Part shown: positions 1-64,000 of the stretch, piece after piece
How positions within the stretch are numbered: position 1 is the stretch's first letter
Layout of the letters: each line of letters opens with the position of its first letter
Assembly: GCA_964035545.1 (NCBI GenBank)
Contig: OZ037769.1
Location: forward strand, 2,046,001-2,110,000
Reading direction: 5' to 3'
Source: Bugula neritina
Lineage: Eukaryota; Animalia; Bryozoa
DNA length: 64,000 nucleotides
Notes under the pieces: model-generated
Seen by the model: only the letters and a program-made list of their open reading frames with translations
The model's database searches: none
What the model was told of the DNA's origin: nothing
Made by a program: the position numbers and the translations under genes

Positions 1-202
1 ATAATTTATGTTTCTGTCAGCTTGTTTTGCAGTTTGCAGAGTTATAGTCTTTGGGGTGTACTATACATTAACATGACAAATAAGTGCAGTAAAACTAAAC
101 ATTGTATATTAAGCCTTAGATCCTATTAGACTTTTGTATGTCAAAAATAAAAGTCATAGAAACAAATAAAACAATGTCCATAGACATAATGAAGTTCTCT
201 TC

Positions 203-3200
203 CTAATTTTCCTGATCCGATACATCAACTGGCAGTTGTTGCTTCTGATTTATTTGTGCATCTTTAGAGAGATGAGGAGTTATTGTCCTTGGTGCAGGGA
301 CTGGCTGTGCTTCTTCTGAAGTACTAGGGGCTGAATTGTTTGGTATAATATAATATCCGGAATCTAGCAACTCTGAGTCACCATCTGTGTCAGCTGTGAC
401 ATTTGCACTGGTAGTAGCTACTGTAGCTTGAGTGGGCGTTTTATTTATTCTTTCAGGTGCCTGGTCTGTGCGATGTAATGGGTTGGGTGGCAGAGGTTTT
501 AAAGTAATTTCTATAAAGTAATGATTTGGTGCATTTAAAGTTTCAATTGATTAAAACAGAAATGAACACACATAAATACTTAGCAAATATAAAGAATGCT
601 CATGTAAATAATTAATACAATTTAGCTGCATGTAAGCAAAAGATTTTGTGTAGGGCCACACCACGTTTGTTTTTAAACTACGTCATCCGATTTGGATATT
701 AAAAAAGCGGAAATGCAAACTACATAAAACTGTTTTAATTCAGCTCGCTAGAAGTTAAAATGTAAATTAAAATAAAAAAATGTGCTCGCTAAATATTACA
801 TGGTAATAAGCCAATTCGATCAAACTGTGTCGCACAAGTGCATATGTCGCACTTCTCACTCAGCATGTTAGACGCTTGAAAATCCTCACGCGACGTCCAA
901 TTTTTGGACTAAATGGGATTTCTCGCGTCGTGTGGCCCTACATTTAATGAACAAAGCTCGAGATGATGAAATAAAGAGGTAATGAAAAATAGAGGGCCTA
1001 TTTCCTTACAAATGAGAAGTTTTTATGCTGCCATCACTGCCTACAAATTTTGGACTTAATGCAAATATCAAAGCCATATACAATTTGAGTTTTTCTTGCA
1101 AAATGCAACTCACCATCAACAGCCTGTCTGCCAGAATTTCCAGTTAGCCAATCATTACTCCTCTTTCCGTTGTAAGGCAATGAATAGGTAGCTTCATCTG
1201 TGAATTTGTTGAAAAAAACAAGTTTAAGCATTTTAAAAGGCTAATTTTTATGTGCACAATAACAATAGTGTATATTAATAGTGTATATTACATGTTCACA
1301 CTTGCTATAAATCTATATATTGCTGCGCATTTCTATGAAAATTTTATTGAAGTATAAAATATAGTAATATCAAATTTTATCAATTCAAAACGTGACTTTA
1401 GAAAACTAAAAATAGATTTACAGCAAGTTCTCAAGAACTTTTTGCAACTTAGTAAATTGAACATTCACTGTATTTGTTAGTATGTTAACTAAAAGAACTG
1501 CAACAGGCAACAAAGTCACTTACTAGGAAGATTGGATGAAGTTCCACTTGCAATGTAGACGTGACTTCCTTTATTGGACAAACCTTTAGACATTTTTTGT
1601 GACTGTCCTATTAAGAAGATACAACAAAAACATTTATTGTTTTCTCTAAAATATATTAATTGTAGACAAACATTTACTTTGCTCATCAGCAGATTTTGAT
1701 ATATTTCAAAAACATATATTACTTATATATTTCAGTCAACAGCTTTTGCTTTTCTTCACAAAATTATTAGTTTTATAAGAAAAATTTTGAAACCACCATC
1801 ATTAGGAAGTTCAACTTAGATTGAAAATGTTCTTGCTCTCATTCAATAACGAGGTGAAAGGTGCATATGCTTAATATATAAGTGACTTTCTATACCTTTG
1901 TTTTTGATGACAAGCAAAATGACTGCAATGACAAGAAGTAGGATGACTGTCCCTAAGCAAATCGCAATTGCAATGGTCTGTTGGTTAGCCTTTGTTGGTA
2001 CAGCTGTACTGGAAAAGTCACTTTTCCCCTGACCAGGGCACAAACTTGCACAACGAGGATCACATGATCTGCTTACTAAAATGTCTTGTATAATTTCTAA
2101 AGAACCAGAGTCATCAGTTTTGTAAAACATTGGTACGTCTGAGTCATTTGGTACAGAGATGCCATTGTTGGAATCAAACTCATAAATTAGCACGTAGTGA
2201 TATTTTGAAGTGCCAGGAATCAACTGTTGGGAGAAAACTTGATAACCACTGTTTCCATCTAAGTTTGCATCAAAAGGTGAGAGTCCCGCATCTCCACTCG
2301 TCTCAGAGCTAGAATCATTTTGAGGAATTCTTACTCTCCCAATATTATACTTCAGTTCTTGTGAAGAATACAGTGTTCTATCAAGTAGCTTACTGCAAGT
2401 TTTAATACTTTGACCTTCACATTCACGATCAGCATAATTCATGAACCCATATACTAAAGAGTAAATTGACTTTAAAGTGTAGAGGGCATAAATTTCGACA
2501 TTTGTTTCTGCACCTTCCATGATATAAGATTCATTGGTGGGACAAATATTAACTGTAGAGGAAGTGAAGGAACCTCGGACCTTGCAAGCTCTCTTTGTTT
2601 CATACATCATTACAGTCCAATGGTTTGAGGCAAGGCTACTAGCTCTTATACTTGATAAATGGTTTTGAAACTTGTTTACCTGTAAGAAAAATTTACAAAC
2701 ATTTAAAAAATTAGTACAATTATTTATTTGTTCTAATTCCAATACCTCATAAACTAATAAAAGAGTAAACATAATTTTCAGTATGTGAGAGAGTTGAAGG
2801 CACAATACATTTTAGGTGACACATAGTTTATATATTTTGATTACTATATTTACTTGAAATTCTGGTTTCACTTTAAAGGTGAGAGATCCTCTTAGAATGT
2901 GCCCATATTTCTCTAAAAGAGATATTCTATTCTCCCACACTTCTGTCATTATAAATATGCTGCCACTTTTCTTCCACCAGTTCTCATGTACAAACTTCAT
3001 ATTGTCTAAGAGATCTCTGATTGGCTGAAAAGTATAGTTGAAATTACCAGAAAATTTGAATAAAAAACCTCTGATTGATATATTTATTTTACTGATAATT
3101 ATTCAATAATTTTTAATACTTTATGCAAAACTTTGGATTTTACTGAGAAGTAGTCATTATGAAACTTTATAGTATGAATAATAAATTCTGTAATGTTTTT

Positions 3201-6200
3201 CATTTAACATGGAGCAAATAATTTTTGATCACTTTAATAATTAGCGCCTACCTTTTCTTCCCCAGAGTATATGATCACAAAACTATTCTTCTTTTGAGAC
3301 TGCAGAGTGGACCAAATAGAGTTGTACGTGTTGGTAGTTTCTTCTCCCAAATAACTTAGTTGAAAAGACTCAATTATGCAGTAGTTAGACTTGTTTAAAT
3401 GGCTTCTTACAAGCTGCAAAATGGTAAAAACCTCAAGTTCAACATTTTAAGTTTGAAAGAGATTTTGCTACGAAATAACTTTCAGGCAATATTGGCTTAC
3501 TGAATTTAGCTCCAGAATTTCAGATCTGCGAAAAATTAACTGTACTCAGTGCCGATCAATCAACACAAAGTAGCTATAATCACGGTTTCTAATCCACACA
3601 ATAAAAACTTTAAGTTTGCTATTTGTAGCTTTGCTACTATATATACAAAGCTTATAGCTATAAGTTTTGGGGAGCTTTAAATAAGTGTTTCTGTTTCTCA
3701 ACTACATACTGCTACAGTAACAGCAAATGGGCCAACCTCTGCTGTAGTCTCCCCATACAAAGAGTCTGTGTTCATCAGCACCACGGAATTTATATCAGTT
3801 CTCCCAGCGGAGTTCAGGTTGTTTAGTAATTTTATCAGATTTGCCGTAATTCTGGTTGTAGACGGATGAGTCCGCAGGAAGTGGGTGAACTCAGTCTTGT
3901 CATCCAGTTGCCATGTCGCCGCACCATAAGCTACTTGAATAATGTTAGCAGGAATCATCAGTCTCTGCTCCTGTAATTCAAGTTTAAAAACTTACAAGTA
4001 AAGGTCAAGCTTATAGTAAAACATAAACTTTTCCAATGTTGAAATATGTTTTATGTTAGCTTTATGGCAACCTGACTAGTTAAAAACTACAAAACACAAA
4101 AAAAATTATACAATAAACTTAGAGATAGCGCTTAAATTTCAGTAGAGCAATAATAAGTGAGACAGTTTACCGTAACAGATATGTGACTACTGTAATCTCC
4201 AACCAGTCCAATGATCTTTGACCGATCTAGACATTGCTCTTTGTTACAGTATTCTGTTGTACCATTTAGCACATCTGTGAGTAACTTCTGAGTAAGAGCT
4301 GTGTTGAAGCAGGTGTCAAGAATTAGCAGGCCTAAATTGAGACCTTTATCTTGAAAGAGTTCATTTAGTCGTGTCCTAGCAAACGTAGCAGCTTCAGCTC
4401 TCAGCGATGCTTCTGCGTTGAACTTCTGACAGCTCCATAAATCAGGATATTCATTGAAACTGCAAAGTATGAAGCCGTTGTTTTTCTAGTACCAATCTTG
4501 TTTGCCTTATGTAGGTCAAACCTAAATATTGCATAAAAGCAGTGTTTGTTTGCAAAAAAAATAAGATTTTCGTGATAAGTTTTATAAACTGAGGTTTTCC
4601 TTAAAACAGATTTCTTAAGATATTTAAACTTCTGCTCAATTATCCTAACCTACCTGTCATGAATAGGCATAGTGACAACTACAATAAAGTCTCCTGGCAG
4701 GTAGATGTAATCTGGTACAGGTAGTTGCTGACTACACTTTACTCGACAGCTCTCACTGGTACACCACATGTCTGTGTTCATCTCTGCCCTGGAGTCCACC
4801 ATAGACCAACCACTGGAAGGGATGTATGTCTCCTAACAAAAATGATATCAATTTTATTTTGAGGCATTTTTTTTAATATAATTCAATCCACTAGGGATCT
4901 TCTTTATAAGTTGGAAGTAATCAATTAATTGACTGTTCATTTTACCATTTACAAGATAATGCTTACAAATAGATCCATAACATTTAGATAAAAAATGAAA
5001 GACCTTCAGAACATCACCACCATAACAGATTCACAGGTCATTTTGTTAACACAAATTTAGAGATCAAGACAAAAAGTTCTAAATTCTAAATTTGTATTGA
5101 AGTATACATAAAAAATTTTACCCCTTCTGTTAGCTGGTAAAGTGGTATTTCTGGCTGTATTTGAAGAACATTTTTCATAAATCTGAGGCCGAAAGTTTCG
5201 TTATCATAATCTAAAGTTATGCTGATAGATTTCACTTTCTCATTGGTCAGCTTCTGTAACTTCTCAACTTTAAGGTTAGGGCAAACTCCTATTCTGCCTG
5301 AGCACTCACTATTCACCACTTCCTGTACGGAAGCAACCAATAAGCGCACTGCTGCTAAAGTTTGGAAGACGTTAGATCCAGCAGAGCTATTCAGCTGGTA
5401 CTGTTTTACAATGTGTATAGAGTCATGAGCACCAGCTAGAAACTCAAAGTCTTCTTTCTCTGGGAGTTCAGGAGAAACAATCTTAAAAAGACTGGAGCTA
5501 GTGGTATGAGTAGGGTTTACTAAAAGCAAAAGATAATAAAATTTCATTTTCGTTGTTTCAAGATCCAATCTGGTATAAAAAAGTTTGTGAAATTTTTTTC
5601 TATGGCATTTTTTGGTGGCATGAATAGAATTCACTAAAATATAGGCTAGCATTTATAAAAATTTGTTTTAAAAAATTATATCTTATATACTGATTGCAAA
5701 ATAATTTTTGTCACTATTCAGTGTTCTTTGGTCACAATATGTAAATGTTTCTCAAAAAACAGTCAGTCAAGTCAGTCAATAGAAAGTAAATAAGCAAAGT
5801 ATTCTTAACAACAAAATTTATATCACGTCACTGCGTTGTAAATTTTTCAGTATTACAAGTGATTTGCTGCTGCACACCATCTACTTCAGCTAAATTGCCA
5901 AGAACGTTATGAAAATATTATTACAACTTTCTGACCCTTTTTTTAACATTCTCTTCGTTGGCTTTTATGATTAAAACCTGACAAGGAAACATTTAGCAGA
6001 TGCTAAGACTGAAATATTTTACCACCAAAGAAATAACATTTGACTTGTTATTCATAAAAATGATTGATGTTGGCACAATTGTCTCTTAGGTTTTTAGCTC
6101 AAATTTCAACATTGCACCAGAAAAAAATGACAATACCTGTGGTAAATGATAATATTGTGGTTGTTTAACTCCTAGTATTACTAAAATTTCAACAGTAACA

Positions 6201-8939
6201 AATAAAGTTTGATGAGTTACAAAGCGATAAACTAACTTCAACTGAAAAAATGCTGAAAGTGGATTCTTTCTAACAGTTGATGCGCAAAAGAAAAGCTAAA
6301 ACTTACATTCACTTGGTGCTGACAGAATTATAACTCCCCGAGGTTTATCCGACCCTGTCACATTACGTATGAGTTGAGAGGAAGTGGCATCTTGGGGGAA
6401 CTCAATGTAGCTGTCTACACACACCCTCTTTTCTCTGAGTTCAACTTCCAGCAGCTGTCTCAGAGCTCTACCGGAAGTTGTGGAGCCATAAGCCACTGTT
6501 GTATAGTCCCAGTTCAACTTGACTGCTAACTCTGCTATTGCCTAGCAACATGGAGTTTAATTTTGCAATATTTTATTCTTAGAAAATATTAAAAGATAGT
6601 TAGTATGTAAAATAATTTTTTAGTGTTAAAAATGCACTACTTTCAAAGCTTTCTTTATTGCTTCTCTATTTTGATGGACGATTTTAAGTTTTACTTTACA
6701 CATTACAGCTTCTGTAAAAAATTGGTAAAATCTTTAGTCAAAAATATAGGCAATTAAAAGTAGAATCTCACTTTGGCCCTCCACTTCAAAAGAGGGCTGG
6801 TATAATATAAGTTGTCATCATAAATAGTTGAGTCTGAAAATTCTTCAAAGCTTATGTAAGGAATTCCAGTAGATCTCAGTACTAATTGATGAATCTTTAG
6901 CAAGCCAACACTATCAATCACGCCTAATAAGTAATAGCATATTTTGACAAATGGGCAGATATAAACGAGACAGATCCAACAATGTTCATTAATTTGCTAA
7001 AGAGCTTTATATCAAAATCAAATGATAAAGTTTTTTCTTGAGCACCATTTTGTTTTGCAAACCAATTGTTCTTTTATAAATTATGTAGTTATCGACCTAC
7101 TGCATGAGATAAAAAAAATGTTCAGTCAATTAGGTGTAATATCGTGATGGAGTAAATGTATATAATCATATATATATAGAACATAGAATCCAGGCAATAT
7201 TATACTAAAATCTTGAAGTTTTGAATATTTGTTAAAAAATCCTTACAGTCTAGACAAATTTAAAAAAATACAAATATTTGAAGCTTGAAATATAATAAAA
7301 AACTAAATATAAGATAATATTAGCTTCCTGTCAGCTATTTTTAAACCAACAAACCAATGAGTGTGCTGTTAGCATAGGACACTGTGCTTTTAACTCCTTC
7401 ACATGATTCTCTTAGCAAAACTTGATTAGAGATCTCTGTGCTCACTTTGATTGCAGAATTGGAGTCACTCCTACAGACTGAGAGGACTTGTACTCCTAAC
7501 ATGCAAAACCAAACAATGTAAATAAAATTCTACAGCATATGATGATGAGTTAATAAATTTAAATTTGTCATGCTATTGAACTAAAAAACCATTTGTTATT
7601 TTTAAAAGAGCATATAATTTCAATCACAAAAAAGCCACTTCACATGAATTGCATGTTATGACTCCAGTAAAATTAATTTAAATTTATTTTTTAGTTTTAG
7701 TAAGTGCAAATTTACTTCGACCATTATTATAATCAGATAAATTGTTCAAACTCTTTTGCCTTAAGCTTAACTAATTTATCTCTGTTCATGCATGAAATAG
7801 CTTACTTCTAATTGGCTGGTAAATGCTCACAAGCAATAAAACATAAAGGATTTCCAGTTAACAAACACTAAACCCACTCACCAAAATTCAATGATTGTTC
7901 ACTGTTGATACTATTCAAAGTTTCCTTGACTTTCTGTACTTTGGCTGATGCCGGTCTATTTTGATTGGCTAAACAGTCAGCGTTTTCTCCAGTAATAAAT
8001 ATTATGTGGAAGTCTGAATCTAAAATAGTAGTGAAAAGTTGCGATACATATATAGACAATATTTGAAGCAATACCATGAAGTAATTACTTGTCAAATATA
8101 TTTGACTTTTTGGAAACAAATCATATATCTAAAAAACAAAACTATATTGAGTTTTCTAACTCTCATGAGTTGTTACGCCAGCATTTTTCTCTTAACTACA
8201 TAGACATAGTGTCTAGCTAACATTGGTGCAGCAAAACAAGCAGATGTTATATTATGATGCTAAAATGGAGCATTTATTAAACGCAATTTATCTATTTTAA
8301 TAGAGAAATTTTTAGACAGGTTTGCATATATGATGCATTTTAAAGAGAACCAGAAATTAAACAGTGCAACTTTTACTAAACATTATATTTTGCTAGCTGA
8401 TACAGTTAATTATTATTTATATTTTAATCACTAGCTTTTAACAATTATAAAATTAGAAAGTTATTATAGTTGCCTCATAATTCTTTGATTATTGCTTAAA
8501 CACAACTATACTTGTAATTTAATATATGACACCAGATTATGTTTCAACAAGTTATAATAAAATTGACCCTATTATAGTATAATTATTGTAATGTATTATA
8601 TTATATTGTAATGTATTATGATGGTCATAATATATTATATTATTCAGTAGCTATCAGTACACTGTAGTGTGCATGGCATTTTTAGTTTCAGCTTACATGC
8701 TTGCCCAAAGCGCTTTATACAAGCAAGTGGACTTTAAAATTTTTTTTAATGTGCAAATTCAAGAACATTGATTTTAAAAACAGATATTGTAAATAAGTGC
8801 TGAATATCTAATGCAAAATGAAAATATTACTTTTAGGTTTACCTTGAGAGACTGACTGCTTTAAGCATGTTTGAGTGCTGACGAGGTCAGTTATGCATAA
8901 TCCTACAACAGCAAGTACAATTTGAATGAGTTTTCTCAT
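203..8939 (-). CDS. Receptor R1: signal peptide + two tandem class C (mGluR/CaSR-like) Venus flytrap domains + single TM helix + Tyr/Pro-motif cytoplasmic tail (15 exons, ~1150 aa)
   Basis: Hand-spliced GT-AG exons with consistent phases, approx. 8939-8843 (MRKLIQIVLAVVGLCITDLVSTQTC, signal peptide), 8020-7880, 7495-7355, 6924-6772, 6542-6306, 5520-5122, 4832-4654, 4459-4171, 3971-3738, 3413-3252, 3024-2854, 2679-1896, 1607-1524, 1198-1112, 510-203 (stop TAG at 203-205). mGluR/CaSR-like motifs: YLPGDFIVVVTMPIH, LGLLILDTC, IIGLVGDYSS, IIQVAYGAATWQLDDKTEFTHFLRTHPS, NWDYTTV, DSLYGE, IMTEVW, FDANLDG. TM helix IAIAICLGTVILLLVIAVILLVI followed by KNK. Confidence 0.85.
653..938. mobile_element. MITE (~290 bp) in the last intron of R1
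   Basis: Terminal inverted repeats GGGCCACACCACG (653-665) and CGTCGTGTGGCCC (926-938), one mismatch. TA on both flanks (651-652, 939-940). Non-coding, CpG-richer interior. Confidence 0.75.
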
Positions 8940-9906
8940 TTCTAAGTATGTCCTAATATCTTGGTAGTTACTGAACTATAATATAAAAGTTACTATCCAC
9001 TTTTTTACAAAGTTTTAACTTTTGATATACAGCTACTAGACATAAATAATTGCCTAAGTAGCTTAACTATATTTTAATCTTTATTAATGATTTAAAACCC
9101 ATCTGTAGTGTTGAGTTTACCCATGCAGTAGCCCCTTTAAATTTCAACAGGGAGGAGTGGGGAGCAAACTTTTATATGATTGATCATTTGTAGATAAAAC
9201 ATTATTTGGGCCATATAACTTAATTACAGTAGATATAGTTTAGCTTTTTATATAACCTTTGTAATGCACTCGTTTTATTAAAGGAATACCCTAATAAGCT
9301 CTTGTTATATTATAGAAACAATATTGTTTTGTGTGGCATGCAAGCATGCCTTTGTTTCTATTCATTTTCTTTTACTCACAGAATAATTTATTCACTGCTA
9401 GAAACTTGATTTAGAAATAATTACTTCAGTTACTTGAGATTACTAATGAAAATCAATCAAACTTTTCACTACTCATTGTCGCACTGGATATGCAAGTGAA
9501 ATGTTGCAGAAAGAAAGTGGTGCAAAATTTATATGCAGTGCAAGAGGGTTTATGTGCAAAAACATAGTTATTTAACATAAAAAACATATATTTTCATAAC
9601 AATAAATAAATTAAAAGCTATTCTCATCATGTGTGATATAAACAACCATTAACATGTTACACATATTATTATGATGCATGGCCATACTGGCATCATTTTA
9701 TAACAATTAGTCAGGTGGAAGAAACTTGTGTTGTTAAAAGAGCATTGTGTGCTCAAGTAAGCACAAAAATATTGTTTTAGTAATAATAAGCTAACCGCAT
9801 TATACTTTTTTATAATACAGAGATTGTCGTCTTAAATATACATAATATGAACAAAAAATGGAAAATATAAATATAATTTTTATAGAAATAAAATAAGGCT
9901 GCTTCT

Positions 9907-12900
9907 TCAACTTTCTTCATCAGATTCACCAACTGAAGGTTGTTGTTCATTGTTTACCGAGTCCTCTTTAGATGAGCGGAGAGTTGTTTTCCTTGGTATT
10001 GGTATGGGTTTTTCCTCACTAAGAGTACTCCAGTAGGGGTTATTTGGTATGATATATGTAGAGTTTACTGACAGAGGTCGCTCGTTGGATGGGGTGTTAA
10101 ACTCATCAACTGGGTTATTGGTGCTAATCGGGGTACCAGTTGTGACCTGCGTGGGATTGTGGTAGGAGCTTGAAGTTGTCTGGGAGAGACGGTGTGGTGG
10201 GAGAGGTGCAGGCATAGGAGGTAATTCTAAAAAATCAACAACTGCAATTTTTATTTTTCATTATGAAAGTAGAAAAAACACCAGATAATTTAAAAGACCT
10301 CTTAAAATTCTGCAGCCGTTATTTGTCTAGTAGACAGTAAAAGAAATTTTCCAACTGATAAAATTAGACATTTTCATGAAAAAAATGAAATTAAACAAAA
10401 TTCAGCGTCTTAAATTTTCAATTGCTTTGATAATAATGCTACCAACAAAATCATGTCATTCATTTCTTCTAGCAATCGGTTTATAGTTGAAAAGTAATTA
10501 TGAAGTTGATCTCTTCATAGATTGTTACAAATATCAAAGAAACTAAATGGAAGTTTTAGCTGACATCAGAAAATGACTCACCATCTGCAGGCTGTCTACC
10601 AAAATCTCTCATAGACAGGTTATCTCCCCTGTTTTCACCATAAGGTAGTGAATAGGTTCCCATATCTGTAAAATATAGCAGTTCATTTTTGGGTAAAAAA
10701 GGCCAATAGATAGTAAATGTTCAGTTTTATAACTTTATTATATATACGGTTAAATGCTGTCAGAAAGCAGTTGCACAAAGAGTAAATATAAAACATTTGA
10801 AATCTCACGGCTACAGAAATACCTACATGAATGACTGTATTGGCTTCCACTGGCAAGATAAACATGAGTTTCCTTTTCGGTATCTTTTGGCTTTTGACAT
10901 GGCATTCCTATTTAATAGAAATTGTAAAAAAAGTGAATAAGTTTCTTGACAAATAAACTACTTTATTTTTTGCATTTGATAGTTAATTTAGTGTAGTACA
11001 TGTCAGTTTTTCTTCTCTAGAAATTAGTAAAAATATTTTGCACTCATTCAAAAAATGAAAGTTTTGAGAGCATGAAACCTGTCTATTTTGTCAATTTTAT
11101 TAGCTAATAAATTCTCATAAGGTTATATTATATTAAGAATAAAACATTTAATTCTACTATACCTTTTTTTTTGACAGCTAGCAATATGACTGCAATGAGA
11201 AGAATTAGAATGACTATTCCTGAGCAAGTGGCAATAACAATGATCTGTTGGTTAGCTTTGCTTGGTGCAGCTGTACTGTCACTTTTCTCTTGACCAGGAC
11301 AGAAACTTGCACAATGAAGATCACATGACCTGCTTACTAAAACATCTTGTACAACCTCTGAAGAACCAGAGTCATCAGTTGTGTAGAAAACTGGTACGTC
11401 TGAGTCATTTGGTACAGAGATGTCATTGTTGGTATTAAACTCATAAACTAACACATAGCGATAGTTTGAAGTGCCTGGAATCAACTGTTGGGAGAAAACT
11501 TGGTAACCACTGTTGCCATCCAAATTTTCATCAAAAGGTAAGAGTCCCGCATCCCCACTCGTCTCGGAGCTAGAATCATTTTGAGGAATTCTTACTCTCC
11601 CAATATTATGTTTTAACTCTTGTGAAGAATACAATGTTCTATCAAGTAGCTTACTGCAAGTTTTAATACTTTGACCTTCACATTCACGATCAGCATAATT
11701 CATGAACCCGTATACTAAAGAGTAAATTGATTTTAGAGTAAAGAGAGCATAAATTTCAACATTAACTTCTGAACTTTCCATTGCATAGGATTCATTGGTG
11801 GGGCAAATGCTAGCTGTAGAGGAAGTGAAGGAACCTCGGACCTTGCAGCTTTTCACTGTTTCATACATGGTTGTAGTCCAAAGATTTGAGGCAAGGCCAC
11901 TAGGTCGTATGCCTAACAAATGATTTTGAAATCCGTTTACCTGAAATAAAACTTAAATGATTTGTCTGGAGAAATAAACACTCAAACGTAATCTAAGGGC
12001 TTATTATTTATACACAGTTAGCTAACACAATGTGTCCACCAGGCAATTTGCGGATGCTCATTTTGTATTTTAAGAGTTGTCATCACAACTAAATATTTTG
12101 ATTAAAACATATTAATCTAAATGTATGCTCACTTGAAATTCTGGCTTCAGCTTGAAGGTGAGGGATCCTCTTAAAATGTGCCCGTATCTCTCTAAAAGAG
12201 GTATTCGGTCCTCCCACACTTCTGTCATTATAAATATGCTGCCGCTTTCTTTCCACCAGTTTTCGTTTACAAACTTCATATTATCTAAGAGGTCTCTGAT
12301 TGGCTAAAAAAAAGTTAATGTTGCTAGAACCAATGCAGTTTCTAAAAAAACAGTTTTTACGCATATCTAAATCCGCTATGCTGAAGCACAACAGCAATTT
12401 ATGATGTGAAAAAATTGATGAAAGAACTATTTTAGTTGAGTAATTTAATATTTTTTAAAATCACATCATCTTATGAAATTTAGTTTGATATTGTATTGAG
12501 GACTATTTATTTTAAAAATAACTTGTGCACCGAAAACATTTACAAAGATTAGCTTGTATTTTTATAAGTTCTTGAAAATACACCTAATATTTCAAAACTT
12601 ACAATACATAATAAACTGTAGCATGTGCTTTACATAGCATGGAGCATCTAAGTTGTATCACTTTTAAATAGTATCATACCTTCTCTTCCCCAGAGTATAT
12701 GATGACAAAACTTCTTTCACTGTAAGACTGTAGAGTGGACCAAATAGAATCATATGTGCTGGTAGTTTCCTCTCCCAAAAAACTTAGTTGAAAGGACTCA
12801 ATGATGCAGTAGTTAGACTTGTTTAAATGACTTCTTACAAGCTACAAAATAGTGAACAGTTATATGGAATACTATGCTTCTTACAGCACAGGTTTACACT

Positions 12901-15900
12901 CATGCTGAGAGCCACGTATTCATGCAACCACATAACTGTGTAAACAGATAACCATGTAACCGGGTAACCGTGAAACCATTTAACCATGTATCTATAATTC
13001 AACTATGCAACCGTTTAGCCATATAAAAGGTAACCATGTAACCACGTGTCTATGCAACCATGCAACCATGTAGCCATGCAACAATGTAACCATAACATCG
13101 TGTGACCATATAACCATATAACCGTGTAACCATGACACCACTTGACCATTTATCAATGCAACCATAGTATAACTTAGACGATATTTTGTCATATGCTGTT
13201 TGACCATAGCATCTCCAAAGTATATTCAAAATATTTCTATGGGTGTTTGCCAAGATCAGTTTAAAAGCAGTGTATTAATATATTACATAGACGCAAATTA
13301 TATCTGTAAATAAGTAAATATTAAGATATTCAAAGAACCAACCTCTGCCGTTGTCTCCCCATACAAAGAGTCTGTGTTCATCAACACCACAGAATTTATA
13401 TCAGTTTTCCCAGCGGAGTTCAGGTTGTTTAGTAATTTTATAAGGTTTGCCGTAATTCTGGTTGCAGACGGATGAGTCCGCAGGAAGTGGGTGAACTCAG
13501 TCTTGTCGTCCAGTTGCCATGTCGACGCACCATAAGCTACTTGAATAATGTTAGCAGGAATCATCAGCCTCTGTTCCTGTTATTATAGCATGAAACTTAC
13601 TCAATACTTTACTGAAGGTAAGTTCAATTCCCATGACTTTCAAACAATTTCTAGCAAAAACAAATTAAATATCTAAAAGCATTAAGATATTTTTGATATT
13701 TTCCAGGATGATTTGAAAGATTTCTGTTAGCAGTTATTTTGAAAACTATAAGATCGCAACGAAAAAGTATTTTAGACTTTTTCATATAGTTTTGCGTTTC
13801 ACTCCAACTTCTTTACCAGTATTAAAATACATTATTTCATAAAATTGTTTCTAGTTATTTAAATGCCATCTACCATAACCAATAAAAAGTTGGTTATTTG
13901 TGTGTAAGATTTGATACACTAAATAGGACTCATAGCTTTTCAGACCATTGTTCAGAAAAATGTATATTCTCTCAAAAGTAAGTTTAGATTATAGACATGG
14001 AAATTGAATTCTAAAATTGGAAGGACAGAAAGATAAACTTTAAAATAAGTTGAGAATGTTAAATTTTTAATAAAGTTATATATAAGACAGCATACCGTAA
14101 CAGATATGTGACTACTGTAATCTCCAACCAGTCCAATGATCTTTGACCGATCTAGACATTGCTCTTCATTACAGTATTCTGTTGTACCATTTAGCACATC
14201 TGTGAGCAACTTCTGAGTAAGAGCTGTGTTGAAACAGGTGTCCAGAATTAGCAGGCCTAAATTGAGACCTTTATCTTGAAAGAGTTGATTTAGTCGTGTC
14301 CTAGCAAACGTAGCAGCTTCAGCTCTCAGCGATGCTTCTGCGTTAAACTTCTGACAGCTCCATAAATCAGGATATTCATTGAAACTAAAAAATAATGCTG
14401 TTGGTAATTCTTAATTTTTAAAAAAGTTTATTTTTTAAACTGAAAGGTCAAATCTGAGCCTAAACTGTGAGAAATATTAATTACACCAGAAATTTTGTAA
14501 ACTTTAGGAGATCCCTGTATACTTTTACTCGCAAAAAGTAAATTTTTTTAAGCGATTATGTAATATTAGGAAAGAATTACATTTTATTTGTGTATTATCA
14601 TGTCTATTAAAAGATCATGTGTGCATATAATTAAATAATAACATGCCTATATTCCTATAAAAAATCTTCTTAGATATAACCTGCTTGGATTTTATTAGAA
14701 GGATGCCTTATTATGATTTTACTCACTACTTATAGTCAATTATCAAAACCTACCTGTCATGAACAGGCATAGTGACAACTATAATAAAGTCTCCTGGCAG
14801 GTAGATGTAATCTGGTACAGGTAGCTGCTGACTACACTTCACTCGACAGCTCTCACTGGTACACCACATGTCTGTGTTCATCTCTGCCACGGAGTCCACC
14901 ATAGACCAACCACTGGCAGAGCTGTATGTCTCCTAACAAATAATTTATAATGCAATTAGCAATATATTATTGTGCTGGGAATAATATAATATTATTTTTT
15001 ATGTGACAGGATAGTCTCAGTTTTTCTATAGAACTTTTCAAATCAACCACTTACATTCATGCAAAGCTGCAAAAACAATTACTTCCAATTAAACAAATTT
15101 TAACAACCGGATGTTTTTTTAACGGGATATTATAAACACCAGCAGTTTTTATTATGGCTTGCAAAAATAAAATTTTTAAATTCTTACATCTTCTTTCAGT
15201 TGAAAAAGTGGTGCTTTTGGCTCGATCTGAAGAAAGTTTTTCACGAATTTGGTTGTACTGGTTGTATTCGCATAATCTAAAGTTACGCTGATAGATGTCA
15301 CTTTCTCATTGGTCAGCTTCTGTAACTCCTCAACTTCAAGGTTAGGACAAACTGCTATTCTGCCTGAGCACTCACTATTCACCACTTCCTGTACGGAAGC
15401 AGCCAATAAGCGCACTGCTGCCAAAGTTTGGAAGACGTTAGATTCAGCAGAGCTATTTAGCTGGTACTGTTTCACGATGTGTATAGAGTCATGAGCACCA
15501 GCAAGGAACTCAAAGTCTTCTCTCTCTGGGAGTTCAGGGGAGACAATCCAAGAAAGACTGGAGCTAGTGGAATGAATAGGGTTTACTATAAACAAGAAAA
15601 AAGAACACAATGATTATATTCATATTTCCATTATTTTAAGAACTAATGTGGTATCGAAAAAAGCTATAATGTAGCTTTTAACTTTCATCGTAAATAATGA
15701 TTAAAAATTTAGTAAAGATTAACAGTTATAATTTTTTTTATAAATGCAGTATAGTTGTATTTAGAGGGTGGATAGTACAAGGGTGTGTACTGTGTAAGAG
15801 GTGGATAGTACGCAAGGGTGTGTAAGGGGTGGATAGTGCAAGGGTGTGTAAGGTGTAGATTGTTTAACCAGCTTTTAAGCAGTATATATAGCTCCAGTTT

Positions 15901-16888
15901 GTGTGGAATGAACACGCAACACATTTAGGTTACTTTGCATGTTTGTCAAAAATAACAAATTAATTGAAGTTAATTTAAAGTTTGAACTACAAATAAAAGT
16001 TGGAAAAATATGAAATAATAAATATCATTTGATTATCTTACTAATGTTTTATGTTCAAATTAAAATTTAATCTTAAAGTTCTTTAACGTATAACGCTAAA
16101 AACAAATGCATTAACATATTTTTAGACATGTGATGCACAAAAGTTAAAGTAAATTATTTACACTTATTAGGTGTTGACAGAATTATAACTCCCCGAGGTT
16201 TATCCGACCCTGTCACATTACGTATGAGTTGAGAGGCAGTGGCATCTTGGGGGAACTCAATGTAGCTGTCTACACACACCCTCTTCTCTCTGAGTTCAAC
16301 TTCTAGCAGCTGTCTCAGAGCTCTACCGGAAGTTGTGGAGCCATACGCCACTGTTGTATAGTCCCAGTTCAATTTGACTGCTAACTCTGCTATCACCTAG
16401 CCACACATAGTATACATTATAGTGTTATTGTAGATGCTGCAACCTCTCATTATAAAAGCTGCATTACTACTGAAAGATTATATATTTGCAAGAGTAATCA
16501 AAATGATAATTTTCAACTCTTTTCTGGATGCTTTTATTTCTACTTATAGTTTCAGGCTTGACACTATAATAGCTGCACACTTTTAGCATCAGTTTCTAAG
16601 AAATATTTTAAACTCGAGATTTTTCAATCAATATTCTTTGCAACAAGAACTATAATATAAAGTAGTCAGCTCACCTGAGCTCTCCATCTTAAAGGACTGC
16701 TGGCATAGAATAAATTATTATCATAAGTTATAGAGTCTGGTATTTCCTCAAAGCTAATGTAAGGAATATCTGTGGATCTCAGTAGCTGCTGGACATTCGA
16801 CAAGCCTACACTGTCTATAACACCTGACAAACAAACAGCATAACTTTAGAATTAACTAATTAGTATATCTATTAAGCTTTGCAAAGCA

Positions 16889-16935
<47 letters not shown>

Positions 16936-19900
16936 TTTTGTTTTTTTTCAAGTAATATTATTGCAATTGAGAAAACATTCAGGCTCCAACACAGTTTAAA
17001 TTTGGAAGCGACTAAATTACTTTATTAACCAACCAATGAGAATACATATTGCGTTAATATAACCAACCAATGAGAATGCTGTCCGCAGACGACACAGTGT
17101 TTTTAACTCCCCCACATGATTCTGTTAGTAAAACTTGATTAGAGATCTCTGTGTTCACTCTGATCATAGACTTGGAGTCACTCCTACAGACTGACAGTAC
17201 TTGTACTCCTAAGGAAATATAATAATAATAATATAGTGTGAGCAAGTAATATTAGTAATTTGAATTAAGGTTGTATTGAACTGTACTGAAAAGTATAACT
17301 ATTACAGTTTTTTTTTGTTAGACCACAAAGATTTGAAATTGTTTGTCTCTGCGGCTTCTCCTATACATTTGAGTCACACAATAATACTGTAATATAATAA
17401 TATACAAAGCTAATAATTATACAAAATATTTATCATATATGCATTTTATTTGGTACCTATATACACACATATCACCAGTTTAAGAATTATCAGCATTTTA
17501 GCTTCATGCGAAAGTTGATCAGTTGAAACATATGCATTTCATTTAACTCAACTTAAATTTGATGACAGAAAAATAGAGAAACCCATTTCCAATAACCAAT
17601 AAAACTATAATTATTTGTAGTTAAAATTGCTCACCAAAATTCAAAGATTGTTCGCTGTTGATATTATTCAAGGTTTCCTTGACTTTCTGTACTTTGGCTG
17701 ATGCCAGTCCATTTTGATTGGCTAAACAGTCAGCGTCTTCTCCACTAATAAATATTATGTGGAAGTCTGAATCTAAAAACGTAGTGAAATGTTCCAGTAC
17801 ATATACAAACAATGAAGCAATAGCATTTAGAACTCCAAGTCTAAAATAACATTCTAAAAACAGATAAATGTATTGGCAATGCAGGACTAAAATATTAGTG
17901 CTTGTAAGTTTTTTTCTGCTTTTTAAAGAACAAATATATCATGTAACTGGACAATAGCATTACATAAATGTTTTTGAGTTAAAAAATAATCCTTACTCAG
18001 TAGGATAAAACAATACCTAATTTACTATAAGCTTATATACTGGAGTTATCAAATGTATAAACATAATGTTATGATGTAGTATTATTAATTTTTTTACTAC
18101 ATGTCACATAACATTTTGTGACACACAGTTTTAAATCAGAACATTATGTGACCTACTTGAATAGTGACAATCTCGTAGGTATTATTAAATCAAAGTATAA
18201 ACCAATGTATTTCATGCCTTTATATATAGACTTGCTCCAAATTAATCGGTTTGTAGAGTTTAATAACCTTCCTTTTTATATAGAAAAGCTGGCGTTAACT
18301 TTTTATATAAGTAAAACAAGTGATACAATTTATGCTCATATTGTCCTTTAATGCTGAATAAACAATTTTGCAAAAACTTTCCATTCAACTACCGTAAAAT
18401 GGGGTAACTTTAGCCACTTGGGGTAACTTTGGCCACTTTGGAAAAAATGTTTAAAATGTAGCTGGTGCTATATCTATGAAGTCTAAAAATATTTTAATTG
18501 TATATATGCACTGACTGCAGATTGGTGCATCCTATTCCTGAAAAATAATTGATATACTTATTTGCTGCTTCTTGCTGTCAGCCATTTTCAATTTCCTGTT
18601 TGACAACAAGATTTTCAGCGCTGTCCAACTTTAATCTATTTGAAGGCATTAGAAAAGCTGGACTCATTTTCTTTTTTGTATTAAAGAACTTTGGTAAGTA
18701 TTTAACCAGGATATTTGTAATTTAAGTAAATAAATTGAAATCCAAAATTAAAATATGTGTCTTGAATTCACTGTGTACAATTTTTGACGAATTTGGGGTA
18801 ACTTTGGCCATGACTAAATGGTACTCCAAAGTAGGTTTCTGGCAGCGCTGCGAATTTTCTGTTACTTCAGACACATAGTACATTACTCTCTAAAGGCACA
18901 ATCATTTGATTCACCTATACCCAATTTTTTAGTTATATATTTGAAACAACTTAGAGTCCGAAATATGAAATAATTACATGGGGAATTATGCATTTTTGTT
19001 CCCAGACAGCAATTTTGGGTTTAATGTTTTTTTTTATATAAGAATTTGACCATGCATTGTAAAATGTATTTTTCAAGACAATTATACTCAGAAAATATTA
19101 AAGAAAAGTAACATCTCCAAGATATGGTATATCTGAGGAGATTATTGGTTTTGCTTTATTCACAAGAATTGGCAGCTGGAAAGTCTTGACAAGAAGTGGC
19201 TAGAAATATGATATTACCAAAGGAACACTACAAAACAGAGCCGCATGAAGACACAAGCTGAAGCCTGGACGCCAAACTGTGTTATCACAAGTAGAGGAGG
19301 TAGCCATTGTTGACCATACCTACTACAAAGCTGGCTCAATGGGGCTCTCCGTTAGATAAAACAGACTTTCGAATAATAGTCAAGACCTATTTTGACAAAT
19401 GTGAGAGAAGAGTGCAACATTTCAAAAGCAACTACCCTCAAAATCACTGGAGTCTCAGTTTTATGTCAAGACATAAAGATAGCTTGTCTCACAGGTTGTG
19501 CCAAAACATAGCACCGGAATGGGCAACAGTTAATTCTGAAGACATTACGCATTATTTAAAAAATCTACAGACAACTGCTGCAGCCTATAGTTTGAAAGGG
19601 CATACTTGAATTTAAGATTAAATTCAATGGAATTTGAACTTGTACAGTGATTTATTCAATGTTGCAAGCAAAATACCTGATTTTTTATATATATACAAAA
19701 GTTTTTACACTTAATAACAATGTACCTCGAATAGCTGTGGTTTCAATGCAATAATTACACTATTATAGCTTGCATTTTGTCTAAAATAATTTTTTTTTGT
19801 AGTAATGAAGTTGAATAATGTTGTTCTTTAATTTCTAACTGGCTAAAAAAGCTCCAAGTGCTGCTAACTTTAGCTACATGGAGAATAACGACACCGGCCA

Positions 19901-21289
19901 AAGTTACCCCAAAAATAGGGTAACTTTGGCCACCTACTTTTTTTAATACCACAGGAGATCTAGCAGTCCCAAATTGCAAATGGTTCTTTCATTTAGTGCA
20001 TATGCTGATAAGCTTCATTTAGCATCCAAAAATTTTAAAGAATATTGTAATTCTTTCATATGACACCCAAAATATGTCTCAAAACGGCCAATGTTACCCC
20101 ATTTTACGGTAGTTATAGTATTAATATTAGTGTTTTAAACACATTGTAGCACATTGAATGGTTCAAATATTTGGATTGAGTACAAACTATAGAACTTACA
20201 TTAATAATCCTAATGAAGAATGTAGTCAAGTGGAACCAATAAACAGATTCCTGCTAGGCATATAGTTCAGCTTAAGCAGTGACTAAACATTGCGACATAA
20301 CAGGAAGCTTTCAAGCACTGCATAGCACAGATTTTAGTAAAAAACAGGGAAAAATCCCTTCCCCTTTAGCACTAAACAAGACATATATCCTAAGTGTGTA
20401 TTTCCAATCAAATATATTACTTCTCTGAATAATAAGCACTTAAAAAGCCACAGAATATGAGCATTTTTTATAGATTAGTATAATTAGTGAAATTGCTGCA
20501 ATCTAAATGTCAACAAAGGATGAGTCTCAAAACATGATCAACCCCCTCCCCCCTTCTCTCACTATATTGAAGATTATATAATTCATTATGTAATGTATTA
20601 ACATCAAAGTGGTGGTTGTATAAATTTGCAGACTAAAATGCACTAAAAAGCTGTAGCGTCAAACTGCTACTTAATTATACATACTTCAAGATGACTAATT
20701 TGATTTTCATGCACTTTTGTACAACAGACAAACTATATTATATAACTTTAAAGCACATATAAGGTCACAAAACCATTTGTGTAAACAATTTTGATAGGAT
20801 TTTCTTAAATTAATTTTTTAAGTTATTTGAACACAATGTGATAAATAAATTTAAATTGAACATCTGCCATGCCTTCACTACAGAAGTAACTATAGTATAG
20901 AAATTAAGGTATACCTGCCGTAACTCTGGACTCTCTAATAACAATGTTTACTTGTTATAATATTTTAGTAACGTACTACATCCCATAATGCATTTCCTCA
21001 CTGTTATGAGATGCAGTATGCAATATCTGAAATTATGAGCTTCACATTACAACCTACAAGTTCCAGGAGTTGAAATCTGAGTGAAGCAATAAATTGATAA
21101 CTAAGAAGCAGAATTTAGCTTATCTTACAAATAGCTTTAATATACACCTCAAGAGCTAAATTAGTGATAGCTAGCTTATCTCTTACCATTTGAAGTTGAT
21201 TGTTTCAAACACGTTTGAGCCCCGACTAAATGTAACACGCATAATCCAAGGACAGTGTAGAGTAAAACTTGCGTTATAAGTTTCTCCAT
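9907..21289 (-). CDS. Receptor R2: tandem paralog of R1 (double Venus flytrap, single TM, Tyr/Pro-motif tail; 15 exons)
   Basis: Same exon structure and phases as R1, approx. 21289-21187 (MEKLITQVLLYTVLGLCVLHLVGAQTC), 17772-17635, 17208-17070, 16824-16675, 16396-16161, 15586-15187, 14932-14754, 14384-14096, 13577-13343, 12842-12680, 12304-12132, 11940-11163, 10907-10827, 10665-10582, 10226-9907. TM IIVIATCSGIVILILLIAVILLAV followed by KKKG. In-frame upstream ATGs at ~21304/21307 are possible starts. Confidence 0.85.
12922..13170. repeat. Degenerate ~8-10 bp tandem repeat (GTAACCAT/GCAACCAT) in an R2 intron
   Basis: Many imperfect AACCATGT/AACCATAT units. Explains the spurious ORFs 12992-13207 and 13050-13253. 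Confidence 0.8.
15764..15856. repeat. Short degenerate minisatellite (GGTGGATAGTAC..AAGGGTGTGTA) x3
   Basis: Three imperfect ~27-33 bp units visible directly in R2 intron 5. Confidence 0.7.
16892..16928. repeat. (TA)n microsatellite
   Basis: Pure TA run. Confidence 0.95.
18392..20109 (+). mobile_element. Internally deleted pogo/Tigger-like (Tc1/mariner superfamily) DNA transposon in intron 1 of R2
   Basis: TIRs CCGTAAAATGGGGTAACTTTAGCC (18392-) and GGCCAATGTTACCCCATTTTACGG (-20109), with TA target duplication (18390-18391, 20110-20111). Disrupted transposase N-terminus at ~19120-19570: psq-like HTH (YDITKGTLQNR..PGRQTVLSQVEE) and CENP-B-like HTH (WGSPLDKTDFRIIVKTYFD..HWSLSFMSRH). No DDE domain seen. 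Confidence 0.9.
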
Positions 21290-22198
21290 CTTACTGCATG
21301 TCATCATCTATCCACACTTGCTAGACTAATGCATAAGTAACTGCTATATGCAATATTTCCTTATAATATGATTAATCATGCAGTGGAAATTAACCAGCCT
21401 AGCTTGTCTATTCAAAGCACTGGCTCACTCTGCTTTCTGTAAGCTTATCGTGAACATAAAAGGAAGTTAGTCTCAAATTACTTTTGTTTCTTTAGACTAA
21501 TTTTCAAAAGGCCAATCATGGTTGATTTTTATCCAATGTGGGCTAATGTATTTTTCCTTTAAGTTTTTACAACACACAATTACACACAAGCACTCAGAGG
21601 ACAATAACTATATTATATTATAGATATTGTGTGTGGCTATTGCAGCATTCTATTATTATTATGATTTATTTAGTAGCTGCTGAAAAAGAAAATATGGTAG
21701 TAATCAGTGCAGCTAAGCCATTTTGTTTTTAAAGTTGTCTCCCCAATTTGCAAATGGTGTGAATTACTTGGCAAGATTTTGCTACTTCCAATATCAAAAC
21801 TAATCTGGTTTATAAATATGAATGCTGGAGTAAATCTGCAGCAGACATTTAAAGATGCAATAATTATTGTTTAGGTTGATTTTTGAACAAAGTATAAATA
21901 AAATATCTAAAACGAAACTTCAGCAGCTTGAGTATTCTTAATTCATTATAAGAGTAAACATGCTTTTCCTCAGGCAAAATCCTACAACCTTTTTAACTTA
22001 TTATACTTCTTGTTGCTATAATTTATTATATTTAATAATTTTCCTCTACATCTCAGTATTTACTAAATAATGTTTGACTTTTAACACTTTTCATAGGCTA
22101 GCAGATATAGAATATCATAAAATATGATTTTTGTCAAAATTATCACAGTTTAAATAGAGTCAATATTTGGAATCATAAACGTTGTTTAGAATATCGAA

Positions 22199-22271
22199 GC
22201 TCCTGTAGCGTAATTGGTTAGCACGCCTGCTTGCAAGCCAGAGACCTGTGGTTCGAATTTTGGTGGGGGCA
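22199..22271 (+). mobile_element. tRNA-derived SINE head or tRNA pseudogene (Ala-TGC-like)
   Basis: Pol III A box TAGCGTAATTGG and B box GGTTCGAAT. tRNA-length element with acceptor-like ends GCTCCTG/TGGGGGC-A and CTTGCAA in the anticodon position, but D, anticodon and T stems pair poorly. More decayed copies at ~30041-30095 and ~33499-33553. Confidence 0.6.
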
Positions 22272-22436
22272 ATTGTTTTACAATAAATCTAATAAATAAC
22301 TTCTAAATTACAACCCTAATTGAAAAATTTCTATTTTTCACTTGTTACTCAATTGTTATGGCATCGCTCTAATTTTATAATATTGCTTGCATCTTCTATA
22401 CGTTATTACATAATATATATTCCAACATCTCAAACA

Positions 22437-25400
22437 CTAATCATCATATTTAAATTCAAAGTCTTCCATTCCATCCAACTCTGTGTTTATCCATTCATCC
22501 ATAACTTCATTCTGTTCTACAGTCAACTCAGCTTTCCATCCTCCACTCTTACCTTAAAGTACACAACCATTGAAAATATTATAAAAGCAAACATTTTTAA
22601 GCATTAACTATAACTTATATTAAGCGCAACATGTCTTTAAATTAGCAATTAAGCAGCTTAACAATTGCAGTGAACTGTTTTTGAAAAGGGAGTGCAAAGT
22701 TATTTTTGAATTACACACAGTCTAGTATTTTGCTGCCTCTTACTTTTAAACAAATTTATGTCAATGAATAAAAACTATTTCTTTTAAAAGTTTACCACTT
22801 GATTATAAACTTTTGAACTTACTGTACTTTACTTACCACTTCTATATATAATATTTCCTTTTCCTTGCTTTTTTTTCTTAATTTCGAATGTGTTAGCTGC
22901 TGTAATTCGTTGAATTTGTTCTTCTGTCAAACTAATATCTAGGAATTTTGCAATTTTCTTAACATTAGTTTGCAAGTTCTAAAATAAAACAAATTAGGGA
23001 AAAAAGTTTAGCCTTTCAGCATTTTTCATTTCATGCAATCAAATTACATAATTTATATTGTAATTATTTTTACAACTAAGCAATATAGTTACATAACCAC
23101 TTAAACTTTAACCTCCTTCATTTCTTCAAACTGAAGGCTCAACAGATTTTCATTGTTTCTGTGTGGATACCATGTTCTCATGTAGTGAGCATAACTCCCA
23201 TATAGCACTGCAATGCCAAATTAAATATAAAAAGCCAACATGAGTCTATTGAACAAACTTAGTTTTGCTTCTTTTCAGACTAAGATAACCACAGAATCTA
23301 AATAAATTGCAGGCATAGTTAAATTCAACATGCTTATATAGTATATATAATTATACTGTAGAGCAAAGTATAGGACTTTATTATCAGTATAGGACTTTAT
23401 TCTTAGTTACCATTTCCCTCCAGGAAGTTTGTGAAGAAAGTCTTCCATTTAATATCAGCTTTGAGAACTCCGAGTTGCTTCAGAAAAGGAAAGAAACTGC
23501 ATACCGTGTCTTTTGGATTCCTCGTGCAGTGTATTATCTATAGAAAACAAAGTTATGAATAAATTGCATATGGTTACTTAAAAGGACATGCATGCATACA
23601 TAGTGGAAGACAAAAATACGTTATAACATAATCACAAATTAAAGACAATTTATTCCTTTGTTTAAATATGCATCCCAAATCATAGATCAGTTTGCTACAG
23701 AAAGTTTACTCTAATACGTAATCTAAATTGTTTCAAAGTTAAAGCAACACACACGCTATATTCAGGCTATATGACTAGTAATATTATTTAGTTAGGACAT
23801 AAATATTGCTTCATGGCTTGCTGCAGAAAGTGACTATAAATTTGCAATATTATTTTCTATAATTTTTTATAAATAATTCTCTTGACCTTCAACTTTGTAA
23901 AAAAATTATTGAAAGCAAAACAAATATTTAGTTTAGTAAACAAAAAGTAGAATTTTTCCCAATATTGCTGAAACCATTTTACTTGAATTACCATCTGTTT
24001 TTTCTATAATTTCTTTTATATTTTTGTATGCTATATAAAATATGTATCACTGTAAAATTTTGCAAATATCTCAAACAAAAATATTTAACTCTGTTGAGGA
24101 TAATAAAGGATGTGAACCCATAGTTACATATGTTTTGAATCTCTAATTCTAAGTTATCACGTACTTGACCGCAAAAAGTTCAGGAAAATAAAACCATTGT
24201 TTACCTGAACTTTGTGATCCATAAGTCTAGCAGGTAAAAGGTCAAATGGGAGATGAGAGATAAGAATTCGAGGACTGGGACAGTTGTCTAGGTGACTCAG
24301 AGAAGAAGATCCTTTCATTGTGTCTGTGAAGATAACATGTACACACTGAGTCGCAGAGGTTACTCTAATACAACAAATTAAATCTTTTCTTAGTACTATT
24401 CTAAATAAAATATCACAACTTTGTCTGTTTAGAGCAAAATTATATTATGTTTTTATTATTTTTAGTAGAAGTTGTCTTATCATACAGCTATTTAGTACCT
24501 ATACAAGACATAGGATCATAGAAATATCGAATATAACATGATTTGTTTGAGCAGAGTTTTTAAAGTAGCCCTGCAGAGATCATACTTTAATTATAATGAA
24601 AGACGAATTTGTTATTGTTTCTACAATTTCTTTAATATGGGAACTTAGAGTAAAATTTCCGCTATATCTATGTTGGCACTCTGACATATTTTCTTTTATT
24701 GTATTTTACAGGTTACTCCCAACATTGCTTTACACATGGTCAATAATAAATGCTCAGTTATAGCTTACTGAGTTGGTAAGTAACATTTCAAAAGTTATTC
24801 AAATATAACCAACAAGAAAATACAATAACGAAAATAATATTAATGTGAGTGTATAAGTGTAATATGTAAAACTATATGTATGACTACTCTTCATTAGTCT
24901 GTGTCAGAATTGCTACAAATAGTTGAGATAGTAAAACTAATTATTCTCTAAACTTCTTTATTGATTAAAATTATTAAACTATTTTTTATAGTTTTACCAC
25001 ACTCAAAACTCAGCTACAATTATAATACTATTTGTACCGTGAACATGATATTTATTTTATTCATTTCAAAAGACTATTAAGCAACTTCAATTTTTTGAAA
25101 ATACTGCAGAAAGGGTATAGGCATATTGACTCACTTTCAAGCTGTTTTAAGAAGCTGGGATGTTTGGCTTCCATTGGACATATCTGAGAGTGTAAATCTC
25201 TTTCTTTGACCAAACCTTTCTCTTTATATATAGCAAGTATCAGTTCTCCTGTGAAATGTGTCCCTAAAGTCAAATTCTAGCTATATACTAGCTTTCCAAG
25301 TAAAATATAGCTTAAATCATTTTCTCTATGAAATGTTTGTTTTTTTCAATGATTCAAATAAAAAGAAATGATTTTTGCTATAATCTAAATTTCATTTAAT

Positions 25401-26433
25401 TAAGAGCAATTAACAAATTTACAAAATAATATGAGTTATGATTTATACTTTATTTGTGTTAATTTATGCCTATGCATGTTTATGGCAGGGCTTTAGCTTT
25501 ATAATGCATGAGCTATATGACTGAGTGAATAACTTATCAGCTGTTATGTTAAGAGCTTTTAATTAAATTTGATGTTTGGGTAAAACTAAATGACAATTTA
25601 ATAATTGTTTGGAAACAGCTGCCTATAAAAGCAAATTAAAAGTAATATTATCAGAAAAATACATACTTATACCATAAGCAACTATGGACCAAATGTGGTT
25701 ATATAATTGTAAATTAGGCAAAAAAAACTTTGACTAAAATTGAAAGAATTTTTGAAAAATACGTAAAAGGATAAGTACTGCACTAGTAAACATGAATATA
25801 ATATGGTGAGCATATTAATGAGTATAATATTATAGTAGTTAGTATAATTATAGTGAGTACGTATAGTAATATTTATATAGTGAATATAATAGTGAATATA
25901 TTATAGTGAGTATAGTACAGTATGGAGGTATAACTATACCTGTTTTAGGGTAAGTTGCTAGAAGTACATCATCTGGTCTGAAGTCATCAAAATATGTAAG
26001 CGATTCTATCACAGCCTTATCATGCAAGAATGATGACAATGTTAAACCTTTATATTCAAAGTATCCTATTATATCATGTTTCTCCTTCAGGAAACCTGCA
26101 ATCAGGAAGAGAATTTTGGGACATGTGCATTTAAATCTTCTATGCATAAGCCATAGTATAATAGATGCATCTGATCATTTGGATTACATCAAATTTAATG
26201 CATGCAACAAACTTGAACAGCAGTTACAGTTCATCATATCATTTGCCTATCCATTTATAAAACAGTTGCTTAAGTTAATACTTAAACTACGCTGCAGAAA
26301 ACAGAGCTGAAACAACACATAGTTAGTTTAAGAACTTCTACTCACCTAGTTTTATTTTCATCAGATTTATCCAGTATTTGATTGATAATAGTAGTAGCAC
26401 CAAGTAGTTCTTTACTGTTTTCCATACAACCAT
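22437..26433 (-). CDS. Sulfotransferase A (SULT/Sulfotransfer_1 family, 8 exons) with hydrophobic N-terminal extension
   Basis: Exons approx. 26433-26346, 26095-25940, 25264-25135, 24323-24205, 23537-23411, 23207-23113, 22978-22837, 22552-22437. Motifs: FRPDDVLLATYPKTGTHF (5'-PSB loop), SPRILISHLP (catalytic His), RNPKDTVCSF (3'-PB), YGSY, FEEMKE, YRSGKSGGWK, KAELTVEQNE (KxxxTVxxxE dimerisation motif). Stop TAG at 22437-22439. Confidence 0.92.
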
Positions 26434-26928
26434 GTTCATTGTCACTGTGAATATGATTGAGTGCTTAATCGTTGTTTCAAAATAGCCTAGTCTGAATACA
26501 ATTTTACTAAACTTATCTTATAGCTTATCTATCAATTATTTGCAATGTTAACAGTGATGGCTGTACCTGCATTTCGTATTTGCTTAGTAAACTGAGATGC
26601 ACATAAAACTATTCAGTAGTTATCAAGAATAAATATCATTGACCTACAAAATAACCTATACTGTATAATCTAAGAAATGTTTTCTTACTCATTAAATTTT
26701 ACTACCTTATAAAATTTTATTATGTAGAATTGGCTGCAACAATTTAATTTAAATAAATATTAAATGTATACTTTTAAGATGGTGTACTCTATTTCTAAAT
26801 AACAAGTTAGCTTAAACTTTTCATCATAATGCTATTTCTATGTTATATAACAAATCAACTGCTTTAAAATTAAATATCTTTATAGAAACATTATTTTCAT
26901 TATTCTGTTAGCAAGTTGAATTAAATTT

Positions 26929-27849
<921 letters not shown>

Positions 27850-29700
27850 AGCCTTTGTAAAGTTAGATGTTGCATAGTATACAATTACAGTAGGAAAAGT
27901 CACGTAACAGCAGCAAAGTAATTATGATAAAAAACTTTTTCCTGCTGAACGACCTATTAATTCATTCAAGGCTGACTGTAGAATTATGCATGTGTAAATA
28001 ATAAACCAATACACAAAATTGATCTCCATTGAGTTACCTCCTTCAAATAAGCTGATTTTAATAAAATTAATCAATTTTGTAGCTATTGTATTGTTGATCC
28101 AAAAGACTTTTGTCATACAAAATCTGTCATGCTTGAAAGCATATGCAATTTTATAATCAATATTAACCTTTTTTTTCTGCATTTTTGCTTATTAAATCAT
28201 TTATTACTGACTGTAAAATCATGCTTGTGTAAATAATGAATTGATGATATACCATTACTTTCCATAAAGTCGTTTTATGTTTCAGCTAATTTTAATAAAA
28301 TTAATCAATATTTTAGCTCTCTTCTAGTACAACTTGACCCTTTTTATATCAAGTATATATATATATAATATGTATTATCTACAGTGCTTGAAAACATGTG
28401 CATTTAAAAATGGAAGTTCCAATATCAACTATAATATAGATCTGTGGCAATTGCATCACACATCATCTTAAACACTTTTATACTTTCTGAACTAATATTC
28501 ATACACATTTTAATTTCGAAGTGTGCCAACACCTTCCACTCTGATTTTATCTATTAATAGCCATATTTTTACTTTCTTCTCAATTTTTCTATCCTCAACT
28601 CTTTTCAATTGAATTTACAAAATTTGAAAAGTGCAGAATTAACTTGAATAGTTTGAGATGCATGCTTATTGTTAAATTCAAGTTGCTTTCAATTTATAAA
28701 TTAAGTACTCTATTAAATAATCATAGAAATATTTGTAATTAGTTGTTTTCATCTTGTGTTTTATACTAAATTTTACTTTTCAACACTTTTTAAAATTACA
28801 TTTAAACAAATTTTCACAGCTATTTTTAGTAGACATAGATTACTACCTCATCATGTTTATATATACAATGTGAGCGTCTCCGTTTCCTTATATAGGGCCG
28901 CATCAAAGGTATAATTATATATCTTCTGATTTGTCTAAGATGCTCTAGTGCTAAACTGATATTTAGTAATTAATAATGAATAATTAACAATTGACATTTG
29001 TTTTCCAAATTCAAAATTATTAAAAGAAATATAAAATAGCATTCAGTGCTTTCCTCCTCAAGTAACTTAAACTTAAACGTCTACAGATTCTATGACCAAT
29101 AAAACGATCACACAAAATAATTTGAAATTTATCCTTATTCATCACTCCTAATATATATTGACGCTATAATATATCTACTAAAATTGGATCAAAATAATAT
29201 GTGTATAATATAGGAAACAACAGCAAGTATATATCTTATGTAATCAAAAAGTGCCAAATCTCATTTCGCAAAGTTTATAGGCTATTTAAATGAATTATTT
29301 AAATTAAACTATATAATAACATAGCTGAACACTAGTATATTATTAGCAACACTTACATGTATAAACCAGCAGGAAGTAATTGTTCTAATCAATTGAGATC
29401 AACTTGTATACAACTTCAGAGATGAAAAATAATATTACTAAACTCACATGTAGAGAGTGAATAAAACTCATAGTTATTATATTATTATTTAGATCTATTT
29501 AGAAAAACATGCAATACCTGGTACTCCTGCAGGTAGTTTGGTTCGAAGTGGCAAAACATTATTTGAATATTCAAGTGAAATACACCAGTCTGTTATACTG
29601 CTAAATTTTACTAGAATATCATGTGACATCCAACACTCTAATTTATAAAATAATTTATGCTATATTTAATTATATTCAATTTAAATAAGTATTAAGTTTT

Positions 29701-31405
29701 TCACAGTGTTCCATGCACTTCAATTTCATAAACACGAAGGGATGTAGTAGTGTTAAACATGATTTTAACATGTTGTCCTATCATGGGTGTTATACAATCT
29801 ATATGTGTATACCATCTCTCTAAAGTACCAGGGTAATAGGCACAGAGATGATTTTCAGTGTCATCCAGGTTAGTTAGTTCTGTTGCCACGGTGACGACAG
29901 CTTCCTTAGCATGTGTCCAGCTTGAATCTTAAAAAATATAAATCAATTTATTTTTGCTTCCTCCAACAAAAATGGTAGCTTGTGAGAATATTTGGCTCCT
30001 TTGCAAGCTGAAATCTTTTTGATACTTTCATTATGCTGCTATAGCTCGAAGGTTAGAGATCTGTGGTTTGAATACTGGTGGAGCAGAAGGTTTTCAATTT
30101 AATAGGCCTATATATTTGCCAACAAAGTATAGAAATCAATTTTAAATTCTAATTTAAGTGCTTGAAAATTAATCTTATTGCATAATCTAATTACCGAAAT
30201 CAATATTTTCCATTGCTGAAAATGTTGAAAACTACCTTAGTATTATTATATTGTAAATATATTAAGGAACCAGCTGCCAGGTTGAACCAAGCTGACTTAC
30301 CGTTGCCCCTGTTTAAGATTCTAACTGCCCAGATGCAGTGAACAGTTTCTAAATCAACTGCCCAGTATGGTTGATATTCCAGTTCTGTCTTTACCAATGA
30401 GCCATGCTCTCTGCTGCCTGCTGCCGGAATGTACTGTCCATCATTGGCTTTGTGTGCTCCATAGTATGTTGATCCATGACTTGAGGATCCAACTGAGGTC
30501 TGCCTAGCAGGCTTGTCTAAAAAATATTATAAAACTAAAACTAATAAATTATGAAGCTTGCGCCAAATCAGATATAATTCTATTTAACTCATAGCCAAGC
30601 TTTTTCCAACACTTACTTTTTGCCAACAAATGTGAGATCAATTTCTTCTCAACAAACAAATCAGTTCCCTGTTGAAGAAGATCCATATTCAAACAGGAGG
30701 ACTGACAGCAAGAGAGAGTTGTTGGGTTAAACTTGAATGCCATACATTCACTGGAATTTAGACAGCTAATAGCACAGAGAAGCTGGTTCCCGGTGCTGGT
30801 GCATACGGGTAGAGTTTCATGTGGATCCAGCAGTCCAAGTTCATAGCTCTGATATATCGTATTTGATTTTACCAGAAGGTATAACATGCAGCTGTGCAGT
30901 AGTAGCAGAAGGAGTAGAGGAAGAAAACCTGTGAATAAACAAAATACAAGTGAATGGTTAAAAGTATTTTTTATAGAGAATCAAACCTAAATTGAATTTT
31001 GCTTTTCTTAAAACTTGCACTCTTTCGAGCTGAAAATAGCTTTGTTAATACCCATAATCTTAATGCCAATAATTTCCTGAAACATCCAGCTACAAGTTTT
31101 ATTTTGAAACCAAAATAAAAGCTACAAAATGAAATTTTAGTAAAAACTTATTAAAAATGTTCTTTCTGAACTGTATTTGTTTTCTTTAATTAATTTTTAA
31201 CGAGGATTAAAACATTTACCGGTGAATTATTTAAATATTATATATCAAAGAAATTTTAATCAGTTGAGTTGTTGGAAAGCTGAAAACTGCAAATTACAAA
31301 TAGAGCATTGTCTAACATAATCTAGTCTTTATATTTTAAAAATTTTTTTCTCTATGTTCAAAAGTTTGCTCACTGTATAAAAACAAACATACCGTAAGCT
31401 TTCAT
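29701..31405 (-). CDS. Secreted PAN/apple-like + F-type lectin (fucolectin/F5/8C fold) protein L1, 4 exons
   Basis: Exons 31405-31393 (MKAYG), ~30928-30617 (FLPLLLLLLLHSC signal peptide; CAISCLNSSECMAFKFNPTTLSC PAN-like pattern), ~30517-30301 (KPARQTS..AHKANDG..QPYWAVDLETVHCIWAVRILNRG), 29927-29701 (LCAYYPG..DCITPMIGQHVKI..VYEIEVHG). These are typical F-lectin fold motifs. Confidence 0.85.
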
Positions 31406-33156
31406 TATAGCCAGATGTTGCAGTCCCTGCAATGACAGTATAGGATCAGTTGAAGCAGTCACGTATAGCAGTGCAAAGTAATATTGATAACCTTTTTCTT
31501 GTTGAGCTGCTTATTAAATCAGTCATTGCTGACTATGAAATTATGCTAATTTTAATAGAAATAATCAATATTGTAGCTCTATTCTAGTAAAACAATTCCT
31601 TTTTGCTGTCAAGTATATATATATGTATTATCTATATCATGCTTGAAAACATGTGCATTTAAATTTATAGAATTTCCAACATCAACTACATAACATCATC
31701 TTAAACACTTGTATACTTTCTGAACTATATAATATTATTTTTTGAACTTCCAAGAGTTCCAAAACCTCCCACTCTAATTTTATCCGTTTACTCATATTTC
31801 TATTTTCCTCTGCAATTTTCTATTCTCCGCGTTTTTTTTAATTTACAAAAGTTGAAAATGCAATAACTTATATAGTGTAAGATGCATCTATATTATTAAA
31901 TTTAGATTGTTTTCATTTTATAAATTAAGTACTCTGTTATAATCATGGAAATATTTTTAATTAGTTGTTTTTACCTTGTGTTTTATACTAAGTTTTACTT
32001 TTAACAATTTCCAAAGCTCCATTTAAATAAACTTCAACAGCTACTCAGTGGACTTAGATTACTACACTTCATGTTTATATATACAATGTGAGCATCTTTA
32101 TTTTCTTACATAGGGTCAAATGTATGTAATTATATATATAGCTTCTGATTTTTTAAGTTGCTCTATCATCAAATTGATATCTAATAAGTAAATTACCTTT
32201 TTGACTTTCGTTTTCTAAGTTTAAAATTATTAACAGAAATATAAAATGATTATATATAATTAGCATTCAGTGTTTTCTTTCACATGCAGGTAACCTAAAT
32301 TCAATGCTTAAATCTGCAGATATTATGATGAATAAAATGCGTAAAAATAATTTAAATGTATCCTTATTCATATCTTCTAAAATTTCTCTGTTATATATGA
32401 ACAGCATTAATTCATAAATGGTCATCATAGTGATAGAATAGATGACTAAAATATATTAGAAAATAATGTAAAAAAAACAGTCTAAGTTGCACAAAATATA
32501 AAATATTGCTTATATTATCTACCAAAGTTGGATCAAATAAATATATGTAACTTATAATATAAAAAACACCAGTAATCAAAACATGTCAATTTTCATTGCA
32601 CAAAGTTGATAGACTATTTAAATGAATTATTCAAATAAAACTATATAATCCACTGTTAGCACTTAGCTGAACAAAAGTATGTTAATTATTAGCAAATTTT
32701 GGATACTATGAACGCTTACAAAACTATGAATTAATTACCCTATTTATAATTATGAACATTATAAACACTCTAAACCTAAACTTAGGAAAGATGATAATGT
32801 GATTAATATACATAAAGCTTCACAAAAATTATAGGCTAATTATTTTATAAATTATTATAATTAATTTAAAATTACCTGCTACCCAACTTCATGCAGAGGT
32901 GAAAAACAATGCTATTAGATTTAGATAGTAACCAAAACCTTTAGTTGTTATATAATTTACATGTACATAGAAAAAACCAGCAATGTGAAATTTCTGCAGA
33001 AAGTTTGACTTGAATTGGGAAAATATTATTTCAATAGCTAAGGAAAATGCACCAGCTAGACTTGCTTTTACCAACATCATGTGACATCCAACAGTCTAAT
33101 TTATAAAATAAAATACTATTTCTAATTATATTAACATAAAATCGAAACTTAATTTT

Positions 33157-34872
33157 TCACTGTGTTCCATGCACTTCAATCTCATAAACGTAAAAGTACG
33201 TAGTATCGTTAAACATGATTTTAACATGTTGTCCTATCATGGGTGTTATACAATCTATCTGTGTATACCATCTCTCTAAAGTACCAGGGTAATAGGCACA
33301 AAAGTTGTTTTCAGTGTCATCCAGGTCAGTTAGTTCTGTTGCCACGGTGACGACAGCTTCCTTAGCTTCTGTCCAGGTTGAATCTTAAAAAAATATGATT
33401 CAATTTAGTTTTTGCTTCTTCCAACAAAAGTGGCAGCTTGTAAAATATATGGAACTTTTGGAAGCTGAATTTTTTTCTGATATTTTCATTATGCTGTTAT
33501 AGCTCACAGGTTAGAGATTTGTGGTTTGAATACTGGTGGAGCAGAAGGTTTTCAATTTAATATATATTTGCAAACAAAGTATAAAAATCAATTTAAATTT
33601 TTATTTGAGTGCTTGAAAATTAATCTTATTGCATGATCTAATTACCGAGATTAATATTTTCCATTGCTGACAATGTTGAAAATTACCTTAGTATATTATT
33701 ATATTGCAAATATTATATAAGAACCAGCTGCCAGGTTGAACCAAGCTGACTTACGGTTGCCCCTGTTCAAGATTCTAACCGCCCAGATGCAGTGAACAGT
33801 TTCTAAGTCAACTGCCCAGTATGGTTGATATTCCAGTTCTGTCTTTACCAATGAACCATGCTCTCTGCTGCCTGCTGCTGGAATGTACTGTCCATCATTG
33901 GCTTTGTGTGCTCCATAAAAAGTTAGACCGTGATTTGAAGAAGATCCAACTGAGGTCTGCCTAGCAGGCTTGTCTGAAAAATATTATAAAACTGAAACCA
34001 TGCAACAATTTATGAAGCTTGCGCCAAATTGGGTATAATTCTATTGAACTCAGTGCCAAGCTTTTTTCAACATGCACTTACTTCTTGCCAACAAATGTGA
34101 GATCAATTTCTTCTCAACAAACAAATCAGTTCCTTGTTGAAGAAGATCCATATTCAAACAGGAGGACTGACAGCAAGAGAGAGTTGTTGGGTTGAACTTG
34201 AATGCCATACATTCACTGGAATTTAGACAGCTAATAGCACAGAGAAGCTGGTTCCCGGTGCTGGTGCATACGGGTAGAGTTTCATGTGGATCCAGCAGTC
34301 CTAGTTCATAGCTCTGATATATCGTATTTGATTTTACCAGAAGGTATAACATGCAGCTGTGCAGTAGTAGCAGAAGGAGTAGAGGAAGAAAACCTGTGAA
34401 TAAACAAAATACAAGTGAATGGTTGAAAGTATTTTTTATAGAGAATCAAACTTAAATTAAATTTTGCTTTTCTTGAAACTTGCACACTTGCAAGCTGAAA
34501 ATAGCTTTGTTAATACCCATAATCCTAATGCCAATAATTTCCTGAAACATCCAGCTACAAGTTTTATTTTGAAACCAAGATAAAGGCTACCAAATGAAAT
34601 TTTAGTAAATACTTAAACATGTTCTTTCTGAACTGTATTTGTTTTCTTTAATTAATTTTTAACGAGGATTACAACATTTATCAGTTAAATTATTTCAATA
34701 TTATATATCAAAGAAATTTCAATCAGTTGAGTTGATTAAAGAAAGCTGGAAACTGCAAATTACAAATAGAGCATAGTCTAAAATAATTTAGTCTTTATAA
34801 TTAAAAAAAATTTTTCTGTATGTTCAAAAATTTGCTCACTGTATAAAAACAAAACATACCGTAGGCTTTCAT
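33157..34872 (-). CDS. Secreted PAN/apple-like + F-type lectin protein L2, 4 exons
   Basis: Exons 34872-34860, ~34393-34082, ~33973-33754, ~33383-33157. Same motifs and phases as L1. Confidence 0.85.
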
Positions 34873-36923
34873 TATAGCCAGATGTTGCAGTCCCTGCAAT
34901 GACAGTATATGATCAGTTGAAACAGTCGCGTATAGCAGTGCAAAGTAATATTGATAACCTTTTTCCTGCTGAGCTGCTTATTAAATCAGTCCTTGCTGAC
35001 TATGAAATTATGCTTGTGTAAATAATGAACCAATACAGAACACTGGTCTCCATTAAGCTGCTTTGTTCAAATAAGCTGACTTTAATACTATCAATCAATT
35101 TTGTAGCTATTTTATTGTTGATCCAAAAGATTTTTGACAAACAAAATCTCTCATGCGTGAAAGCACATGCAATTTTACAATCGATATTAACTTTTTTTCT
35201 GCTCTTTTGCTTATTAAATCATTTATCATTGACTGTAAAATCATGCTTGTGTAAATAATGAATTGATGATATACCATTATACTTTCCATAAAGTCTTTTC
35301 ATGTTTATGCTAATTTTAATAAAAATAATCAATATTGTAGCTCTATTTTAGTAAAACAATCTCTCTTTGTCAAGTATATAATATGTATTATCTATATCAT
35401 GCTTTAAAACATGTGCATTTAAAAATAGAAGTTCTAATACCAACTACATAACATCATCCTAAACACTTGTATACTTTCTGAACTATAATATAATATTCTT
35501 TTTTGAACTTCCAAGAGTTCCAAAACCTCCCACTCTAATTTTATCCGTTTACTCATATTTCTATTTTTATCTGCAATTTTTTATTCTCTACTCTTTTTTT
35601 TGAATTTGCAAAAGTTGAAAGTGCAAAAACTTATATTGTTTGAGATGCATCTATATTATTAAATTCAGATTGTTTTTAATTTGTAAATTAAGTACTCTGT
35701 TATAAATCATCAAACTATTTGTAATTAGTTGTTGTAATTATACTAAGTTTTACTTTTTAACAATTTCCGAAACTACATTTAAACGAATTTCAACAGCTAT
35801 TCAGTAGACTTAGATTACTGCCCCATCGCCTTTATATATACAATGTGAGCATCTCCATTTCCTTATATAGGGCCGGGTCAAATGTATAATCTTTTAAGTT
35901 GCTCTACCGTCAAATTGATATCTAATAAGTAAATTATTATTTTTACTTTCGTTTTCAAAGTTTAAAATTATCAAAAGAGATATAAAATGATTATATATGG
36001 CATTCAGTGTTTTCTTTCACAGGTAACCCAAATTTAATGTTTAAATCTGCAGATTTTATGACTAATAAAATGCATAAAAGTAATTTAAATGTATCCTTAT
36101 TCATCTCTTCTAAAATGTGTCTGTTATATATGAACAGCATCCATTTATATATAGTCATCTTAATGATAGAGTAAATGACTAAAATAGAAAATAACATAAA
36201 AAACAGTCAAAGTTGCACAAAATATAAAATATCAAAATATTACTTATAATATCTACCAAAGCTGGATCTGATCAATATATGTAACTTATAATATAAAAAC
36301 CACCAGTAATCAAAACATGTCAATTTTCATTGCAGAAAGTTGATAGATTATCCTAACGAATTATTCAAACAAAACTACATAAACAACTGTTAGCTGAACA
36401 AAATTATATTATTAGCAAATTTTGGATACTATATAAACACTTGAAAAAGTATGAAGTAATTACTCTATTTATAATTATAAGCATATAACAATTGTAAACC
36501 CAAACTTAGAAAATTCAATGATATGAATATACTACATGAAGCTTCACAAAAACTATAATTATTGCAAAAATCATTATTATCAAATTAAAACTAAAATGCA
36601 CCCAGTTTAGTAACATTATTTTTCATCTCTGCATGAAGTTGCGACTTTATGCAGAAAAATAATGTTACTAAACTTAAATAGTAACCAAAACGCATAATTA
36701 TTATCTAATTTAAATTAATGGACATAGAAAAAACCAGCTATCAGTGAAATTTCTGCAGATATAAGTTTGTTTTGAAGTGGTATAAAATATTATTTCAATA
36801 TAGCCAAGGAAGGTGCATTAGCTAGAATTGCTTTTACTAACATCCTGTGACATCCAACAGTCTAATTTATAAAAAAAATGCAATACATCCAGTGATATTC
36901 ACAATAAATCAAAATTAAACTTT

Positions 36924-41918
<4,995 letters not shown>

Positions 41919-43686
41919 TGTGTTTGCTGTTGTGCCAGATCTGTACTTATAGATTAGCGTCAGTTAAAACAACCTTTCGGAAGCAACAAAGTATTAATAA
42001 CTACTCATTTCCTATACTGCAAGGCTTATTATGTAGTTCATCACTGACTATAAACTTATGCATAAGAAAATATTGAATCAACATATTATAATTTTTATTA
42101 ACACTATTACTTTCAAATAAGCTGATTTTAATAAAAGTAATCAATAATGAGGTCGCTTTTCTCTCATCGATACACCACTTCTATATAAAGGTTTTGTGTT
42201 TCTATTAAACAATTATACAAACAGTATCCTATAGCAAACTCTTATTATCTGCAGCACATATGATACTTCTCTCACTATAATCAAAGCATTCAAAGTGTAG
42301 AAGATAAAAATTGAAGCAATTGATTTTTTCTGTTGTTAGAGAAAGTAGAAGAATAACTTGCTAACTTTATATGTTTGTCTCAACTTTAAGCTGTATGACA
42401 AACAAACCTCTTTGTACAATAAAATCTTTGGAAAATTCCTAAGGAAAATGTGGAAGCTTTGCATAATGGATATCATCACTAAAATTGGTTTAATATTAGA
42501 TTTTGTCGAGATGCGTATACATATTATATGATATACGTCATACTTATTTCCGTTGTATAAATTATGTCAAGAGATTAGAACTATAAGCACATGTAAGCAC
42601 AAATTTTAGAAAAAATAGGCCTCAACTACTCAAATAGACTAGAAAGTAAAATAAAACAGGTAATATGAAAATGGAATGTTTTTTCCTTGGAAAGATATTA
42701 ATTTCTAAATCAATGCAGTTTGACGTTAAAGCAAAACCTTCACCTAATAAAACTTTTTTTAAAGCATTATATATAGAATTATTATGAATGATGCCACAAA
42801 ATATATTTATGGAGTACAAGACATATTATACTCTATAGTTGAGCAGTTAAGAGCTTTTCTTTTGAAACTTGCATAGCAAAAAAGTTGGAATACAACAATA
42901 TATGATTTCCATAATTAAGACAAAACTAATTTTCAAATTATATTGCATAACATTACCTTTCTATAATTAGTTAATTATTGTTCTCAACACTTGACCACTT
43001 TCAAATTAACTTAATTTTTGGAATTGTCCCAACCCTGTTAAGATATATAAAGTTAAAAATAAAAAAGCAGGTTTTTCCGAGTTATTGATTGTAATAACAT
43101 GCTGTTTCAGATTGCTTTATATAAGGATTCAAATATATAATTGCAATTAAAGTTTATTTATTAGAAAATCAATGTGCATTATTATCTTTAATAGCTATAA
43201 ACAAAAATGCTCAACATCAAAACTTTACATCTGCACTTTAAACTAATAAAAGAAATGTCTATGAATGAACCATAATTGAAAAAAGAGCTGATTAGTTATT
43301 CAAAAAATTATAAAACAAATTTTAAAGCTTCAACAAACATATATAACACATTTTATCACAAAGGATTATGGTTTACACTTCAATAATTTAAACTTGAACA
43401 CTTTGAATAAAATTTACATTATTCAAAATTTTATCTGCATAAATTATTATAAATATTTTTATTTGTCAGAATTATCATATTCGACGGCATCAGCAGTTTC
43501 TAGTTTACTATTTAAAACGCTTTCATTGAAAACTAATATGAATTTCGAAACGCAAGTGGAAAAAGAAATTTTAACTGGGGATCATGTTTCTTTTGAATTA
43601 AATTCTCAATTAAGTGACTAAACATTAAGAAATTGGATTATATCAGCATTGATTTTTAAAAATGTGACTTATTAAATAAACAGTCT

Positions 43687-46600
43687 TCAGTCTCCATATT
43701 TTAGTTTGAGGTCTTCCATTCCATCCAACTCTGTCTTTATGTACATATCCATGATTTCATTCTGTTCTACAGTCAACTGAGACCTCCATCCTCCACTCTT
43801 ACCTGTATATTGAAAGATAATTTTTTTCTTGCAAGTTGTTATTTACAATCTTTTTCCACTGCTTAATAATTAAAATCAAACAATAGGCTAGATGTATTGT
43901 AGTATCTTACCACTTCTATAAATAGCGTGACCTCTCCCGACCTCTTTCTTCTTGTTTTCAAAGACATTAGCCTTAGTGACTTTACGAATCTGCTCTTCTG
44001 TTAAGTTTACTCCCAGGAACTCTGCTATTTTTCTGACATTTCCTTCTAAATCCTGAAATACAAACAGCTAGCATGATCAAGTAGCCTTACATTGAACGAT
44101 GATATTAAAATAATGACCGATTGCAATTTCTAAATTCATAATGGAAAAGCTAAGCTGTTATTCAGGAGCTACGATATTTTCAAAATCCTACAACTTTCAA
44201 ATTTTAATAATTATAGACTCACCTCTTTCATGGCTTCAAACTGAAGGTTCAGCACATTTTCATTGTTCCTATATGGATACCATGTCTTCATGTAGTGAGC
44301 ATAACTCCCATATACCACTACAATTATAATATGCTTCACATAAATGACAATGATAACTATAAAAGGTTGGTTATAGTGAGTGATAACCCATTCACACTGA
44401 AGCTAAAAGTAAACAATCATCACTGTTTGTAGGTCACACCTATCTAGTTTCTGATTAGTGATGCATTCAAGGTAGTGAATCAATTTCACTGGTTGTTATT
44501 GAAGCATTGGTAGACTATAAGGTTGTTGGACTTGTTGTAAGTTTTACTACTCAAAGTATTATTAAGCTGATTAGAAATGTATTAAACATGAATAGTATTT
44601 TGTAAAAGTTGTAATAATAATCAGATAAAATTGACAAATATTAATATTTAATCAAATATTAGTTATTGCAAGAACCAAACTCTAATTCTATTGGTTGGTA
44701 GACTAGATTCTTACTCTCTGTTTGCTAGCGCCACATACCATGAGCCAGGAGAAAAGGCTATGGTCAGATCATATCAACAAACGTAAGCGCTTACTTTGAG
44801 TTGTAGACCAGATGGGTAGTTACTGCATGCTCACCATTGCCTTCAATAAAGTTTGTAAAGAAGGTTTTCCATGAAGTATCCTCTCTTATGACTTTCACCT
44901 TTTTTATGAAAGGAAAGAAACTGCATACTGCGTCTTTAGGGTTTCTCATACAGAAAATAACCTATAGATACAACACAGACAGCATACAATATATCACCTA
45001 AACTCTACTTGAACATTATACGCTGCAGATGTTTTATATTCACTGCGGTATATAATTTGGGCTAAATTCAGTTTGTGAAATTTTGAAGTCAGTAGGCTTT
45101 TCATATAAACTTTTCTCTCTGCATAATAGTATCTACTAGAATAATAAAAGAGTAAAATTAACATGTAATGCTAAGCAATTGTATTTCAATCAACAAGTCT
45201 ATGAATAACGCTTATATACAGTAAATGTCTTTAAACAATGCTATGATAAAAGAGCTGTTTATATATTAGACTGTGGCAGCATTCAGAGGAAAAGTCAAAA
45301 TTTATGAAAACTACTGAAAAAAACTATGAAAGCGATATTTAAAACATTCATGACAATTTTTATTTATAGCTATAAAAACCACTAAATAGAAGCTGTACGT
45401 TTTTATAAAAATTAAGCTAGTTATAAGTCGTGTCCATATCAGACCTGGCTATACTACTTTTTAACCTAGAGTTCTATTTATCAAAGTGCTAGCAGTCACT
45501 AAAGATTACCTTGACCTTCTTTTCCCTAACTGCTGGAGGCAAAAAGTCCCACGGAAGATGAGTGACAAAGATTCGTGGACTTTTACAAGTCTCTAAATGC
45601 CCCAGAGGGCCAGCTCCTTGTTTTTGACCTTTTAAATATATGAAATAAAACTTAAATAAAATAGCTAAAATTAGTATTTAAGATTAGAACATGAGTCAAC
45701 AAAAGCAACAATGGTATATTACATATATTACAAAAATATTTCTAAAAACAAAATCATGTTTATATGATGTTGAAGTAACAGGCAAAAGTTTAGCTGAATT
45801 ATTTTACTAGTTTCTTTCAATAACCCTAAGTATGTAGACTATACATCATTGTAAATACCACAGTCTAAAAATTTGCAAAATAGTGAATTTATAAAATTTG
45901 TATAAGAACATTGCTTTCACTGCAAACTGATCCAAGGTGGGTTATAAGTTATAAGCAATTACCTGAAATAATTCTCATAATAGTTGGAGGTCTCATTTCC
46001 ATAGCAGCTATATGATCATACTGACCATTAGGTGCTACCAAGCCCTTTTCCTCAAAAATAGAGTAGACAATTCCCATAGTGAAATGCGTTCCTATCAACG
46101 ACAATAAATAGCTTAAGCTCACAACGTTCCTAGCAGTTATTGAGAGTGAATTGAAATGAAGTTAAAGTTAATTAGTATAGTGTAGATGCATGGTACTGGA
46201 AAGAAAATGGTGGTGGCATTTAAACATGTTTGAATACACACTACTCTGAACACCAAATGAATACACTTTAGCTATATACTATATATGCATTATATAATAC
46301 ATAATCACAAACACATATGTATATACTAAATATAATCCTATATGTTTATATATTATATTGTAAAATAGCAATTAAATTTGAAAAACCACGAATATATTTC
46401 ATAATTTAACTTATTGTGAGAAAGTTGTCACGACAGTTGTGTCACTAATAAAAACGCCAAAATGCTTCATACCCAAATGTCTAACATAATACAATTGAAT
46501 AATATAATATATTGGCATATAAATATGGATTATTCATGATATACAAAGGGATGAACTATATACTAAATTTGCAAACATTTATCATTAGTTAACCTTATAT

Positions 46601-47320
46601 ATAAAGTTAATTGGAACACCTTACACAAGCTAGTGACTGTTTAAAAAGTGACAGATGTCAAAACTTTGGGTAATGTCAAAATGTTGCACCATGTTCACTT
46701 GATGGCTGCATGATGGTTTATAGGTGGTTATCACATTATAGTCATTGTGATAATAATTGGTTTCACACTACAAAGCAATCATGGGTCATGACTGACATCA
46801 AAATGAGCAGCTTTTTGTAGTATGTATCTAATTATAGCATGTGTAGTAGCTAACTATAGCATGCATAGCATTTAACTTAAGCATGCGTATTGTCTAACTC
46901 TAGCATGTGTAATGTCTAACCCTAACATGTAAAGTATTTAACTTTGATTATCTTAATATTTATTGAAGACTGCCACATAATGTTATAGAGCTTCACCTCA
47001 CTAAGTGTACTAGCATTGATATTTTCTTAGATAAGTATAGACTTTCTTTTTAGATAAGATCAAACTTTGGATAAAATAGACTGCAGTCTGAAAATATTTC
47101 TATTAGCAAGCGCAAGCAATATTATAGGAGTAAGAGCATATCATAAATAAGAAGGACTAGCACAACTTTCTCTTTAGATAGGGCAACATTTAAACAATCT
47201 ATTAAAAACATGCTTCTTGTATTTCAGTGAACTTGACTACTGTTTCTAGTGTTTCAGTTTTCCAACTTGGAAACCTAATTCACATTTTAAGCTACACTTC
47301 AAAGTTTGACAGATTTTCCT

Positions 47321-47396
<76 letters not shown>

Positions 47397-48493
47397 TTGG
47401 CTTTTACAAAGCAAAATAAAATATACTACGACTATATTAGCTGAAGATTGGACTGATCTATATTTGATAACATTTTATAAACGAATTTTAAATGAACTTT
47501 TGGAAAATTTTGAAAACTCATTTTGATTAATTTGAAATTTTTATTGTGGCTGGTGAGTAAAAAAGTTTGTTTTTACCCCCCAAGAAATTATCTAAATTGA
47601 AAACTCAGTTTGGCTTCAAAGCTGTACTATGACCTTTGTGTCTATGTTGCCTATTTAAGGTTGCAACATAATAACAATATTTATAACAAAAATTTACCTG
47701 TTTTAGGGTAAGTGCTAATTATAACATCATCTGTTTTAAAACTGTCAAACTCTTTTAATGCTTCTATCATATCTTCACTATTCATACGCCTTGACAGTTT
47801 TAATCCATCCATTTGAAAGAACCCAATTATACCATATTTCTCCTTCAGGACCCCTGAAAAGCAATGAACAGAGGTTAGGTGCAGTTAGGTGTTCTTTTAG
47901 TGAGACATGCATTCTATTTTGAATAAAGAGTTAGAAACTATATTGTTTGTTTATAATATTTCATAGAGCTCATACAAACTTATAACAAAAAAGCTTAGAA
48001 TAACTCAATTTTCATATTTTCTGAATTTCAAAAAAGTTAATCAGGATATTATATAAGAGTTCGCAAATCTAGTTGGTTATTATATTGATCAACAAATAGT
48101 TAAATATCATATGCTAACTTTCAACCTGCGATGAGGTGCAGCTAGACTTTTTTGCTATGTTTTCATTACAATTGTTACAAGAAAATTTAAAGAGGCATGA
48201 GTGTAGTTATAGTTGAGAAGATGAGATAAGTTTTAGCTCTAAACGAAAAGTCACAAATTTGATGATGATATTCATATAATAAAAGAACTTGTACTATTGA
48301 AATTTCTCAATTACTGCACCTAAGTATATAACTTTGCAGCTCACCAAAACTTCCAAGCACACTTTTAGTTATATATTGAAGTACGAAGTTGGTTTTCTGA
48401 CTTACCCAATTTGAGCTTAAAAGCATTAATCCAGGAAAGAATATAAAGAACAACTATTCCTATATAGTTTTTAATTGTGTTCTTTATTGTCAT
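43687..48493 (-). CDS. Sulfotransferase B (SULT family, 8 exons)
   Basis: Exons approx. 48493-48406 (MTIKNTIKNYIGIVVLYILSWINAFKLKLG), 47853-47698 (DDVIISTYPKTG), 46092-45963, 45628-45510 (SPRIFVTHLPW), 44961-44835 (RNPKDAVCSF), 44317-44223, 44052-43911, 43802-43687 (GKSGGWRSQLTVEQNE..KYGD*). Confidence 0.92.
46845..46945. repeat. Degenerate ~19-21 bp tandem repeat (TAGCATGTGTA..TCTAAC) in SULT B intron 2; related array at ~58790-58920 in SULT D
   Basis: Five imperfect units visible. A similar array lies in the homologous intron of SULT D. Confidence 0.6.
47324..47393. repeat. (TA)n microsatellite
   Basis: Pure TA run. Confidence 0.95.
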
Positions 48494-49825
48494 TGTGATT
48501 ATCACCAGCTTTGAATAAAAGTATGTATACCAGCTAAGTAGTAGCTTAACCTGTCACTAATGCAGCCACACTCAACTGCAGTGCGAGCCGGTGGTTATCT
48601 ATCTGCTAGTTTATTACTGACTTTGATAAGAGCCCTTTTGTCAAATCCACTTCCACGTACTCAATTTTTACTCAGCATACAATCAAACTAGCGGTCATGG
48701 GATAAGCACGTACGCCGTGAAAGTTAGTTTCCAGTTCAATGCACACACTCCCATTGTCCGGACTAAAAACTAATGTCAACTAATGGAACGATATTATTTA
48801 GCTAAGCAGATTGTTAAACAAACATTTGAAAACACAAAGGAGTTACATTTTTTGACACGATTTGCCAACACCCTGAAATGACTGTGCATATTATTAAGCA
48901 ACAAGCCACGTGATCCAGGGTGTTGGGGTTTGTGAAAAGTATGTTTTTAGTCATTCCACTGTTATATTTAGTTTTGCTAATTCAGTGATAAATAGTGGTA
49001 GGTGCTCTGCAAGTGTTGGACTTCAAATACCTAAAATGTATTGCTCAGAGTTAAAAATTTAAATCTTTTGGCTTAATAGAATTTTATGCAATACTAGAAA
49101 TATCCTAAAAGCCATGCACAAAGCAGAAGTACTCCTAATTGCTTGTATTGTGCTTTCAGTTTGATAGCTTGGCTTCAATTTTATTATCTTGATTTCATTT
49201 TTATTTAACCATTTATAAGTTAAACATTAATTTTGTAATCAACTCAAACAATATTATATATAGTTGCATTTAATATATTATTCCAATTATATCATTACTA
49301 TAACATTGTACAAATACGGACATGCACAAATGCTTCATATATATGAGTTGATACAAGCTTTGCAGTAGCAGTGTTTTATATCTACAATATATCATGACAT
49401 ATTTTGTTATAATCTTTCTGCACCATTATTTCAAGATATGCAATAATAAAGTATATTAAAATATTTTGATAAAATACGTAAGCATCACTCATTACACTAT
49501 AGCTTAATTATGCTCTTTACATAATTATTGTGGTTAAAAAGCCTCACTGTCAGCACTTTTAAAGCATGTTGCACAAGTTCAATAAGCACTTCTAAACTAA
49601 AACTTGGCTTTCACATGTATTGGCAGTTATCAATACTTGTAAAAACAGATCAAAACACTCAATTACATTAAATTGGTTTGGTGAGTTCTAAGCAACCAAT
49701 AATTGAATATAAATTTTATCATTCTGAATTGCATAAAACTCGGCAGTTTCTTAAAAGATATAACAAACACACCTTAAGGCTGAAAATCATATGAAATTCA
49801 ATAAAACAAATATATTTACAAAATA

Positions 49826-52800
49826 TTAGTCTCCATATTTTAGTTTCAAGTCTTCCATTCCATCCAATTCTGTGTTTATCCATTCATCCATAACTTCATT
49901 CTGTTCTACAGTCAACTGGGATCTCCACCCTCCACTTTTACCTATTGGAAAATGTGTTTTTATAATTACAGTTTGTGAAGTCTTTTTCATGCACTACTTT
50001 ATAATCAACATCTAATAAAAGGCTAAATCAACTGTGGTGGTTATAGTGTATTACCCTGTCTATAAATAGCATGACCCCTCCCGACCTCTTTCTTCTTGCT
50101 CTCAAATGTGTTAGCCTCAGTGACTCTACGAATCTGTTCTTCCGTTAAATCTAATCCCAGAAACTTTGCTATTCTTCTGACATTTCCTTCTAAATCCTGT
50201 TTTAAATATAAATAATAAATAAATAAGATAAATAATATCAGCGACTAGAAACATATTAAAGATCCTCTTGATGTATTGTGACAGCATTTTATGCAGGCTG
50301 CTATAGCTAAGCCCACCATTAAGTAAAGGCTGTTATAAAAGTTAATACAACTAATCTACATGTATATGCTATACACACTTCTACCAATGTCAAAATCAAT
50401 GCAGTATTACCTCTTTCATTTCCTCAAACTGTAGGTTCAGTACATTTTCATTGTTTCTATATGGATACCATGTTCTCATGTAGTGAGCATAACTCCCATA
50501 TAACACTGCAAATATTATAGCAATATATATGACGGGATATATAAATGCTATAAAGTTTATGAATGCTGACAAAACCACTAAAAGAATAACTCGTACTGTA
50601 TATGCATAGAATTACTTTACTAAATAAACTTTAATTTTATTACGAACTCACCATTGCCTTCAAGGAAGTTTGTAAAAAATGTTTTCCAAGGGGTATCAGC
50701 TCTTAGCCCTCCCCTTTTCTTTACATAAGGAAAATAGCTGCAGACTGTGTCTTTAGGGTTTCTCATGCAGAAAATGACCTATAGATAAAGCACAGACAGC
50801 ATATAATATAATATATAGTAGCAAGTAGGTATATATAGTCTGCTCAATTATTGATGGTACCATTACAACACTATACACACAGCTGTTTTATATATTCACT
50901 GTGAAGTAAGTGTTTGATAAATTCAGTAAAAAATGTTCTATAAAAAATGAGCTATCTAATTTATATAACTATAGTTGCCTGACTATCTAATTTATAAAAA
51001 ATGATTTAGCAGTTTAGCTTCTCACACACAAACATATTGATTTTGCCTTTTTGCGACACATAATACATATTGTATAGTTCATTGCAAATTAAATAGTTAG
51101 AAAAAACACTTTTAATGAATTTGGCATATTTTAGTTTGTAAATTTAACTATATAATGTAATTATTTTCAATTTATTTTAGCCGTACTTCAGTAAACTCAG
51201 CTGTTCTGCAGTATTGCAAGTAAAATATATTAAGAAAATCATTGAAAATTTTTGTTATATGTAATTTAAGAAATAATTGTTATTTTACCATACAGCTGCT
51301 TTCTATAAGCATCACAATATAATAAACCATAAAGAATCATTGCTTAACAATTTTGATGAACTTAAGTTCACATTTATCCCTAGTGTGAACAGAGCGTTGG
51401 GTTTATTATAGTAACAGAGTTCCACTTACCATAGTTATAGCAAACACTAAAGATTACCTTGACCTTTCTTTCCATAACTCTCCGAGGCCAAAGGTCCCAT
51501 GGAAGGTGAGTAATAAATATCCGTGGACTTTTAGATTTCTCTGCATATGCTAGTAGGCCCTGCCCACCTGTTTGTCCTTTCAGCATATAAACACATAGCA
51601 AAGTCAATTTATAACAAGCTAATCTGTTTAGGAACAGTCTTTGCACAAAGGAAACAATGATTTATCATATTTCTAAAATAGTATTGTTTATAAGACATTG
51701 CTTTGGGAACTTGAAATGTCAAAGTCAAAAAAGTTTATACATTCACCATGTTTTTCGTTCATAAGTTCCATTAGGCTAATTAGGCAATTTTATATGGGCA
51801 CTAAATAGAACCACTAAATATATAGTATACTACTACATTAACCTATTCACCTCAAGAGAAAAAATAGTTATGGTTAGAAAACTATATACATTATAGTAGA
51901 TGGTCATGCTATAATAGTTTAGCTTGACCTAATTAGTCTATCAAATTGAAGTTTTGCATAAATATAGATCATAAGAGGACATGTTAACAGCGTTACCAGA
52001 TAATAGCCTCAGGATAGTCGGAAGTTTAATTTCCAGGGTAATCATATGATGTATTTGATTATTAGGGTCCACCAAGCCTTTCTCTTTATAAATAGAGCAG
52101 ACAACTCCCATTGTGAAATGTGTCCCTGTATTGGCAAATATAGAAATATTTAAATATGCAAAACACGCTTCTAAGAAATATGAGTTGCAAATGCATATAA
52201 CAGCAGCAAATAAATGTTAAGGAAGAGAAAAACACAGATTGTTTCACTAATATATAAATATCTAAGACGTGATATATATACTAAAATGTCTAACATAAGA
52301 CAATATATAATGGCACATGAATATTTATTATGCTTTATATACACGTTATAGTGACCTTATAAGACAAATCGATGGTCGCACAGTTTGCAAGCATTTGTTT
52401 TCTATAAAGTTGATGCTGACATTACACACACTCATGGCTCAATTCAACAAATGAAAAACTAAAGTTTTGTTGATGCTGAAAGGTTACACTGTATTTACAA
52501 TTGATGGCTGTATGACAGTATATATGAATTAATGGCTATTGCATTATCCTAATCAATATTGTGATACTATAATAATTGGTTTCGCATGCAGAAACAAGGC
52601 AACAGCAAATTGGGCGATGCCTGCTATAAGAATGAAAAACTTTTTGCAGTTTCCAACTTCAACATGCGATTCATGTGATTCTCACAAGTGTGTGGCCAGG
52701 CCTGAACTTCGAAGCTGCATCGAATTTTGTGTCTAGAATATGTTTATCATATCTAAGATTACAACCTAACAACACTCTTTATAACATAGTTTACCTGTTT

Positions 52801-53753
52801 TAGGGTAGGTACCAATTATTACATCATCTGGTTTAAAGCTGTCAAACACTTTTGCTGCTGCTATCAACTCTTCACTATTTATATGCCTTGAAAGTTTCAA
52901 TCCATCCACTTGAAAGAATCCAATTATACCATATTTCTCTTTTAGTATCCCTGAACAAAAACACAATATAAACAGTGTTTAGACTTTAAATGGGTCTAAG
53001 CTTTGAAGGGTTTGCTACGTTTGTATTTAAAGTCCCAAATTCCTTTTGGTAAGGGTTTCTGTAAGTTGGCTAAATAATTGACTTTATTGATTGAATGCTC
53101 TTATTCTTAACAGAACCAATGGTCTTTACAAAAAGTCAATCCCTTGACCTTATGTTTGCAAAGCCATTACTCGAACCATTATAAACCTCAACTGTTTCTT
53201 ACCATACATCAACATGAAGATAATTAACAATTAATTAAAACAAGGAATCAAGAAGAATACTAACTGTCTCTATTTGAACTGGAGTAACAAAATTTAAAAA
53301 ATGAAGATAATCTTATACAGAAAGTTGAAAATCAACGTCATCAGTGATGCTATCCATAAGTAATTGATATTGCTTACTGAAAACGTAACATCGGCATTTA
53401 ATTTATTTAAAGCAGTTTAGAGATGTAAATACATTAATGGTTAAGCTGAGAAAAGATTTAATGCTCTAGATAGGTTAAGAGTATCACCAACTAAGAGTAA
53501 GTCCATGCAGTCAATGTTTAGAACTAAACATCATGGGAGTAATAAAAGCTTTTTAACTATTTGAGTTAATTTGGTTACTGCACCTAAATAGATAATTTTG
53601 ATGTACCAAACTATTAGCTAAAGTTTTATTTATATTATGTTGTGTTTATATAATTTATAACTTACCCAATTTCACTTTAACAGCATATATCCAGGAGAGA
53701 ATATAAATAACAAACAGTTCTAAATAGTTTTTAGTTGTGTTCTTTAGTGTCAT
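49826..53753 (-). CDS. Sulfotransferase C (SULT family, 8 exons)
   Basis: Exons approx. 53753-53666 (MTLKNTTKNYLELFVIYILSWIYAVKVKLG), 52950-52795 (DDVIIGTYPKTG), 52125-51996, 51576-51458 (SPRIFITHLPW), 50778-50652 (RNPKDTVCSY), 50505-50411, 50196-50055 (YRQG), 49941-49826. Confidence 0.92.
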
Positions 53754-53959
53754 TGTATAATGATTGTATATCCCTATAGCTATAAAGTCACCAGCTTTGA
53801 ATGAGAGTATGTCAAAACAGCCAAGCTAGCGCAGCTTTCCCTGTCATTAATTCAGCCACATTCAGCTACAGTCGACAATATTTTACCTTCAGTGAATATA
53901 GACCAGTTTAGATGAAAGTTACCTCCACCTATTACTAACAGTGTATAAAAACATACTAT

Positions 53960-54007
53960 TAAGGTCAAATTGAACAAGCCTTCAAACTGGTTCTGAATTT
54001 GACCTTA
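53960..54007. promoter_or_regulatory. Inverted repeat containing AGGTCA nuclear-receptor-type half-sites upstream of SULT C
   Basis: TAAGGTCAAATT (53960-53971) and AATTTGACCTTA (53996-54007) form a perfect 12-bp inverted repeat ~200 bp upstream of the ATG. A homologous block lies upstream of SULT D (60841-60890). The function is inferred only. Confidence 0.35.
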
Positions 54008-54863
54008 GCTCCAAGTCAAATACCAGGACAACGGTGTTCAGTGAAGCATATCTTTAAATAAAGTCATTTGAAATATAAAAACAGTTACATTCTGTGACTG
54101 AATCAGCCAGGATTCTAAAATGGCTGTGCAATTTTTGTATATACTTGTTTTATGGCAAATTACTGACTAGTTATTATAGTAATAATCTTCCCAACTTTGA
54201 TCAACACAAATAAATCTGTGTTTGTTGTAGTGATGGTGGAATTTCAGCAGCGCATTACAAGAATTTTTGACACAACCTAGTTTTATTAACTACTTTTTCA
54301 TAAGTGTTTTAAATATTTACATTATAGTATGTAGCTAGCTAATCATTTCGCCAATTCTTTGTAAAAATTCAAGAGAAACTATAAGCAAAGTCAAGTACAA
54401 GAGGTATTGAGAGTTATCATAACATGTAAACCAAACTTGAATAAAATTATTTCTGGTAAGTTTGACGAAATAACTATTTTTTCTGTAGAATTTCATCTGA
54501 AAAGTTTTATTTTTATGCAAATGATGAGTAATAAAGTAATATTTTGACAATTTTATTTAATACTGACATAGTTGTCATTTTAGAATTCTCTGTTTTATAT
54601 CTATCTATACAAATGCAGATTCTAAAGTTCACATAGCATTTCATTGCAGAGTATATTATATGCAAGTCATGTATTTCTGCTATTAGGTGATTTTGCTTTT
54701 CAAGTGGTTTATGACTTAGAAAAGTACCATGGTCAAGTTCCTAAATACTTTTCATCAAATTGAATTTTAACTAAAACTTTGCTCTTTGTTTAGAAAGGTA
54801 GAATCACACCCCCGGGCATAAAATCATAATAAATTAAATAAAATGAGTTTTAACGATAAATTA

Positions 54864-60663
<5,800 letters not shown>

Positions 60664-61618
60664 TATGATTATACATCAATGATTATCACCAGCTTTGACT
60701 TAAAGTATATGAACCACCTAAGCTAGTAGCGTTCTCTGCCACTAGTGCGGTCACATGCAACTGCAGTCAATGACATTTGGATTGGGCTATACAGAAACGT
60801 TCAAAGCTACTTCACCTCAGGCATGCAGCTATTAACAAACTTAGGGTCATTGAACAAGCCTTCGTACTCTGTACTGAATTGAACCTCATGCTAAGTAATG
60901 TGGTGTTCAGTGGAGCATATCGTCAAGTAAAACTAATTAAAATGTAAAAACAGTTCTATTCCTTGACTTGATAAGCTAAAACTCCCTGTACAATGTAAAA
61001 CAACCCACATTGTGAACTTTTTAATGGAAAGTGCCGGTATTTCAGTCAATGAAATATAATACATAGCTTAATTCAACAAAGTTACATTTCTTTCCATGGT
61101 AATTTGGATATATTTTTTGTTATCTGAAAATACTGTACAACATAACCTAGTTTCTTTTAAACTCGCTGCTTAATTTTGTTGTTAATGTTTTTGATATGCA
61201 ATTAGTATAGTATTAACCCAATGCATACTGCACCAAATTAAAGTATAGCTTTGGGCTATTCATTATACTATGCTCAGTTTTTGCTGCTGTGACTATCAAC
61301 AGCTTGTTTTAAATTCAAGCAAAAATATAAGAAAAGAACTAAATTTTGCAGGTGTTAAGGAGTTATCAATACCTGTAAAACTGATCAAAGTAATCGTCAT
61401 GCAGGAGTAACTTTCCATTGAAGTATGAAAGGATTATAGTGTGCCTCATGCATCACTTCTCCAATGCTAAGTGGTCAGCCTGTCAAGTTGATATGACATA
61501 TTAGTATTATTTTACAAGGGTGAGCTTTAGTCACCTCCTATAAGCTGGTTACTAAACTACAACTTCGATTAGATTGAGTAGACTAGCACCATTTGCAGAT
61601 TGCAAAAGAATACAAAGA

Positions 61619-64000
61619 ATGACACTAACAAACACATTAAACAATATGGTGTTTTACATCTCCCACTATATCAACTCTTGGATCAATTATGCAAAGTTAA
61701 AGTTGGGTAAGTAGCATTTATAAGCAACTGCAAATTTTTATTCATGTCAATTCCAACTACTAGGTTTGACACTGAGCTATACTGAGGTATAGCTATGCCA
61801 GAAGTGTGAAAAGTAAGTAGTAACACTATGCCGCCTGTAATATGCATGGTGTGGATAAATTCAAAGTCTCACTACTCTAGTCAAATAGCTGTTTTAACCC
61901 TGTGTGTGCTGATATTAAGTTTTGTGTTTATGCTAACATACCTGTCTTTGTTAGTGACTAGCTATTAATAGAGGCTGAAATTTATAATTATTATCAAAAT
62001 CAATGTGACAGCTAATCAGGAGCATGATGTGTAATCTCTAAAGTTTTTTCTGAATGTAAAAACAGCTGCAATCAGGCAGCTATATAGTAGAATGAATAAA
62101 GTTCTTACTATATTTTTGTCATATTGTTAGCTTAAAACTCAAAATATATTGGTTTAGATAATGTTAAATAATTATAATATGCTTGGGTAAGTTTAAAAAG
62201 TGATGGCCATAATGCAACTTCATTATAAGAACGTGAATGTTTAAGAAATTATTCACTGCAATTTAAAAAAATTGTGTTGGTTTTGAGTTTCCTATCTCTA
62301 TGTGAACCCTTGATGGAGAGAGCTTTTTAAGCAGGTAGAGGATTTTTGCTTTCTGATATCACCCATGGCGCTGCTAAACTTACGCTCCCTTATCTACTGC
62401 AATACAACATGTGATGCAAGGAATAAGTATGTAGTTTGACACTATATACTCTAGCCATTTTCTTTTTACTAAATAGACAAGTATAGTGATTAAGTAATAC
62501 AAATTATTTCAGTATAGGTGTATTTGGTATTAGGTATACACAATGTATTTTATGTTATAGCAAACCATCTTTAATTGCTAGGTATTGCAAACTGATTCCT
62601 CTATAGAAACTCTTTGTGTTCTACAGGCACTATGTTGTAGTTTATTCACTCCCAAAATAATATGTTCATGTATGTTTATACTAAGCCTTCTTGTTGAAAT
62701 ATTCCTAAACTCTGCATACTCTACTAAGTGGGGCGCTACTAGATACACCCTATAATCTGTAGGTCTAATCAAGGAGAAACATGGTATAATGGGATACTTT
62801 CAGTATGAAGGACTCACTCTATCCTCAACTATTCATAATGAAGATGTGATGAAGTCTATTAGAGATTATGATGACTTCAAACCAGATGATGTTATGCTAG
62901 TCACTTATCCAAAGACAGGTGGTTGCTATATGCTTTAACTTTACTCTATTTCTACTGCCCTTTAGCCAAAAGACGAACTTATACTATATGATCGTTATCT
63001 AAATAATAACAGCTTAAATTTAAATGTCTGTTTTAGGAACACACTTTACTATTGGAATAATGACATCTATATATGAAGAAAAGAGGTTGATGACTCCGAA
63101 AAACGCAAACAACCACATGCCCCGTCTTGAAATGCCTCTCTTCTTAGGTAAATCTGGAGGTAATAAATTTTACTATCTTACAATAAAACTACAATAGTTT
63201 ATTATTGAAGTTTCTAAGTTTTTAGACAGTGTATAGATGCTACATTCATATATAGGGAAATACTGTAGAGCAATGCGTAAAATATTCTACAACATATACA
63301 TTGTATCTTTTTATAGTAATCTGAATTATTATATACACAATTCCTAAGATTTGAAAATGAATAATATTATTAAACTTATTGCATATAATAAATTGCCAAT
63401 ACACCAAGGCTGAAGATTTTTCTTTGACTTGTAATAAAAATATCCAAGTATATAGGCCTAATGAACAAAATTGATGTGGTAGAAATTAGAATAAAATTGT
63501 GAAAAATGTTGAGTGAGAAGTTATAATTTAGAATCATTGTTAAAAACATTATGAATCAATAATTAAATCATAGTTTCCTTCAAATAATGCATGTGCTAAT
63601 TTATTTTGATACAGTCTGAGGCTTGTATATACCAGCTTCACTGCAAGAAAAAATACCATTCGCTTTAGTTGTTACATAACTTGTGAGTAAATACTTTCAG
63701 GCAGCAAGAGAAGCAGCGACCCTTTAGCCTTCCTTGACAACATTCCTTCACCACGAGTCATTGTCACTCATCTGCCTTGGAACTTTCTTCCCTCCAGAGT
63801 AAGAGAAGGTAAAGTCAAGGTGAGTGCATGAGGTACGAATTTATTCTTCAGCATCGAGCAAACTTATACAACTACCGCCAATTGTATAGTTTATTTTATT
63901 TTCAATATTATACGCAGGTGATACACTGCATAAGGAACCCAAAGGATACAGTATGCAGCTATTTCCCATTTTTACAAAAAGTGAGAGTTTTAAGTTCTGC
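61619..64000 (+). CDS. Sulfotransferase E (SULT family), 5' part; continues beyond the window
   Basis: Exons 61619-61706 (MTLTNTLNNMVFYISHYINSWINYAKLKLG; same 88-bp size as paralogs), 62763-62918 (FKPDDVMLVTYPKTG), 63037-63147 (THFTIGI..), 63701-63819 (SPRVIVTHLPW), 63918-end (VIHCIRNPKDTVCSYFPF). Absent from the ORF track. Confidence 0.9.

Follow-up and report, generated by a model that had tools for sequence, protein, structure and literature searches.

Two genes of 15 exons each, here termed A and B, lie on the minus strand of the window, i.e. the whole stretch of 64,000 nucleotides that was analyzed. Gene A runs from 8939 to 206 (1151 codons, stop TAG at 205-203) and gene B from 21307 to 9910 (1159 codons, stop TGA at 9909-9907). 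Both models were built exon by exon from the genome sequence; all introns are GT-AG, the phases agree, there are no in-frame stops, and the splice sites are common to A, B and a third gene, C. The layout proposed in an initial annotation of this DNA – signal peptide, first Venus flytrap (VFT1), three-Cys linker, second Venus flytrap (VFT2), a further three-Cys linker, one transmembrane (TM) helix, polar tail and stop – was recovered in both genes, with the open reading frames (ORFs) and motifs in place and both 15-exon models intact. The features are as follows.

Gene A exon 1, 8843-8939, minus strand: start codon and signal peptide, hydrophobic segment at residues 1-26
Gene A exons 2-6, 5122-8019, minus strand (8019-7882, 7495-7355, 6923-6772, 6541-6307 and 5519-5122): VFT1, a degenerate flytrap, from the splice model and an ANF_receptor match on exon 5
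Gene A exon 7, 4654-4832, minus strand: end of VFT1, linker CTSESCRVKC (4763-4734), start of VFT2
Gene A exons 8-11, 2854-4459, minus strand (4459-4171, 3970-3737, 3413-3252 and 3024-2854): N-terminal two-thirds of VFT2, mGluR-like, ANF_receptor on exon 9 at 25.8 bits, dN/dS 0.13 versus gene B
Gene A exon 12, 1896-2679, minus strand: final third of VFT2, linker CDPRCASLC (2064-2038), TM helix (1977-1906), KNK stop-transfer
Gene A exon 13, 1524-1607, minus strand: symmetric tail cassette of 84 nt, HVYIASG at 1563-1543, third-position substitution pattern versus gene B
Gene A exon 14, 1114-1197, minus strand: symmetric tail cassette of 84 nt, TYSLPY at 1189-1172
Gene A exon 15, 203-510, minus strand: terminal tail, YIIPNN at 352-335, PVPAPR at 304-287, stop TAG at 205-203
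Spacer, 8940-9906, no strand: 967 bp from the stop of gene B to the start codon of gene A
Gene B exon 1, 21187-21307, minus strand: start codon and signal peptide, from hydropathy
Gene B exons 2-6, 15188-17772, minus strand (17772-17635, 17208-17068, 16823-16675, 16396-16162 and 15585-15188): VFT1, from the splice model and ANF_receptor profile
Gene B exon 7, 14754-14932, minus strand: linker CTSESCRVKC (14863-14834)
Gene B exons 8-11, 12133-14384, minus strand (14384-14096, 13576-13343, 12841-12680 and 12303-12133): VFT2, from the ANF_receptor profile and splice model
Gene B exon 12, 11163-11940, minus strand: end of VFT2, linker CDLHCASFC (11325-11299), TM helix (11244-11173)
Gene B exons 13-15, 9907-10907, minus strand (10907-10827, 10665-10582 and 10226-9910): tail with HVYLASG, TYSLPY, YIIPNN and PIPIPR (10008-9991), stop TGA at 9909-9907

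Searches with A and B were carried out on single exons, and statements on full-length proteins rest on two relatives, P0055 and P0057, in which ANF_receptor was the sole Pfam domain and one TM helix was present. In each gene, hydropathy revealed just the signal peptide in exon 1 and a single TM helix in exon 12, and the ANF_receptor profile matched two regions (exon 5 at profile positions 110-187, exon 9 at positions 74-118), in line with the expectation of two ANF_receptor domains, one TM helix and no 7tm_3. The introns following the TM exon measured 288, 326 and 603 bp in gene A and 255, 161 and 355 bp in gene B, a range of 161-603 bp where about 160-600 bp had been claimed.

The asserted absence of a 7TM or catalytic domain was borne out by Pfam searches downstream of the TM exons and by hydropathy. 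Specifically, no 7TM, kinase, cyclase or phosphatase exon was found in the stretch that leads from the TM exon of A or B to the gene that follows (967 bp from the stop to the next gene for B, approximately 2 kb for A), minus-strand ORFs of at least 35 aa in the tail introns and in the B-A spacer gave no Pfam match, and no 7tm_3 profile match occurred within megabases of the tandem array. With E up to 1 allowed, exons 7 and 12 showed no match to the nine-Cys domain profile NCD3G (PF07562), nor did P0055 or P0057, three Cys being all that is present. No Lig_chan match was obtained, and both clamshells are of the ANF_receptor type on one TM helix, which sets these proteins apart from ionotropic glutamate receptors. 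Neither a tyrosine kinase after the TM helix, as in Venus kinase receptors (VKRs), nor a cyclase or kinase domain, as in NPR-A/B, was detected in the ORFs downstream of A and B or in P0055 and P0057. Y_phosphatase exons are scattered widely in the genome, one set lying 28 kb outside the window, and the B. neritina gene encoding P0057 is followed, 5 kb downstream, by a phosphatase fragment. A run-on of the receptor transcripts into tyrosine phosphatase exons was considered and rejected, many such exons being present in the genome, none of which intervenes between a TM exon and the gene after it.

Instead of the tandem pair initially described, A and B belong to a tandem array that counts at least four genes, a third and a fourth copy being found beside them. 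Genome-wide, 11 loci resembling exon 12 were recovered (at least 11 close copies), along with four remoter copies that have few introns and the same combination of VFT, Cys linker and single TM helix. Purifying selection was evident between A and B, with dN/dS values of 0.13-0.29 over the ectodomain and 0.42 over the tail, and between gene C and its B. neritina orthologue (dN/dS 0.19 over 476 codons, no stops). One paralog is expressed: a transcript-like B. neritina contig of 3618 nt (L023) carries a complete ORF of 1141 aa, the orthologue of paralog G (P0055), and over the stretch compared, from the start of VFT2 to the 3′ UTR, it aligns to the genome as exon blocks. It closes with a stop followed by 130 nt of UTR, the same ending as in A and B. 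The contention that this ending is no truncation artefact is strengthened by the paralogs, the B. neritina gene models and this contig. The family has so far been encountered only in Bugula-like genomes and in unannotated contigs, possibly from other bryozoans. The architecture had been put forward as undescribed; literature searches returned no paper on a double-flytrap single-pass architecture, which upholds that part, but the proteins themselves are already deposited in NCBI and UniProt, where the entries for the family consist only of Bugula neritina models that are uncharacterized or labeled “GRM5”. A protein-cluster homologue search gave almost no matches, which says little since the family representatives are single-exon fragments outside its length window.

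Single exons of A and B gave no matches against PDB sequences; the signal appeared with the full-length relative. A phmmer search of P0055 against the PDB retrieved mGluR5, 4, 1, 7, 8 and 3 with E values of 4e-17 to 1e-10 and the whole VFT aligned, followed at lower rank by T1R and GABA-B, and no NPR or iGluR chain was among the best 60 matches listed. In Foldseek, the best 50 matches of the exon 12 model were all class C VFTs. For VFT1, the evidence in A and B themselves consists of the Pfam ANF_receptor matches on exon 5, and support for the fold was obtained through the paralog P0055. Trimmed alignments of VFT1 and VFT2 matched each other in hhalign over 204 collinear columns at E 3e-5, with a probability of only 73%, the language-model neighbors of VFT1 were ANF_receptor clusters (0.93), and its AF2 model matched CaSR and mGluR over about 270 columns at E 6e-8, with a low mean pLDDT of 59. 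The weakness of this model is due to the smaller alignment on which it was built, a choice made because MAFFT with many exon fragments misplaced pieces of exons 6 and 2. VFT1 is a degenerate flytrap. In agreement with the class C ectodomain proposed at the outset, the P0055 search and the Foldseek results for the exon 12 and VFT1 models support descent of the flytraps from a class C (mGluR-type) receptor. At the ligand-contact positions, which we take from mGluR1 numbering and one alignment, the Asp of the mGluR “PSD” motif was replaced in all four members checked, so that the ligand is probably something other than a plain alpha-amino acid.

The cytoplasmic tail, initially called short, comprises approximately 155-158 residues in A and B, 70-73% of them polar or disorder-promoting, and is encoded by three exons, including two symmetric cassettes (81-84 nt). 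The initial annotation had also stressed the Tyr motifs, but these are not family-wide: gene C, though the closest paralog, is without two of them, and YxxP was rejected as a family-defining element, being missing from gene C and P0055. The conserved motif is PxPxPR, which occurs once per tail, 5-38 residues ahead of the stop, in 9 of 11 paralogs, and again in four B. neritina proteins and the distant relatives L025 and L029; searches downstream of paralogs H and I and of the four remote copies with few introns did not recover it. A six-frame translation of the whole window contained it only twice, in the tails of A and B. PxxxPR is a ligand of the CIN85 SH3 domain (PMC2833206), and as a sequence pattern PxPxPR fits this consensus for CIN85/CD2AP-type SH3 ligands. 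From this we infer a putative adaptor-coupled function; the small-molecule sensor of the initial annotation is likewise hypothetical, as is its putative signaling through recruited kinases and adaptors, for which the tail motifs are the basis.

Alignment with mGluR flytraps extends along the entire VFT2, which also has the DTC and N-x-W-F...C-K hallmark stretches, and in our reading the Cys-x3-4-Cys right behind each flytrap recalls the start of the cysteine-rich domain; however, there are two flytraps instead of one, three Cys instead of a nine-Cys domain and one TM helix instead of seven, the G-protein-coupling part is absent and the “PSD” Asp is lost. NPR-C has one peptide-binding NPR-type domain, one TM helix and a tail of 37 residues and acts as a dimer; an ANF_receptor ectodomain, one TM helix and a non-catalytic tail are shared with it, whereas the two flytraps here are of the mGluR type and the tail has about 155 residues. 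VKRs, which are restricted to invertebrates, combine one flytrap, a single TM helix and an insulin-receptor-like tyrosine kinase (PMC2680970, PMC3703292); they resemble the present family in carrying a class-C-like flytrap on a single TM helix and in occurring in invertebrates only, and differ from it in having a kinase and one flytrap rather than two. The flatworm truncated mGluR SmGBP is encoded by a RACE-verified gene without a 7TM (PMC3206071) and likewise has an mGluR-derived flytrap; according to that description it is a single flytrap of about 485 residues with no Cys linker and no C-terminal TM helix or tail, unlike the models and hydropathy of A and B (about 1150 residues). Bacterial sensor kinases of the BvgS/EvgS type have tandem periplasmic flytraps, and their main ligand site is not in the membrane-distal flytrap (PMC4352136). 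Their two stacked flytraps before a single membrane-spanning connection offer an analogy for transmission through tandem VFTs, although they are of an unrelated PBP type with histidine kinase output, homology being limited to the general periplasmic-binding-protein fold.

The best explanation of the data as a whole is that A and B, both intact, belong to an mGluR-derived, lineage-restricted family of type I membrane receptors that signals by recruitment, a joint reading of identity, origin and mechanism that we hold tentatively, at a probability a little short of even. The ancestor would have been an mGluR-type class C receptor in which the unit of flytrap plus the first cysteines after it was duplicated in tandem and the nine-Cys domain and 7TM were lost, leaving the ectodomain on one TM helix and a disordered tail of approximately 100-160 residues across the family. 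By analogy with other class C flytraps the ectodomain would dimerize, and ligand binding would close the mGluR-like VFT2 and alter how the two juxtamembrane linkers and TM helices are spaced or rotated, as happens in NPR and VKR; VFT1, with its binding-site signature apparently lost, may serve as a cap with a modulatory or structural role. Recruitment would be the output: PxPxPR near the C-terminus would dock an SH3 adaptor (a CIN85/CD2AP-type fit), and Tyr motifs that are specific to single paralogs (YxxP, TYSLPY, HVYxASG), some of them on cassette exons that could be skipped, may add phosphotyrosine-dependent partners. A more specific version, which we consider possible but doubtful, is a bryozoan tandem-VFT single-pass family coupled to SH3/SH2 adaptors, organized in chemoreceptor-like arrays (at least 15 genes) with spliceable tail cassettes and sensing environmental small molecules, for example cues for larval settlement or food, with neither G proteins nor a built-in enzyme.

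Instead of signaling, the double flytrap could capture its ligand for endocytosis, clearance or uptake, the tail serving only in internalization and sorting, with parallels in NPR-C and in the role of CIN85-type adaptors in receptor endocytosis. In its favor, no catalytic or G-protein-coupling part was found in the searches above, the Tyr motifs vary, and the sole family-wide tail element is of the PxxxPR type, whose known readers, CIN85 among them (PMC2833206), are endocytic adaptors. However, YxxPhi or dileucine sorting signals are not conserved, and the expansion in tandem, together with tails that diverge fast and carry Tyr motifs on cassette exons, rather suggests a sensory or signaling family; we regard pure clearance as unlikely, while NPR-C also signals, so that the two functions are not exclusive. 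Still less probable is a non-autonomous subunit that pairs through its flytraps with the animal's own 7TM class C receptors and modulates them in a dominant-negative manner or as a co-receptor: class C flytraps work as obligate dimers, genes with the canonical layout of VFT plus 7tm_3 are retained in the genome and 7TM-less truncated mGluR forms are known (SmGBP, PMC3206071), but VFT2 shares just ~19% identity with the mGluR flytrap of the same animal, and a conserved cytoplasmic motif of its own and at least 11 members are hard to explain for a mere modulator. That the genes are artefacts or in decay, i.e. that transcripts continue into catalytic or 7TM exons elsewhere or that A and B are unexpressed pseudogenes, is very improbable: in its favor, the models of A and B rest on genome sequence, the transcript comes from the orthologue of paralog G, and Y_phosphatase exons are numerous in the genome, among them the set 28 kb outside the window, with the fragment past the P0057 gene in B. 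neritina as a further case; against it, another family gene with a signal peptide of its own begins 1-2 kb past each stop with no phosphatase, kinase or 7TM exon before it, the paralog transcript finishes with a stop and UTR, none of the 30 exons is disrupted and dN/dS stays well under 1, and PxPxPR, where conserved, always stands just ahead of the stop.

In known receptors, Venus flytrap domains are linked to an ion channel, a 7TM, a kinase or a cyclase. A pair of mGluR-type flytraps stacked on one helix that continues only into a docking tail, as in the recruitment reading favored here, would add another mode of coupling, and the family would offer a natural test case of the way in which a single TM helix passes on the closure of a flytrap. 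Bugula neritina serves as a standard model in research on larval settlement and biofouling, and bryozoans are, to our knowledge, a phylum with almost no receptor biology; the family marks a lineage-specific receptor expansion in these animals, and the conserved PxPxPR provides a concrete handle toward a downstream partner.

Genes A and B, two adjacent receptor genes, are paralogs on the minus strand within 1-21.3 kb of the window, in a genome of 216 Mb with a GC content of about 30%. Their exons form blocks at 71-96% DNA identity, and exon borders were set from open frames, GT/AG sites, phase rules and a three-way comparison with a third copy. This gave 15 exons (e1-e15) apiece, with all introns GT-AG, agreeing phases and no in-frame stop.

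Features of genes A and B (window positions)
8939-206, minus strand: gene A, 1151 codons, stop TAG at 205-203
21307-9910, minus strand: gene B, 1159 codons, stop TGA at 9909-9907
Both genes, order of parts: e1, signal peptide; e2-e6, first Venus flytrap domain (VFT1); e7, linker CTSESCRVKC; e7-e12, second Venus flytrap domain (VFT2)
Both genes, membrane end of e12: linker CDPRCASLC or CDLHCASFC, one transmembrane (TM) helix, basic stop-transfer; then three tail exons

Both 15-exon models reproduce the architecture proposed in the initial annotation (signal peptide, VFT1, linker, VFT2, linker, one TM helix, tail and stop), and the short introns it described after the TM exon measured 161-603 bp across the two genes (288, 326 and 603 bp in A; 255, 161 and 355 bp in B). 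A 260-bp SINE-like repeat (663-926), present in at least 40 genome copies at 82-93% identity, sits in the final intron of gene A. In gene B, intron 3 contains (TA)18 (16892-16928), and intron 9 (12921-13162) holds a degenerate minisatellite with units of 8, 16 and 40 bp that accounts for odd WLHGYMV-type ORFs. Window 21500-64000 is AT-rich (GC 27-33%); no tRNA and no additional family member were found there, and none of its 9 ORFs of at least 95 aa matched Pfam.

No domain is hidden downstream of the TM exons of A and B. Gene A's start codon follows the gene B stop after a 967-bp spacer, and gene C (C5:2035564-2044145) starts with its own signal-peptide exon about 2 kb past the gene A stop, outside the window, followed by a fourth and more diverged copy, gene D. 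Of the "tandem pair" first described, the adjacency therefore stands and the pair does not, since C and D continue the array. Minus-strand ORFs of at least 35 aa between TM exon and next gene gave no Pfam match to any family, and the closest 7tm_3 gene on the C5 contig (such genes exist in the genome) is 10 Mb off, in agreement with the proposed absence of a concealed 7TM, kinase or cyclase. Y_phosphatase exons gave at least 150 matches genome-wide, clustering at C1:3.97-4.23 Mb, C6:8.02-8.43 Mb and C3:7.6-8.1 Mb, with the closest set at C5:2138459-2146713, 28 kb past the window end; in B. neritina, the gene for protein P0057 likewise has a phosphatase fragment 5 kb downstream. Run-on into such exons was rejected, as none lies between any TM exon and the following gene, and no receptor-phosphatase fusion was seen.

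Searches and folds for A and B were run exon by exon, with P0055, the 1141-aa ORF of a Logan contig, as a natural full-length proxy. Pfam placed ANF_receptor on e5 (VFT1) and e9 (VFT2) of both genes, the two matches that had been expected. In a phmmer search of all PDB sequences, P0055 matched mGluR5, 4, 1, 7, 8, 3 and 6 (E 4e-17 to 2e-7) in alignments spanning the entire flytrap (residues 413-870), with T1R and GABA-B next and weaker, and no NPR or iGluR chain among the 60 matches listed. The AlphaFold model of gene A e12 (27-sequence alignment, pLDDT 71) had only class C flytraps among its best 50 Foldseek matches; e12 also had ANF_receptor clusters as language-model neighbours, with a weak score (0.79). 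The VFT1 sequence has degenerated much further than VFT2. Profile comparison matched it to VFT2 along 204 collinear columns (E 3e-5, probability 73%), its language-model neighbours were ANF_receptor clusters (0.93), and its low-confidence model (pLDDT 59, core 80-92) matched CaSR and mGluR flytraps (E 6e-8, about 270 columns); a handful of iGluR amino-terminal domains ranked lower. These profile, language-model and structure matches thus support a double flytrap of class C type, the origin first suggested for the ectodomain, strongly for VFT2 (PDB, Foldseek) and moderately for VFT1. In all four members aligned, V, F or A replaces the Asp of the mGluR "PSD" motif, and genes A to C have YGAAT at the position of the "SYxxT" stretch; judged by the ligand contacts of mGluR1, this argues against a canonical alpha-amino-acid site.

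The architecture is conserved across a family. An e12 search of the genome gave 11 loci sharing a common exon order (seven on C5, one on C4, three on C2). In four more distant genes, a single large ORF runs from the VFT1 end to one TM helix, with a strong ANF_receptor match (E 1e-23 to 1e-34) between two Cys linkers. P0055 VFT2 matched these few-intron members better (E 5e-25 to 5e-15) than it matched the canonical mGluR flytrap of this animal (1e-11).

Further family members in the window's genome (few-intron genes) and among annotated B. neritina proteins
C1:2641410-2644040: few-intron gene L033
C1:2652909-2655371: few-intron gene L032
C2:5803148-5805622: few-intron gene L035
C3:3646025-3647701: few-intron gene L034
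KAF6030576.1 (P0057): 1193 aa, annotated "GRM5"
KAF6016456.1 (P0026): 621 aa, annotated "GRM5"
KAF6025892.1 and EB796_012176: both annotated uncharacterised

Against a library of 1.84 billion representatives, e12 gave 25 matches, 22 of them real relatives, each a single-exon ORF of 157-310 residues; the rest were three long unrelated proteins with about 40 residues aligned. The flytrap end was kept in 26 of 26 aligned relatives, and the Cys motif and one TM in all except three short rows. Gene C shared 87.7% identity over 3.1 kb, introns included, with a JGI contig bearing the label AY690838, a B. neritina mitogenome accession; together with the annotated B. neritina relatives, this suggests that the window's source is closely related to B. 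neritina. More distant relatives were found on metagenome contigs from samples BRYA16-1 and WANG22-1, one of which (L024) retains the exon order VFT1-linker-VFT2-TM; an origin of these contigs in other bryozoans is conjecture.

One paralog is expressed, by good indirect evidence. The Logan contig of run SRR4125604 (3618 nt), its transcript-like source, has the uninterrupted P0055 ORF flanked by 62 nt 5' and 130 nt 3'. Compared from the VFT2 start to the 3' UTR, it aligned with paralog G in six exon blocks (88-98% identity), and its TM exon joins straight onto one terminal exon with a stop; the contig thus has the appearance of a spliced mRNA from the paralog G orthologue in B. neritina. The family is under purifying selection, with A versus B dN/dS values of 0.29 (VFT1), 0.13 (e8-e11), 0.29 (e12) and 0.42 (tail), and 0.19 over 476 stop-free codons between gene C and its B. 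neritina orthologue. Synonymous divergence between A and B was uneven (0.06 in e7, 0.25-0.35 in other ectodomain exons, 1.24 in tail exons), which could be exon-centred gene conversion of the tandem copies or a separate tail history.

The A and B tails comprise about 155 residues, 70-73% polar or disorder-promoting. Their e13 and e14 (window 1114-1607 and 10582-10907) are 81-84 nt long and form symmetric phase 1-1 cassettes, either of which can be skipped with the frame preserved; the paralog G transcript lacks such exons, and this arrangement would allow alternatively spliced tails with or without Tyr motifs. The Tyr motifs first noted in A and B are present there (HVYxASG, TYSLPY, YIIPNN) but vary by lineage and are not family-wide: YxxP is also seen in tail ORFs of D, E, F, J and K, HVYxASG and YIIPNN have been lost from gene C, and P0055 has no YxxP. 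The general tail motif is PxPxPR. Of 11 paralogs, 9 have exactly one copy of it beyond the TM exon, always within the terminal ORF and 5-38 residues short of the stop; it is also present in P0055, P0057, P0026 and P0065 (a further B. neritina protein) and in tail ORFs of L025 and L029, both distant contigs that were long enough. Paralogs H and I gave no PxPxPR match, nor did the four few-intron genes within 4 kb downstream of them. Six-frame translation of the 64-kb window gave two matches in total, the tails of A and B. PxPxPR conforms to PxxxPR, the ligand consensus of CIN85 SH3 domains (PMC2833206), and from this match we infer that a bryozoan CIN85-type adaptor may bind it. The L025 tail ORF (2801-3439) also has, besides PRPRPR, four R/K-S-A-S-(V/T)-D type repeats that look like putative basophilic-kinase sites.

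Compared with known receptors, the family lacks two of the three defining features of a class C GPCR (NCD3G and 7tm_3) and the respective output domains of VKRs, NPRs and iGluRs. The flatworm SmGBP (PMC3206071), an mGluR gene without 7TM, is a precedent, but has a single flytrap and lacks both a C-terminal anchor and a tail. Tandem flytraps are known from bacterial BvgS and EvgS (PMC4352136) and from trypanosome cyclases; no description of animal tandem flytraps of class C type, or of the double-flytrap single-pass architecture, was found in the literature, in line with the initial annotation, which did not recognise the architecture as described. Database entries carry automatic names only.

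The cytoplasmic features of A/B-type receptors are docking motifs only. Class C flytraps are dimers whose closure shifts the membrane-proximal ends, and in the single-pass NPRs and VKRs this movement is relayed through one helix per protomer. Because of this relay and the docking-only cytoplasm, the best reading, at a little under even probability and with all function inferred, is that ligand would drive re-arrangement or clustering of tails that recruit an SH3 adaptor and, in some paralogs, phosphotyrosine readers in addition. A clearance or endocytic receptor is a distinctly less probable reading, and a role in modulating 7TM class C receptors as their partner is improbable; an artefact or pseudogene is very unlikely.
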